Positions 1 through 44,261 of a DNA stretch of 44,261 nucleotides are shown piece after piece; the first letter of the stretch is position 1, and every line of letters starts with the position of its first letter. Source of the stretch: Escherichia phage vB_Ec-G9; sequence record PQ433351.1. One strand, 5' to 3'. The notes under the pieces were generated by a model. The model was not told where the DNA came from, searched no databases, and worked only from the letters and a program-made list of their open reading frames with translations. Made by a program: the position numbers and the translations under genes.

Positions 1-1988
1 TGGCTATTATTCAGAATGTACCGTGTCCTGCCTGTCAAAAGAATGGACATGATGTTACCGGCAACCATCTCATGATCTTTGATGATGGTGCTGGCTATTG
101 CAACCGTGGTCACTTCCACGATAACGGAAAGCCATACTACCATAAGCCCGAAGGTGGCATCGAGATAACCGAGTTGCCTATTACTGGCAATATCAAATAT
201 ACACCTTCTCAGTTCAAAGAGATGGAGAAGGAAGGGAAGATAAGCGACCTTAAGCTACGCGCCATCGCACTAGGTGGTATGCGTATGAAAGACCGTTGGG
301 AGGTTATGAATGAGCAAGAAAGGGCAGACCAAGAAGCAGATTGGAAACTTGATGTTGAATGGTTCCTCACGCTTAAGCGTAAGAACCTTGTATCCCGACA
401 CATTCGCGGCGACATCGCAGCACTATATGATGTGCGAGTGGGCCATGATGAGGAAGGAAGAGTCAATCGTCACTACTACCCCCGCTTCGAGAAAGGTGAG
501 CTAGTAGGCGCTAAGTGCCGTACCTTACCTAAAGACTTTAAGTTTGGTCATTTAGGTAAACTATTTGGTATGCAAGATCTTTTCGGTATGAATACTTTGT
601 CTCACGTGTTAGACAAGGGAAGACGAAAGGATTGCTTGCTTATTGTAGGCGGCGAACTTGATGCACTAGCAGCCCAGCAGATGCTTCTTGATTCCGCCAA
701 GGGCACTAAGTGGGAAGGACAACCATATCATGTGTGGTCTGTCAACAAGGGTGAGTCTTGCCTTGAAGAGATAGTGCAGAACCGTGAACACATCGCTCAA
801 TTCAAGAAGATTATATGGGGCTTTGATGGTGATGAGGTTGGGCAGAAGCAGAACCAACAAGCGGCTCGCCTGTTTCCTGGTAAATCCTATATCCTTGAGT
901 ATCCTTCTGGGTGCAAAGATGCTAACAAGGCATTGATGGCTGGCAAGGCTAAAGAATTTGTGGATGCTTGGTTTAATGCAAAGTCATCTGATGAAGTCTT
1001 TGGTAGCCAGATTAAATCTATCGCATCTCAAAGGGATAAGCTCAAGGCTGCACGTCCAGAGCAAGGACTATCATGGCCTTGGCCTAAGCTGAACAAGGTA
1101 ACGCTAGGTATTCGTAAGAACCAACTTATCATTGTAGGCGCAGGCTCTGGTGTAGGTAAGACTGAGTTCCTTCGTGAAGTAGTTAAGCACCTCATTGAAG
1201 AACACGGTGAATCTGTAGGCATCATTTCTACAGAAGACCCGATGGTCAAGGTGTCCCGTGCTTTTATCGGCAAGTGGATTGATAAGCGTATTGAGTTACC
1301 GCCAACCAACGACCCGAAAGAAGATGGATACCGTGAGGTGTTCGACTACACCGAGGAAGAGGCTAACGCCGCCATTGATTATGTAGCTGATACAGGTAAG
1401 CTGTTTGTAGCTGACCTAGAGGGTGACTATTCGATGGAAAAGGTAGAGCAAACTTGCCTAGAGTTTGAGGCTATGGGCATTTCTAATATCATCATTGATA
1501 ACTTAACGGGGATTAAATTAGATGAGCGTGCTTTTGGTGGGAAGGTTGGTGCACTTGATGAATGCGTCAAGCGGATTGGTACTATCAAAGACCGACACCC
1601 GGTTACTATATTCCTTGTATCACACCTTACACGTCCTCCGGCAAACCGTACCCAACACGAAGAAGGTGGCGAGGTTATCCTTTCTGACTTCCGAGGTTCA
1701 GGCGCTATCGGATTCTGGGCATCTTACGCCTTGGGGATTGAGCGTAATACAAGAGCTGAAACGCTTGACGAAAGGACTACCACGTACATCTCATGTGTCA
1801 AAGACCGCGACCAAGGAATCTGGACTGGAACCAAGGTCATGCTTAAGGGTGACATTCAAACCGGACGTTTAATGGAACCACAAGCCCGTACTAAGTCATT
1901 TGATACAGGTGAAGCAAGGCAACAAGAGGTGCCGGATTTACCGGACACTATAGAAGAGACAACCTTTGACGATGAACAGGAGTTTTAA
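1..1988 (+). CDS. DNA primase/helicase (T7 gp4-like); 5' end runs off the window start, the ATG is formed by pos 44261 + pos 1-2
   Basis: Open in frame from pos 3 with no stop; N-terminal Cys zinc ribbon CPAC...CNRGH typical of primases; Walker A GAGSGVGKT in helicase half; acidic C-terminus ending DDEQEF. Confidence 0.85.
   Translation, partial: AIIQNVPCPACQKNGHDVTGNHLMIFDDGAGYCNRGHFHDNGKPYYHKPEGGIEITELPITGNIKYTPSQFKEMEKEGKISDLKLRAIALGGMRMKDRWEVMNEQERADQEADWKLDVEWFLTLKRKNLVSRHIRGDIAALYDVRVGHDEEGRVNRHYYPRFEKGELVGAKCRTLPKDFKFGHLGKLFGMQDLFGMNTLSHVLDKGRRKDCLLIVGGELDALAAQQMLLDSAKGTKWEGQPYHVWSVNKGESCLEEIVQNREHIAQFKKIIWGFDGDEVGQKQNQQAARLFPGKSYILEYPSGCKDANKALMAGKAKEFVDAWFNAKSSDEVFGSQIKSIASQRDKLKAARPEQGLSWPWPKLNKVTLGIRKNQLIIVGAGSGVGKTEFLREVVKHLIEEHGESVGIISTEDPMVKVSRAFIGKWIDKRIELPPTNDPKEDGYREVFDYTEEEANAAIDYVADTGKLFVADLEGDYSMEKVEQTCLEFEAMGISNIIIDNLTGIKLDERAFGGKVGALDECVKRIGTIKDRHPVTIFLVSHLTRPPANRTQHEEGGEVILSDFRGSGAIGFWASYALGIERNTRAETLDERTTTYISCVKDRDQGIWTGTKVMLKGDIQTGRLMEPQARTKSFDTGEARQQEVPDLPDTIEETTFDDEQEF
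1935..1958 (+). promoter_or_regulatory. phage RNAP promoter embedded in primase/helicase 3' coding region
   Basis: GATTTACCGGACACTATAGAAGAG matches the window's promoter consensus; encodes PDTIEE in frame. Confidence 0.7.
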
Positions 1989-2149
1989 TGGAAATTATTA
2001 AACCAGTATTGAATATCGGTATTGAGATCCTATTCATGCTTGTGATCGCAGATTATGCTGCACGATATGGCTTCAAGAAAGCAGTGAAACTTATCGTTGC
2101 ATCTGGTTTTATGATGTCAATGTTCTTTATTGTAACACGCCTTATCTAG
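1988..2149 (+). CDS. small hydrophobic protein (53 aa)
   Basis: ATG overlaps upstream stop (TAATG); hydrophobic sequence; below ORF-track size cutoff, found by reading. Confidence 0.35.
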   Translation: MEIIKPVLNIGIEILFMLVIADYAARYGFKKAVKLIVASGFMMSMFFIVTRLI

Positions 2150-2166
2150 TGTATTTATCAGGGCTT

Positions 2167-2182
2167 GTCTCACATGTGAGAC
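2167..2182. repeat. 16-bp perfect palindrome GTCTCACATGTGAGAC (copy 1 of 7)
   Basis: Exact palindrome in intergenic gap, flanked by extra symmetric bases (GCTTG...CAGGC). Confidence 0.9.
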
Positions 2183-2221
2183 AGGCTCTTATTAAGTACA
2201 TTAAATAACTGGAGATTGATT

Positions 2222-2905
2222 ATGTATAAATTAGTATTGAATGTAGGTGATTATGTTCGTAACATCAATGAAGCCTCACGTCGTTATCGTTGCCGTGGTG
2301 TAGTGGCTCGTGTAAGTGAGAACATGTATCATGTAGAATATGATGATGGTATTAAGGCTTCTTATCACAAGAAAACCGCACATAAATATCTTGAAAAGGT
2401 TGTAGAGGTAAACAATCAATGTAAGTGCATACATGATGAGGTTTGCGATAAATGTGCTCGCCAGATGCTTAAGAATTTCCTAGCTCCTCTTTATTATGGT
2501 GCTGGTCCTCAAACACTAGCAGAGTGCATGGCAGAAAAGAAAACCACACTCAAGAAAGAGCGTCGCAATGTAATCACTGGTAAGACTCAAAGTGAGATGA
2601 TTAAGCAATGTGGCACTGCATTAGGTGTTACACAGTTCAATACTCGTGCATTGGGTAAATCCACAGGGCAAGCTATGGTGAAGATTGGCGAAGCCATGAT
2701 GCATCCGAATATACCTGTACGAATCATGGATATAGACCATGCAATCACAGAACATGGGTCTTCACGCCGTGTTATTAACACCCATTTTGCCGACACTATA
2801 GAAGGTATTATTCGTAAGCAAGGTTTGAAGGGTCTTCACATCTTAAATGGTGAAGAATTACTGTACCTACCTATCGTTACTGAAGAGACATACGTGGATA
2901 TCTAA
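2222..2905 (+). CDS. hypothetical protein (228 aa)
   Basis: ORF with RBS GGAG 7 nt upstream of ATG 2222; Cys-rich segment CKCIHDEVCDKC; no recognisable family. Confidence 0.65.
   Translation: MYKLVLNVGDYVRNINEASRRYRCRGVVARVSENMYHVEYDDGIKASYHKKTAHKYLEKVVEVNNQCKCIHDEVCDKCARQMLKNFLAPLYYGAGPQTLAECMAEKKTTLKKERRNVITGKTQSEMIKQCGTALGVTQFNTRALGKSTGQAMVKIGEAMMHPNIPVRIMDIDHAITEHGSSRRVINTHFADTIEGIIRKQGLKGLHILNGEELLYLPIVTEETYVDI
2783..2805 (+). promoter_or_regulatory. degenerate phage-promoter-like sequence inside coding region
   Basis: CATTTTGCCGACACTATAGAAGG: core GACACTATAGAAG intact, -13 to -10 deviate from consensus; encodes ADTIEG in frame. Confidence 0.35.
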
Positions 2906-2915
2906 GGAGTTAATC

Positions 2916-3134
2916 ATGACTAAGGTATTAATTTACATGCGTGGACCTCATAAATGCTATGCAGTTGTAGCACCAAATGGTGTTAAGCCCTATAGTACTT
3001 CAAAAGGATTGGCATTAATAGGTGCTAGTAGTAGTGCAAGTTTCCAAATGGAACTTTTTGGTCATTGGAATGAAAGGCAATTCCGTGAGGATTTTAAAGT
3101 CATTGGCAGCTTCATAGTGAAATATGCAGAATAA
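2916..3134 (+). CDS. hypothetical protein (72 aa)
   Basis: Strong RBS AAGGAG upstream of ATG 2916. Confidence 0.55.
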   Translation: MTKVLIYMRGPHKCYAVVAPNGVKPYSTSKGLALIGASSSASFQMELFGHWNERQFREDFKVIGSFIVKYAE

Positions 3135-3300
3135 ACATAGTCTTAAAATGTTCGATGGTCATGAAGACCTGCAAGCCAAGATTACTAACCAAGCCTTCCT
3201 GTTTGCACAGTTAACTATGGCTGAAGCAAAGAAGAATAGCCTGACGCGTGAACAGGTTATCAAGGAAAGTGAAGTGAAACGTAAGATTCGCAGTCGATAA
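3124..3300 (+). CDS. hypothetical small protein (58 aa)
   Basis: ATG 3124 overlapping upstream stop; below ORF-track cutoff; weak RBS. Confidence 0.3.
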   Translation: MQNKHSLKMFDGHEDLQAKITNQAFLFAQLTMAEAKKNSLTREQVIKESEVKRKIRSR

Positions 3301-3310
3301 GTCAAGGGTT

Positions 3311-3326
3311 GTCTCACACGTGAGAC
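3311..3326. repeat. palindrome variant GTCTCACACGTGAGAC (copy 2)
   Basis: One central base differs from the perfect palindrome; intergenic. Confidence 0.8.
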
Positions 3327-3357
3327 AGCCTTTCATCATATTGATTGGAGGTGCATT

Positions 3358-3465
3358 ATGCCACGTGATTATGATTCTGATTGGGACTATTATGACTCAA
3401 TGAATCCAAAACCCGAACGTTCAGATGATTACTACGAAACAGAGGCAATGTATGAAGACTATTGA
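3358..3465 (+). CDS. very acidic Asp/Tyr-rich micro-protein (35 aa)
   Basis: RBS GGAGG upstream of ATG 3358; sequence MPRDYDSDWDYYDSMNPKPERSDDYYETEAMYEDY; overlaps DNA polymerase start. Confidence 0.3.
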   Translation: MPRDYDSDWDYYDSMNPKPERSDDYYETEAMYEDY

Positions 3466-5998
3466 TTGGAAGAAGGAGGCAGAAGGTCGTATCCTCGTGA
3501 TGGATGCGGAAGCTAAAGGACTCCTTGACGCTATCCGATATGGACACCGTGAAGATGTGCATATCATTTGCTGCATGGATTTGCTTACTACCGAGGAGTT
3601 TCTCTTCTTTGACCCGTATGAGATGCGTGACCCTGAAGCAAGAGAACGCCTGAAGGAATGGGAAGGTCATCAAGATGGAACCTTGGTTGACGGTGTTAAC
3701 TTCCTGAAGCATTGTGAAGCTATTGTGTCACAGAACTTCCTAGGGTATGACGGCCTTCTCTTTGAGAAGGCATTCCCTGATATTTGGAAAGGCTTTAACT
3801 ATACCGAGAAGCGCGGTAAGGGCAGACTCCGTGCTGACCTGTGTCCTATCCGTGTTGTAGATACGCTGGTGATGAGTCGTCTGCTAAACCCAGATAGACG
3901 CCTTCCTCCGCAAGCATATGCCAAAGGCATGGGTAACGTCGCCCCTCACTCAATTGAGGCGCACGGCATCCGTATAGGCCGCTATAAACCAGAGAACAAG
4001 GACTGGTCTAAACTAACTGACCACATGGTTCACCGTGTACGTGAAGACGTGGCAATTGGTCGTGACTTTTTCCTATGGCTTTACAACGGAGAGTGGACGG
4101 AGCACAAACGCCGTGGCGTGAACAAACGTACTGGCCTAGGGATTGAGACAGCCTTCCACATGGAGTCCATTGTGGCGCTGGAGATGAGCCGTCAGGCAGA
4201 GCGTGGATTCCGTCTGGATATTGACAAAGCACTAGCGCGATGCGAAGAACTGGACGCTAAGATTGATGAGACAGTCGCAGCGTTCCGCCCTCACATGCCT
4301 ATGCGTATCAAGTCTAAACCTTTTAAACCGGAAGAAAAGAATGAAGTATGCCAACGCGCAAATGAGTATGGAGCTAGCAACAATATACCTACTGTCCTTG
4401 ACCCCTCACACTTTCTTCATGCCGAGAGACGAGGAGATCGCAAGACAGTATGGAGTGTCACTACTAAGTCTGGTGATTGGTCGGCTAGTGTCAAGAAAGA
4501 CTTTCCTCACCTTAGAGGAAACCGTAATGACACGCCAAGCATCAAGTGGATTGGCGCTTACTCGCCTGTTACTTTCGAAGAGATTCCCTTGGGTAACAGG
4601 GATACAGTTAAGCAAGTGCTCTATGATTATGGATGGAAAGGTGTTGAATTTAACGATACCGAGCAAGCGCATCTCGATGAGCACGGAGTGTTACCCAAAC
4701 CTTGGAGTGGTAAGATAAATGAAAAGTCCCTTACTTTATGGCAAGAAAGAGCCGCACGTGAAGGTAAAACAGTCCCTGATTGGTGCTTGGGTATCGCTGC
4801 ATGGTACATACTCGTATCCCGTCGTGGTCAGATACTCAACCGTGGTGACGTTGAAGCCTTCAACGAGAAGGGAACGTGGCCCTCGCAGGCTGGTGTACGA
4901 AAGTGTCGCGGCCTTGTACCTGTAGCATTCAACAAGGAGCTAGGAATCAATGCGCAGCAATACTACGAGAGGTACGGATGTTGGCCTACGTCTGACAAAG
5001 ATGACGGAGAGTGGCGTGTTCCAGCTGTTGCTATTAGCATTGGCACTTCTACGTTCCGTATGCGTCATCGTAACGTGGTTAATATTCCTGCCCGTGGCTT
5101 GTATCCTTTACGTGATTTATTCATAGCAGGGAAAGGCAAGCTAATCCTTGGTTGTGACGGTGCAGGTCTTGAACTGCGTGTCCTGTCTCACTTCATGAAT
5201 GACCCTGAGTACCAAGAGATTGTACTGCACGGTGATATTCATACGCATAACCAGATGAAGGCTGGTCTTCCTAAGCGTGATATGGCGAAGACGTTTATAT
5301 ACGCCTTCCTCTATGGCTCTGGTATAGCCAACCTTGCAGCAGTATGTGGTGTTACTGAGGAAGAAATGAAGGAAGTTGTGGCAAGATTCGAGATTGAACT
5401 ACCATCTCTTGCACGTCTTCGTGAGAATGTTATCGCACAAGGTAACAAGTTTGGCTACCTGCAAGCACCTGATGGACATTGGGGTCGCATCCGCATGTCT
5501 GGTGGTGAACTTAAAGAGCACACGATGCTTAACGTATTACTCCAGATGACTGGCTCTTTGTGTATGAAATATGCATTAGTCAAGGCATTTGCAGTAATGC
5601 GCAAGGAAGGTGTAGCCTTGGATGCTATGGGAAATCCTTGTGGTGTGGCTAACGTGCATGATGAAATCCAGATGGAAGTTCCTGAAGAGGAGGTCTTGTA
5701 TCTTAACTACGACCTACCTTTCACCTTAGATGGGTTCGAAACAGAGAAGGTTGCCGTGAAAGCAGTGTTCGATGCAGAGGAGAAACGTGTTCATGTGGAT
5801 TCTGAAGGACGTATGTGGTCTGCTGCAAACCTAGTTAGTGTTGATGCTGATGCTGGTGTATTGCATTGCCAGCGCCGTTATCACCGTGCAGGTCATATCA
5901 TTGCCGACGCCATGACTTGGGCAGGGCAGTATCTGAAGATGCGTTGCCCGATGGCAGGCGAATATAAGATTGGCGCAAGTTGGAAGGAAACACACTGA
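3452..5998 (+). CDS. family A DNA polymerase with 3'-5' exonuclease domain (T7 gp5-like)
   Basis: Exo motif ILVMDAEA near N-terminus; pol motifs DGAGLELRV, KTFIYAFLYGSG, VHDEIQ; start placed at ATG 3452 (RBS GAGG) rather than ORF-track 3425. Confidence 0.9.
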   Translation: MKTIDWKKEAEGRILVMDAEAKGLLDAIRYGHREDVHIICCMDLLTTEEFLFFDPYEMRDPEARERLKEWEGHQDGTLVDGVNFLKHCEAIVSQNFLGYDGLLFEKAFPDIWKGFNYTEKRGKGRLRADLCPIRVVDTLVMSRLLNPDRRLPPQAYAKGMGNVAPHSIEAHGIRIGRYKPENKDWSKLTDHMVHRVREDVAIGRDFFLWLYNGEWTEHKRRGVNKRTGLGIETAFHMESIVALEMSRQAERGFRLDIDKALARCEELDAKIDETVAAFRPHMPMRIKSKPFKPEEKNEVCQRANEYGASNNIPTVLDPSHFLHAERRGDRKTVWSVTTKSGDWSASVKKDFPHLRGNRNDTPSIKWIGAYSPVTFEEIPLGNRDTVKQVLYDYGWKGVEFNDTEQAHLDEHGVLPKPWSGKINEKSLTLWQERAAREGKTVPDWCLGIAAWYILVSRRGQILNRGDVEAFNEKGTWPSQAGVRKCRGLVPVAFNKELGINAQQYYERYGCWPTSDKDDGEWRVPAVAISIGTSTFRMRHRNVVNIPARGLYPLRDLFIAGKGKLILGCDGAGLELRVLSHFMNDPEYQEIVLHGDIHTHNQMKAGLPKRDMAKTFIYAFLYGSGIANLAAVCGVTEEEMKEVVARFEIELPSLARLRENVIAQGNKFGYLQAPDGHWGRIRMSGGELKEHTMLNVLLQMTGSLCMKYALVKAFAVMRKEGVALDAMGNPCGVANVHDEIQMEVPEEEVLYLNYDLPFTLDGFETEKVAVKAVFDAEEKRVHVDSEGRMWSAANLVSVDADAGVLHCQRRYHRAGHIIADAMTWAGQYLKMRCPMAGEYKIGASWKETH

Positions 5999-6114
5999 TG
6001 GATAGGCTTGACATTGTTTACCTATTCTTCACTTTCTTTCTTACACTCCTTATGCTTGCTTGTTATGGGAGTATGAGACTAGATATACCTGATGAAGAAG
6101 AGGGTTACGACTAA
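5998..6114 (+). CDS. small membrane protein (38 aa)
   Basis: ATG overlaps DNAP stop (TGATG); hydrophobic core. Confidence 0.25.
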   Translation: MDRLDIVYLFFTFFLTLLMLACYGSMRLDIPDEEEGYD

Positions 6115-6212
6115 TGCAAACTGCTTTTATTATTCTTGGTATCGTATTATTTATGGTAGTACTCTGGGCCTTCTCTGGCATTGACCCGGATTGTGATGGT
6201 AACTACGACTGA
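6114..6212 (+). CDS. small membrane protein (32 aa)
   Basis: ATG overlaps previous stop (TAATG); hydrophobic. Confidence 0.25.
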   Translation: MQTAFIILGIVLFMVVLWAFSGIDPDCDGNYD

Positions 6213-6269
6213 GTTATACTCAAGGTCACTTACGAGTGGCCTTTATGAATAACTTAACTGGAGAGTATT

Positions 6270-6530
6270 ATGATTAAATCACAGAAGTATTTCTCAACTA
6301 AAGATCGTAAGGTAGATTTTGAAATCAAAGTTTGGGAAGACGGACACATTACTATTATTTACGAAGGTAAAGGTTCTAATGGTATGATGCTACGTAGATG
6401 CCGTACATTCACAAAGAAAGAATGTATGCATATGTCTGAATGCATGTTTCTTTACATCATTGCTGATGATATTAAAGGTATGAAGCTAATTGTATCTCTA
6501 CCTTTAATACCTAAATCTTTGTTAGGTTGA
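6270..6530 (+). CDS. hypothetical protein (86 aa)
   Basis: ORF with RBS GGAG upstream. Confidence 0.5.
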   Translation: MIKSQKYFSTKDRKVDFEIKVWEDGHITIIYEGKGSNGMMLRRCRTFTKKECMHMSECMFLYIIADDIKGMKLIVSLPLIPKSLLG

Positions 6531-6551
6531 TTTACTGGACACTATAGAAGG
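6531..6551 (+). promoter_or_regulatory. phage RNAP promoter
   Basis: TTTACTGGACACTATAGAAGG. Confidence 0.8.
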
Positions 6552-6616
6552 AAAGCCTAGGTAATCTAGGTTTATAAGGTAGTATGGGTAATTAAGTAAA
6601 TATAGGAGATATAAAT

Positions 6617-6994
6617 ATGTCAATGGTGACTACTCTGGTATTCGTAGCTCAATACTTTCGTGGTTTGGCTAACAAGTTCAAAGCTAAGGCTATCAAAGCT
6701 ATTGAGTCTCGCATTGAAGCAGTACAGGCAGAGCAGTTTGAAGTTGAAGAACATCGTAGTTCTCAAATGATTGACTGCCACAATCGCTACTATGCATCTC
6801 GTGATGACCTTAATGCACGTCAAGTCAAAGAGGTAGAAGAGATGATGGCACGTCACCAGCAAGAGCGAGACAATCTGAAGGCAGACTTTGAAGAGAACAA
6901 AGCATCCATTGCACTGGTACATCAAGCTGCATCTGACAGCCTGAAGAAAGAGATTGTTATGCTGGAGATTGAACTGGACAATCTGACCAAATAA
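6617..6994 (+). CDS. hypothetical coiled-coil protein (125 aa)
   Basis: RBS AGGAG upstream; charged heptad-like sequence. Confidence 0.6.
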   Translation: MSMVTTLVFVAQYFRGLANKFKAKAIKAIESRIEAVQAEQFEVEEHRSSQMIDCHNRYYASRDDLNARQVKEVEEMMARHQQERDNLKADFEENKASIALVHQAASDSLKKEIVMLEIELDNLTK

Positions 6995-7014
6995 TTACTG
7001 GACACTATAGAACA
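6994..7014 (+). promoter_or_regulatory. phage RNAP promoter
   Basis: ATTACTGGACACTATAGAACA. Confidence 0.75.
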
Positions 7015-7071
7015 ATAGGTCGGCTTAGTTCGGCCTATGATTGTGTAGTGTAACAATAGGAGACTAAATCA

Positions 7072-7875
7072 ATGGCACGTAATTTTGATTTTGGCGCAGA
7101 GGTCACTAAGTCAGAAGGTAAAGTATTTAAGAACCCAGAAGTGGGCGACCATGAAGCTGTAATCTCTGGAATCATTCATGTTGGTTCCTTCCAAGATATC
7201 TTTAAGAAAGGCAATACCACTGAAGTTAAGAAGCCAGCAAACTTTGTTCTTGTTAAGATTGTCCTGATGGGTGATGATGACAAGAACGAAGATGATTCAC
7301 GCATGGAACAGTGGATGGCTGTGCCTCTGAAGTCAGGTGATAAAGCTACTCTGACTAAGTTCCTGAATGCAGTTGATCCTAAAGAACTGCTGGGTGGCTT
7401 CGATGACTTCATCGGTGAATGCCTGACTGCAACTATGGTTGGCTCTGGCGACAAGAATGATGATGGTACTTTCAAGTATGTTAACTGGAAAGGCTTTGGC
7501 GGTATGCCTGATAAGTTGAAGAAGCTTGTACTGGCTCAGGTAGAAGAGGAAGGTCTGTCTATGACAGGTCATATCACCTTCGACAAGCTGACCAAAGAAA
7601 TCCTTGATGACATCCCAGCTAACTTGGTACGTCAATACTTCCTGAACGAGACACCTCGTGGTAAGAACCTGTCTGTTGCTGGCTCTCACGTAGAAGCTAT
7701 TATCAAAGCTGCTCGTGAAGAAGACCCAGAGTGGAAGAAAGCCAAGAAGAAAGATGACGAGGATGCTACTCCAGCTAATCGTAAGTCTCTGGATACTGGC
7801 GAGTCTGTTCCACAGGAAGTACCTGAAGCAGAAGATACTCCTGCACCGGAGATGGATGAGGACGCGGAATATTAA
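7072..7875 (+). CDS. abundant protein with acidic C-terminal tail; candidate ssDNA-binding protein (267 aa)
   Basis: RBS AGGAG; highly biased (expression-type) codon usage; C-terminus EMDEDAEY; position and tail resemble T7 gp2.5 logic; sequence similarity not established. Confidence 0.6.
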   Translation: MARNFDFGAEVTKSEGKVFKNPEVGDHEAVISGIIHVGSFQDIFKKGNTTEVKKPANFVLVKIVLMGDDDKNEDDSRMEQWMAVPLKSGDKATLTKFLNAVDPKELLGGFDDFIGECLTATMVGSGDKNDDGTFKYVNWKGFGGMPDKLKKLVLAQVEEEGLSMTGHITFDKLTKEILDDIPANLVRQYFLNETPRGKNLSVAGSHVEAIIKAAREEDPEWKKAKKKDDEDATPANRKSLDTGESVPQEVPEAEDTPAPEMDEDAEY

Positions 7876-7884
7876 GGAGAAAGG

Positions 7885-8103
7885 ATGAAAGTACAAATCG
7901 TAACCCTGCACTGCAAGAAAGGTATCACAACGCTCGGAGGTGGCACTTTCCACTCTTTCTCCGAAGGGGAGATTTATGCTGACCTGCACTACATCTGGCG
8001 CGACGGACAGCACGTGGTGAACTACAGCGACCCAGCTACGGGGAAACGCCACGGCGTATCGCTTCCGGCGCATGACATTGCTCAGGTGAACACAGTTTTA
8101 TAA
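7885..8103 (+). CDS. hypothetical protein (72 aa)
   Basis: RBS AAGGAG upstream. Confidence 0.55.
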   Translation: MKVQIVTLHCKKGITTLGGGTFHSFSEGEIYADLHYIWRDGQHVVNYSDPATGKRHGVSLPAHDIAQVNTVL

Positions 8104-8104
8104 A

Positions 8105-8120
8105 GTCTCACATGTGAGAC
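8105..8120. repeat. 16-bp perfect palindrome GTCTCACATGTGAGAC (copy 3)
   Basis: Exact; lies 15 bp upstream of promoter at 8136. Confidence 0.9.
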
Positions 8121-8135
8121 AAATCGGTGTCCGGT

Positions 8136-8159
8136 ATTTACTGGACACTATAGAAGAGA
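8136..8159 (+). promoter_or_regulatory. phage RNAP promoter
   Basis: TATTTACTGGACACTATAGAAGAG. Confidence 0.8.
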
Positions 8160-8207
8160 AGAATTTTAATCGGCGATAATGCCACAACTAACAAAGGAGA
8201 ATTTAAT

Positions 8208-8585
8208 ATGTTCAAGATTGAAACTATCGTAAACCGTGTTGTTAAAGGTGCTGCTCTGGTATCCGTTGAGTCTTTCATTATCGTCGATGAAGCTGATCAA
8301 CTGGTAGCTGGTACTAAGGCTTACGATACCCGTGAAGAAGCTCAGGCTAAGATTGACAGCATGGGTAACTTCGCTGCTGGTCTGGAGTTCGCTCGCGCTT
8401 GCTTCCCTGAGCAGGCTGACAAAGCTCAGATTGGTAAGGCTAATATCGTAGCTGAATATCTGGATTGGATTGCTGCTGGTAAGCCGGTGAAAGAAGTTAA
8501 GTCTGCTGAAGAAGCTGAAGCTCAGGCGGCAGAAGAAGTAGCTGCACCGGTAGATGCTCCGGTAAGCGAAGAAGAAGAGTTTTAA
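8208..8585 (+). CDS. highly expressed small protein with acidic C-terminal tail ending EEEEF (125 aa)
   Basis: Strong RBS AAAGGAGA; codon usage like capsid gene; followed directly by terminator; function unknown. Confidence 0.7.
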   Translation: MFKIETIVNRVVKGAALVSVESFIIVDEADQLVAGTKAYDTREEAQAKIDSMGNFAAGLEFARACFPEQADKAQIGKANIVAEYLDWIAAGKPVKEVKSAEEAEAQAAEEVAAPVDAPVSEEEEF

Positions 8586-8587
8586 TT

Positions 8588-8625
8588 GATGCCCTGTCTG
8601 CCTTAGTGTAGGCAGGGTCTTTTGC
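8588..8625 (+). terminator. intrinsic terminator (conserved twin of 18032)
   Basis: ATGCCCTGTCTGCC-TTAGTGTA-GGCAGGG followed by TCTTTTG; near-identical element after capsid gene. Confidence 0.65.
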
Positions 8626-8649
8626 GTAATAGTTATTGGAGAATGAATT

Positions 8650-8955
8650 ATGCCGACTATTAAATCTCGTTTAGTAGCAGACTATGTGTATGGTCGTGAC
8701 TTAAAGTTAATGCAAGATTACTTTAAAGTAATCATCCTGCTGGATGGAGAAGTGTTTCACACTAAAACATTCACCCTTCCTGAATTGTTTGATTTAGGTT
8801 ATTGGGGTTATACATATCAGGCCATAGCAGACAAGGTGCTACTCAGTGTATTAGAGGAGTGGCCTACATGCGACCAAACTTCGACTTCGGAGCTACAGTA
8901 TCGGAAGACAATAATCTCATCTTGTGGCCAACTGAAGGTAATCGAATCGCTTTAA
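8650..8955 (+). CDS. hypothetical ORF overlapping exonuclease start (101 aa)
   Basis: ATG 8650 with upstream GGAG; overlaps next gene by 88 nt in another frame, so uncertain. Confidence 0.3.
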   Translation: MPTIKSRLVADYVYGRDLKLMQDYFKVIILLDGEVFHTKTFTLPELFDLGYWGYTYQAIADKVLLSVLEEWPTCDQTSTSELQYRKTIISSCGQLKVIESL

Positions 8956-9896
8956 TAGATGCTGATATGTTACCTTACATCGTCGGGTATACAATCAGTG
9001 ACATGACTTATGTACGAGCTACAACTCGTGTTAAGTCAGGACAAGTCCCATCAATCAAAGATACCCCTGAGTGTAAGCAAGCGTGTGACCGTGTGAACTC
9101 CTTGCTTAACTCTTGGGTGTATGCAGCAGAGTGTGATGCTGCTAAGTTATTCATGACGAAATCAGAAGCTAACTTCCGTGTCCGCCTAGCATTCACCAAG
9201 CCTTACAAGGGTCAACGTAAGACCGAGAAGCCTCCATTCTTCTATGAATTGCGAGAGCATCTCTTAGAGGTTCATGGTGCAATCTTGGCAGATGGAGAAG
9301 AGGCTGATGACCTCATGAGCATTGCACAATGGGACAGCCACCGCCGCTTCCAGCAAGATACAGGTAACGAGTTCCCTATCGGTAGTCCAGAGCATAAAGC
9401 ATTCTCTGATACTTGCATCGTTTCCTTAGATAAGGATTTGATGATTGTTCCCGGTTGGCATCTTCAGCCGGGTCAAGAGAAGAAATGGGTAGAGCCTATG
9501 GGTTGGCTTGAGTTACGCCGTAAGGCTAATGGTCAGGTTAAAGACCTTAAAGGTGCTGGCCTCATGTTTCATTATGCACAGATGATTATCGGTGATGATA
9601 TTGATAACTATGCTGGCATACCTGGACGTGGTGCTAGATACGCCTATGATCTTCTCAAAGATTGTAAGACAGAGAAAGAGTTGTACATGGCAGTGCTTGG
9701 TGCTTACAAGGCTAAGTTCGGACATGGACAAGTTAAGATTAAGAATTACCGAGGGGGTTATCGTATCGGCAAGGCTTTTGACCTGATGCTCGAATGTGGT
9801 CGCCTAGCTCACATGGCAAGATTCAAAGGTGATATATGGCGAGCCGATAAGAACCCAATCTTGTGGGGAGATGATGCGGAATGGTTAGCAAATTAA
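8868..9896 (+). CDS. 5'-3' exonuclease (T7 gp6-like, FEN family)
   Basis: N-terminal IALIDADML and YKGQRK, EEADD motifs parallel T7 gp6 ILVMDGDWL / YKANRK / EGDD; start at ATG 8868 (RBS GAGGAG). Confidence 0.8.
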   Translation: MRPNFDFGATVSEDNNLILWPTEGNRIALIDADMLPYIVGYTISDMTYVRATTRVKSGQVPSIKDTPECKQACDRVNSLLNSWVYAAECDAAKLFMTKSEANFRVRLAFTKPYKGQRKTEKPPFFYELREHLLEVHGAILADGEEADDLMSIAQWDSHRRFQQDTGNEFPIGSPEHKAFSDTCIVSLDKDLMIVPGWHLQPGQEKKWVEPMGWLELRRKANGQVKDLKGAGLMFHYAQMIIGDDIDNYAGIPGRGARYAYDLLKDCKTEKELYMAVLGAYKAKFGHGQVKIKNYRGGYRIGKAFDLMLECGRLAHMARFKGDIWRADKNPILWGDDAEWLAN

Positions 9897-10282
9897 AATC
9901 ATCTGAGGTAGCAGCTTATAAGAGGGAATTGCTAGAGAAGCAAGGATGGAAGTGCCCCCTATGTGGCGGCAGTCTCAAGGCTGTTACTCCTATAAACCGT
10001 GTACTTGACCATGACCATGAGACAGGATTCTGCCGTGCTGTTGTATGCCGAGGCTGCAATGGTGCAGAAGGAAAGATTAAGGGTGTTATCTCTGGTTACG
10101 GTAAGGCGGGTAACAACCGTTACTTCCAGCTTCAATGGTTAGAGCGACTATATGAATACTGGAAGTTACATAGTACGCCTCAGACAGATAAGTTATATCA
10201 CAAACATCAAACGGAGGCAGAGAAGCGCGAGGCTAAGAACCGTAAGGCACGCCTTGCTTATGCAAGAAAGAAAGGAGTATGA
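9881..10282 (+). CDS. endonuclease VII-type Holliday junction resolvase
   Basis: CPLCG...DHDHETG...CRGCN zinc/HxH motif pattern typical of T4 endo VII family. Confidence 0.75.
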   Translation: MVSKLKSSEVAAYKRELLEKQGWKCPLCGGSLKAVTPINRVLDHDHETGFCRAVVCRGCNGAEGKIKGVISGYGKAGNNRYFQLQWLERLYEYWKLHSTPQTDKLYHKHQTEAEKREAKNRKARLAYARKKGV

Positions 10283-10283
10283 T

Positions 10284-10715
10284 ATGGACTGTATAGACCA
10301 CGGGCATTATAAGTGCTTAAATCAATTAGGTTACTACAGGTCGTGGCATAAACCTAGTAAGAAGTTGCAATTACTTCATCGCGTGGTCTATGCAGAGCAC
10401 CACGGCCTTTCTATAGAGGATATAAAGGATGTAGTGATTAGACACACTTGTGATAATGCAAGATGTATAAACCCTGCACACTTAATATCTGGTACACAGC
10501 AGGACAACATTCAAGACATGATAGGTAGAGGCAGGCGTGCTAGCTTTGCAGGCGAAAAGAATAATCGCGCTAAACTGACTTGGGATGTTGTACGTGCTAT
10601 CAGGGCAACATATGTTGCTAATAAGAAAGGTGAGAGGTTACGACTAGCTAAGCTATATAATGTCTCACCTGCTACCATTAGTGATATTGTAAGCGGGAGG
10701 GTTTGGAAAGAATAA
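10284..10715 (+). CDS. HNH homing endonuclease
   Basis: LHRVVYAEHHG ... VIRHTCDNARCINPAHL (HNH_3-like) plus C-terminal DNA-binding tail; RBS AAAGGAG. Confidence 0.8.
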   Translation: MDCIDHGHYKCLNQLGYYRSWHKPSKKLQLLHRVVYAEHHGLSIEDIKDVVIRHTCDNARCINPAHLISGTQQDNIQDMIGRGRRASFAGEKNNRAKLTWDVVRAIRATYVANKKGERLRLAKLYNVSPATISDIVSGRVWKE

Positions 10716-11722
10716 TGGGTAAGATTAGAAACTTGTTTACTAATAAGGAGGTAGAAGAAGCAGTTGAAAGTGCAAAGCGCGATGATGGCACTATCAACTA
10801 TCGCCTGATGGCGTCTATTCTCTCAGATAACACACATGGGACTACAGTTACAAGGCAGCTTGCAAAGTATTGGGCCAAACAGTTTGAAAAGCGGAAGAAG
10901 AATGGCGAGGCGTATGAAACCTTGGCTATTGCGAACCGTGCTATCAAAGAAGAACGTAAGCTCAGGACTCCTGACCGCTACGAGGATTTGGCTATTGTAC
11001 CATTGCCTGACTCGCCTCATCGAAGTGTATTGGTAATACCTGACACCCATGCACCTTATGAGCATCCAGATACATTAGAGTTTCTGGCAGCGGTGGCAGC
11101 ACGTTACCGTCCAGACACTGTAATTCATCTTGGTGATGAGGCGGACAAGCACGCACTTTCATTCCATACGTCAGATCCTAATCTGGATTCTGCTGGTATG
11201 GAGTTAGAGAAGGCTCGTATCTTCATGCGTAAATTACATAAGATGTTCCCTGTAATGCGCATCTGCCACTCTAATCATGGCTCCTTACATTTCCGTAAGG
11301 CCAGTGCTCATGGCATCCCTGTGCAATACCTGCGCACCTACCGTGAAGTCTTCTTCCCGCAGGGAGGTGGCGACCAGTGGGATTGGCAGCATACGCACGT
11401 CCTTGAGTTGCCGAATGGTGAACAAGTGGCATTCAAGCATCAACCTGCTGGCTCTGTCCTAGCAGATGCAGCGCATGAGCGTATGAACCTTGTGTGTGGT
11501 CACTTGCACGGTAAGATGTCTGTGGAGTACGCACGTAATACACATGAACAGTATTGGGCTGTGCAAGGTGGCTGCTTAATTGATGAGTCATCCCGTGCAT
11601 TTGCCTATGGGCGTGAGTCTAAATACAAGCCAGCATTAGGTTGTGTGGTTATTCTGGAGGGTGTACCTCATATTGTCCCGATGCAAACCAATAGCGACAA
11701 CCGTTGGATTGGCAAGATTTAG
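10715..11722 (+). CDS. calcineurin-like metallophosphoesterase
   Basis: VIPDTHAPY ... HLGDEADKH ... CGHLHG: DxH / GDxxD / GHxH metallophosphatase motifs. Confidence 0.75.
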   Translation: MGKIRNLFTNKEVEEAVESAKRDDGTINYRLMASILSDNTHGTTVTRQLAKYWAKQFEKRKKNGEAYETLAIANRAIKEERKLRTPDRYEDLAIVPLPDSPHRSVLVIPDTHAPYEHPDTLEFLAAVAARYRPDTVIHLGDEADKHALSFHTSDPNLDSAGMELEKARIFMRKLHKMFPVMRICHSNHGSLHFRKASAHGIPVQYLRTYREVFFPQGGGDQWDWQHTHVLELPNGEQVAFKHQPAGSVLADAAHERMNLVCGHLHGKMSVEYARNTHEQYWAVQGGCLIDESSRAFAYGRESKYKPALGCVVILEGVPHIVPMQTNSDNRWIGKI

Positions 11723-11742
11723 TTGACACTATAGAACAAAGG
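11717..11742 (+). promoter_or_regulatory. phage RNAP promoter (variant -12 to -10 GTT)
   Basis: GATTTAGTTGACACTATAGAACAAAG. Confidence 0.7.
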
Positions 11743-11822
11743 GCTAGGTAAGACTTTATCGGCTGGTGTATCCAAATGATATTGCACTAGCCCTTGATTG
11801 TATAGTGAATGGAGGATTCAAT

Positions 11823-12326
11823 ATGTCACACTATGAATGTAAGAAGTGTCATAAGCGTTATGATTACTGTACTTGTGGTCAAGAGAAAACATCTTTTAAA
11901 GTTGGAGACAAGGTATTTCGTAATGAAAAAGATTCGATTCCTTGGAATCAATACTGCAAAGAAGCTGGTATTGACCCTGATAGCCCTGTAACCATAGATG
12001 ATATTGATGGCATTAACTTGTGCTTTCGTGAGGTGAGGGGTACAGGTTGGGATTCCAAAAAATTCAAACTTGCATCTGATAAGTTAGACAACAATATGGT
12101 AACTCAGCCTAAGCACTACGAGTTCTTTGATGGCGTAGAAGCAATTACTATCATCGCCCGTAGTATGACCGAGAAGCAATTCGCGGGGTATTGCATGGGT
12201 AATGCTTTGAAGTATCGTCTGCGTGCAGGTAAGAAGTTCAATACTGAAGAAGACCTGAAGAAAGCAGACTACTACAAAGAGTTATTCCAGAAGCATCGTC
12301 ACGAATGTATTGATGAGGATATTTGA
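11823..12326 (+). CDS. hypothetical protein with N-terminal Cys-rich zinc-ribbon-like segment (167 aa)
   Basis: RBS GGAGG before ATG 11823; CKKCHKRYDYCTC; conserved-looking C-terminal block GYCMGNALKYRLRAGKK. Confidence 0.6.
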   Translation: MSHYECKKCHKRYDYCTCGQEKTSFKVGDKVFRNEKDSIPWNQYCKEAGIDPDSPVTIDDIDGINLCFREVRGTGWDSKKFKLASDKLDNNMVTQPKHYEFFDGVEAITIIARSMTEKQFAGYCMGNALKYRLRAGKKFNTEEDLKKADYYKELFQKHRHECIDEDI

Positions 12327-12327
12327 T

Positions 12328-13275
12328 ATGAATATCTTTGAGTTCCTAGGTCTTCCAGAAGACCACCGCAATCACCCATTCATGCTGGTGAAGCATCGCG
12401 GTGAAGTTCCTGAGAAGAAATTAACTTTTCCATGTTATGCACAGGTGAAACGAGATGGAATATTCAGTGCTGTTGTGGTGCGCAATGATGGTGCTGTTGC
12501 CATCTTTGGTCGTACTGGTAAGAAGCTCGCAAATGTTGAATCCTTGGAAAAGACATTTAGTTTATTTCCTGTCGGGTTGTATCTTGGTGAGTTGCAATCT
12601 ATGGCTGTTGATGTTTATCTTGAAGCTCTGTCAGGAGTGGTAAACCCTAATCGTACAGAGCCACTTGACTTCATAGGCCAGCAGATTAAAGACAACCTGT
12701 ATATCGACTTCTTCGATATGTTAACTATTAAGGCATTCCATGATGGATTCACTGATGTTTCTTATCTCAAACGTTACGATGCTTTACATCGTCGCATCGG
12801 CGCTCATCTTAGCGGGTACAACGCTATCCTTCCTATTACTCCTTGCCATAATGAGCGAGAAGTTGAAGCGTTTGCGCAAGAGCAGATAGACGCAGGCCGA
12901 GAGGGTGCTGTATTCAAACTGGACTGCGATTATGAAGCAGGCCACAAAGGTTATCGTCAGACTAAAGAAGTCCGTAAGGTAACTTATGACCTTACTTGTA
13001 TTGGCTTTGAAGAAGGTAAAGGTAAGTACAAAGGTAAGGTAGCTAACCTCATTTTCAAATGGAAAGGAGGCAAGACAATCAAAGCTATGTTAGGTAAAGG
13101 GTGGACTCATGCAGATGCAGAACAGATGTTCCACGACATTAAACATGGTGGACGATTGAATGTCATTGGTAAAATCTTTGAAGTCAAAGGTCTTCAGGAT
13201 TCAAGCAAGGGCAACATTCGTCTGCCCAAAGCGGGAGAATTAAGACATGACAAAGATGAACCAGATTTCTTTTGA
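12328..13275 (+). CDS. ATP-dependent DNA ligase
   Basis: Motif I KRDG (AQVKRDGIFS), EGAVFK motif; size and position fit phage ligase. Confidence 0.8.
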   Translation: MNIFEFLGLPEDHRNHPFMLVKHRGEVPEKKLTFPCYAQVKRDGIFSAVVVRNDGAVAIFGRTGKKLANVESLEKTFSLFPVGLYLGELQSMAVDVYLEALSGVVNPNRTEPLDFIGQQIKDNLYIDFFDMLTIKAFHDGFTDVSYLKRYDALHRRIGAHLSGYNAILPITPCHNEREVEAFAQEQIDAGREGAVFKLDCDYEAGHKGYRQTKEVRKVTYDLTCIGFEEGKGKYKGKVANLIFKWKGGKTIKAMLGKGWTHADAEQMFHDIKHGGRLNVIGKIFEVKGLQDSSKGNIRLPKAGELRHDKDEPDFF

Positions 13276-13462
13276 TAGCATGAAGGCAACTCGTGCAGTT
13301 GAGGTAGCAGAAGCTATCTTTGAAACTTTATCCTGTGGCATGGAAGTGCCATATACTTTACTTGCTGATGCAGAAGAACTTGGTCTTTCTGTAGAAGCTA
13401 TCCAAGAGAAGGTTGACGAATTATATGGTACAGACGAAGAAGAAACCGACGATTTCATTTGA
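13247..13462 (+). CDS. small acidic protein (71 aa)
   Basis: RBS GGAGA; acidic C-terminus TDEEETDDFI. Confidence 0.5.
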   Translation: MTKMNQISFDSMKATRAVEVAEAIFETLSCGMEVPYTLLADAEELGLSVEAIQEKVDELYGTDEEETDDFI

Positions 13463-13466
13463 AGGA

Positions 13467-13595
13467 ATGGAGATGCTTGAGATGATTCTCAAGCCTTCTT
13501 CTCCGAAGGTGACTAAGACTCATGAAGAGTTAATCGTTGATGAAGTGAAGCGTTACATCATGGATTGTGTCAGAGCACAACTGGTGGTCCAATGA
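13467..13595 (+). CDS. hypothetical small protein (42 aa)
   Basis: ATG 13467 with GAAGGA upstream; stop overlaps next start. Confidence 0.3.
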   Translation: MEMLEMILKPSSPKVTKTHEELIVDEVKRYIMDCVRAQLVVQ

Positions 13596-14053
13596 TACGT
13601 CCAGCTTCCTTCCTAGATATTCCTGAGATTATAAACCTTGGGAATAAATATGTGGAAGAGGAAGTCAAGGTAGTGGCCCATCACTCAGCCTCATGGAATG
13701 TAGAACAAAGCGCGCATAACCTTTGCGCATCTCTTAGTAGAGAAGATTTATTCCTATGGGTTGCTGTAGATGAAGGGCGGATTGTAGGGTTCCTGTGGGC
13801 TGGCTATCACGAGTTGGGCCCTTGGACACCTGTAAGGGTTGCCTCTGACATTCTCTTTTATATTATACCAGAGAAGCGAGGAACCCTACTTGGTATGCGT
13901 CTCATCAAAGCCCTAAAGCAATGGGCTAGTGATAATGAATGCTCTGAGGTTCGCCTGTCTATCGCCTCTGGTATTAATGAAGAACGTGTCGGACGTATGT
14001 ATAAGCGACTTGGCTTTGAACCGTTTGGCACTGTGTACAACCTGAAGTTCTAA
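13592..14053 (+). CDS. GNAT-family N-acetyltransferase
   Basis: GNAT-like core IVGFLWAG ... EKRGTLLGMRLIKAL ... YKRLGFEPFG. Confidence 0.65.
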   Translation: MIRPASFLDIPEIINLGNKYVEEEVKVVAHHSASWNVEQSAHNLCASLSREDLFLWVAVDEGRIVGFLWAGYHELGPWTPVRVASDILFYIIPEKRGTLLGMRLIKALKQWASDNECSEVRLSIASGINEERVGRMYKRLGFEPFGTVYNLKF

Positions 14054-14062
14054 GGAGATAAT

Positions 14063-14272
14063 ATGGGTGTTGTAAAGAAAGCATTTAAGGCTATCGGTCT
14101 TGCTCAAGATGCACCACGTATTGAAGCCAAAGTCCCAGCACAGCAGCTTGAGCGTAAGCCTGAGACTGAAGCTGAAGATATTCAAATTGGTGCAGGTGGT
14201 GATGATGCGACTGCATCTGCAAAAGGTAAGCGCGGCCTTGTCCGTCCGGTAGCTTCTAGCTTGAAGGTGTAA
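14063..14272 (+). CDS. hypothetical protein (69 aa), possibly virion-associated
   Basis: Strong RBS TAAGGAG; immediately upstream of portal. Confidence 0.5.
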   Translation: MGVVKKAFKAIGLAQDAPRIEAKVPAQQLERKPETEAEDIQIGAGGDDATASAKGKRGLVRPVASSLKV

Positions 14273-14273
14273 T

Positions 14274-15824
14274 ATGAAACAGAGCACAGATTTGGAGTAT
14301 GGAGGTAAGCGGTCTAAGATACCTAAGCTATGGGAGAAGTTCTCCACTAAACGTAGCTCTTTCCTTGATAGGGCGAAGCATTACTCCAAATTAACCTTGC
14401 CCTATCTGATGAATGACAAAGGTGATAACGAGACTTCGCAGAATGGATGGCAAGGTGTAGGTGCTCAGGCAACTAATCATCTAGCCAACAAGCTAGCGCA
14501 AGTACTATTCCCTGCACAGCGTTCCTTCTTCCGTGTAGACTTAACTGCACAAGGTGAGAAGGTTCTTAATCAGCGTGGCCTGAAGAAGACAGAGCTAGCT
14601 ACCATCTTCGCTCAAGTGGAAACACGGGCAATGAAAGAGTTAGAGCAACGTCAATTCCGGCCTGCTGTAGTGGAAGCATTCAAGCATCTTATTGTTGCTG
14701 GTAGCTGTATGCTATACAAGCCGAGCAAAGGTGCAATCAGTGCTATCCCAATGCATCACTATGTAGTTAACCGTGATACCAATGGCGACCTGTTAGACAT
14801 TATCTTACTGCAAGAGAAAGCCTTACGCACCTTTGACCCAGCTACACGTGCTGTAGTAGAGGTTGGCCTGAAAGGTAAGAAGTGCAAGGAAGATGACAGC
14901 GTTAAGCTGTACACACATGCTAAGTATCTTGGTGATGGATTTTGGGAACTCAAGCAATCTGCTGATGATATCCCTGTGGGTAAGGTGAGTAAAATCAAAT
15001 CAGAAAAGCTACCTTTCATCCCATTAACTTGGAAGCGAAGCTATGGTGAGGATTGGGGTCGCCCTCTTGCAGAGGATTACTCCGGTGATTTATTCGTTAT
15101 CCAATTCTTATCTGAAGCGGTTGCCCGTGGTGCTGCGCTGATGGCAGATATCAAGTACCTGATTCGTCCGGGTGCTCAAACTGATGTTGACCACTTTGTT
15201 AACTCTGGCACTGGTGAGGTTGTCACTGGTGTAGAAGAAGACATCCATATTGTACAGTTAGGTAAGTACGCAGACCTCACACCTATTAGCGCGGTTCTAG
15301 AGGTATACACTCGCCGTATCGGTGTTGTCTTCATGATGGAGACAATGACACGCCGTGACGCCGAACGTGTTACTGCTGTAGAAATCCAGCGAGATGCGTT
15401 AGAGATTGAGCAGAACATGGGTGGTGTATACTCCCTCTTTGCTACTACTATGCAATCGCCAGTAGCGATGTGGGGTCTGCTGGAGGCAGGGGAGTCCTTC
15501 ACTAGTGACTTAGTGGACCCTGTGATTATCACAGGTATTGAAGCTTTAGGACGCATGGCTGAGTTGGATAAACTGGCTAACTTTGCTCAGTATATGTCAC
15601 TGCCATTACAATGGCCTGAGCCTGTCCTAGCTGCTGTGAAATGGCCTGACTATATGGATTGGGTGCGTGGTCAAATCTCTGCTGAACTGCCGTTCCTTAA
15701 ATCGGCTGAAGAGATGGCACAAGAACAGGAAGCGCAGATGCAAGCACAGCAAGCACAGATGCTTGAAGAAGGTGTGGCTAAGGCCGTGCCGGGTGTAATT
15801 CAACAAGAACTTAAGGAGGCGTAA
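14274..15824 (+). CDS. portal (head-tail connector) protein
   Basis: Size, position before scaffold/capsid and sequence parallels to T7 gp8 (e.g. WQGVGAQATNHLANKL vs WQAVGARGLNNLASKL). Confidence 0.9.
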   Translation: MKQSTDLEYGGKRSKIPKLWEKFSTKRSSFLDRAKHYSKLTLPYLMNDKGDNETSQNGWQGVGAQATNHLANKLAQVLFPAQRSFFRVDLTAQGEKVLNQRGLKKTELATIFAQVETRAMKELEQRQFRPAVVEAFKHLIVAGSCMLYKPSKGAISAIPMHHYVVNRDTNGDLLDIILLQEKALRTFDPATRAVVEVGLKGKKCKEDDSVKLYTHAKYLGDGFWELKQSADDIPVGKVSKIKSEKLPFIPLTWKRSYGEDWGRPLAEDYSGDLFVIQFLSEAVARGAALMADIKYLIRPGAQTDVDHFVNSGTGEVVTGVEEDIHIVQLGKYADLTPISAVLEVYTRRIGVVFMMETMTRRDAERVTAVEIQRDALEIEQNMGGVYSLFATTMQSPVAMWGLLEAGESFTSDLVDPVIITGIEALGRMAELDKLANFAQYMSLPLQWPEPVLAAVKWPDYMDWVRGQISAELPFLKSAEEMAQEQEAQMQAQQAQMLEEGVAKAVPGVIQQELKEA

Positions 15825-16744
15825 TGTCTTTCTCATTTACTGAACCGTCAACCACTCACCCTACTGCTGAAGAGGGTCCGGTAGAAACCAAGGAGGTAAC
15901 AACTGATGCTGCTACTACTGATGCTCCTGCTGACGCTGGCACTGCTGTACAAGATGACAATGCTGGTGCACAACCTACTGAAGACACCGGAGGAGAAGCT
16001 TCTGGACAGCCTTCAGAAAAAGGAGACAATGGCGGAGAGAATGGTGAACCTAAGCCAGATGATACCGCGACCGACACTGAGGAAGTGCAATACTTCTTCG
16101 GAGAACATGAAGTAACAGTAGACATCCCACAGGATGTAACTGACAGCCTTAAAGAGAAAGGCATTGATGCCAAGCAGGTTGCCAAGGAACTCTATTCCAA
16201 AGGTGGCAAGTTTGAACTGTCAGATGCAACCAAGCAGAAATTGTATGATGCTTTTGGCAAGTTTGCGGTAGATGCTTACCTGTCAGGTCTTAAGGCTCAA
16301 AATGAAGCCTTCTTCCTGAAAGAAGCCAACGCAGCTAAAGAGTTGGAAGCAGCTAACACCCAACGCTTCTCTGATGTTTCTAAGGAAATTGGTGGCGAAG
16401 AAGGTTGGTCCCGTCTTGAGGAGTGGGCGCTTGAAACTCTATCCGATGACGAACTCACGGCATTCAATGCGGTGATGGAGTCTGGCAACCAATACCTTCA
16501 GCAATATGCTGTGCGTGAACTAGAAAGCCGCCGGAAATCTGCACAGGGTGATGACAAGCCAAACTTGATTGAACCCTCTGCACCTGCTGCTGCGTCTGAA
16601 GACAACGGCCCACTATCGCGTGAGCAGTACCTGCGTGAGATGATGACCCTTAGCTCTCGTTTCGGTACAGACAAGAAAGCGGCTGCTGAGTATCAGGCTA
16701 AACTGGATGCTCGCCGTCGTGCGGGGATGGCTCGCGGACTCTAA
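15824..16744 (+). CDS. scaffolding protein
   Basis: Acidic, low-complexity, between portal and capsid. Confidence 0.75.
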   Translation: MSFSFTEPSTTHPTAEEGPVETKEVTTDAATTDAPADAGTAVQDDNAGAQPTEDTGGEASGQPSEKGDNGGENGEPKPDDTATDTEEVQYFFGEHEVTVDIPQDVTDSLKEKGIDAKQVAKELYSKGGKFELSDATKQKLYDAFGKFAVDAYLSGLKAQNEAFFLKEANAAKELEAANTQRFSDVSKEIGGEEGWSRLEEWALETLSDDELTAFNAVMESGNQYLQQYAVRELESRRKSAQGDDKPNLIEPSAPAAASEDNGPLSREQYLREMMTLSSRFGTDKKAAAEYQAKLDARRRAGMARGL

Positions 16745-16748
16745 TCAG

Positions 16749-16772
16749 TATTTACTGGACACTATAGAAGGG
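16749..16772 (+). promoter_or_regulatory. phage RNAP promoter upstream of capsid gene
   Basis: TATTTACTGGACACTATAGAAGGG. Confidence 0.85.
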
Positions 16773-16820
16773 AGAAATGTCTCCCTAAAATATCACTTTG
16801 ATTTATAAGGAGGTTTATTA

Positions 16821-18026
16821 ATGTCTACACCGAATACTCTGACCAACGTTGCAGTCTCCGCTTCCGGTGAGGTAGACAGCCTGCTCATTGAGAAATTCAA
16901 TGGTAAGGTGAATGAGCAGTACCTGAAAGGTGAGAACATCATGAGCTACTTTGATGTTCAGACTGTAACTGGTACTAATACTGTAAGCAACAAATACTTG
17001 GGTGAAACCGAGTTGCAGGTTCTAGCACCGGGCCAGTCTCCGGCTGCAACCTCTACTCAGGCAGATAAAAACCAACTGGTAATTGACGCCACTGTTATTG
17101 CTCGTAACACTGTTGCTCACCTGCATGACGTACAGGGTGATATTGATAGCCTGAAGCCGAAGCTTGCTACTAACCAAGCGAAGCAGCTGAAGAAGATGGA
17201 AGATGAAATGCTGATTCAGCAGATGCTGCTGGGCGGTATTGCTAACACTCAGGCTAAGCGTACTAATCCGCGTGTTAAAGGCCATGGCTTCTCTGTCAAC
17301 GTAGAAGTTGCAGAAAGTGAAGCACTGGTCAACCCGCAGTATGTAATGGCGGCTGTAGAGTTTGCTCTGGAGCAGCAGCTTGAGCAGGAAGTAGACATCT
17401 CTGATGTAGCTATCCTGATGCCGTGGCGCTACTTCAACGTACTGCGTGATGCAGACCGTATCGTTGACAAGAGCTACACCATTAGCCAGTCTGGTGCAAC
17501 CATTCAGGGTTTTGTTCTGTCTTCTTACAACTGCCCTGTTATCCCGTCTAACCGCTTCCCTAAATTCTCTGAGGGTCAGAAACATCACCTGCTGTCAAAT
17601 GAAGACAACGGTTATCGTTATGACCCGACTGCAGAAATGAATGGCGCTATCGCGGTACTGTTCACAGCTGACGCTCTTCTTGTTGGTCGTTCAATTGATG
17701 TAACCGGTGATATCTTCTATGAGAAGAAAGAGAAGACCTATTACATTGACACCTTTATGTCTGAAGGTGCAATCCCTGACCGTTGGGAGGCAGTGTCTGT
17801 AGTTACCACCAAGCGAGAGACAAATGGCACGCCTACCACTACTGCAACTCAGGCCGCACAGCATACTCAGGTTCTGAACCGTGCACAGCGTAAAGCAGTG
17901 TATGTCAAGAATGCTGCTCAGGTTGCTGCCGCTGCTTCTAGCTTGTCTGCTGAAGACTTGGTTGCTGCTGTTCGTGCTGTAATGGCTAATGACATTAAGC
18001 CGACTGCAATGAAACCTGCTGAGTAA
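16821..18026 (+). CDS. major capsid protein
   Basis: Strong RBS AAGGAGG, expression-type codon usage, promoter upstream and terminator downstream, position. Confidence 0.9.
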   Translation: MSTPNTLTNVAVSASGEVDSLLIEKFNGKVNEQYLKGENIMSYFDVQTVTGTNTVSNKYLGETELQVLAPGQSPAATSTQADKNQLVIDATVIARNTVAHLHDVQGDIDSLKPKLATNQAKQLKKMEDEMLIQQMLLGGIANTQAKRTNPRVKGHGFSVNVEVAESEALVNPQYVMAAVEFALEQQLEQEVDISDVAILMPWRYFNVLRDADRIVDKSYTISQSGATIQGFVLSSYNCPVIPSNRFPKFSEGQKHHLLSNEDNGYRYDPTAEMNGAIAVLFTADALLVGRSIDVTGDIFYEKKEKTYYIDTFMSEGAIPDRWEAVSVVTTKRETNGTPTTTATQAAQHTQVLNRAQRKAVYVKNAAQVAAAASSLSAEDLVAAVRAVMANDIKPTAMKPAE

Positions 18027-18031
18027 TACCT

Positions 18032-18068
18032 ATGCCCTATCTACCTTGCGTAGGTAGGGTTCTTTTTG
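18032..18068 (+). terminator. intrinsic terminator after capsid gene
   Basis: ATGCCCTATCTACC-TTGCGTA-GGTAGGG followed by TTCTTTTTG. Confidence 0.7.
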
Positions 18069-18080
18069 TTAGGAGGGTTC

Positions 18081-18818
18081 ATGCCTGTAATTAAACAAAC
18101 CAGTAAAGTAGGACACATGATGGAAGATGTGGCCTTCCAGATTATTGATAGTAAACTTGAAGCGGTCAACTTATGTATGCGAGCCATTGGTCGTGAGGGT
18201 GTGGATTCTCTCGACTCCGGTGACTTGGATGCAGAAGATGCAAGCAAGATGATTGATATTGTGTCTCAGCGCTTCCAGTATAACAAAGGCGGTGGCTGGT
18301 GGTTCAACCGTGAACCTAACTGGCAAATTGCACCAGACACAAATGGTGAGGTTAACCTACCCAATAATTGCCTTGCTGTGTTGCAATGTTATGCTTTGGG
18401 TGAGAAGAAAGCCCCGATGACTATGCGCGCGGGTAAATTGTACTCTACTTGGAGTCACACCTTTGATATGCGCAAGCATGTTAATGCAAATGGTATGCTG
18501 CGACTTACCTTACTTACACTACTCCCTTATGAGCACCTCCCTACAAGTGTAATGCAAGCAATTGCATATCAAGCTGCGGCAGAGTTTATTGTATCTAAGG
18601 ATGCAGATAAAACTAAACTGGCTACAGCACAGCAGATTGCTACCCAGCTTCTTATGGATGTGCAGTCTGAACAAATGTCGCAGAAGAGGTTGAACATGTT
18701 AGTACATAACCCGACGCAGCGACAGTTTGGCATCATGGCTGGTGGCTCTCAGAATGTACCTGCTTACTCTCATTCACCTTATGATAGTTGGGCGCTCCGT
18801 CCGTGGGAGGATCGTTAA
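18081..18818 (+). CDS. tail tubular protein A
   Basis: RBS AGGAGGG; position; WWFN motif region resembles T7 gp11. Confidence 0.8.
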   Translation: MPVIKQTSKVGHMMEDVAFQIIDSKLEAVNLCMRAIGREGVDSLDSGDLDAEDASKMIDIVSQRFQYNKGGGWWFNREPNWQIAPDTNGEVNLPNNCLAVLQCYALGEKKAPMTMRAGKLYSTWSHTFDMRKHVNANGMLRLTLLTLLPYEHLPTSVMQAIAYQAAAEFIVSKDADKTKLATAQQIATQLLMDVQSEQMSQKRLNMLVHNPTQRQFGIMAGGSQNVPAYSHSPYDSWALRPWEDR

Positions 18819-21220
18819 TGGAAGTACAAGGTTCATTAGGTAGACAAATCCAAGGTATTAGCCAGCAGCCGCCAGCGGTACGCTTGGATGGTCAGTGCAC
18901 AGCCATGATTAATATGATACCAGATGTAGTGAATGGCACTCAATCACGCATGGGTACAACTCATATTGCAAAGATACTTGATGCGGGGACTGATGACATG
19001 GCTACTCATCATTATCGCAGAGGTGATGGTGATGAAGAGTATTTCTTCACGTTGAAGAAAGGACAAGTTCCTGAGATATTCGATAAGTATGGGCGCAAAT
19101 GTAATGTGACTTCACAAGATGCACCTATGGCTTACTTGGCTGAGGTGATAAACCCAAGAGAAGATGTGCAATTTATGACGATAGCTGATGTTACTTTCAT
19201 GCTTAACCGCAGGAAGGTGGTTAAAGCTAGTAATAGAAAGTCACCCAAAGTTGGAAACAAAGCCATTGTGTTTTGTGCATATGGTCAATACGGTACATCT
19301 TATTCCATTATAATTAATGGTGCTAACGCTGCTAGCTTTAAAACACCAGATGGTGGAAGGGCAGATCATGTTGAACAAATTCGAACTGAACGTATCACTT
19401 CTGAATTGTACTCTAAGTTGCAGCAATGGAGCGGTGTGAGTGACTATGAAATACAAAGAGAAGGTACTAGTATATTTATCGAGAGACGGGATGGTGCTAG
19501 CTTTACAATAACAACCACCGATGGTGCAAAAGGTAAGGATCTGGTGGCTATCAAGAATAGGGTTAGTTCTACTGACCTTCTTCCTTCTCGTGCGCCTGAA
19601 GGGTATAAAGTACAAGTGGGGCCTACTGGAAGTAAACCCGATGCCCGTTACTGGTTACAAGCGGAACCTAAAGAGGGAAACCTTGTATCTTGGCAAGAAA
19701 CAGTAGCTGCTGATGTATTACTTGGATTTGATAAAGGTACAATGCCTTACATCATTGAACGTACAGGTATCATTGACGGCATAGCTCAATTTAAGATTAG
19801 GCAAGGCGATTGGGAAGACCGCAAGGTAGGGGATGACTTGACTAACCCCATGCCATCCTTTATTGATGAAGAAGTTCCTCAGACAATCGGTGGGATGTTC
19901 ATGGTGCAGAACCGATTGTGCTTTACAGCAGGTGAAGCTGTCATTGCATCACGCACTTCCTACTTCTTTGATTTCTTCCGTTACACTGTTATCTCAGCTT
20001 TGGCTACCGACCCATTCGATATCTTCTCAGATGCGAGTGAAGTTTACCAGTTGAAACATGCAGTGACTTTAGATGGTGCTACTGTACTGTTCTCTGATAA
20101 ATCTCAATTTATCTTACCGGGAGATAAACCGCTGGAGAAGGCTAATGCCCTACTTAAGCCTGTAACTACTTTTGAAGTGAACAACAAAGTTAAGCCAGTT
20201 GCCACTGGCGAGTCTGTGATGTTAGCTACAAACGATGGTGCATATTCTGGTGTACGAGAGTTTTATACAGATTCTTATAGTGACACTAAAAAAGCTCAGG
20301 CAATCACGAGTCATGTGAATAAGCTAATCGAAGGTAATATTATAGGCATGGAAGCTAGCACCAATGTTAACCGTTTGCTTGTCACTACAGATAAGTACCG
20401 CAACATAATCTACTGCTATGATTGGTTATGGCAAGGAACAGACCGTGTACAATCTGCATGGCATGTATGGGAGTGGCCTTTGGACACAAAGGTACGAGGT
20501 ATGTTTTATTCTGGCGAATTACTTTACCTACTCCTTGAGAGAGGCAATGGTGTCTATCTGGAGAAGATGGATATGGGTGATGCATTAACCTATGGTTTAA
20601 ATGATCGCATCCGAATGGACAGACAGGCAGAGTTAATCTTCCAGCATTTCAAAGCAGAAGATGAATGGGTATCTGAACCGCTCCCTTGGGTTCCTACTAA
20701 CCCAGAACTTTTAGATTGCATCTTAATCGAGGGTTGGGATTCATATATTGGCGGCTCTTTCTTATTCAAGTACAACCATAGTGACAATACTTTGTCTACA
20801 ACCTTTGATATGTATGATGACAGCCATGTAAAAGCGAAGGTTATTGTTGGGCAAATTTACCCTCAAGAATTTGAACCTACACCTGTAGTTATCAGAGACA
20901 GGCAAGACCGTGTATCTTATATTGATGTACCTGTTGTGGGATTAGTTCACCTGAATCTTGATATGTATCCTGATTTCTCCGTGGAGGTTAAGAATGTGAA
21001 GAGTGGTAAAGTACGCAAGGTGCTAGCGTCAAACCGTATAGGTGGTGCTCTCAACAATACAGTAGGTTATGTTGAACCAAGAGAGGGTGTCTTCAGATTC
21101 CCACTGAGGGCTAAGAGTACGGATGCTGTTTATCGTATTATTGTAGAATCACCTCACACATTCCAGCTCCGCGATATTGAGTGGGAAGGGAGCTACAATC
21201 CAACCAAAAGGAGGGTCTAA
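18818..21220 (+). CDS. tail tubular protein B
   Basis: N-terminal GISQQP motif as in T7 gp12; size about 800 aa. Confidence 0.9.
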   Translation: MEVQGSLGRQIQGISQQPPAVRLDGQCTAMINMIPDVVNGTQSRMGTTHIAKILDAGTDDMATHHYRRGDGDEEYFFTLKKGQVPEIFDKYGRKCNVTSQDAPMAYLAEVINPREDVQFMTIADVTFMLNRRKVVKASNRKSPKVGNKAIVFCAYGQYGTSYSIIINGANAASFKTPDGGRADHVEQIRTERITSELYSKLQQWSGVSDYEIQREGTSIFIERRDGASFTITTTDGAKGKDLVAIKNRVSSTDLLPSRAPEGYKVQVGPTGSKPDARYWLQAEPKEGNLVSWQETVAADVLLGFDKGTMPYIIERTGIIDGIAQFKIRQGDWEDRKVGDDLTNPMPSFIDEEVPQTIGGMFMVQNRLCFTAGEAVIASRTSYFFDFFRYTVISALATDPFDIFSDASEVYQLKHAVTLDGATVLFSDKSQFILPGDKPLEKANALLKPVTTFEVNNKVKPVATGESVMLATNDGAYSGVREFYTDSYSDTKKAQAITSHVNKLIEGNIIGMEASTNVNRLLVTTDKYRNIIYCYDWLWQGTDRVQSAWHVWEWPLDTKVRGMFYSGELLYLLLERGNGVYLEKMDMGDALTYGLNDRIRMDRQAELIFQHFKAEDEWVSEPLPWVPTNPELLDCILIEGWDSYIGGSFLFKYNHSDNTLSTTFDMYDDSHVKAKVIVGQIYPQEFEPTPVVIRDRQDRVSYIDVPVVGLVHLNLDMYPDFSVEVKNVKSGKVRKVLASNRIGGALNNTVGYVEPREGVFRFPLRAKSTDAVYRIIVESPHTFQLRDIEWEGSYNPTKRRV

Positions 21221-21948
21221 TGGCTATAGGTTCTGCCGTTATGGCTGGTATGTCTTCTATTGGTAGTATGTTTACAGGCAGCGGTGCAGCAGCCGCTGCT
21301 GGAGGTTCTGCCGCAGCAGCAGGTGGTGGAGGCTTACTAGGTTCCGTGGGAGGTTTCCTAAGTGGTTCCACTGGTGGTTTCTCCAATGCAGGGCTTCTTG
21401 GTGCTGGCCTTCAAGGTTTAGGCTTAATTGGTAATCTCTTTGGCGGCAGTGATGAAGCCAAGGCAATGAAGAAAGCACAAGAAGAACAGTGGCGGCAGCA
21501 ACTTATTGCTACACAAGAAGCATACAAAACAGTAGCAGATGCAGAACGCTCTGCTGCTAAACAGTATCATGCAGATGCAATCAGTAATCAGGCTTCACTG
21601 CTACAGCAAAGAGCACAGGTTGCATTACTTGCTGGTGCTACTGGTACTGGTGGTAACTCTGTGTCTTCTATGCTGAATGACTTAGCAGCAGAAGGCGGAA
21701 GGAACCAGAGTACAATTATCGATAACTATGAGAATCAGAAGATTAACTTCACCAACCAGCTTAAGTCCATCCAACGTGGTGGTCAGATGCAGATGCGTGA
21801 GTTTAAGAAACCTTCTGCCGTGAGCACCTTGGTGCAAGGTATCCCGAGTCTGGCATCTGCCTATGTAACAGGTAGTAAGTCCGGCATGGCTTTAGGTAAA
21901 GCTTTAACTGATTCTCGTACATATTCATCTGGAACAAGAGGTATTTAA
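21220..21948 (+). CDS. internal virion protein A (Gly/Ala-rich N-terminus)
   Basis: Position after tail tube B; Gly-rich low-complexity N-terminus. Confidence 0.7.
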   Translation: MAIGSAVMAGMSSIGSMFTGSGAAAAAGGSAAAAGGGGLLGSVGGFLSGSTGGFSNAGLLGAGLQGLGLIGNLFGGSDEAKAMKKAQEEQWRQQLIATQEAYKTVADAERSAAKQYHADAISNQASLLQQRAQVALLAGATGTGGNSVSSMLNDLAAEGGRNQSTIIDNYENQKINFTNQLKSIQRGGQMQMREFKKPSAVSTLVQGIPSLASAYVTGSKSGMALGKALTDSRTYSSGTRGI

Positions 21949-24896
21949 TGGCAATTGAGCGACAAGCAGTACAAGGTCTGCCACAAGTGCAGGCCACTTC
22001 TCCTAATGTCATGACCTTTGCACCTCAGCGAGTTGGAGGTGTAGAGGCTGGCGTAGCTTCTACCTCCGGTAGTCGATTTATCGAAGATCTTATTCGAGCA
22101 GCCAGCAGTGTAGCTGATGTTACCACTGGTATCCTTAATCAGAAGATTGAGGAAGATAAGGTTGTTCAAATGGAACGGGCATATAACGGATTAATGCCTT
22201 CTGAGGATGCAACTCGTGGTGGCGCTCGTGCTAACATGCTTGTCAAAGCTCAACTGCTAGCTAATGATGAAGCAGCACGAATGAAAGACATGGCTACTCG
22301 TTTCCAAGGAACGGATGATGAGTGGACACAACTTATGGTTGACTCTCGTAATGAGATGCAGAATAAGCTGTTCCAGCAATACCCTGAGTTGCAAGGTGAC
22401 AAAGATACTATGCGTATGATCACTAATGTCTTCCAAGAACAGCAGCCTCAGATTTGGGCTACACGAACCCAGCATAAACTTGACCGTGAACAAGCAGACC
22501 GTGAGGATACCTTTGACGGGCGAGTGGCTTCTACTTGGGATTCTAATATTGACCCTGAAGCCTCTGGCTATGCTTTACAGGAACGAATCCGCGAAGGTCT
22601 TACTCAAGGATTACTACCTGAACAGATGTACAAGAAGTTAGTCCAGCGAGCAATTTCACTTGCACAAGGCGGTGATGTTAGCATGGCTGAAGCCCTGAAG
22701 TATGTGAAGGACGATAAGGGTGTTTCTGTTTATGCTAAGAATCCACAGCTTATCACAGCCATCACTAGTGGTAACGCAGTTTGGGCTAGGAATAATGTAG
22801 CTGATGTAACTCGTATGTCTTTCGAAGTTAAAGAATCCTACCTTGCAGGTGATTTAACTGATGAAGAATTGTTGGAACGAGCACAGCACATTAATAATCT
22901 GACAGGTAACTCTGTCTTCTCTAATCCAGAACTAGAGGCACTGATGCGCCAACGGGCTAAGCAGAATGCAGAGCTAGGTGCAATGCAGGATATGCGACGT
23001 GAGCTTTACTCCGACCGCCTGACTGGCTTCCAAGGTAAGACTGATAAAGAGAAGAAGGCTTACATTGATGTTATCAAACAAGATAGCCAACTTTATGCAG
23101 ACCAGCAAATCAAACAACGTGGCTTGGACCCTTACAGTCAAGAGGCTGAAGCTATTCGTGGTGCAGTGGAAGTGCAGCGCCTGCAATTCATGAACTCCAA
23201 AGGCTTAGTGGATGATACCTTTGAGTCTCGTATCAAAGCCATGGAATCTATGCTATCGCCTGAGCACTTTGCCAAGGGCGAACCACAGGAGTTGATGACT
23301 ATTCGCCAGTTGTGGGAACAGTTGCCAGAAGAGAGCCGAGGTGTCTTTGGTGACACGGTGAATGGCTACATGGATAACTACAACACTGCACTACAAATGG
23401 GAGAGACACCTTTGCAGGCTGCAAGGTTTGCGCGTGAAGCACAGCAGAAATTCTCTCGTACTGAGAAGGAAACCAAGAAGTTCAACTCAGCTATTGGAGA
23501 TGCACTGGATGAGGTATCTGGTGCTGGCTGGTTCGATGGTAAAACCGAAGTGTCAGACTTAGGTAAAGCTATTGCAGAAGAGGAGTTACGAGCTAAGGCT
23601 AATATGCTGTGGTCTAGTGGTATGCGTAACATGGATTCCATCAAGAAGGCTTTAATTACTTGGGGCAATAAACGCTACACTCAATCAGAGGATGCAAAGA
23701 CTTCCGGTGGCTATTTCATTAAAGGTGATTACACTTCTGCATCTGATATGCTTATGTCAGTTGGGAAAGGCGTAAACCCTACCGATGTACCTCTGGCGCT
23801 TGGTAGGTATGTAGAAACACAGATGCCAGAATTGAAGAAGGAACTTCAAGAGTGGGAAACTAAAGATGATATATACATTGATTACAATGAACAGAAAGGT
23901 ACTTTCGTGATTCGTGCTGGTGCAGCAGGTCGCCCTCTTTCTGGAGTAATCCCTGTAACCTCTTTAGATACCACTTCACTACTAGATTCTGCCTATCAGA
24001 AGAAAGTCGAGGAACGAGATAAAGGCGAGTATGTTCACCCTTATCGTACAGATATTGGTGCACAAGAGCCTATGCCAGCTAAACCAACTGCCAAAGATAT
24101 TGGTAAATTTGGACTAGCTAACTTCCTCATGTCTTCTGCTTTTGCTTCTGGTGAGAATCTGCCTTCTAACTTCGAGATTAACTATCGAGGTAATATGCAA
24201 CAATTCTATGACAAGCTAGCTATGGCTGAGAATAAAGATAAAGTTGGCTTTAATAAGGCAACTGGAACCTTTACTCCATATAAAGACGCTCACGGTGAGT
24301 CTATCGGTTACGGTCATTTCTTAACGGAAGAAGAGAAGCGAAACGGGTATATTAAGATTGGCGATGAACTAGTTCCCTATCGAGGGTCTATGTCTCAGCT
24401 TACAGAGAGCAAGGCTCGCGCTCTTATGGAGCAAGATGCTAAGAAGCATGTGCCTCCTACTCGTGACTGGAAGATTCCGTTTGACCAGATGCATCCTGCA
24501 CAGCAACGTGGCTTGATGGATTTAACCTACAATTTAGGTAAAGGTGGAATCCAGAACTCACCGCGTGCTCTTGCTGCATTCAAAGCTGGTAAGCTTACGG
24601 AAGGCTTTATCGAAATGCTGGGCACTGCATCAAGTGAAGGTAAGCGTATTCCTGGCCTACTGAAGCGACGCGCTGAGGCATACAATATGGCATCTGCTGG
24701 TGGTGTGCCTAAGATTACCGAAGTGGAGACTCGTGAAGATGGCTCCATGTGGGTTAGGTTTGGTGGACCTATGCCAGCAGGTTCTGTCTCGGCATGGACT
24801 CATAAACGTATTGGCGCGGATGGTTGGTATCAGGTTTATGAGGCTGCACCTACCAAGTTAGCTAAAGATTCTAAGGTAGGTAAAGTTAAGTTGTAG
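21948..24896 (+). CDS. internal virion protein B with C-terminal lysozyme-like (GH24) domain
   Basis: C-terminal PYKDAHGESIGYGHFLT and GLMDLTYNLG resemble T4 lysozyme YKDTEGYYTIGIGHLLT region. Confidence 0.8.
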   Translation: MAIERQAVQGLPQVQATSPNVMTFAPQRVGGVEAGVASTSGSRFIEDLIRAASSVADVTTGILNQKIEEDKVVQMERAYNGLMPSEDATRGGARANMLVKAQLLANDEAARMKDMATRFQGTDDEWTQLMVDSRNEMQNKLFQQYPELQGDKDTMRMITNVFQEQQPQIWATRTQHKLDREQADREDTFDGRVASTWDSNIDPEASGYALQERIREGLTQGLLPEQMYKKLVQRAISLAQGGDVSMAEALKYVKDDKGVSVYAKNPQLITAITSGNAVWARNNVADVTRMSFEVKESYLAGDLTDEELLERAQHINNLTGNSVFSNPELEALMRQRAKQNAELGAMQDMRRELYSDRLTGFQGKTDKEKKAYIDVIKQDSQLYADQQIKQRGLDPYSQEAEAIRGAVEVQRLQFMNSKGLVDDTFESRIKAMESMLSPEHFAKGEPQELMTIRQLWEQLPEESRGVFGDTVNGYMDNYNTALQMGETPLQAARFAREAQQKFSRTEKETKKFNSAIGDALDEVSGAGWFDGKTEVSDLGKAIAEEELRAKANMLWSSGMRNMDSIKKALITWGNKRYTQSEDAKTSGGYFIKGDYTSASDMLMSVGKGVNPTDVPLALGRYVETQMPELKKELQEWETKDDIYIDYNEQKGTFVIRAGAAGRPLSGVIPVTSLDTTSLLDSAYQKKVEERDKGEYVHPYRTDIGAQEPMPAKPTAKDIGKFGLANFLMSSAFASGENLPSNFEINYRGNMQQFYDKLAMAENKDKVGFNKATGTFTPYKDAHGESIGYGHFLTEEEKRNGYIKIGDELVPYRGSMSQLTESKARALMEQDAKKHVPPTRDWKIPFDQMHPAQQRGLMDLTYNLGKGGIQNSPRALAAFKAGKLTEGFIEMLGTASSEGKRIPGLLKRRAEAYNMASAGGVPKITEVETREDGSMWVRFGGPMPAGSVSAWTHKRIGADGWYQVYEAAPTKLAKDSKVGKVKL

Positions 24897-24913
24897 TACC
24901 TAACTCAAGGCTT

Positions 24914-24929
24914 GTCTCACATGTGAGAC
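24914..24929. repeat. 16-bp perfect palindrome GTCTCACATGTGAGAC (copy 4)
   Basis: Exact; flanks GCTTG...CAGGT; between the two large internal virion protein genes. Confidence 0.9.
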
Positions 24930-24960
24930 AGGTCTTTATGATAGGCACTATGGAGGATTT

Positions 24961-27900
24961 ATGGAACAAGACATTAAGACTAATTGGGCTGGATATGTCC
25001 AGTCTACTCCTGAGCCGTTTTCTATTGAGGCGGCTCCAGTATTGGCTCCTACGATACGCCAGCGTAATGAGTTACAAGAGCAAGTTCTTGAAGCTAAAGC
25101 TGACGCTGATATCTTAGGTGCTGTAGGTGCTGCCTTCCAGAATGAGTGGTTGGCATTCGGAGGCAAGCGGTGGTATGACCGTGCCACTGCTGATTTCACA
25201 CCTCAACCAGACTTTGAGATACAACCTGAGCAACGTGAAGCACTACGTTTCAAATATGGTACGGATATGATGCAGACAATCACTGAGGGTGTTCGTTCTG
25301 AGGATGAATTGAACTTCCGTATTCAGAATGCCGATGAAGACCTTGAGCGCAATAAGCGCATTGCTCAGGCTGGCTGGGTCGGCTCTGTGGCGACGATTGG
25401 CGCTGCTGTGCTTGACCCTGTGGGATGGGTTGCCTCTATTCCAACCGGTGGTGCCGCTAAAGTTGGACTCGTAGGCCGTGCTGTGCGTGGCGCTATCGCC
25501 GCTGGCGTGAGTAATGCCGCTATTGAATCCGTATTGGTCCAAGGTGACATGACTCGTGATTTAGATGACATTATGGTAGCACTAGGTTCCGGTATGGCTA
25601 TGGGTGGCGTTATTGGCGCTGTAGCGCGTGGTAGGGCCACTAAGCTCAGTGAGCAAGGGGATGACAGGGCTGCGAGCGTTGTGCGCAGTGCAGACGCAGG
25701 GGACCGCTATGTTCGTGCTGTTGCCGATGACAGTATCGGTGCGATGCGTGTTAAGGGCGCAGAGGTTCTCACTGAGGGTGTATTCGATATCTCCAGTAAG
25801 GGTGAAGACCTACTGAAAACCTTGCAACGAGAAGGTAATGCGATTGATATGACACCTCGCCGTTGGGCTGGAACTATGTCTGCCCTCGGTACTGTCGTGC
25901 ACTCATCTAAAGATGCAAGTATCCGAGGCCTTGGTGCTCGCCTGTTTGAGTCCCCGCAAGGCTTAGGTGCACAGAAGGCATCGGCTAGTCTCATGCAGAA
26001 TACTAACTTGAACCGTCTTAAATCTGCTGATATGAATCGTTTCAACGATGGGTTCGATTTATGGCTCAAAGAGAATAATATCAATCCGGTTGCAGGTCAT
26101 ACTAACTCTCACTATGTGCAGCAATATAATGAGAAGGTATGGGAAGCTGTACGCATCGGTATGGATGAGTCTACGCCTAAGTCTATCCGTATGGCAGCAG
26201 AGGGGCAGCAAGCTATGTATCGTGAAGCATTAGCATTACGGAAGCGCTCTGGTGAAGCTGGTTTTGAAAACATTAAAGCGGATGATAAGTATATGCCTGA
26301 TATCTTTGACACTATGAAAGCTCGCCGTCAGTTTGATAGGATAGGAAAGGATATAGATAAAGAAGACATCATCGAACTTTTCTCTCGTGCCTACCAGAAT
26401 GGCGCTCGTAAGATTCCAAAGGAAGCAGCAGATGAGATTGCACGAGCACAGGTAAATCGCGTTGCTGATGCTACCTTAACTGGAAAGCTTAGTTTTGAAA
26501 AGGCAATGTCAGGTCAGACTAAGGCAGAGTATGAAGCTATCATGCGTAAGGCAGGCTTCAGTGATGAAGAAATTGAAAAGATGGTAGAAGCTCTGGATAA
26601 CAAAGAAACCAGAGATAACATCTCTAACCGAGCTAAAATGAGTTTAGGATTAGATGTTACTCAAGAATACAATGGCATTCGTATGCGTGACTTCATGAAT
26701 ACCAACGTGGAAGAGCTAACAGATAACTATATGAAGGAAGCAGCAGGTGGCGCTGCATTGGCTCGCCAAGGCTTCTCTACCTATCAGGCTGCACTTAATG
26801 CAATTGACCTTGTAGAGCGAAATGCACGAAACGCGGCTAAGGATAGCAAGGCTAGTTTGGCATTAGATGAAGAGATTCGTCAGATGCGAGAAGGTCTTCG
26901 CCTGATTATGGGCAAGTCGATTGATGCAGACCCACAAGCTATATCTACTAAGATGATGCGTCGTGGTCGTGATATCACAGGTGTGCTTCGCTTAGGTCAA
27001 ATGGGCTTCGCACAGCTAGGTGAACTTGCCAACTTTATGGGTGAGTTTGGTATTGCTGCAACCACTATAGCTTTAGGTAAGCAATTCCGCTTTACATCTA
27101 AGGCTTTGCGGAGCGGTGATGGCTTCTTCCGAGATAAGAACTTGGCAGAAGTAGAGAGGATGGTAGGTTACATCGGTGAGGATAACTGGCTAACAACTAA
27201 GGGTGCACGTCCTGATGAATTTGGTGATGTAACCACAGTAAGAGGGATGATGGCTCACTTCGACCAATCCATGAACTCAATACGTCGTGCTCAAACCAAC
27301 CTATCACTCTTCCGCATGGCACAGGGTTCTCTGGAGCGAATGACTAATAGGCAAATAGCTTTGTCTTTCATTGACCACCTTGAAGGCAAGAAGATTATTC
27401 CTCAGAAGAAACTGGAGGAACTTGGTCTTACTCAGGAGGTCATGACTAACCTACAGAAGCACTATGATGCTAACTCTAAAGGTTCTGGCTTGCTTGGCTT
27501 TGATACAATGCCTTATGCCATGGGTGAAACTTTAGCTAATGCTATTCGTCGTAAGTCAGGTCTAATTATCCAACGTAACTTCATTGGTGATGAAGGTATC
27601 TGGATGAACAAAGCACTAGGTAAGACATTTGCACAGCTTAAGTCATTCTCTCTTGTATCTGGTGAGAAGCAATTTGGTCGAGGGATTCGCCACGATAAAA
27701 TTGGTCTTGCTAAGAAGACAGCTTACGGTTTTGCTTTGGGTTCAATAGTGTATGCGGCAAAAGCCTATGTGAACTCTATTGGGCGAGAAGACCAAGATGA
27801 ATATTTGGAAGAGAAGTTATCGCCTAAAGGGTTGGCCTTTGGTGCAATGGGTATGATGAGTACAACTGCTGTATTTAGTCTAGGTGGAGATTTCTTAGGT

Positions 27901-28158
27901 GGCCTAGGTGTTCTACCTTCTGAGTTAGTACAATCCCGTTATGAGGCTGGATTTCAGACTAAGGGTTTGATAGACCAAATACCACTAGTAGGTGTTGGTC
28001 AAGATGCATATCGTTTAGCAGCTTCTATAACTAAATACGCAGAGGGTGATACAGAAGGTGTAGATGTGGCACGTAGGGCTTTACGCTTAGTGCCTCTAGC
28101 TAATGTAATAGGAATCCAGAACGCATTGCGTTATGGCTTAGATGAACTGGAGGATTAA
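24961..28158 (+). CDS. internal virion protein C (ejection/core protein, 1065 aa)
   Basis: Size and position equivalent to T7 gp16; RBS GGAGG. Confidence 0.8.
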   Translation: MEQDIKTNWAGYVQSTPEPFSIEAAPVLAPTIRQRNELQEQVLEAKADADILGAVGAAFQNEWLAFGGKRWYDRATADFTPQPDFEIQPEQREALRFKYGTDMMQTITEGVRSEDELNFRIQNADEDLERNKRIAQAGWVGSVATIGAAVLDPVGWVASIPTGGAAKVGLVGRAVRGAIAAGVSNAAIESVLVQGDMTRDLDDIMVALGSGMAMGGVIGAVARGRATKLSEQGDDRAASVVRSADAGDRYVRAVADDSIGAMRVKGAEVLTEGVFDISSKGEDLLKTLQREGNAIDMTPRRWAGTMSALGTVVHSSKDASIRGLGARLFESPQGLGAQKASASLMQNTNLNRLKSADMNRFNDGFDLWLKENNINPVAGHTNSHYVQQYNEKVWEAVRIGMDESTPKSIRMAAEGQQAMYREALALRKRSGEAGFENIKADDKYMPDIFDTMKARRQFDRIGKDIDKEDIIELFSRAYQNGARKIPKEAADEIARAQVNRVADATLTGKLSFEKAMSGQTKAEYEAIMRKAGFSDEEIEKMVEALDNKETRDNISNRAKMSLGLDVTQEYNGIRMRDFMNTNVEELTDNYMKEAAGGAALARQGFSTYQAALNAIDLVERNARNAAKDSKASLALDEEIRQMREGLRLIMGKSIDADPQAISTKMMRRGRDITGVLRLGQMGFAQLGELANFMGEFGIAATTIALGKQFRFTSKALRSGDGFFRDKNLAEVERMVGYIGEDNWLTTKGARPDEFGDVTTVRGMMAHFDQSMNSIRRAQTNLSLFRMAQGSLERMTNRQIALSFIDHLEGKKIIPQKKLEELGLTQEVMTNLQKHYDANSKGSGLLGFDTMPYAMGETLANAIRRKSGLIIQRNFIGDEGIWMNKALGKTFAQLKSFSLVSGEKQFGRGIRHDKIGLAKKTAYGFALGSIVYAAKAYVNSIGREDQDEYLEEKLSPKGLAFGAMGMMSTTAVFSLGGDFLGGLGVLPSELVQSRYEAGFQTKGLIDQIPLVGVGQDAYRLAASITKYAEGDTEGVDVARRALRLVPLANVIGIQNALRYGLDELED

Positions 28159-29120
28159 TGAGTTATACTTTCACAGAACATATAGCCAACGGTACGCAAG
28201 TAACCTATCCCTTTAGCTTTGCTGGTAGGGATAAAGGTTATCTTCGTGCCTCAGATGTGATAGTGGAATCTCTTCAAGGTAACACTTGGATTGAGGTTAC
28301 ATCTGGCTGGCAACTAACTGGCACGCACCAGATTACTTTTGATGTAGCACCAGTTGCAGGTTTGAAGTTCCGTATTCGGAGGGAAGTACAAAAGGAGTAT
28401 CCATACGCTGAGTTTGACCGTGGTGTTACCTTGGATATGAAGTCTTTAAATGGTTCTTTCATTCATATACTGGAGATTACACAGGAGTTACTTGACGGGT
28501 TTTATCCAGAAGGATACTTCATTAAACAGAATGTAAGCTGGGGTGGCAATAAGATTACTGATTTGGCTGATGGCACAAACCCGGGAGATGCAGTAAATAA
28601 AGGGCAGCTTGATGCCATTGACAAGAAGCATACAAATTGGAACACCAAACAGGATATTGAGATTGCTGGCCTTAAGGCTAGTATGACTTCTGGTATTGCG
28701 CACAGAACTGTTCCTTGGTACACGATAGCCCAAGGTGGTGAGATTTCCGTAAAACCACCTTATGAATTTCAAGATGCACTAGTTTTCCTTAATGGGGTAT
28801 TGCAGCACCAAATTGTAGGCGCATACTCTATAAGCAACAACACTATCACTTTCGCAGAGCCGCTTGTGGCTGGTACAGAGGTGTATGTGCTGATTGGTAG
28901 TCGTGTGGCTACATCTGAACCTAATATTCAGTTAGAGTTGAACTTTGACTTAGTAGAAGGCCAACAAGTAGTACAGATTGGCTCTGCATTTAAGTACATT
29001 GAGGTCTACCTTGATGGATTATTACAACCTAAACTTGCTTATCAGGTAGACGGTGACATTGTTACTTTCTCAGAGGGAGTGCCAGAATGCCGGATGACTG
29101 CTAAGATTATCACAGCATAA
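28158..29120 (+). CDS. tail fibre adaptor (T7 gp17 N-terminal domain-like)
   Basis: N-terminus MSYTFTEHIANGTQVTYPFSF and GGNKITDLADGTNPGDAVNKGQL parallel T7 gp17 N-terminal domain; no long distal domain. Confidence 0.75.
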   Translation: MSYTFTEHIANGTQVTYPFSFAGRDKGYLRASDVIVESLQGNTWIEVTSGWQLTGTHQITFDVAPVAGLKFRIRREVQKEYPYAEFDRGVTLDMKSLNGSFIHILEITQELLDGFYPEGYFIKQNVSWGGNKITDLADGTNPGDAVNKGQLDAIDKKHTNWNTKQDIEIAGLKASMTSGIAHRTVPWYTIAQGGEISVKPPYEFQDALVFLNGVLQHQIVGAYSISNNTITFAEPLVAGTEVYVLIGSRVATSEPNIQLELNFDLVEGQQVVQIGSAFKYIEVYLDGLLQPKLAYQVDGDIVTFSEGVPECRMTAKIITA

Positions 29121-29129
29121 GGAGGTGGG

Positions 29130-29324
29130 ATGATTAACTCCGAACTGGTAGATAGTGGTGTGAAGCTTGCGCCACCTGCACTCGTATCAGGTGGGTACTT
29201 CCTCGGTATCAGTTGGAATAATTGGGTGTTAATAGCAACATTCATTTATACCGTGTTGCAAATTGGGGACTGGTTTTATAATAAGTTCAAGATTTGGAGG
29301 GAGAAGCGTGAGCGTACACAATAA
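29130..29324 (+). CDS. class II holin (T7 gp17.5-like)
   Basis: ELVDSGVKLAPPALVSGGYFLGIS...IYTVLQIG closely parallels T7 holin ELIKAAPIVGTGVADVSARLFFGLS...AYTVVQIG. Confidence 0.8.
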   Translation: MINSELVDSGVKLAPPALVSGGYFLGISWNNWVLIATFIYTVLQIGDWFYNKFKIWREKRERTQ

Positions 29325-29607
29325 ACATGCAGCTACAGAGGACGAGGTTGGCATTCTGCATGGTGCTATTACCAAAATCTTCAATAAGAAAGCACAGGCA
29401 ATACTGGACACTATAGAAGAAGACCCTGATGCAGCATTACATTTAGTGTCTGGTAAGGATATTGGTGCGATGTGTAAGTGGGTTCTTGATAACGGCATTA
29501 CCGCCACACCTGCTGCACAGCAGGAAGAGTCCAAGTTATCTAAGCGCCTCAAGGCTATCCGAGAGGCATCCAGTGGTAAGATAATTCAATTCACTAAGGA
29601 GGATTGA
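29308..29607 (+). CDS. terminase small subunit (positional call)
   Basis: GTG start with RBS GGAGGGAG; between holin and large terminase as in T7 gene 18. Confidence 0.55.
   Translation: MSVHNKHAATEDEVGILHGAITKIFNKKAQAILDTIEEDPDAALHLVSGKDIGAMCKWVLDNGITATPAAQQEESKLSKRLKAIREASSGKIIQFTKED
29401..29422 (+). promoter_or_regulatory. phage RNAP promoter embedded in small terminase coding region
   Basis: ATACTGGACACTATAGAAGAAG; encodes LDTIEE in frame. Confidence 0.6.
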
Positions 29608-31505
29608 TGGCTAAGGCAAGAGAATCACAAGCGGAGGCTCTTGCCAGATGGGAGATGCTACAGGAGTTACAGCAGACCTTTCCTTACACAGCGGAAGGTT
29701 TGCTTCTCTTTGCAGATACAGTTATCCATAACTTGATTGCAGGCAACCCTCATCTGATTCGTATGCAGGCTGATATCTTGAAGTTCCTATTCTACGGACA
29801 TAAGTATCGCCTCATCGAAGCGCCTCGTGGTATCGCTAAGACAACACTATCAGCAATCTATACGGTATTCCGTATTATCCATGAACCGCATAAGCGTATC
29901 ATGGTTGTATCCCAAAACGCCAAGCGAGCAGAGGAAATCGCAGGTTGGGTAGTTAAAATCTTCCGTGGCCTAGACTTTCTTGAGTTTATGCTACCAGACA
30001 TCTACGCAGGGGACCGTGCATCCGTTAAGGCGTTTGAGATTCATTACACCCTACGTGGTAGTGATAAGTCTCCTTCTGTATCCTGTTACTCAATCGAAGC
30101 AGGTATGCAGGGTGCTCGTGCTGATATTATTCTAGCGGATGACGTAGAGTCGATGCAGAATGCTCGTACGGCAGCGGGCCGTGCCTTGCTTGAGGAACTG
30201 ACTAAGGAGTTTGAATCTATCAACCAGTTTGGGGATATCATTTACCTTGGTACACCTCAGAACGTAAACTCTATCTACAACAACCTACCTGCTCGTGGTT
30301 ACTCTGTTCGTATCTGGACTGCGCGTTACCCTTCAGTAGAGCAAGAGCAATGTTATGGCGACTTCCTTGCACCTATGATTGTTCAAGATATGAAGGACAA
30401 CCCAGCACTTCGCTCAGGGTACGGGTTGGATGGTAATAGTGGTGCACCTTGTGCCCCTGAAATGTATGATGATGAAGTCCTGATTGAGAAGGAAATCTCT
30501 CAGGGTGCTGCTAAGTTCCAGCTTCAGTTCATGCTTAACACTCGCATGATGGATGCTGACAGATACCCATTACGCCTGAACAATCTAATCTTCACCTCGT
30601 TTGGTACAGAGGAAGTCCCTGTGATGCCTACGTGGAGTAATGATTCCATAAACATCATTGGTGATGCACCTAAGTATGGTAACAAGCCTACGGATTTCAT
30701 GTACAGACCTGTAGCTCGCCCATACGAATGGGGTGCTGTCTCCCGCAAGATTATGTATATTGACCCTGCGGGTGGTGGTAAGAACGGAGATGAGACGGGT
30801 GTAGCCATCGTATTCCTGCACGGCACATTCATTTATGTGTATCAGTGCTTTGGTGTACCTGGTGGATACCGAGAGTCGTCCCTGAATCGCATTGTGCAGG
30901 CCGCAAAGCAGGCGGGTGTTAAAGAGGTATTCATTGAGAAGAACTTTGGTCATGGCGCGTTTGAGGCGGTAATTAAGCCGTACTTTGAACGAGAGTGGCC
31001 TGTAACTCTGGAAGAGGATTACGCCACCGGACAGAAAGAGTTGCGTATCATTGAGACGCTGGAGCCGCTCATGGCAGCCCATAGGCTTATCTTCAATGCA
31101 GAGATGGTGAAGTCAGACTTCGAGTCGGTACAGCACTATCCGCTTGAACTACGCATGTCCTACAGTCTTTTCAATCAAATGTCGAACATAACGATTGAGA
31201 AGAACAGCCTCCGGCACGATGACCGCCTAGACGCCCTGTATGGCGCTATACGGCAATTAACTTCTCAGATAGACTATGACGAGGTTACACGGATTAATCG
31301 CCTCAGAGCGCAGGAGATGCGCGATTACATCCATGCTATGAACACACCTCATCTACGCAGGGCAATGCTATATGGAGATTACGGTACTGAGCGAAGAGTG
31401 ACCAACACTTCCGTAGCGATGCAGCAGCGAGTTTACGGGCAGAACTACCGAAATAAATCGGCAAGCAGAAATACACTTTCTGCAAGGATTTCAAGGACTT
31501 ATTAA
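29607..31505 (+). CDS. terminase large subunit
   Basis: ATPase motif region GHKYRLIEAPRGIAKTT; size about 630 aa; position. Confidence 0.9.
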   Translation: MAKARESQAEALARWEMLQELQQTFPYTAEGLLLFADTVIHNLIAGNPHLIRMQADILKFLFYGHKYRLIEAPRGIAKTTLSAIYTVFRIIHEPHKRIMVVSQNAKRAEEIAGWVVKIFRGLDFLEFMLPDIYAGDRASVKAFEIHYTLRGSDKSPSVSCYSIEAGMQGARADIILADDVESMQNARTAAGRALLEELTKEFESINQFGDIIYLGTPQNVNSIYNNLPARGYSVRIWTARYPSVEQEQCYGDFLAPMIVQDMKDNPALRSGYGLDGNSGAPCAPEMYDDEVLIEKEISQGAAKFQLQFMLNTRMMDADRYPLRLNNLIFTSFGTEEVPVMPTWSNDSINIIGDAPKYGNKPTDFMYRPVARPYEWGAVSRKIMYIDPAGGGKNGDETGVAIVFLHGTFIYVYQCFGVPGGYRESSLNRIVQAAKQAGVKEVFIEKNFGHGAFEAVIKPYFEREWPVTLEEDYATGQKELRIIETLEPLMAAHRLIFNAEMVKSDFESVQHYPLELRMSYSLFNQMSNITIEKNSLRHDDRLDALYGAIRQLTSQIDYDEVTRINRLRAQEMRDYIHAMNTPHLRRAMLYGDYGTERRVTNTSVAMQQRVYGQNYRNKSASRNTLSARISRTY

Positions 31506-31526
31506 TTACTGGACACTATAGAAGGA
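31503..31526 (+). promoter_or_regulatory. phage RNAP promoter
   Basis: TAATTACTGGACACTATAGAAGGAAGG. Confidence 0.8.
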
Positions 31527-31662
31527 AGGCCCAGATAATAAGAGAAAATAATAGGTAATATATAGGTTAACCTAGGTTATATAGGTATGCCTTAGTATGG
31601 GTGTACTCCTGTACACCCTATTCCTTACTACCTTACTATATTTACATAATAGGAGAGAGACA

Positions 31663-31938
31663 ATGGCTAATGATTATAGTAGTCAACCATTAACAGGTAA
31701 GTCTAAGAGAAAGCAGGTACAACCTGTAAGTGAAGAACTAATGCTTCCGGTACTCCCAAAAGAGGCAGCTAGTAAGAAAAGCAATGTTATTAATGATGCC
31801 ACCAAATCAGGTAAACAGAAAGGGGCCATGGTATGTCTTGAAGTGGACGGTGCATTGCAGATTGCTATCGCGGTTGATGGCAAAGAAGATTCAGAGTGGA
31901 AGTTAGTAACAGTGGGTTCCACTGTTACCCCAGTTTAA
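31663..31938 (+). CDS. hypothetical protein, paralogue 1 of tandem pair
   Basis: RBS AGGAGAG; shares SGKQKGAMV...IA(I/V)A...VTP with next gene. Confidence 0.6.
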   Translation: MANDYSSQPLTGKSKRKQVQPVSEELMLPVLPKEAASKKSNVINDATKSGKQKGAMVCLEVDGALQIAIAVDGKEDSEWKLVTVGSTVTPV

Positions 31939-31956
31939 GAGAAGGAGGAAGATTAC

Positions 31957-32247
31957 ATGGCTAAATATGGTACTACAGGTTCTGTTACGGGTCAGGCTTT
32001 TCGAGTGAAAGCAGTACAAACTATTGCAACGGCAATTCCTATGCCTGTTGTTAAGGAAGCAGACCTTAAGAAGAAAGACCACCCTATCAACATCAAACAT
32101 TTATCAGGTAAACAGAAAGGTGCAATGGTTGCTCTTGAGAAAACTGACACAACCATGCATATTGCTGTTGCACGTGGCAGTGAACCAACAGACCCTTGGG
32201 ATGTAACTGGTATGGGAGTGGACGCTGTTACTCCAGCAGGGGAATAA
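31957..32247 (+). CDS. hypothetical protein, paralogue 2 of tandem pair
   Basis: RBS GAAGGAGG; paralogous to 31663..31938. Confidence 0.6.
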   Translation: MAKYGTTGSVTGQAFRVKAVQTIATAIPMPVVKEADLKKKDHPINIKHLSGKQKGAMVALEKTDTTMHIAVARGSEPTDPWDVTGMGVDAVTPAGE

Positions 32248-32249
32248 TA

Positions 32250-32594
32250 ATGCTTAATAAATACTTCAAGCGTAAAGAGTTCGCTTGTCGTTGTGGGTGC
32301 GGTACATCCACTGTTGATGCTGAATTACTACAGGTAGTCGCAGATGTGCGTGAGCACTTTGGTTCTCCTGTAGTTATCACTTCGGGGCATCGCTGTGCTA
32401 AGCACAATGCTAATGTAGGAGGAGCTAAGAACTCCATGCATCTTACTGGTAAGGCTGCTGACATTAAGGTACGAGGCATCTTACCTTCTGATGTACATAA
32501 GTATCTTACTGATAAGTACCAAGGCAAATATGGGATTGGTAAGTATAACTCCTTTACTCATATTGATGTACGTGACGGGTGTGCACGATGGTAG
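32250..32594 (+). CDS. endolysin, zinc peptidase M15-type (L-alanyl-D-glutamate or D-Ala-D-Ala peptidase fold)
   Basis: SGHRCAKHNANVGGAKNSMHLTGKAADI: H-x-H / D zinc-binding pattern of VanY/M15 peptidases. Confidence 0.75.
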   Translation: MLNKYFKRKEFACRCGCGTSTVDAELLQVVADVREHFGSPVVITSGHRCAKHNANVGGAKNSMHLTGKAADIKVRGILPSDVHKYLTDKYQGKYGIGKYNSFTHIDVRDGCARW

Positions 32595-32702
32595 GTTGTG
32601 TTGCATGGTGTGAACGCATGGTTGCTAAGGCTTCAGAGGAAGGCAACTATGAAGATTGGCAGAACTACTCAACTTTATTAGCTCAATGGAAAGGGAGATG
32701 CA

Positions 32703-32852
32703 ATGAAAAAGCTGTTCAAATCTAAGAAGGTTGTAGGTGCACTAGTTGCATTGGCAATTGCTCTTGTTTCTGTAGGTCTTGGTGTAGACCTTGGCTCTGG
32801 CACGGAATCCTCTGTGACAGATGTGGTATGCCAAGTGATCACCTGTGAATAA
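32703..32852 (+). CDS. small membrane protein (49 aa), lysis-cassette associated
   Basis: RBS GGAG; N-terminal TM VVGALVALAIALVSVGLGV. Confidence 0.4.
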   Translation: MKKLFKSKKVVGALVALAIALVSVGLGVDLGSGTESSVTDVVCQVITCE

Positions 32853-33063
32853 GTTTCTAGAAGTTCTGGCAGGTCTTATTGGCCTGCTTGTCTCTGCTAA
32901 GAAGAAACAAGAAGAGAAGGAGGCACAAAGTGAAGCGAATCATGTTAGTGACAACCCTTCTGATTGGTTCGCTGACCACTTCCGGGTGTCAGCAGGCGTT
33001 ACCAGAGAAAGCAATGGTGAAACCTCTGAGGCCGACGCTGACGGAAGTTTACGAGGTAGATGA
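32845..33063 (+). CDS. candidate i-spanin (Rz-like), GTG start
   Basis: N-terminal TM FLEVLAGLIGLLVSA then charged periplasmic part; contains embedded +1 frame lipoprotein ORF; weak start signals. Confidence 0.35.
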   Translation: MNKFLEVLAGLIGLLVSAKKKQEEKEAQSEANHVSDNPSDWFADHFRVSAGVTRESNGETSEADADGSLRGR

Positions 33064-33139
33064 TAAGGTCTGCTTTAGTAAGCCTGACGCTACAAAATTA
33101 GGTTTGTATATTCTTTCGCTAGAACGCGGATATAATTAA
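32942..33139 (+). CDS. candidate o-spanin (Rz1-like outer membrane lipoprotein)
   Basis: Lipobox-like LTTSGC after hydrophobic signal; starts inside Rz-like ORF in another frame and extends past it. Confidence 0.45.
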   Translation: MLVTTLLIGSLTTSGCQQALPEKAMVKPLRPTLTEVYEVDDKVCFSKPDATKLGLYILSLERGYN

Positions 33140-33167
33140 TACATAGCTTTATGTATCAGTGTCTTAC

Positions 33168-33192
33168 GATTTACTGGACACTATAGAAGAGG
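33168..33192 (+). promoter_or_regulatory. phage RNAP promoter upstream of tailspike genes
   Basis: GATTTACTGGACACTATAGAAGAGG. Confidence 0.8.
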
Positions 33193-33270
33193 TAAGATAG
33201 CGCCGTTCTTTTGAGCGGCCTATTACTAGCCAATCTTCATAGGGAGGGTTGGAAAGTAATAGGAGATAGC

Positions 33271-35169
33271 ATGGCTAAATTAACCAAACCTAATACTGAA
33301 GGAATCTTGCATAAAGGACAATCGTTGTATGAGTACCTTGATGCGAGAGTTTTAACATCAAAGCCGTTTGGTGCTGCAGGTGACGCCACTACTGATGATA
33401 CGGAGGTTATAGTTGCTTCATTAAACTCTCAGAAAGCTGTCACAGTCTCAGATGGTGTATTCTCTAGCTCTGGTATTAATAGTAATTACTGTAACTTAGA
33501 CGGTAGGGGTAGTGGCGTGCTAAGTCACCGTTCCAGTACAGGTAACTACTTAGTATTTAACAATCTACGTGCAGGTCGCTTAAGTAATATTACGGTAGAA
33601 AGTAATAAGGCGACTGATACAACTCAGGGACAGCAGGTATCTCTTGCTGGTGGAAGTGATGTTACTGTAAGTGACGTTAACTTCTCAAACGTTAAAGGTA
33701 CTGGTTTCAGTTTAATCGCATACCCTAATGATGCGCCACCTGATGGACTTATGATTAAAGGCATTCGAGGTAGCTATTCCGGCTATGCTACTAATAAGGC
33801 AGCCGGGTGTGTACTTGCTGACTCCTCAGTTAACTCCCTCATAGATAACGTCATTGCTAAGAACTACCCTCAGTTCGGAGCAGTAGAGCTGAAAGGTACA
33901 GCCAGTTATAACATAGTCAGCAATGTTATAGGGGCAGACTGCCAGCATGTAACTTACAACGGTACAGTAGGGTCAATAGCTCCCTCTAACAACCTTATCA
34001 ATGGGGTAGTGGCTAATAATCCTAAATATGCAGCGGTTGTTGCAGGCAAAGGTAGTACCAACTTAATCTCAGATGTGCTTGTAGATTTCTCAATCTCTGA
34101 TGCTAGTCAGGCTCACGGTGTTACAGTAGAAGGCTCTGATAACGTAATAAGCAATGTGCTTATGTCAGGATGTGATGGTACTAACTCTTCAGGACAAGCT
34201 CAAACTGCTACAATTGCGCGCTTTATAGGTACAGCTAATAACAACTATGCGTCTGTATTTCCTAGCTACAGTGCTACAGGTGTTATTACTTTCGAATCAG
34301 GTTCTACCCGTAACTTCGTAGAGGTAAAGCATCCGGGAAGGAGAAACGACCTTCTCAGTACTGCTAGTGCTATTGACGGTGCAGCTACTATTGACGGCAC
34401 TAGTAATAGTAACGTAGTGCACGCACCTGCCTTAGGGCAGTACATAGGTAGTATGTCAGGTAGGTTCGAATGGCGGATTAAGTCCATGTCACTCCCTTCA
34501 GGCGTTCTTACTTCTGCTGATAAGTACAGAATGCTTGGGGATGGTGCTGTGTCATTAGCTTTAGGTGGTGGCACTTCTTCTCAAGTTCGCCTATTTACTT
34601 CTGATGGTACTTCTCGGACAGTGTCCCTCACCAACGGTAACGTGCGTCTTTCTACCAGTAGCACAGGCTTTTTGCAGTTAGGTGCTGATGCAATGACCCC
34701 AGATAGTACTGGTACATACGCATTAGGTTCCGCCAGTCGAGCATGGTCTGGCGGTTTTACTCAAGCAGCATTCACTGTTACCTCAGATGCTCGGTGTAAA
34801 ACAGAACCTCTTACTATCTCAGATGCCTTACTGGATGCTTGGTCTGAAGTTGACTTTGTGCAGTTTCAGTATTTGGATCGTGTTGAGGAGAAGGGTGCAG
34901 ACTCAGCTAGATGGCACTTTGGCATCATAGCTCAGCGAGCTAAGGAGGCTTTCGAACGACACGGTATAGATGCACATCGCTATGGCTTCTTGTGCTTCGA
35001 CAGTTGGGATGATGTATACGAGGAAGATGCCAATGGCTCTCGTAAACTGATTACACCAGCAGGTTCCCGCTACGGTATTCGTTACGAGGAAGTACTGATA
35101 TTAGAGGCTGCGTTGATGCGGCGGACTATTAAGCGTATGCAGGAGGCACTAGCTTCCCTGCCTAAGTAA
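33271..35169 (+). CDS. tailspike 1 with beta-helix body and C-terminal intramolecular chaperone (peptidase S74-like) domain
   Basis: RBS AGGAG before ATG 33271; repetitive Ser/Thr/Asn/Gly-rich beta-helix-like body; C-terminal ~110 aa block (DARCKTEP...WHFGIIAQRAKEAF...GIRYEEVLILEAA) resembles the auto-cleaving chaperone domain of endosialidase/K5-lyase tailspikes, from memory. Confidence 0.7.
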   Translation: MAKLTKPNTEGILHKGQSLYEYLDARVLTSKPFGAAGDATTDDTEVIVASLNSQKAVTVSDGVFSSSGINSNYCNLDGRGSGVLSHRSSTGNYLVFNNLRAGRLSNITVESNKATDTTQGQQVSLAGGSDVTVSDVNFSNVKGTGFSLIAYPNDAPPDGLMIKGIRGSYSGYATNKAAGCVLADSSVNSLIDNVIAKNYPQFGAVELKGTASYNIVSNVIGADCQHVTYNGTVGSIAPSNNLINGVVANNPKYAAVVAGKGSTNLISDVLVDFSISDASQAHGVTVEGSDNVISNVLMSGCDGTNSSGQAQTATIARFIGTANNNYASVFPSYSATGVITFESGSTRNFVEVKHPGRRNDLLSTASAIDGAATIDGTSNSNVVHAPALGQYIGSMSGRFEWRIKSMSLPSGVLTSADKYRMLGDGAVSLALGGGTSSQVRLFTSDGTSRTVSLTNGNVRLSTSSTGFLQLGADAMTPDSTGTYALGSASRAWSGGFTQAAFTVTSDARCKTEPLTISDALLDAWSEVDFVQFQYLDRVEEKGADSARWHFGIIAQRAKEAFERHGIDAHRYGFLCFDSWDDVYEEDANGSRKLITPAGSRYGIRYEEVLILEAALMRRTIKRMQEALASLPK

Positions 35170-35175
35170 GCAACA

Positions 35176-35199
35176 GGCAGTGCGTAAGCACTGCTTTTC
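35176..35199 (+). terminator. intrinsic terminator between the two tailspike genes
   Basis: GGCAGTGC-GTAA-GCACTGC stem with tetraloop followed by TTTT. Confidence 0.6.
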
Positions 35200-35254
35200 A
35201 CGCAACTTTTCTTAAAGGTTATCATGGTGGTAGCCTTTCAGAAAAGGAGGTTAC

Positions 35255-36967
35255 ATGCTTCAAAGATTAAGTGCTTACTTGGTGAAGTACAAGAGTAAAC
35301 TAACAGGTACTATTGAGCGCCTGCTATCTGATAAACTATCGGATACAATAGATGTTGCGGATTTTGGAGTTAATCCATCCTCTAATGACAACAGGCAAGC
35401 CCTTCAAGCTGCATTCAATGCGGTCAGACTGCTAGGCGGTGGTACTGTAGCAGTCACTAAAGCTGGCGAATATAAACTCAGTGGTACTGTTGAGATATTT
35501 GCTAATACACACTTCAAGGTTGCTAAAGGTGTAACATTTGTACGTGACTACGAAACAGGAGATACTCTATTCAGATTATCACAAGGGCAAGCTAGTAATG
35601 TAACAGTCAGTGGAGGTATCTATGAAGGCAATGGTCACACTAAGGGAGATACACCTTTTGTAGTATTTGCATCTACTAGTAATAATGATTTGAAGTTTGA
35701 AGGCATAACAGTTAACAATGTAGTGGACTACCACGCCATAGATTTAGCAGATTGGAACAACGTAGTTATTCGTGATTGTAAATTCCTAGGGTTTAAGAAT
35801 ACAGGCAGTCGTAACTTCTCAGAGGCTATACAGTTAGACCCAGGACTTATTACAGTAGGTCGCTATGTGCAGTCTAGTGGTTTACTGGTAGAGAATTGCT
35901 ATGCTGGCCCAAACCTTGATTCTGGATTTGGCGGGTATGGTGCTCTAGTAGGGAATCATGCATCAGCTTATGGTGTTCAAGATAACAACATTAGAATCCT
36001 AAATTGCACTACAGATGGTGCGCTCTTTGCAGGTGTACGTGTATTTAACTGGAAAAACTGGACAGTACGTGGTTGCACCTTTAGAAACTCTAATGCAAGA
36101 GGTGTTCATGTTACACCTGTCTCCTCTCAAACTAAACCGCAAGGAACTCGACAAGGTAGTGTTGTAGATTGTACTTTTGATGGCGTAAGAACACCAGTGC
36201 TAATTGCTGCACCATCTTGGCCTTTTACCGATATTAGTGACATTTGGCATGACCATATTGAAATTTCTAATAATATTATGATCCTCACAGAGGATGTATC
36301 CTATGGTGTAGATGCAAGGTGGTGTAAGAATTTAATTGTAAAAGGTAATACAGGCTCTGGTGGCTTAGGGTTAATCGGTTTACGCTTTGGGACAAAGTAC
36401 CACATCGAAGGTAATACTTGGGAAAACGGAAGAGGTAGTGGGATTTGGTTAAGTGAGTCTGATGCTACTACATTCATTGGTACTGGTTTATCAGGAGAAG
36501 GTATACTTAGTCGTAATATCTTCTCTAAATTAGGGCAACATGGTATTCATGTAAACTGCAAGGTTGGCGGTCTAGTGATTAAGGCTAATAATATGAAGGA
36601 AGTATCTACAGCTGAAGCAGGTAGGCACTTCATTAGCATAGACACAGGAGCTAACAACATCCTAGTAGAGGGTAATATTGGAGTAGATGGAGAAAGCCCT
36701 AACAAGCCAAGCCTTGGTATTAGTGTTACTTCTTCTTGCTCCAATATTAAACTAATTGGCAATGATTGCTATGGTACGCAAGCACCTCAGGATAACCAAG
36801 GAGTCGGTTCTAGTACGGTGATTGTTTATGGACTAAATGGCAATCCTACAACTTTAGGCGTAGGTGCACCTGTAGGCTCTTTAGCAACTAATATCAATGG
36901 GTCTGGTGGTAGTGCATTGTACGTTAAAAAATCTGGTACTTCTGCTAAAGGCTGGGTTGCAAAGTAG
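35255..36967 (+). CDS. tailspike 2, right-handed beta-helix (pectate-lyase-like depolymerase fold)
   Basis: Strong RBS AAAGGAGG; repeated NxxV / GNxG beta-helix-like motifs; no chaperone domain. Confidence 0.75.
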   Translation: MLQRLSAYLVKYKSKLTGTIERLLSDKLSDTIDVADFGVNPSSNDNRQALQAAFNAVRLLGGGTVAVTKAGEYKLSGTVEIFANTHFKVAKGVTFVRDYETGDTLFRLSQGQASNVTVSGGIYEGNGHTKGDTPFVVFASTSNNDLKFEGITVNNVVDYHAIDLADWNNVVIRDCKFLGFKNTGSRNFSEAIQLDPGLITVGRYVQSSGLLVENCYAGPNLDSGFGGYGALVGNHASAYGVQDNNIRILNCTTDGALFAGVRVFNWKNWTVRGCTFRNSNARGVHVTPVSSQTKPQGTRQGSVVDCTFDGVRTPVLIAAPSWPFTDISDIWHDHIEISNNIMILTEDVSYGVDARWCKNLIVKGNTGSGGLGLIGLRFGTKYHIEGNTWENGRGSGIWLSESDATTFIGTGLSGEGILSRNIFSKLGQHGIHVNCKVGGLVIKANNMKEVSTAEAGRHFISIDTGANNILVEGNIGVDGESPNKPSLGISVTSSCSNIKLIGNDCYGTQAPQDNQGVGSSTVIVYGLNGNPTTLGVGAPVGSLATNINGSGGSALYVKKSGTSAKGWVAK

Positions 36968-36978
36968 TAGGAGGTTGA

Positions 36979-37128
36979 ATGCCATTAATCAAATCAGTCA
37001 AGCAAAGTGCTGTACGCCAGAACACAGAAGAGCTTATTCAATCAGGACGTGACCATAAGCAAGCTTATGCGATTGCCAAGGATGTACAACGTCGTGCTAT
37101 GAAGAAACCTTCTGCATCTTCTGCGTAA
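36979..37128 (+). CDS. hypothetical small basic protein (49 aa)
   Basis: Strong RBS AGGAGG; below ORF-track cutoff. Confidence 0.4.
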   Translation: MPLIKSVKQSAVRQNTEELIQSGRDHKQAYAIAKDVQRRAMKKPSASSA

Positions 37129-37154
37129 GCAGGTTAATATCTTAGGAGGTAATT

Positions 37155-37616
37155 ATGGAAGTTTGGAGGCCTATTGCTGGTATACCAGATTACATGGTTT
37201 CCTCCTTTGGTCGTGTTAGATCTCATAAAAGAGGTAAGGTTACTATACTAAACCCTCCGCACGACAAAGGAGGTTATCGTAATGTTGTGCTACGTGTTAA
37301 TGGTGAAAAGATAAATCGCAAGGTACATAGGCTTGTGGCAGAGGCTTTCTTACCTAACCCTCACGGTTTACCTCAAGTAAATCACAAGGATGAAGTAAGA
37401 GACAATAATCATGTAAGTAATCTGGAGTGGTGTGATTGTGCATACAACGTAGATTACTCTCAAGCAGCTACTTATACTGTGATGTGCCCTAAAGGTAATA
37501 TCTTAGTAGTAAGGAATGTGGCTAAGTTTTGTAGGGAAAACGGATTAAGCAGTGGTTCTTTTACAGATATGCTTAAGGGAAGACGTAAGCAACATAAGGG
37601 TTATCGCTTAGTGTAA
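37155..37616 (+). CDS. HNH homing endonuclease (NUMOD4 + HNH)
   Basis: WRPIAGIPDYMVSSFGRV (NUMOD4-like) and VNHKDEVRDNNHVSNLEW (HNH). Confidence 0.8.
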   Translation: MEVWRPIAGIPDYMVSSFGRVRSHKRGKVTILNPPHDKGGYRNVVLRVNGEKINRKVHRLVAEAFLPNPHGLPQVNHKDEVRDNNHVSNLEWCDCAYNVDYSQAATYTVMCPKGNILVVRNVAKFCRENGLSSGSFTDMLKGRRKQHKGYRLV

Positions 37617-37669
37617 TACTTAGTGAGAGGGCTATACATGCCAAGTGGAAAATTTGATATGTATATGCG

Positions 37670-37980
37670 TCAAGTGTCTCGCCCTCGCCCTCGCCGGGTT
37701 GTCCCCATAGGGTGGCCTGAGGGAATCCGTCGAAGACGGGCAGGGCTGATGTCCTCCTTGGCTAGTACAAGGGAAGACCGAGGGAACGCCTAGGACGGCC
37801 TAGGGAATGGTTTAGTGGCGGACAAGGTGATTGCCTTAGTGAAGCCTCTTAGTACATTCCTGAGGCCATTCAGGGCGTTTATGAGGCATTGACAGGGTGG
37901 GCGTGGGTGGGCTATCTGTTCGTTTCGTTCACTCCGCTTGCGCTACGTTCACTCGCTCACGTGTACCTTAGGTTGTTCCT
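37670..37980. other. GC-rich non-coding segment; candidate terminal-repeat / genome-end region
   Basis: No ORF of 60 aa or more on either strand in 37617-38418; composition unlike flanking genes; short direct repeat CGTTCACTC twice. Confidence 0.3.
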
Positions 37981-37990
37981 TGATGGATAG

Positions 37991-38093
37991 CTTAGGTTAG
38001 CCTTAGTGGACTACCTTAGTTATAACCTTAGTGCTTATCTTAGTAATAGCTTAGTAGTGTACCTTAGTAAGTCTTAGTGTCTTCTCTTAGTGA
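37991..38093. repeat. array of about 9 short [CT]CTTAG[GT] heptamer-like repeats at about 12-bp period
   Basis: GCTTAGG, CCTTAGTG, CCTTAGTT, CCTTAGTG, TCTTAGTA, GCTTAGTA, CCTTAGTA, TCTTAGTG, TCTTAGTG; further scattered copies to 38410. Confidence 0.8.
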
Positions 38094-38238
38094 TTGCACA
38101 TGCAAGCATGTAAGATGCCATTAGGTCGCGGTCGGTAGACCGCTAAAGAAAGAGAATAGTAATAAGATGCAGTAGGAGGAACACCAGAAACCTAGCCAAC
38201 CTAGCCTATCCTAGCTCTGTATCTATTGCTTTTCCTTA

Positions 38239-38254
38239 GTCTCACATGTTAGAC
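38239..38254. repeat. palindrome variant GTCTCACATGTTAGAC (copy 5)
   Basis: One half-site base changed. Confidence 0.75.
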
Positions 38255-38288
38255 AACCTAGCTTATTCTTAGTGATGATAACTTAGTG

Positions 38289-38317
38289 TTGACAAGATAA
38301 TCTTAGTGTAATACTAT
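38289..38317 (+). promoter_or_regulatory. host sigma70-type early promoter candidate
   Basis: TTGACA - 17 bp - TACTAT. Confidence 0.55.
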
Positions 38318-38389
38318 GCATCACGTAGGCGGTGCTGAGGCACCTAGTAGCCAGCTAGTAAGGCATACGAAGAGACTAGCGCTTACATT

Positions 38390-38401
38390 GCTCTTTAACA
38401 A
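38390..38401 (+). promoter_or_regulatory. boxA-like antitermination element (copy 1)
   Basis: GCTCTTTAACAA, extended TTGCTCTTTAACAATTTG, identical to E. coli rrn boxA core. Confidence 0.6.
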
Positions 38402-38460
38402 TTTGCTTAGTGTAACCTATGTATGCCGTGGTTAATTACTTATTGAATGAGGGATTAACT

Positions 38461-38640
38461 ATGACATTAAACAACCGTGAACTATCCGTTCTCTTCACTC
38501 TGTTGTGCTACATGATTCGTAACAACGAATTGCTTACAGATGACGAGTTGGCACTGTATCACCGCTTTCTTAACGAAGGTTGGACCGATACAGTTAATCA
38601 ATACCGTAACATGATAGATGAGTTGAGGGAGGGTAAATAA
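38461..38640 (+). CDS. early hypothetical protein (59 aa)
   Basis: RBS GAGGG before ATG 38461; ORF-track start 38419 lies inside an inverted repeat and lacks an RBS. Confidence 0.55.
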   Translation: MTLNNRELSVLFTLLCYMIRNNELLTDDELALYHRFLNEGWTDTVNQYRNMIDELREGK

Positions 38641-38864
38641 TGTATCAACATGAGGTATTCTTTGAATCAGCTAGCGAAGCTATTCGCTTCCGTGATGATA
38701 TGATGCAAGCTGGTGTAGGCGTTGATGTGTATCACTATTTGATAGATTACGACACTGAATATCACCGAGTTACCTTAGTATCTGAGTATGACAACCAAGT
38801 CATTACTGAGTATCTAGGCAGTGAAGATTACGATTACGATGAAGTAATCACGACAAATCTCTAA
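38640..38864 (+). CDS. early acidic Asp/Tyr-rich protein (74 aa)
   Basis: RBS GAGGGAGGG; ATG overlaps upstream stop; acidic C-terminus EDYDYDEVITTNL. Confidence 0.6.
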   Translation: MYQHEVFFESASEAIRFRDDMMQAGVGVDVYHYLIDYDTEYHRVTLVSEYDNQVITEYLGSEDYDYDEVITTNL

Positions 38865-38872
38865 ATTAACTG

Positions 38873-38901
38873 TTGACAGCCACGGCATACAAGGTTACAT
38901 T
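38873..38901 (+). promoter_or_regulatory. host sigma70-type early promoter candidate
   Basis: TTGACA - 17 bp - TACATT. Confidence 0.5.
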
Positions 38902-38934
38902 AAGCATCAAGACGGCGACGTCTTTAAACATCCC

Positions 38935-38946
38935 GCTCTTTAACAA
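38935..38946 (+). promoter_or_regulatory. boxA-like antitermination element (copy 2)
   Basis: CCGCTCTTTAACAAGATG. Confidence 0.55.
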
Positions 38947-38993
38947 GATGGCTAGTGTCTTGATAGGCTAACTGACTAACTAAGGTAATTATC

Positions 38994-39104
38994 ATGAAAG
39001 GTTTAATTTGTGTAGAACGTATGGTCAATGGTAAACTTGAAATATTACCACTGGAAAACCAATCTAGCTTCAAAGAGTGGTATGGCTGTTTCTCACTGAT
39101 TTAA
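38994..39104 (+). CDS. early hypothetical small protein (36 aa)
   Basis: ATG 38994; weak RBS; flanked by boxA copies and a short inverted repeat. Confidence 0.3.
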   Translation: MKGLICVERMVNGKLEILPLENQSSFKEWYGCFSLI

Positions 39105-39146
39105 AGTAAAGGCTGGCACTAGTCAGCCTATCAAGGCACTATCCTT

Positions 39147-39158
39147 GCTCTTTAACAA
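39147..39158 (+). promoter_or_regulatory. boxA-like antitermination element (copy 3)
   Basis: TTGCTCTTTAACAATTTG, 18/18 identical to copy 1. Confidence 0.6.
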
Positions 39159-39253
39159 TTTGGAAGGTAGCTTCTTAGTCGGGATAGGTTAGACCTAGGG
39201 CATTCTTTGAGTGCCCTATAATGTAACCTAACTAACTAATGAGGATTAATAAC

Positions 39254-39610
39254 ATGGCTATGTCTAATATGACTTACTCTCAGGTTTACAACACCGCTCA
39301 CGCTGCATTAGTTGAACGTATCTGGGATGATGCTATTGATTGTATCGATAACGCACATGATGCAATCCATGAGGTGGCGGATAGTGCTGTACCAATCTAT
39401 TATGCTGACATCTTCTCAGTGATGGCCAGTGAAGGCATCGACCACTTCTTCGAGGATTCTGGCTTAATGCCAGACACTAAGGATGTGACGGTCGTACTAC
39501 AAGCCCGTATTTATGAACAACTCACCATTGATTTATGGGAACGTGTTCAAGATATGATTGATGCGTACATCGACTCAGCCGAAGATTTAGAAGAAGAAGA
39601 GGAAGAATAA
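39254..39610 (+). CDS. ocr: Ocr-like DNA-mimic anti-restriction protein (T7 gene 0.3 homologue)
   Basis: MAMSNMTY... [18 protein letters not shown]...[13 protein letters not shown]...[15 protein letters not shown] closely matches T7 Ocr as recalled; acidic EEEEEE C-terminus; RBS GAGGA. Confidence 0.85.
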
Positions 39611-39612
39611 AG

Positions 39613-39726
39613 ATGGAAAAGCAATATAACTTTATCTTTTCTGATGGTGTAACCTTGAAATGCTCCTTACGATTCGCCCAGATTCGCGAGGAAGTGCTAG
39701 GTACTACATATAAACTATTTATCTGA
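39613..39726 (+). CDS. early hypothetical small protein (37 aa)
   Basis: ATG 3 nt after ocr stop; below ORF-track cutoff. Confidence 0.3.
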   Translation: MEKQYNFIFSDGVTLKCSLRFAQIREEVLGTTYKLFI

Positions 39727-39740
39727 CACTATAAGAGAGG
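39716..39740 (+). promoter_or_regulatory. phage-promoter-like variant (ACTATAAGAG)
   Basis: TATTTATCTGACACTATAAGAGAGG: upstream half matches, +1 region differs. Confidence 0.35.
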
Positions 39741-39805
39741 ATTTAACAGGGCGTTACTTGTTAGCGCCCGATTAAGTTTATCTCAATAAACCAAATAGGT
39801 GACTT

Positions 39806-40690
39806 ATGACTACTGAAAACACCCTCCTGTCTGTTCGTGAAGCTGCAACCGCTGAGATCAAGCAACACTTAGACAATATCGGCACTTCTTACATCAAAGT
39901 TGGCGCTTGTCTTAATGAGTTACGCGGTGACTTTGAAGGTCAAAAAGACTTTTTGGCTTATGTAGAATCAGAATTTGGAATCAAGAAAGCACAATGTTAC
40001 AAGCTGATGAGTGTAGCCCGTGTCTTTGAAGGCGATGATCGCTTTAAAGGCGTGGCGATGCGTGTAATGCTGGCACTTGTTCCTTTCGCTGATGAAAATA
40101 TCATCATGGAGAAAGCCGCAGAACTTGCCGCAGCGGGCAAGCTGGACACTAACGCCGTGAACGCCCTGATTGAGCCTAAGAAAGAGCCAAAGTCTGAGAC
40201 GGTACAATCCAAGGCTGAGCCTGTAAAACCGAAGGAGAACGCGACTGCGGCCGCAGAATTACAGGAAACGCAAGCGCCGCAGGAAGTGCCGCCAGCAAGT
40301 GAGTCGGATGACGACAAATCAGCACCGTGGGAAGAGGAAAGCAAGCCGGAAGCGCCAAAGGCCGCGCCACTGGACAACACGGCTAACACTGAAAACGCCG
40401 CTATGGCTGGCCTACTGGCACAAATTAAGGCACTGACTGAGCAATTACAGGCAGCTAACGACCGCATCGCCGCCCTAACCAGTGCACGTGAAAGCAAGAA
40501 GGCAGCCGCGCCTATGCTTCCCCAATTCAAATCTAAATGTCTCTATGCTCGCTTGGGTTTAAGCGCTGAGGAGGCAACGAAGAAAACAGCAGTTAACAAG
40601 GCACGCCGCGAACTGGTTAAGCTAGGCTATGGTGAAGGCCATGAAGCATGGGCCTTAATCTCTGAGGCAGTAGAAGAATTAACTAAGTAA
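39806..40690 (+). CDS. early protein with low-complexity Pro/Glu/Lys/Ala-rich central linker (294 aa)
   Basis: ORF immediately upstream of RNAP gene (position of T7 gene 0.7); noticeably GC-richer codon usage; no kinase motifs seen. Confidence 0.6.
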   Translation: MTTENTLLSVREAATAEIKQHLDNIGTSYIKVGACLNELRGDFEGQKDFLAYVESEFGIKKAQCYKLMSVARVFEGDDRFKGVAMRVMLALVPFADENIIMEKAAELAAAGKLDTNAVNALIEPKKEPKSETVQSKAEPVKPKENATAAAELQETQAPQEVPPASESDDDKSAPWEEESKPEAPKAAPLDNTANTENAAMAGLLAQIKALTEQLQAANDRIAALTSARESKKAAAPMLPQFKSKCLYARLGLSAEEATKKTAVNKARRELVKLGYGEGHEAWALISEAVEELTK

Positions 40691-40753
40691 CCTTATCGGT
40701 GGCATCTTCTTAGGTGTCACCTATTAAGGTTTCTTTCACTAGGAGTAAACAAG

Positions 40754-43381
40754 ATGCAAGACTTACACGCTATTCAACTTCAACTTGAAGAAGAAATGTT
40801 TAACGGCGGTATCCGTCGCTTTGAAGCGGACCAACAGCGCCAGATTGCATCCGGTAATGAATCAGACACGGCATGGAATCGCCGCTTATTGTCCGAGTTA
40901 ATTGCGCCAATGGCTGAAGGTATTCAGGCATACAAGGAAGAGTATGAAGGTAAAAGAGGCCGTGCACCGCGTGCATTAGCTTTCATTAACTGCGTAGAAA
41001 ATGAAGTGGCAGCGTATATCACGATGAAAATCGTTATGGATATGCTGAACACGGATGTAACCTTGCAGGCTATAGCCATGAATGTAGCTGACCGCATTGA
41101 GGACCAAGTACGTTTTAGCAAGCTGGAAGGTCACGCCGCCAAATACTTTGAGAAAGTTAAGAAGTCACTTAAGGCAAGTAAGACTAAATCATATCGCCAT
41201 GCGCACAACGTAGCGGTCGTGGCTGAGAAGTCAGTAGCTGACCGTGACGCTGATTTCTCTCGCTGGGAGGCGTGGCCTAAAGATACCTTGCTACAAATCG
41301 GTATGACCTTGCTAGAAATACTGGAAAATAGTGTATTCTTCAATGGTCAGCCTGTCTTTCTTCGCACCTTGCGCACTAATGGTGGCAAGCATGGCGTTTA
41401 CTACTTACAGACTAGCGAACACGTAGGTGAATGGATAACTGCATTTAAAGAGCACGTAGCTCAGCTGAGTCCAGCCTATGCACCTTGCGTTATTCCTCCG
41501 CGTCCGTGGGTTTCTCCGTTTAATGGTGGCTTTCACACCGAGAAGGTGGCGAGTCGTATTCGTCTGGTTAAAGGAAACCGCGAGCACGTCCGCAAGCTGA
41601 CCAAAAAGCAAATGCCAGCGGTTTACAAGGCTGTTAACGCTTTGCAGGCGACTAAGTGGCAGGTTAATAAAGAGGTTTTGCAGGTAGTAGAGGACGTTAT
41701 CCGTCTCGACCTTGGTTATGGTGTGCCTTCCTTTAAACCACTCATCGACCGTGAGAACAAGCCAGCTAATCCAGTGCCGTTAGAGTTCCAGCACCTGCGA
41801 GGCCGTGAACTTAAAGAGATGCTAACGCCAGAACAGTGGCAAGCTTTTATAAACTGGAAAGGAGAATGTACCAAGCTGTATACCGCTGAAACTAAGCGCG
41901 GAAGCAAGTCGGCGGCGACCGTTCGCATGGTAGGACAAGCGCGCAAGTACAGCCAGTTCGACGCGATTTATTTCGTGTATGCACTGGATAGCCGTTCACG
42001 CGTTTATGCGCAATCTAGCACGCTCTCTCCGCAATCAAACGACTTAGGCAAGGCATTGCTCCGTTTTACCGAAGGGCAGCGTCTTGATAGCGCTGAGGCG
42101 CTTAAGTGGTTTTTGGTGAACGGGGCGAATAACTGGGGTTGGGATAAGAAAACTTTTGACGTGCGCACCGCTAACGTGCTGGATAGCGAATTTCAAGACA
42201 TGTGCCGCGACATTGCAGCCGACCCGCTGACCTTCACTCAATGGGTAAATGCTGATTCCCCTTACGGCTTCCTTGCATGGTGCTTTGAATATGCGCGTTA
42301 TCTGGATGCACTGGATGAAGGCACGCAAGACCAATTCATGACGCACCTACCCGTCCATCAAGACGGTAGTTGCTCTGGTATCCAGCACTATAGCGCGATG
42401 TTACGCGATGAAGTAGGTGCGAAAGCAGTAAACCTTAAGCCTTCTGACTCCCCTCAAGATATTTATGGCGCGGTTGCGCAGGTTGTTATCCAGAAGAATT
42501 ACGCCTACATGAATGCAGATGATGCAGAGACTTTCACATCTGGAAGCGTCACACTTACAGGTGCAGAACTGCGTAGCATGGCTAGTGCGTGGGATATGAT
42601 AGGAATCACTCGCGGCCTGACCAAAAAGCCCGTAATGACACTACCTTATGGCAGCACACGTCTAACCTGCCGTGAATCAGTGATTGATTATATCGTTGAT
42701 TTGGAAGAAAAAGAGGCCCAACGAGCTATTGCCGAAGGGCGGACGGCGAATCCCGTGCACCCTTTTGATAATGACCGCAAAGACTACCTTACACCTGGTG
42801 CAGCCTACAACTATATGACGGCTTTAATTTGGCCTTCTATCTCTGAGGTTGTTAAAGCTCCTATAGTGGCGATGAAGATGATTCGCCAGCTTGCACGTTT
42901 CGCAGCTAAAAGGAATGAAGGGTTAGAATACACCTTGCCAACTGGCTTCATCTTGCAACAAAAGATAATGGCTACCGATATGCTCCGTGTATCCACTTGC
43001 TTGATGGGTGAAATCAAGATGAGTCTACAGATTGAAACTGATGTAGTGGATGAAACGGCAATGATGGGCGCTGCCGCTCCTAACTTTGTTCACGGGCACG
43101 ATGCTAGTCACCTTATATTAACGGTATGTGACCTTGTTGATAAAGGGATTACATCTATCGCAGTAATTCATGATTCTTTTGGCACTCATGCAGGCCGTAC
43201 AGCCGATCTACGCAACAGCTTAAGGGCAGAAATGGTGAAGATGTATCAAGGCCGTAATGCACTGCAAAGCCTGCTAGATGAGCACGAAGAACGCTGGTTA
43301 GTTGATACAGGAATCCAAGTACCAGAGCAAGGAGAGTTTGACCTTAACGAAATCTTAGTATCTGACTATTGCTTCGCATAA
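40754..43381 (+). CDS. single-subunit DNA-dependent RNA polymerase (T7/SP6 type)
   Basis: [39 protein letters not shown] and C-terminal SDYCFA match T7 RNAP catalytic and C-terminal motifs; 875 aa. Confidence 0.95.
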
Positions 43382-43389
43382 TATTAATA

Positions 43390-43420
43390 GGCCATTCCTT
43401 CGGGAGTGGCCTTTCTTTTA
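43390..43420 (+). terminator. strong intrinsic terminator with UUCG tetraloop after RNAP gene
   Basis: GGCCATTCC-TTCG-GGAGTGGCC (9-bp stem, one G.U) followed by TTTCTTTT. Confidence 0.8.
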
Positions 43421-43454
43421 CCTACTACCTGTAACATTTCATTAACATAAACGT

Positions 43455-43470
43455 GTCTAACATGTGAGAC
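43455..43470. repeat. palindrome variant GTCTAACATGTGAGAC (copy 6)
   Basis: Mirror-image variant of copy 5; abuts promoter at 43471. Confidence 0.75.
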
Positions 43471-43495
43471 TTATTTACCGGACACTATAGGATAG
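43471..43495 (+). promoter_or_regulatory. phage RNAP promoter
   Basis: TTATTTACCGGACACTATAGGATAG. Confidence 0.7.
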
Positions 43496-43499
43496 CCGT

Positions 43500-43630
43500 C
43501 GGAGACGGGAAAGAAAGGGAAGATAAAAGGATATAAAAGGAAGTAATAGGTATTAAAGGTTATATATAGGTTTACCTAGGAATACCTATTACCTTCTTCC
43601 TTCCTCTTATTACTACTTAGAGGAAGGGCA
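43500..43630. other. AT-rich imperfect long inverted repeat; candidate replication origin or structured leader
   Basis: Purine-rich arm GGGAAAGAAAGGGAAGATAAAAGGA and pyrimidine-rich arm CCTTCTTCCTTCCTCTT around TATATAGGTTTACCTAGG; sits between two tandem phage promoters just downstream of the RNAP gene. Confidence 0.4.
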
Positions 43631-43640
43631 GATCTAGGTT

Positions 43641-43656
43641 GTCTCACATGTGAGAC
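43641..43656. repeat. 16-bp perfect palindrome GTCTCACATGTGAGAC (copy 7)
   Basis: Exact; 4 bp upstream of promoter at 43661. Confidence 0.9.
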
Positions 43657-43660
43657 TTCG

Positions 43661-43684
43661 TATTTACCGGACAGTATAGATAAG
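43661..43684 (+). promoter_or_regulatory. phage RNAP promoter (variant -5 G)
   Basis: TATTTACCGGACAGTATAGATAAG. Confidence 0.6.
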
Positions 43685-43706
43685 ACTAACTTACTTTGGA
43701 GGTTAC

Positions 43707-44123
43707 ATGCGTAAATCATTAGCTCAAAGAGTAGAGCAAGCAGGTTATACTATACAAGACGACGGCACTATCAAAGGTAAACGAGGTAACACCTTGAAAC
43801 CCTGGCTTCAATCTTCAGGATATCCAGTTGTAAATATAGTATTCAAGAAAGGTACAAGAACAACTACCCTTGTGCATCGCATAATTGCTAGTAAGTATTG
43901 TCCTTGCTCTGACCCATTGGCTAATGATGTAAACCACAAAGACGGAAACAAGACTAATAATGCAGCTTCTAATCTTGAATGGATTACACGTAGGCAGAAC
44001 CGTAATCACTATTTAGGTTTTGAGGACTATATGATACTTACGGCAGATGATGCCCGTAAGAAGAATAATGAGCGCACTATTGCTCGACGTAAATTACTTA
44101 AACAGTTGAATAATAAGGATTAA
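43707..44123 (+). CDS. HNH homing endonuclease
   Basis: LVHRIIASKY ... VNHKDGNKTNNAASNLEW; RBS GGAGG. Confidence 0.8.
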   Translation: MRKSLAQRVEQAGYTIQDDGTIKGKRGNTLKPWLQSSGYPVVNIVFKKGTRTTTLVHRIIASKYCPCSDPLANDVNHKDGNKTNNAASNLEWITRRQNRNHYLGFEDYMILTADDARKKNNERTIARRKLLKQLNNKD

Positions 44124-44125
44124 TT

Positions 44126-44257
44126 ATGCGTACTAACTTTGAGAAGATGACCCGTAAAGCTAACCGTTTTGACATGGAAGAAGGGCAGAAGAAAGGCAAG
44201 AAGCTGAACAAACCTGTCCGCGACCGTGCATCTAAACGCGCTGCGTGGGAGTTCTAA
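44126..44257 (+). CDS. hypothetical small basic protein (43 aa)
   Basis: RBS AAGGA 6 nt before ATG 44126; directly upstream of primase/helicase start. Confidence 0.4.
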   Translation: MRTNFEKMTRKANRFDMEEGQKKGKKLNKPVRDRASKRAAWEF

Positions 44258-44261
44258 GTTA

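What the first reader, a model, noticed from the sequence alone, without database searches (positions are those of the whole stretch)
39806..40690. GC-rich early gene with low-complexity linker occupying the position of T7 gene 0.7
The 294-aa protein sits just upstream of the RNAP gene and has a compact N-terminal domain, a long Pro/Glu/Lys/Ala-rich linker and a C-terminal domain. Its codon usage (GCG, CCG, CGC) is visibly GC-richer than the late genes. No protein-kinase motifs were seen, so it is not an obvious gp0.7 homologue. Possible host-takeover or anti-defence factor, likely horizontally acquired.
Basis: inference. Interest (0 to 1): 0.5.

Follow-up and report, generated by a model that had tools for sequence, protein, structure and literature searches.

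The report
Phage DNA-binding protein with own palindromes
The gene just before the RNA polymerase gene of this K1E/SP6-like phage most likely encodes a site-specific DNA-binding protein, with a degenerate chaperone-recruiting (J-like) tail, that recognises an 18-bp palindrome repeated eight times on the phage's own genome; it does not look like a foreign host-takeover gene.

Summary
The ORF is real: 39806-40690 (+), 294 aa. It is the orthologue of K1E/SP6 gp6 (PHROG 4571, function unknown). Its GC excess is modest (50.3% vs 45.0%), and its GC3 matches the neighbouring RNA polymerase gene. The gene is syntenic across two Autographiviridae subfamilies, so horizontal acquisition is not supported.

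The architecture is:
- an N-terminal helical domain (DUF3102-like, closest folds KorB/ParB DNA-binding domains);
- a disordered Pro/Glu/Lys/Ala linker;
- a long helix, probably a coiled coil;
- a C-terminal J-domain fold whose HPD motif is replaced by Y-G-E.

Unexpectedly, every gp6-bearing phage examined carries a multi-copy, mostly intergenic palindrome. The window has TGTCTCAC-N2-GTGAGACA eight times (0.05 expected). Sites lie at the early promoter region, directly 5' of the first phage promoters, and inside terminator-like hairpins.

Across 46 orthologues, residue 66 (Lys here, in the predicted recognition helix) is the column that best tracks the palindrome's inner arm:
- K with CTCAC;
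- N or H mostly with C(C/T)AAC;
- E with G at arm position 6;
- R with other arms.

About nine of ten changes coincide on a tree.

Best reading: a KorB-like, site-specific organiser or regulator of the phage chromosome. The role of the J-like domain is unknown.

The parts
39806..40690 (+). Gene 6 (orthologue of K1E/SP6 gp6), 294 aa, early gene
   Evidence: The ORF was listed. It is 91-97% identical at the DNA level to Vectrevirus genomes. It matches K1E gene 6 and SP6 gene 6 and PHROG 4571 at E 1.3e-130.
39830..40171 (+). N-terminal helical domain (residues 9-122): DUF3102-like, KorB/ParB-type putative DNA-binding domain
39986..40027 (+). Predicted recognition helix (residues 61-74, KAQCYKLMSVARVF). 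Lys66 is the codon AAG at 40001-40003.
   Evidence: The model has helix 46-57, a turn (G58-I-K) and helix 61-74. Residue 66 is the only column that is homogeneous within, and exclusive to, each palindrome class. It also ranks first for a one-to-one relation with palindrome class.
40172..40390 (+). Disordered Pro/Glu/Lys/Ala-rich linker (residues 123-195)
   Evidence: pLDDT is 48-72 and the model shows no secondary structure here. GC of this segment is 0.569.
40391..40507 (+). Long helix (residues 196-234), probable coiled-coil dimerisation element
   Evidence: The model has a single 39-residue helix. Leu210 is nearly invariant. A few homologues hit bZIP, TSC22 or other zipper families. Dimerisation is inferred.
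40511..40684 (+). C-terminal J-like domain (residues 236-293). The HPD position is occupied by Y275-G276-E277 (40628-40636).
38238..38255 (.). Palindrome copy AGTCTCACATGTTAGACA, upstream of the early promoters. It overlaps a -35-like TAGACA and lies 34 bp 5' of TTGACA-17-TACTAT.
   Evidence: As RNA it folds no better than shuffled sequence (z -0.01). The syntenic copy in K1E is at 631.
43454..43471 (.). Palindrome copy TGTCTAACATGTGAGACT. It follows the early terminator and abuts a phage-promoter-like sequence at 43472-43495.
   Evidence: RNA fold z is -0.91. The K1E copy is at 6804.
43640..43657 (.). Palindrome copy TGTCTCACATGTGAGACT, 3 bp 5' of a phage-promoter-like sequence at 43661-43684
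   Evidence: RNA fold z is -0.30. The K1E copy is at 6986.
598..615 (.). Palindrome copy TGTCTCACGTGTTAGACA inside the primase/helicase gene
   Evidence: Copies at the same place in K1E (8004) and SP6 (7070).
2166..2183 (.). Palindrome copy TGTCTCACATGTGAGACA at the tip of a 13-bp hairpin followed by a U-rich tail (terminator-like)
   Evidence: RNA fold is -25.2 kcal/mol, z -6.95.
3310..3327 (.). Palindrome copy TGTCTCACACGTGAGACA at the tip of a 13-bp hairpin followed by a U-rich tail
   Evidence: RNA fold z is -4.39.
8104..8121 (.). Palindrome copy AGTCTCACATGTGAGACA, about 14 bp 5' of the phage promoter at 8138-8156
   Evidence: RNA fold z is -1.25.
24913..24930 (.). Palindrome copy TGTCTCACATGTGAGACA at the tip of a 13-bp hairpin, between the two large internal-virion-protein genes
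   Evidence: RNA fold z is -4.68. The K1E copy is at 32585 and the SP6 copy at 30568.

Best explanation
Gene 6 encodes an early protein that probably acts as a dimer and binds DNA sequence-specifically. Its N-terminal helix-turn-helix domain has a KorB/ParB-like fold (DUF3102-like). This domain recognises the 18-bp palindrome (T/A)GTCTCAC-N2-GTGAGAC(A/T), present eight times on the phage's own chromosome. Lys66 in the recognition helix reads the inner part of each half-site.

The sites lie at boundaries of transcription units:
- over or just upstream of the host-type early promoters;
- directly 5' of the first phage-polymerase promoters after the early terminator;
- at the tips of three terminator-like hairpins.

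The most likely role is therefore a KorB-like global regulator or organiser of phage transcription, and possibly replication, at the switch from early to middle expression.

The disordered linker and the long helix would space and dimerise the protein. The C-terminal J-fold domain has lost the HPD motif (it has YGE within a conserved GYGxGH loop). It probably serves as a protein-interaction module and is not a canonical activator of the DnaK ATPase.

Shown here: the domain folds, the sites, their positions, and the coevolution of residue 66 with the site sequence. Inferred: binding itself, dimerisation, the regulatory outcome, and the partner of the J-like domain.
For: 1. Fold.
- DUF3102 matches 20 of 57 homologues.

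2. Sites.
- The 18-mer occurs 7 times at 3 or fewer mismatches, against 0.05 expected. An eighth copy is at 598.
- Shuffled genomes and the first 12 kb of T7, which lacks gp6, have no repeated palindrome family.
- K1E has 8 copies and SP6 at least 5, at syntenic positions.

3. Coevolution.
- In 27 orthologues, residue 66 is the only one of 294 columns that is homogeneous and different between the A-type and B-type palindrome classes: K in 14 sequences at 36-100% identity, N in 10.
- In the wider survey, 52 loci with a readable residue 66 could be assigned a palindrome class. All K loci have CTCAC, including the deep lineages L063 and L069.
- N goes with CCAAC, and independently with CTAAC in L007, a lineage about 23% identical.
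- E goes with G at arm position 6 in two unrelated lineages (L006 and the Marinomonas phages).
- H goes with A at that position: SP6 and L051, read by hand.
- R goes with four other arms, together with changes at Q63.
- On a tree built without the recognition helix, residue 66 changes 10 times, the motif class 10 times, and the joint state only 11 times.
- Column 66 ranks first for a one-to-one relation with motif class.

4. The conservation is not simply RNA structure.
- Five of the eight copies fold no better than shuffled sequence (z 0 to -1.25).
- Their single-arm substitutions are uncompensated, and all are C to A at arm position 6.

5. Positions next to promoters and terminators.

6. The J-fold of the C-domain and the HPD to YGE replacement.
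Against: - There is no direct binding evidence.
- The similarity to KorB/ParB is structural only and moderate. Foldseek E-values are not significant. A profile of the N-domain finds no solved relative by sequence. The window protein itself does not reach DUF3102 at E <= 1.
- Three copies sit in strong hairpins whose extended stems use G.U wobble pairs and are followed by U-rich tails. All SP6 copies carry the same T.G asymmetry. Part of the constraint is therefore at the RNA level.
- The spacer is 2 nt in some lineages and 3 nt in others, and both occur in Proteus phage Pm5460. That is awkward for a rigid dimer.
- Arg66 lineages do not follow a single base rule.
- Gene and palindrome are both traits of the same clade, so their co-occurrence alone is confounded by descent.
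- Marinomonas phages carry a second repeated palindrome.
- The regulatory outcome (repression, activation, roadblock or origin function) is not determined.
Confidence: 0.6

Rival explanations
1. The palindromes are RNA-level elements: terminators, pause sites, or processing and stability hairpins for phage transcripts. They would be recognised by the phage RNA polymerase or an RNase. On this view gp6 does something unrelated, and the residue-66 correlation is hitch-hiking within clades.
For: - Three copies form 13-bp hairpins with G.U wobble extensions and U-rich tails, with z -4.4 to -7.0.
- SP6 copies keep a T.G pair that would still pair in RNA.
- One Pm5460 copy lies inside an annotated terminator.
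- Arm changes between lineages are compensatory.
Against: - Five of the eight copies do not fold better than shuffled sequence, yet they keep the sequence.
- Single-arm substitutions are uncompensated.
- The arm sequence is identical in E. coli, Erwinia, Vibrio and Pseudomonas phages whose gp6 proteins are only 36-46% identical. Structure alone does not require that.
- Residue 66 and the motif change together on about 9 of 10 branches, including independent K to N and K to E events.
- One copy lies upstream of the early promoters, where little transcription is expected.
Confidence: 0.15
2. gp6 is a bona fide J-domain co-chaperone, like Rki of phage RB43. It would recruit and activate host DnaK, either at specific DNA sites or on specific clients. 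An SV40 T-antigen-like or lambda O/P-like remodelling step at a replication origin is one such possibility.
For: - The C-domain has the J fold and its core sequence signature.
- Helix II is basic: K259, K260, K265, R267, R268 and K272 (read from the sequence).
- Rare distant members keep HPD (P0250, P0255) or have NPD (P0145).
- Two sites precede the two promoters right after the polymerase gene. That is the position of the primary origin in T7 (for the T7 map, for the window).
Against: - HPD is replaced by YGE in the window, and HPD is missing from the C-terminal domain in 134 of the 136 family representatives.
- A His to Gln change in HPD alone abolishes J-domain function (PMC3486835).
- The loop between helices II and III is about 5 residues shorter than in solved J-domains.
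Confidence: 0.12
3. One reading: a horizontally acquired host-takeover or anti-defence factor that occupies the slot of T7 gene 0.7.
For: - It is an early gene immediately upstream of the polymerase gene.
- GC and GC3 are somewhat raised.
- No function has been reported for it.
Against: - The gene is syntenic and vertically conserved across two subfamilies.
- GC3 equals that of the polymerase gene.
- It coexists with a kinase gene in Vibrio phage AS51.
- ocr is already present upstream.
- The protein has a DNA-binding fold, and the matching sites are on the phage genome, not the host's.
Confidence: 0.08

Closest known systems
KorB of IncP plasmid RK2 (ParB-family global repressor)
   Same: - Both have a palindromic operator present in many copies on the element's own genome. 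In both, the copies lie at variable distances from promoters.
- Both are encoded by the element they regulate.
   Different: - gp6 has no N-terminal ParB/Srx CTPase domain and no KorB-type C-terminal dimerisation domain.
- There is no detectable sequence similarity.
- gp6 instead carries a disordered linker, a long helix and a J-like domain.
- Regulation by gp6 is inferred, not shown.
Chromosomal ParB/Spo0J with parS
   Same: - The half-site TGTCTCAC differs from the parS half-site TGTTTCAC at one base. This comparison is from my own knowledge of parS and was not tested here.
- Both have several dispersed copies.
   Different: - The gp6 site has a 2-3 bp central spacer, making it 18-19 bp against 16 bp for parS.
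- gp6 has no CTPase or spreading domain.
- The setting is a lytic phage with no partition ATPase.
SV40/polyomavirus large T antigen
   Different: - T antigen has a functional HPD, a different origin-binding fold and a helicase domain.
- gp6 has neither an HPD nor a helicase.
Rki (gp057w) of T4-like phage RB43, the first functional phage J-domain protein (PMC3486835)
   Same: Both are phage-encoded early proteins with a J-fold domain.
   Different: Rki has a working HPD and acts on DnaK and sigma-32. It has no DNA-binding domain. gp6 lacks HPD.
J-like domains without HPD, such as Tim16/Pam16
   Different: Tim16 works by pairing with the true J-domain of Tim14. No such partner is known for gp6.
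T7 gp0.7 (protein kinase and host shut-off)
   Same: Both genes sit immediately upstream of the RNA polymerase gene in the early operon.
   Different: There is no kinase domain and no similarity. Both genes coexist in Vibrio phage AS51.

Membership tests
PHROG 4571 / K1E-SP6 gp6 family | Full-length sequence similarity to the family profile | tested here: met
   E 1.3e-130 over residues 1-294. 92.9% amino-acid identity to K1E gp6 and 65% to SP6 gp6.
K1E-SP6 gp6 family | Position in the early operon upstream of the single-subunit RNA polymerase gene | tested here: met
   Seen in the window, K1E, SP6, AS51, CB5A and Achelous, and in metagenomic contigs.
J-domain proteins (Hsp40 co-chaperones) | Four-helix J fold with the KAYRxLA-type core | tested here: met
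   [not shown]
J-domain proteins (Hsp40 co-chaperones) | His-Pro-Asp tripeptide in the loop between helices II and III | tested here: not met
   HPD aligns with Y275-G276-E277 and the loop is about 5 residues shorter. Only 2 of the 136 family representatives have HPD in this domain.
J-domain proteins (Hsp40 co-chaperones) | Stimulation of the Hsp70/DnaK ATPase | not testable with these tools
   This needs biochemistry.
ParB/KorB family | Helix-turn-helix DNA-binding domain of the ParB/KorB fold | tested here: inconclusive
   [not shown]
ParB/KorB family | N-terminal ParB/Srx (CTP-binding) domain | tested here: not met
   The protein begins with the helix-turn-helix domain at about residue 10. 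No ParB-type Pfam family matches the window protein or 57 homologues.
ParB/KorB family | Cognate palindromic sites in several copies on the same replicon | tested here: met
   There are eight copies in the window. Such sites are conserved in all gp6-bearing genomes examined and coevolve with residue 66. Binding itself was not tested.
Pfam DUF3102 (PF11300) | Match to the family profile | tested here: inconclusive
   The window protein has no hit at E <= 1. 20 of 57 homologues match, best E 2.2e-6. Foldseek finds viral DUF3102 proteins at E 1.8e-4.
T7 gp0.7 protein kinase | Protein-kinase domain | tested here: not met
   No kinase family matches in Pfam at E <= 1.

The most novel reading that the evidence does not exclude
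gp6 and its dispersed palindromes may form a previously unrecognised cis/trans system shared by a large part of the Autographiviridae. In it, a site-specific DNA-binding protein would tether a chaperone-type module to defined points of the phage chromosome. That module descends from a J-domain and might still engage DnaK, a host J-protein or a polymerase. The system would remodel or mark promoter, terminator and origin complexes, making it a bacteriophage counterpart of the DNA-binding-plus-J-domain logic of polyomavirus T antigen. It would carry a simple, re-programmable recognition code at residue 66.
Probability: 0.2. Interest if true: 0.85.

Novelty: new variant of a known kind. Interest (0 to 1): 0.68.

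Why it matters
SP6- and K1E-like phages are classical models, sources of the SP6 RNA polymerase, and candidates for phage therapy. They lack homologues of T7 gp0.7 and gp2, and how they control the early-to-middle switch is not known (this is from my own knowledge).

This work assigns the most conserved orphan early gene of the group to a DNA-binding role. It also identifies the probable binding sites and a one-residue specificity determinant. Together these give a directly testable handle on that regulation.

It would also add a new domain combination (KorB/ParB-like helix-turn-helix plus an HPD-less J fold). And it would offer a natural set of orthogonal protein/operator pairs (K, N, H, E and R variants) that could be useful for engineering.

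Tried and rejected
- Single-sequence searches of Pfam and PDB for the window protein gave only noise.
- NCBIfam gave nothing consistent.
- A profile of the N-domain alone found no solved relative by sequence.
- Foldseek against PDB gave no significant match, although KorB was among its top four.
- The afdb50 fold library was not available.
- Rfam found no known RNA family in the window.
- Literature searches found no functional description. I searched for gp6 of SP6/K1E, DUF3102, phage J-domain proteins, and the exact palindrome sequences. One genome paper calls gp6 'of unidentified function' and tentatively lists it against T7 gene 0.3, which is not supported because a true ocr gene is present.
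- I rejected horizontal acquisition, on synteny and on GC3 equal to the polymerase gene.
- I rejected kinase or gp0.7 homology.
- I rejected the public annotations 'late transcription factor VLTF-4', 'endolysin/andolysin' and 'similar to DNA polymerase' found in several records. Nothing here supports them; they probably stem from the low-complexity linker or from propagated errors.
- A first attempt to scan viral contigs with the full 112-sequence alignment failed because it had no conserved stretch. Sub-alignments worked.
- Several metagenomic contigs were too short to classify their palindromes.

Full report
WHAT THE WINDOW IS. The 44,261-bp window is a circularly permuted genome of a K1E-like podovirus (Vectrevirus, Molineuxvirinae, Autographiviridae). 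The region of the finding is 90-97% identical at the DNA level to some 75 Vectrevirus records. All large genes are on the + strand. Ten copies of a phage promoter (TTACTGGACACTATAGAAG-like) are present, against 0.04 expected.

THE OBSERVATION. The ORF at 39806-40690 (+) is real: ATG start, 294 aa, with AGGTGA at 39797-39802. It ends 63 nt before an 875-aa single-subunit RNA polymerase gene at 40754-43381.

It lies downstream of two good sigma-70-like promoters (TTGACA-17-TACTAT at 38289-38317 and TTGACA-17-TACATT at 38873-38901). It lies upstream of a strong terminator at 43389-43412. It is therefore part of the early, host-transcribed operon.

The three-part architecture is confirmed by an AlphaFold model built on 112 diverse homologues (mean pLDDT 83):
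- residues 10-122 are helical;
- residues 123-195 are disordered;
- residues 196-234 form one long helix;
- residues 239-293 form a small helical domain.

GC is 0.503 against 0.450 for the genome, which is +1.55 SD among ORFs. About half of the excess follows from the Ala/Glu/Pro-rich composition (expected GC 0.475). The rest is a genuine shift in synonymous codons: GC3 is 0.483 against 0.403 expected, with CCG, CGC and GGC over-used. However, GC3 is the same in the adjacent polymerase gene (0.474), the terminase (0.488) and the capsid gene (0.473). Other 1-kb windows are as GC-rich or richer. The gene is not a compositional island.

CONSERVATION. The protein belongs to PHROG 4571, function unknown (E 1.3e-130). 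It is the orthologue of K1E gene 6 and SP6 gene 6.

tblastn finds it in 213 phage records from E. coli, Klebsiella, Salmonella, Proteus, Erwinia, Pectobacterium, Vibrio, Pseudomonas, Marinomonas, Aeromonas and Ralstonia phages. An exhaustive search finds 136 representatives at 50% identity.

Wherever context is available, the gene lies in the early region upstream of the polymerase gene. In Vibrio phage AS51 a kinase gene lies between it and the polymerase gene, so it is not a stand-in for gp0.7. The window also has a true ocr gene at 39239-39610 (Pfam E 6e-42). Horizontal acquisition is therefore not supported.

DOMAINS. The window protein alone matches nothing in Pfam or PDB. Scanning 57 homologues individually gives DUF3102 in 20 and DnaJ in 6.

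C-terminal domain:
- A profile of the family hits more than 25 solved J-domains, best E 4.4e-5.
- The defining HPD tripeptide is absent. In the profile alignment it corresponds to Y275-G276-E277, inside a conserved GYGxGH loop about five residues shorter than in true J-domains.
- Of 136 family representatives, only two have HPD in this domain and one has NPD.
- A single His to Gln change in HPD inactivates a J-domain (PMC3486835).
- This is therefore a J-like domain and not a canonical co-chaperone module.

N-terminal domain:
- Foldseek ranks KorB among its top four but without significance.
- There is no sequence-level link.
- On its own this is moderate evidence for a ParB/KorB-type helix-turn-helix. 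The model's helix 46-57, turn (G58), helix 61-74 fits the classical motif, which places Lys66 at a canonical base-contacting position. That placement rests on established knowledge of HTH proteins, not on a test here.

THE PALINDROMES. I looked for a possible operator and found an 18-bp palindrome, TGTCTCACATGTGAGACA. It occurs seven times at 3 or fewer mismatches, against 0.05 expected. An eighth copy lies in the primase/helicase gene. The copies are at 598, 2166, 3310, 8104, 24913, 38238, 43454 and 43640.

Seven are intergenic:
- One overlaps a -35-like hexamer and lies 34 bp 5' of the first strong early promoter.
- Two lie right after the early terminator, each abutting a phage-promoter-like sequence.
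- One lies about 14 bp 5' of the promoter at 8138.
- Three form the tips of 13-bp hairpins followed by U-rich tails.

K1E has eight copies and SP6 at least five, at syntenic places. Shuffled genomes and the first 12 kb of T7, which has no gp6, have no repeated palindrome.

Every gp6-bearing genome or contig long enough to judge has such a family, anchored by an invariant GT:
- GTCTCAC-N2-GTGAGAC in Vectrevirus, Era103 and the deep lineages L063 and L069;
- the same arms with a 3-nt spacer in Vibrio and Pseudomonas phages;
- GTCCAAC-N2-GTTGGAC in the Salmonella, Klebsiella, Lelliottia, Pectobacterium and Proteus group;
- TGTCTAAC..GTTGGACA in SP6;
- GTCTAAC in L007, TGTCTGAC in L006 and TGTCTACC in L051;
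- GGTTCGAG in Marinomonas phages;
- several other arms in Arg-type lineages.

THE LINK BETWEEN PROTEIN AND SITE. In an alignment of 27 orthologues, residue 66 is the only one of 294 columns that is homogeneous within, and different between, the two main palindrome classes. It is Lys in 14 sequences that are only 36-100% identical to each other. It is Asn in 10 sequences, some of which are 70-74% identical to the window protein.

In the wider survey, 52 loci with a readable residue 66 could be assigned a palindrome class:
- Every Lys protein goes with CTCAC.
- Asn goes with C(C/T)AAC in two unrelated lineages.
- Glu goes with a G at arm position 6 in two unrelated lineages.
- His goes with an A there, in SP6 and (by eye) in L051.
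- Arg goes with four other arms, together with changes at Gln63.

The tree and column-ranking tests used 46 orthologues. On a neighbour-joining tree built without the recognition helix, residue 66 changes 10 times, the motif 10 times, and the joint state only 11 times. Almost every change of one therefore coincides with a change of the other.

Column 66 ranks first for a one-to-one relation with motif class. Positions 63 and 85/86 are among the next. The chemistry is plausible by inference: Lys or Arg with G, Asn with A, Glu with C.

DNA OR RNA? Both levels seem to matter.

For RNA:
- Three copies are embedded in strong hairpins whose extended stems use G.U pairs (z -4.4 to -7.0).
- SP6 copies share a T.G asymmetry.

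For DNA:
- Five copies fold no better than shuffled sequence (z 0 to -1.25).
- Their single-arm substitutions are uncompensated and always C to A at arm position 6.
- One copy lies upstream of the early promoters.
- A protein residue tracks the sequence.

I conclude that the core is a protein recognition site, and that some copies have been built into terminator-like hairpins. Rfam has no family for it.

MECHANISM, WITH THE LEVEL OF SUPPORT.
- Well supported: gp6 is a conserved, vertically inherited early protein with an HTH-type N-domain, a disordered linker, a long helix and an HPD-less J fold. The phage genome carries cognate palindromes whose sequence coevolves with residue 66.
- Inferred: gp6 binds these sites as a dimer. 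Because the sites sit at the early promoter, the first phage promoters and terminator-like hairpins, it would act as a KorB-like global regulator or organiser at the early-to-middle transition.
- Open: whether it represses, activates, blocks read-through or marks an origin, and what the J-like domain binds.

NOVELTY. None of the eight full-text searches I ran (of ten allowed) found these palindromes, or any function for this protein. One genome paper explicitly calls gp6 of unidentified function. The library does not cover most subscription journals, including the original SP6/K1-5 genome papers, so an earlier mention of the repeats cannot be excluded. I rate this a new variant of a known kind: a site-specific HTH regulator with dispersed operators, in a new domain combination.

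Noticed in passing
window 39716-39739 and 39749-39769: A degenerate phage-promoter-like sequence (TATTTATCTGACACTATAAGAGAG) lies about 70 bp upstream of gene 6, overlapping the end of a 37-codon ORF. It is followed by an 8-bp GC-rich hairpin (GGGCGTTACTTGTTAGCGCCC). It could give gene 6 and the polymerase gene some phage-polymerase-driven expression, or the hairpin could be an RNA processing site.
   Followed up: no
window 37155-37616 and 43707-44123: Two HNH homing-endonuclease genes flank the early region. The first matches NUMOD4, HNH_3 and an I-HmuI-like domain. The second matches HNH_3 at E 8e-9. The second sits right after the palindrome/promoter pair at 43640-43684, where K1E has a small gene 8.
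   Followed up: partly
window 598-615: One palindrome copy lies inside the primase/helicase coding sequence and is conserved at the same place in K1E (8004) and SP6 (7070). It could mark an internal promoter or start, as with T7 gene 4A/4B, or simply be a binding site tolerated within coding sequence.
   Followed up: no
window 37830-38330: There is a dense array of short CTTAGT(G)-type direct repeats (families D3, D5, D9 and D10) in the non-coding region ahead of the early promoters. It is probably the repeat array next to the genome end, as in T7-like phages.
   Followed up: no
window 38935-38966, 38390-38421, 39147-39178: A 'GCTCTTTAACAA' box is repeated three times just upstream of early genes (family D1). 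It may be a conserved leader or RNA processing element of the early transcripts.
   Followed up: no
homologues P0129-P0233 (e.g. L007 2967-4505): Most non-enterobacterial homologues carry an extra N-terminal region of about 70-220 residues. It has a recurring '...LKDAK...(A)RTKxAF...' pattern and no Pfam match. The window protein and its close relatives lack this region.
   Followed up: partly
L014 (Marinomonas phage CB5A), L047: Besides GGTTCGAGATCTCGAACC, these phages carry a second repeated 12-bp palindrome, ATGTTATAACAT, in 3-4 copies. Which one, if either, is the gp6 site there is open.
   Followed up: no
public records KY295893, KY295891/NC_047806, OR594181, ON624112: The orthologues are annotated as 'late transcription factor VLTF-4', 'andolysin/endolysin', 'similar to DNA polymerase' or 'late transcription factor'. 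None of the analyses here supports these names.
   Followed up: partly
L013 (Vibrio phage AS51) 1021-2884: The gp6 homologue is followed by a gene annotated as a kinase before the RNA polymerase gene. The polymerase gene is split into two ORFs in that record.
   Followed up: no

Follow-up and report, generated by a model that had tools for sequence, protein, structure and literature searches.

The intergenic region that follows the RNA polymerase gene of Escherichia phage vB_Ec-G9 raises the question of whether it is a replication origin, a leader that acts as RNA, a set of protein-binding sites or mere spacer. The initial annotation had interpreted it as an origin, and the sequence comparisons described here appear to support that interpretation in part. 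The window (the whole stretch of 44,261 nucleotides that was analysed, PQ433351.1) holds a Vectrevirus genome (K1E/K1-5, SP6 group) in circularly permuted form. The non-coding part of the locus was 90-97% identical to Vectrevirus genomes, and only VEc3 and PhiNW-E1 matched the full query. The position of the region in the window, 43.4-43.7 kb, is equivalent to approximately 5.8-6.0 kb counted from the left end.

The region is bounded upstream by the gene for a phage single-subunit RNA polymerase (the T7 gene 1 equivalent; 40754-43381, + strand), an 875-aa ORF with the Pfam domains RNA_pol and RPOL_N. Downstream on the same strand lie an HNH homing-endonuclease gene (43707-44123; Pfam HNH_3, PF13392; phrog_959) and the primase/helicase gene with its Toprim and DnaB_C domains. 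The latter has its first base at 44261 and continues at window positions 1-1988. Its start codon straddles the window junction (A at 44261, TG at 1-2), and the A at 44261 joined to TGGCTATTATT... gives MAIIQNVPCPAC, the start of the primase/helicase. Both genes had been listed by the initial annotation, which missed a third between them at 44126-44257 (+ strand). This gene encodes a basic protein of 43 aa and is a homologue of T7 gene 1.1 (54% identity to T7 gp1.1; Pfam Phage_1_1, PF08200, E = 3.5e-15). In most relatives the MRNFEK gene directly follows the second phage promoter with no HNH gene between. Judged from these sequences, the HNH gene of vB_Ec-G9 is a lineage-specific insertion that separates this promoter (P2) from gene 1.1. 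HNH genes are inserted beside or within the region in several lineages.

A terminator scan located an intrinsic terminator at 43389-43420 (+ strand), with a 10-bp stem-loop at 43389-43412, a UUCG loop and the T-rich tail TTCTTTT. All relatives examined had a hairpin with a TTCG, TCCG or CTCG loop at the same site, although the stems differed. The 3' half of the terminator, together with the sequence beyond it, was identical to the T7 hairpin between phi1.1A and phi1.1B at 26 of 31 positions, a level that was reached by 20 of 500 shuffles. The terminator is followed by a conserved 20-nt block, CCTGTAACATTTCATTAACA (43428-43447, + strand), which is present once in the window. This block was nearly invariant in Vectrevirus and Zindervirus-like loci and was not found in the loci of PM93, Kp7 and PP1.

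Each of two phage promoters is preceded by a 16-bp palindrome. Palindrome 1, GTCTAACATGTGAGAC (43455-43470, + strand), has one mismatch to a perfect palindrome and ends 1 nt upstream of promoter P1, while palindrome 2, GTCTCACATGTGAGAC (43641-43656, + strand), is perfect and lies 4 nt upstream of P2. Both belong to a dispersed family with 8 copies in the window (0.23 expected by chance), and relatives carried a genus-specific variant at the palindrome 1 site. P1 (TATTTACCGGACACTATAGG, 43472-43491) and P2 (TATTTACCGGACAGTATAGA, 43661-43680), both on the + strand, were identified by their match to the promoter family and are conserved in relatives. They are among nine phage promoter matches in the window, where none was expected by chance. 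By analogy with the SP6 promoter, transcription from P1 would start at the G at 43490; the start of P2 is probably the G at 43679. The initial sequence at P1 is GGA, compared with GAAG at seven other promoters. P2 carries the non-consensus CAGTATAGAT, and SP6-like relatives show CACTATTGAA at that position. Only about 26 nt separate the P2 start from the next gene, and P1 has no gene of its own. A promoter scan found no sigma-70 promoters on the + strand of the region, and literature searches on the palindrome sequence and on Molineuxvirinae transcription maps returned nothing relevant. The UUCG terminator, the palindrome before each promoter and the two promoters had all been claimed previously, and each was recovered, the terminator within a few bases of its earlier position and the promoters at 43472 and 43661 (noted at 43471 and 43661).

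The P1 transcript carries a small 5' hairpin, CCGTCGGAGACGG (43496-43508, + strand; +7 to +19), that was detected by RNA folding. Its middle pair was G-C, A-U, C-G or U-A in different lineages, and all remaining positions were invariant except for one loop base. A second copy of this motif is present at 37727-37739, near the genome end; SP6 had no copy outside the P1 leader.

Beyond this hairpin, repeat analysis identified a purine-rich array at 43509-43580 (+ strand) made up of seven repeat units, each approximately 10 bp long with (A/T)AGG at its end. The AGG triplets start at 43516, 43528, 43538, 43548, 43557, 43568 and 43578 (spacings of 12, 10, 10, 9, 11 and 10 nt), one unit being repeated directly in phase with the helix. 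TRF reported a period of 10 with a score of 42. Seven AGG triplets spaced 9-12 nt apart (43516-43580) form the longest such run in the window, and 200 shuffles of the genome never exceeded five. AGG arrays of 3-7 units were present in all Molineuxvirinae examined, with spacings that differed by 1-2 bases among close relatives.

The initial annotation had described an imperfect inverted repeat of roughly 130 bp with purine-rich and pyrimidine-rich arms. Such arms were found at an 18-nt scale (43537-43554 and 43581-43598, 89% complementary), where they form an imperfect hairpin of about 62 nt around TTATATATAGGTTTACCTAGG (43537-43598, + strand), but the 130-bp extent was overstated. The right arm, CCTATTACC, is the array unit GGTAATAGG in inverted copy. 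A separate 9-bp hairpin follows at 43599-43627 (+ strand; CCTTCCTCT, an 11-nt loop and AGAGGAAGG), and the outer purine tract at 43509-43536 has no complementary partner. Folding z-scores were modest, at -3.1 and -3.7 for RNA of the + and - strand, respectively, and -4.7 for DNA. The seven phased (A/T)AGG repeats are a stronger regularity than the inverted repeat. A hidden small ORF in the array was rejected, as there are + strand stop codons in all three frames, and a 47-aa ORF on the - strand (43576-43719) was discounted because its start lies within the variable HNH insertion.

We compared the region with its counterparts in relatives. The non-coding part as a whole matched SP6 at about 72%. 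The intergenic segments were approximately 68% identical to SP6, compared with 41% and 54% at four-fold degenerate sites in the flanking genes. This level, well above that of neutral sites, argues that the region is under purifying selection. A shared order of terminator, palindrome, promoter, 5' hairpin, AGG array, pyrimidine tract, (palindrome), promoter and gene 1.1 was found in Vectrevirus, Zindervirus, Acadevirus PM93, Axomammavirus PP1 and the unclassified Kp7. The gene after P2 is gene 1.1 in PP1, an HNH gene in PM93 and a small gene in Kp7; Eracentumvirus has a one-promoter version of the module. K1-ULIP33 was considered as a natural deletion and rejected, since its architecture is normal. 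Salmonella phage PST_H2 has a split NUMOD4/HNH gene within the element, after the third or fourth repeat. As this phage was isolated as a viable phage, the intact inverted repeat is dispensable, and this weakens the case for an origin. AGG triplets also recur, roughly every 9 nt, in the 5' coding part of the NUMOD4 ORF of PST_H2.

These comparisons bear on whether the element has any function. It might be a chance AT-rich spacer, or debris of HNH mobile-element traffic between the promoters, and the HNH insertions adjoining or within the region in several lineages would fit such an origin, as would the AGG periodicity in the PST_H2 ORF. Conservation already disfavours this explanation, with about 68% identity to SP6 against 41-54% at neutral sites and an architecture retained across several genera. 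The AGG run that was unreached in 200 shuffles and the stop codons in all three frames of the array likewise argue against it, and we consider it very improbable.

Because the small gene that follows P2 is a gene 1.1 homologue, the region is the positional counterpart of the T7 segment between gene 1 and gene 1.1. On the basis of sequence comparison, it is the positional orthologue of the T7 primary origin (gene 1, phi1.1A/B, AT-rich segment, gene 1.1), with an HNH gene inserted before gene 1.1 in vB_Ec-G9. P1 and P2 are promoters for the phage's own RNA polymerase, as in a T7-type origin. The two loci have the same flanking genes and a tandem pair of phage promoters. In both, a promoter leads directly into duplex that is among the least stable in the genome, and the promoter facing the AT-rich segment has upstream of it a hairpin whose sequence is similar in the two phages. 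If the terminator and the T7 hairpin correspond, P1 would match phi1.1B and the array would match the T7 AT-rich segment. The arrangement of the T7 primary origin that had been proposed for this locus therefore held for gene context, tandem promoters and unstable duplex, but the AT-rich part lies between the promoters in vB_Ec-G9, whereas it lies after both in T7. Other differences are that the segment here is built of seven phased (A/T)AGG repeats with an inverted copy, whereas the T(T/A)AAG motifs of the T7 leader are unphased (spacings 13, 9, 25 and 23), and that a strong terminator precedes the element here whereas the T7 early terminator TE is 1.7 kb further on. The conserved flanking palindromes also set vB_Ec-G9 apart, and the origin role of its locus is putative.

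We next consider the physical properties of the duplex. Positions 43520-43619 (72% A+T) are the least stable 100-bp duplex in the whole genome, which agrees with the AT-rich stretch noted earlier, and 43501-43550 are the most purine-rich 50 nt (88%). T7 was used as a control. Its least stable 80-100 bp following a promoter were at phiOL, phi1.1A, phi1.1B, phi6.5 and phiOR (z of at least 3.5), and the remaining twelve promoters had z of 2.7 or less. In T7, phi1.1A/B is the primary origin and phiOR and phi6.5 are secondary origins (PMC8373140), and the measure selected exactly the reported origin promoters plus phiOL. When the primary origin is deleted, T7 shifts to its secondary origins (PMC8373140). 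In the window, P1 was the most extreme promoter (z = 3.4) and P2 gave z = 1.7; the low-stability segment is therefore a property of P1 and not of P2.

Similar AT-rich AGG leaders follow the promoters at 6529 (z = 3.2) and 31503 (z = 3.0), with weaker AGG copies and no 5' hairpin. Both leaders directly precede ribosome-binding sites, and that at 6529 is 89% identical to SP6. Since the signature is found at these promoters too, it is not unique to P1 and could simply mark a class of mRNA leaders. The T7 secondary origins or 'replication promoters' (phiOL, phi6.5 and phiOR) likewise combine a promoter with a low-stability leader, as do 6529 and 31503. In addition, 31503 lies just after an ORF that aligns with the SP6 terminase large-subunit gene, and phiOR lies just after the T7 gene. 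However, the sequence motifs differ, and the SP6-group sites are candidates recognised from their sequence.

Other possible origin signals were also considered. An SP6 origin in the DNA polymerase gene was suggested by Dobbins et al. 2004 from skew analysis (as cited in PMC4837284), which counts against the present region, and this is the only published SP6-origin suggestion that we traced; no experimental mapping of an SP6-group origin, whether in SP6 or in K1-5 and K1E, was found in the searchable literature. The keto-skew minimum of the window is at 4776, within the DNA polymerase gene, and the minimum of detrended cumulative GC skew is at about 218 in the window and at 6690 in SP6, 0.4-0.8 kb to the right of the region in both, a proximity that would weakly favour an origin here. 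In T7, the skew minimum at 9537 misses the known origin at 5.9 kb by 3.6 kb. Therefore, we rejected cumulative skew as an origin locator and treated it as uninformative. R-loop propensity (RNA:DNA hybrid versus DNA duplex stability) placed the P1 leader second in the window at 60 nt, but T7 origins were unremarkable on this measure, which was thus not validated and was rejected as an origin signature. A purine-rich, R-loop-favouring P1 transcript has no counterpart at T7 origins and counts against the region being an origin. Finally, sites of the form (G/T)(G/T)GTC, a T7-type primase rule (PMC12839067) that may not be that of the SP6-group primase, occur on the + strand as GTGTC (43452-43456) and TTGTC (43638-43642), and such sites are common.

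The strongest alternative is that the element acts at the RNA level only, either as a structured leader at the 5' end of the replication-gene operon or as a processing site of that operon comparable to R1.1 of T7. In that case its hairpins would determine where transcripts end, how stable they are or how they are translated, and the replication start would lie elsewhere. In 1983, Dunn and Studier reportedly described a T7 RNase III site (R1.1) between phi1.1A and phi1.1B, that is, at the corresponding place, and a hairpin is visible there in the T7 sequence. As this site lies between the two T7 promoters, an RNA-processing role is a live alternative for vB_Ec-G9, in which a hairpin is also found in the untranslated stretch between two promoters following gene 1. 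The predicted fold of the P1 transcript contains an irregular 21-bp hairpin (5+12+4 bp, 43537-43598), consistent with the irregular double-stranded RNA hairpin of about 20 bp of an RNase III-type site, as well as the 9-bp hairpin and the 5' hairpin. In all lineages, an irregular hairpin of at least 20 bp can form from the array and pyrimidine tract. The + strand RNA outfolded the - strand in 8 of 10 lineages, and G-U pairs made up 31 of 309 pairs on the + strand versus 16 of 278 on the - strand. The four Watson-Crick pair types at one position of the 5' hairpin also speak for this role. The dispersed palindromes behave like + strand RNA hairpins, with G-U pairs, and the comparable leaders after 6529 and 31503 sit immediately before ribosome-binding sites.

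Several observations do not fit an exclusively RNA-level role. A joint alignment of Vectrevirus and Zindervirus gave a weak consensus for the long hairpin (-11.4 kcal/mol; covariation term -0.7), and a single conserved RNA structure was rejected for it on these grounds. Folding z-scores were modest in most lineages (-1.9 to -3.2), two of three arm substitutions in Vectrevirus disrupt pairs, and no Rfam family matched above its gathering threshold. The best sub-threshold Rfam matches, at 17-23 bits against thresholds of 70-85, were families of plant microRNA precursors and one small RNA of Streptococcus. A hairpin leaves the 10-bp phasing and the direct-repeat structure unexplained, and as P2 already gives the genes a short leader, it also does not account for P1 and a 190-nt untranslated RNA. 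By sequence, the T7 hairpin resembles the vB_Ec-G9 terminator rather than the array hairpin, which unlike R1.1 is made of repeat units, and cleavage here is only putative. On balance, we regard a solely RNA-level role as possible but rather unlikely.

Another alternative is that the phased (A/T)AGG repeats and their inverted copy are sites for a phage or host protein, either on the DNA or on the P1 RNA. Such a protein might regulate P2 and replication-gene expression or recognise the origin, and the module would then be iteron-like rather than T7-like. Five to seven direct repeats at helical spacing and an inverted unit are retained across several genera while the spacer sequence drifts, and the seven-AGG run has no equal elsewhere in the window or in the shuffles. 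The 5' hairpin and palindromes are conserved in sequence as well as in pairing, which suggests sequence-specific recognition. The array also resembles iteron-type origins (lambda ori and Rep-dependent plasmid or phage origins) in having helical-phase direct repeats beside an easily melted segment, with an inverted copy. However, classical iterons are 17-22 bp, far above the array units of about 10 bp with a conserved core of 3-4 bases. The array furthermore lies inside a transcribed leader, and its spacing varies by 1-2 bases between close relatives. The neighbouring genes (HNH, gene 1.1 and primase/helicase) include no recognisable initiator or candidate binding protein, and no initiator protein is known to be required for replication in the T7 group. 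We therefore think it improbable that the repeats are protein sites of this kind. An extended version is that Molineuxvirinae may use a module absent from T7, composed of a phage promoter, the invariant 5' hairpin CCNTCGRAGANGG and the (A/T)AGG units, arrayed in helical phase and accompanied by an inverted copy. A putative phage or host factor would recognise the sequence of the array, either in the DNA, as in iteron-like recognition of an origin, or in a discrete, untranslated P1 RNA of about 170 nt. The weaker arrays after 6529 and 31503 would be secondary sites, and the covarying 16-bp palindrome family would be part of the same recognition system. We offer this version as speculation with a low probability.

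The explanation that we favour is that the region is the SP6-group version of the T7 control region between gene 1 and gene 1.1 and that it most likely serves at the same time as an origin of replication activated by transcription, although our confidence in this falls somewhat short of even. Host RNA polymerase would halt at the UUCG terminator, and the phage RNA polymerase, once made, would initiate at P1 with a presumed +1 at 43490. The P1 transcript would cross the conserved 5' hairpin and then the phased array and inverted copy, which form the least stable duplex of the genome. Transcription across this easily melted segment may open the DNA, and the phage DNA polymerase might then extend either the transcript or primers that the adjacent primase/helicase synthesises on the displaced strand, as at phi1.1A/B of T7. 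P2, approximately 190 bp downstream, would express gene 1.1, the primase/helicase and, in this phage, the inserted HNH gene. The analysis establishes the anatomy, the orthology of position, the conservation and the physical signature of the region; the start of replication there and the mode of priming we infer. Judged by its sequence, the region is a real and strongly conserved control region and a good origin candidate, and it does not appear to be a new kind of element.

If the element is merely a leader, the finding is ordinary. If it is an origin, the placing of an origin activated by transcription between the genes for RNA polymerase and gp1.1 would predate the split of the T7 and SP6 groups, and the skew-based placement in the DNA polymerase gene would be replaced. 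SP6-group phages are used therapeutically against Klebsiella, Salmonella and K1 E. coli, and SP6 RNA polymerase has given them a place in synthetic biology. With a defined origin, it would be easier to engineer their genomes, to reboot them in cell-free systems and to design plasmids whose amplification depends on the phage. The phased array, invariant 5' hairpin and covarying palindromes suggest that these phages employ sequence-specific factors still to be described.

The features that the initial annotation placed downstream of the RNA polymerase gene (terminator, palindromes, two promoters, AT-rich segment and neighboring genes) are all real, with some corrections. A terminator scan places the 10-bp stem and its UUCG loop at 43389-43412, with TTCTTTT immediately downstream. 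The two promoters, TATTTACCGGACACTATAGG at 43472 (P1) and TATTTACCGGACAGTATAGA at 43661 (P2), are two of nine matches in the window, where none is expected by chance. The seven others read CACTATAGAAG, from which both deviate, P1 by its GGA start and P2 by CAGTATAGAT. A 16-bp palindrome lies 5' of each (43455-43470 and 43641-43656). Between the promoters, 43520-43619 is the least stable 100-bp duplex of the genome (72% A+T), and the same segment holds the most purine-rich 50 nt (43501-43550, 88%). A 20-nt block, CCTGTAACATTTCATTAACA, separates the terminator from the first palindrome (43428-43447); it occurs once in the window and is nearly invariant across Vectrevirus and Zindervirus-like phages, and no obvious promoter or ORF was found within it.

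The AT-rich segment had been described as an imperfect inverted repeat of about 130 bp. Complementarity exists, but the length was overstated: the true arms are 18 nt (43537-43554 with 43581-43598, 89% complementary), a 9-bp hairpin at 43599-43627 is separate, and folding z-scores of the region are modest (-3 to -4.7). Overlooked in that description was a direct-repeat array of seven (A/T)AGG units across 43516-43580, spaced at 12, 10, 10, 9, 11 and 10 nt. No other run of this kind in the window is as long, and runs of more than five AGG were absent from 200 dinucleotide-preserving shuffles of the genome. The right hairpin arm, CCTATTACC, is the repeat unit copied in inverted orientation.

Two hairpins were compared across lineages. 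The first, CCGTCGGAGACGG (13 nt), covers the P1 transcript from +7 to +19; its middle pair is G-C, A-U, C-G or U-A depending on lineage, and the rest is invariant save one loop base, which points to recognition of sequence besides pairing. The second is an irregular hairpin of at least 20 bp, possible in every lineage examined. In 8 of 10 lineages its + strand RNA is the stabler of the two strands, and G-U pairs number 31/309 on the + strand versus 16/278 on the - strand. The consensus fold from joint alignment is weak, and as a conserved RNA structure this long hairpin is less convincing than the 5' hairpin.

In a sequence search, 461 bases around the element matched about 100 phage genomes, at 90-97% identity in Vectrevirus (K1E, K1-5, VEc3 and others) and about 70% in SP6-like Salmonella phages and Klebsiella phages. 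A 2759-bp GenBank record of the SP6 RNA polymerase gene, Y00105.1, is labelled 'Lederbergvirus Sf6' in the phage collection, which looks like a taxonomy error. The window is a circularly permuted genome of about 44 kb whose physical left end lies near 37680; the primase/helicase start codon is split across the junction, with A at 44261 and TG at 1-2. Downstream of the RNA polymerase gene (40754-43381) and the element are an HNH ORF (43707-44123, PF13392 match) and, directly after it, a 43-aa ORF (44126-44257) with a Pfam Phage_1_1 match (E = 3.5e-15) and 54% identity to T7 gp1.1. As the gene 1.1 homologue stands directly 3' of P2 in most relatives, the HNH gene is an insertion; it occupies this position in the window, VEc3, PhiNW-E1 and UAB_Phi78. 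Homing-endonuclease genes have a hot spot in this intergenic region, and in PM93 and Nifs112 an HNH gene also lies directly 3' of the element.

With these flanking genes, the region is the positional counterpart of the T7 gene 1-gene 1.1 interval, which phi1.1A and phi1.1B occupy. Within 43389-43432, the terminator 3' half and its flank align locally with the hairpin between those two promoters in T7 (5863-5905). The aligned stretches, GAGTGGCCTTTCTTTTACCTACTACCTGT in the window and GAGTGGCCTTTATGATTGACCTTCTTCCGGT in T7, are identical at 26 of 31 positions, a marginal score equalled by 20 of 500 shuffles, and homology is only suggestive. If the likeness does reflect homology, P1 would correspond to phi1.1B and the array to the AT-rich origin segment of T7. 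We take the T7 hairpin to be the RNase III site R1.1; the alignment hints that the terminator of one lineage may correspond to the processing hairpin of the other. Three features are SP6-group additions without a T7 counterpart: the phased AGG repeats and their inverted copy, the invariant hairpin near the 5' end of the P1 transcript, and the palindromes on either side.

The order terminator, palindrome, promoter, 5' hairpin, AGG array, pyrimidine tract, (palindrome), promoter, gene 1.1 is conserved in Vectrevirus, Zindervirus (SP6, UAB_Phi78, BP12B), Acadevirus PM93, Axomammavirus PP1 and Klebsiella phage Kp7; the final gene 1.1 is present in PP1, an HNH gene follows P2 in PM93, and Kp7 was counted only through the second promoter. 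In Eracentumvirus (Era103, Nifs112) the array comes after two palindromes and only one promoter. Identity to SP6 is about 68% in the intergenic segments, compared with 41% and 54% at four-fold degenerate sites of the RNA polymerase and primase/helicase genes, respectively. Therefore, purifying selection acts on the region.

The initial annotation likened this arrangement to the T7 primary origin, an interpretation that is borne out in part. We calculated nearest-neighbour duplex stability over the 80-100 bp 3' of each annotated promoter, with T7 as positive control. Five T7 promoters gave z of at least 3.5 (phiOL, phi1.1A, phi1.1B, phi6.5 and phiOR) and the other twelve at most 2.7; a passage of PMC8373140, citing Rabkin and Richardson 1988, names phi1.1A/B as the primary origin and phiOR and phi6.5 as secondary origins. 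By the same measure three window promoters stand out: P1 (z = 3.4, the genome extreme), 6529 (3.2) and 31503 (3.0), the other six being at most 2.0. The region thus carries a T7-type origin signature and is the counterpart in position of the primary origin, and 6529 and 31503 may be two secondary sites. Promoter 31503 lies just 3' of an ORF aligning with the SP6 terminase large-subunit gene, as phiOR follows that of T7.

The likeness is partial. The AT-rich segment lies between the two promoters here, in contrast to the T7 arrangement, and not 3' of both, and similar leaders occur elsewhere in the genome. Those of promoters 6529 (6547-6625) and 31503 (31521-31665) are AT-rich, carry shorter (A/T)AGG arrays at about 10 nt and are among the least stable duplex stretches; the syntenic SP6 leaders (about 12557-12635 and 37790-37935) also have shorter arrays. 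The 6529 leader is 89% identical to that of SP6, far higher than neutral sites, and the 31503 leader includes an inverted part rich in pyrimidines and a hairpin whose pairing, but not its sequence, is shared by window and SP6. Both run directly into ribosome-binding sites. An RNase III site between the two T7 promoters was reportedly described by Dunn and Studier in 1983, and together with the leaders it makes a purely RNA-level role for the element a serious rival to an origin. The purine-rich P1 transcript would favor an RNA:DNA hybrid, a property that T7 origins lack. Moreover, in Salmonella phage PST_H2 a split NUMOD4 and HNH_3 gene (2409-2848) sits inside the array, after the third or fourth repeat; therefore, a contiguous inverted repeat is not essential. 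Weighing these points, we consider the region the genome's best candidate for a transcription-activated origin, at slightly less than even confidence.

Skew was uninformative as an origin locator, since the same method misses the T7 origin by 3.6 kb. In the window as in SP6, the GC-skew minimum is displaced 0.4-0.8 kb rightward from the element. The keto-skew minimum of the window falls inside the DNA polymerase gene; according to PMC4837284, that gene was suggested as the SP6 origin by Dobbins et al. 2004.

The palindrome GTCTCACATGTGAGAC belongs to a dispersed family, with eight copies in the window versus 0.23 expected by chance: besides the two at P1 and P2, they lie at 599-614, 2167-2182, 3311-3326, 8105-8120, 24914-24929 and 38239-38254. 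The nine SP6 copies (493, 6093, 6264, 7071, 8547, 9383, 14255, 17752 and 30569) are mostly syntenic with these and include a compensating variant, GTCYAACRYGTTGGAC; other genera have one form or the other. At three intergenic copies the pairing continues outward to give 13-bp hairpins with covarying flanks, followed by U-rich tails, and three bare copies stand 1-14 nt 5' of phage promoters. On the + strand of SP6 the U-G arrangement is common (6/9) and C-A rare (1/9), which suggests + strand RNA hairpins. A literature search found no paper containing GTCTCACATGTGAGAC.

Other motifs were noted near the genome left end. The 5' hairpin motif recurs as CCGTCGAAGACGG (37727-37739) in a purine-rich stretch about 50 bp from the inferred end; in SP6 no copy was found beyond its P1 leader. 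CTTAG occurs ten times at 37967-38090, its copies 10-13 bp apart except for one gap of 24 bp, 5' of a strong sigma-70-like promoter at about 38290-38318 (TTGACA, 17-nt spacer, TAATAC), and 14 of its 55 + strand genome copies fall within 430 bp near this end. ATCTGTT, which in T7 is the class II signal for pausing and termination at the concatemer junction, is found at 37914-37920 within GGGCTATCTGTTCGTTT, in the terminal-repeat region, and the identical sequence is present at the SP6 left end.

The SP6 group thus has here its own form of the T7 gene 1-gene 1.1 control region. The system is of a familiar type and would hold no great surprise for specialists in T7-group phages; experiments would be best spent on the phased array and the covarying palindrome family.
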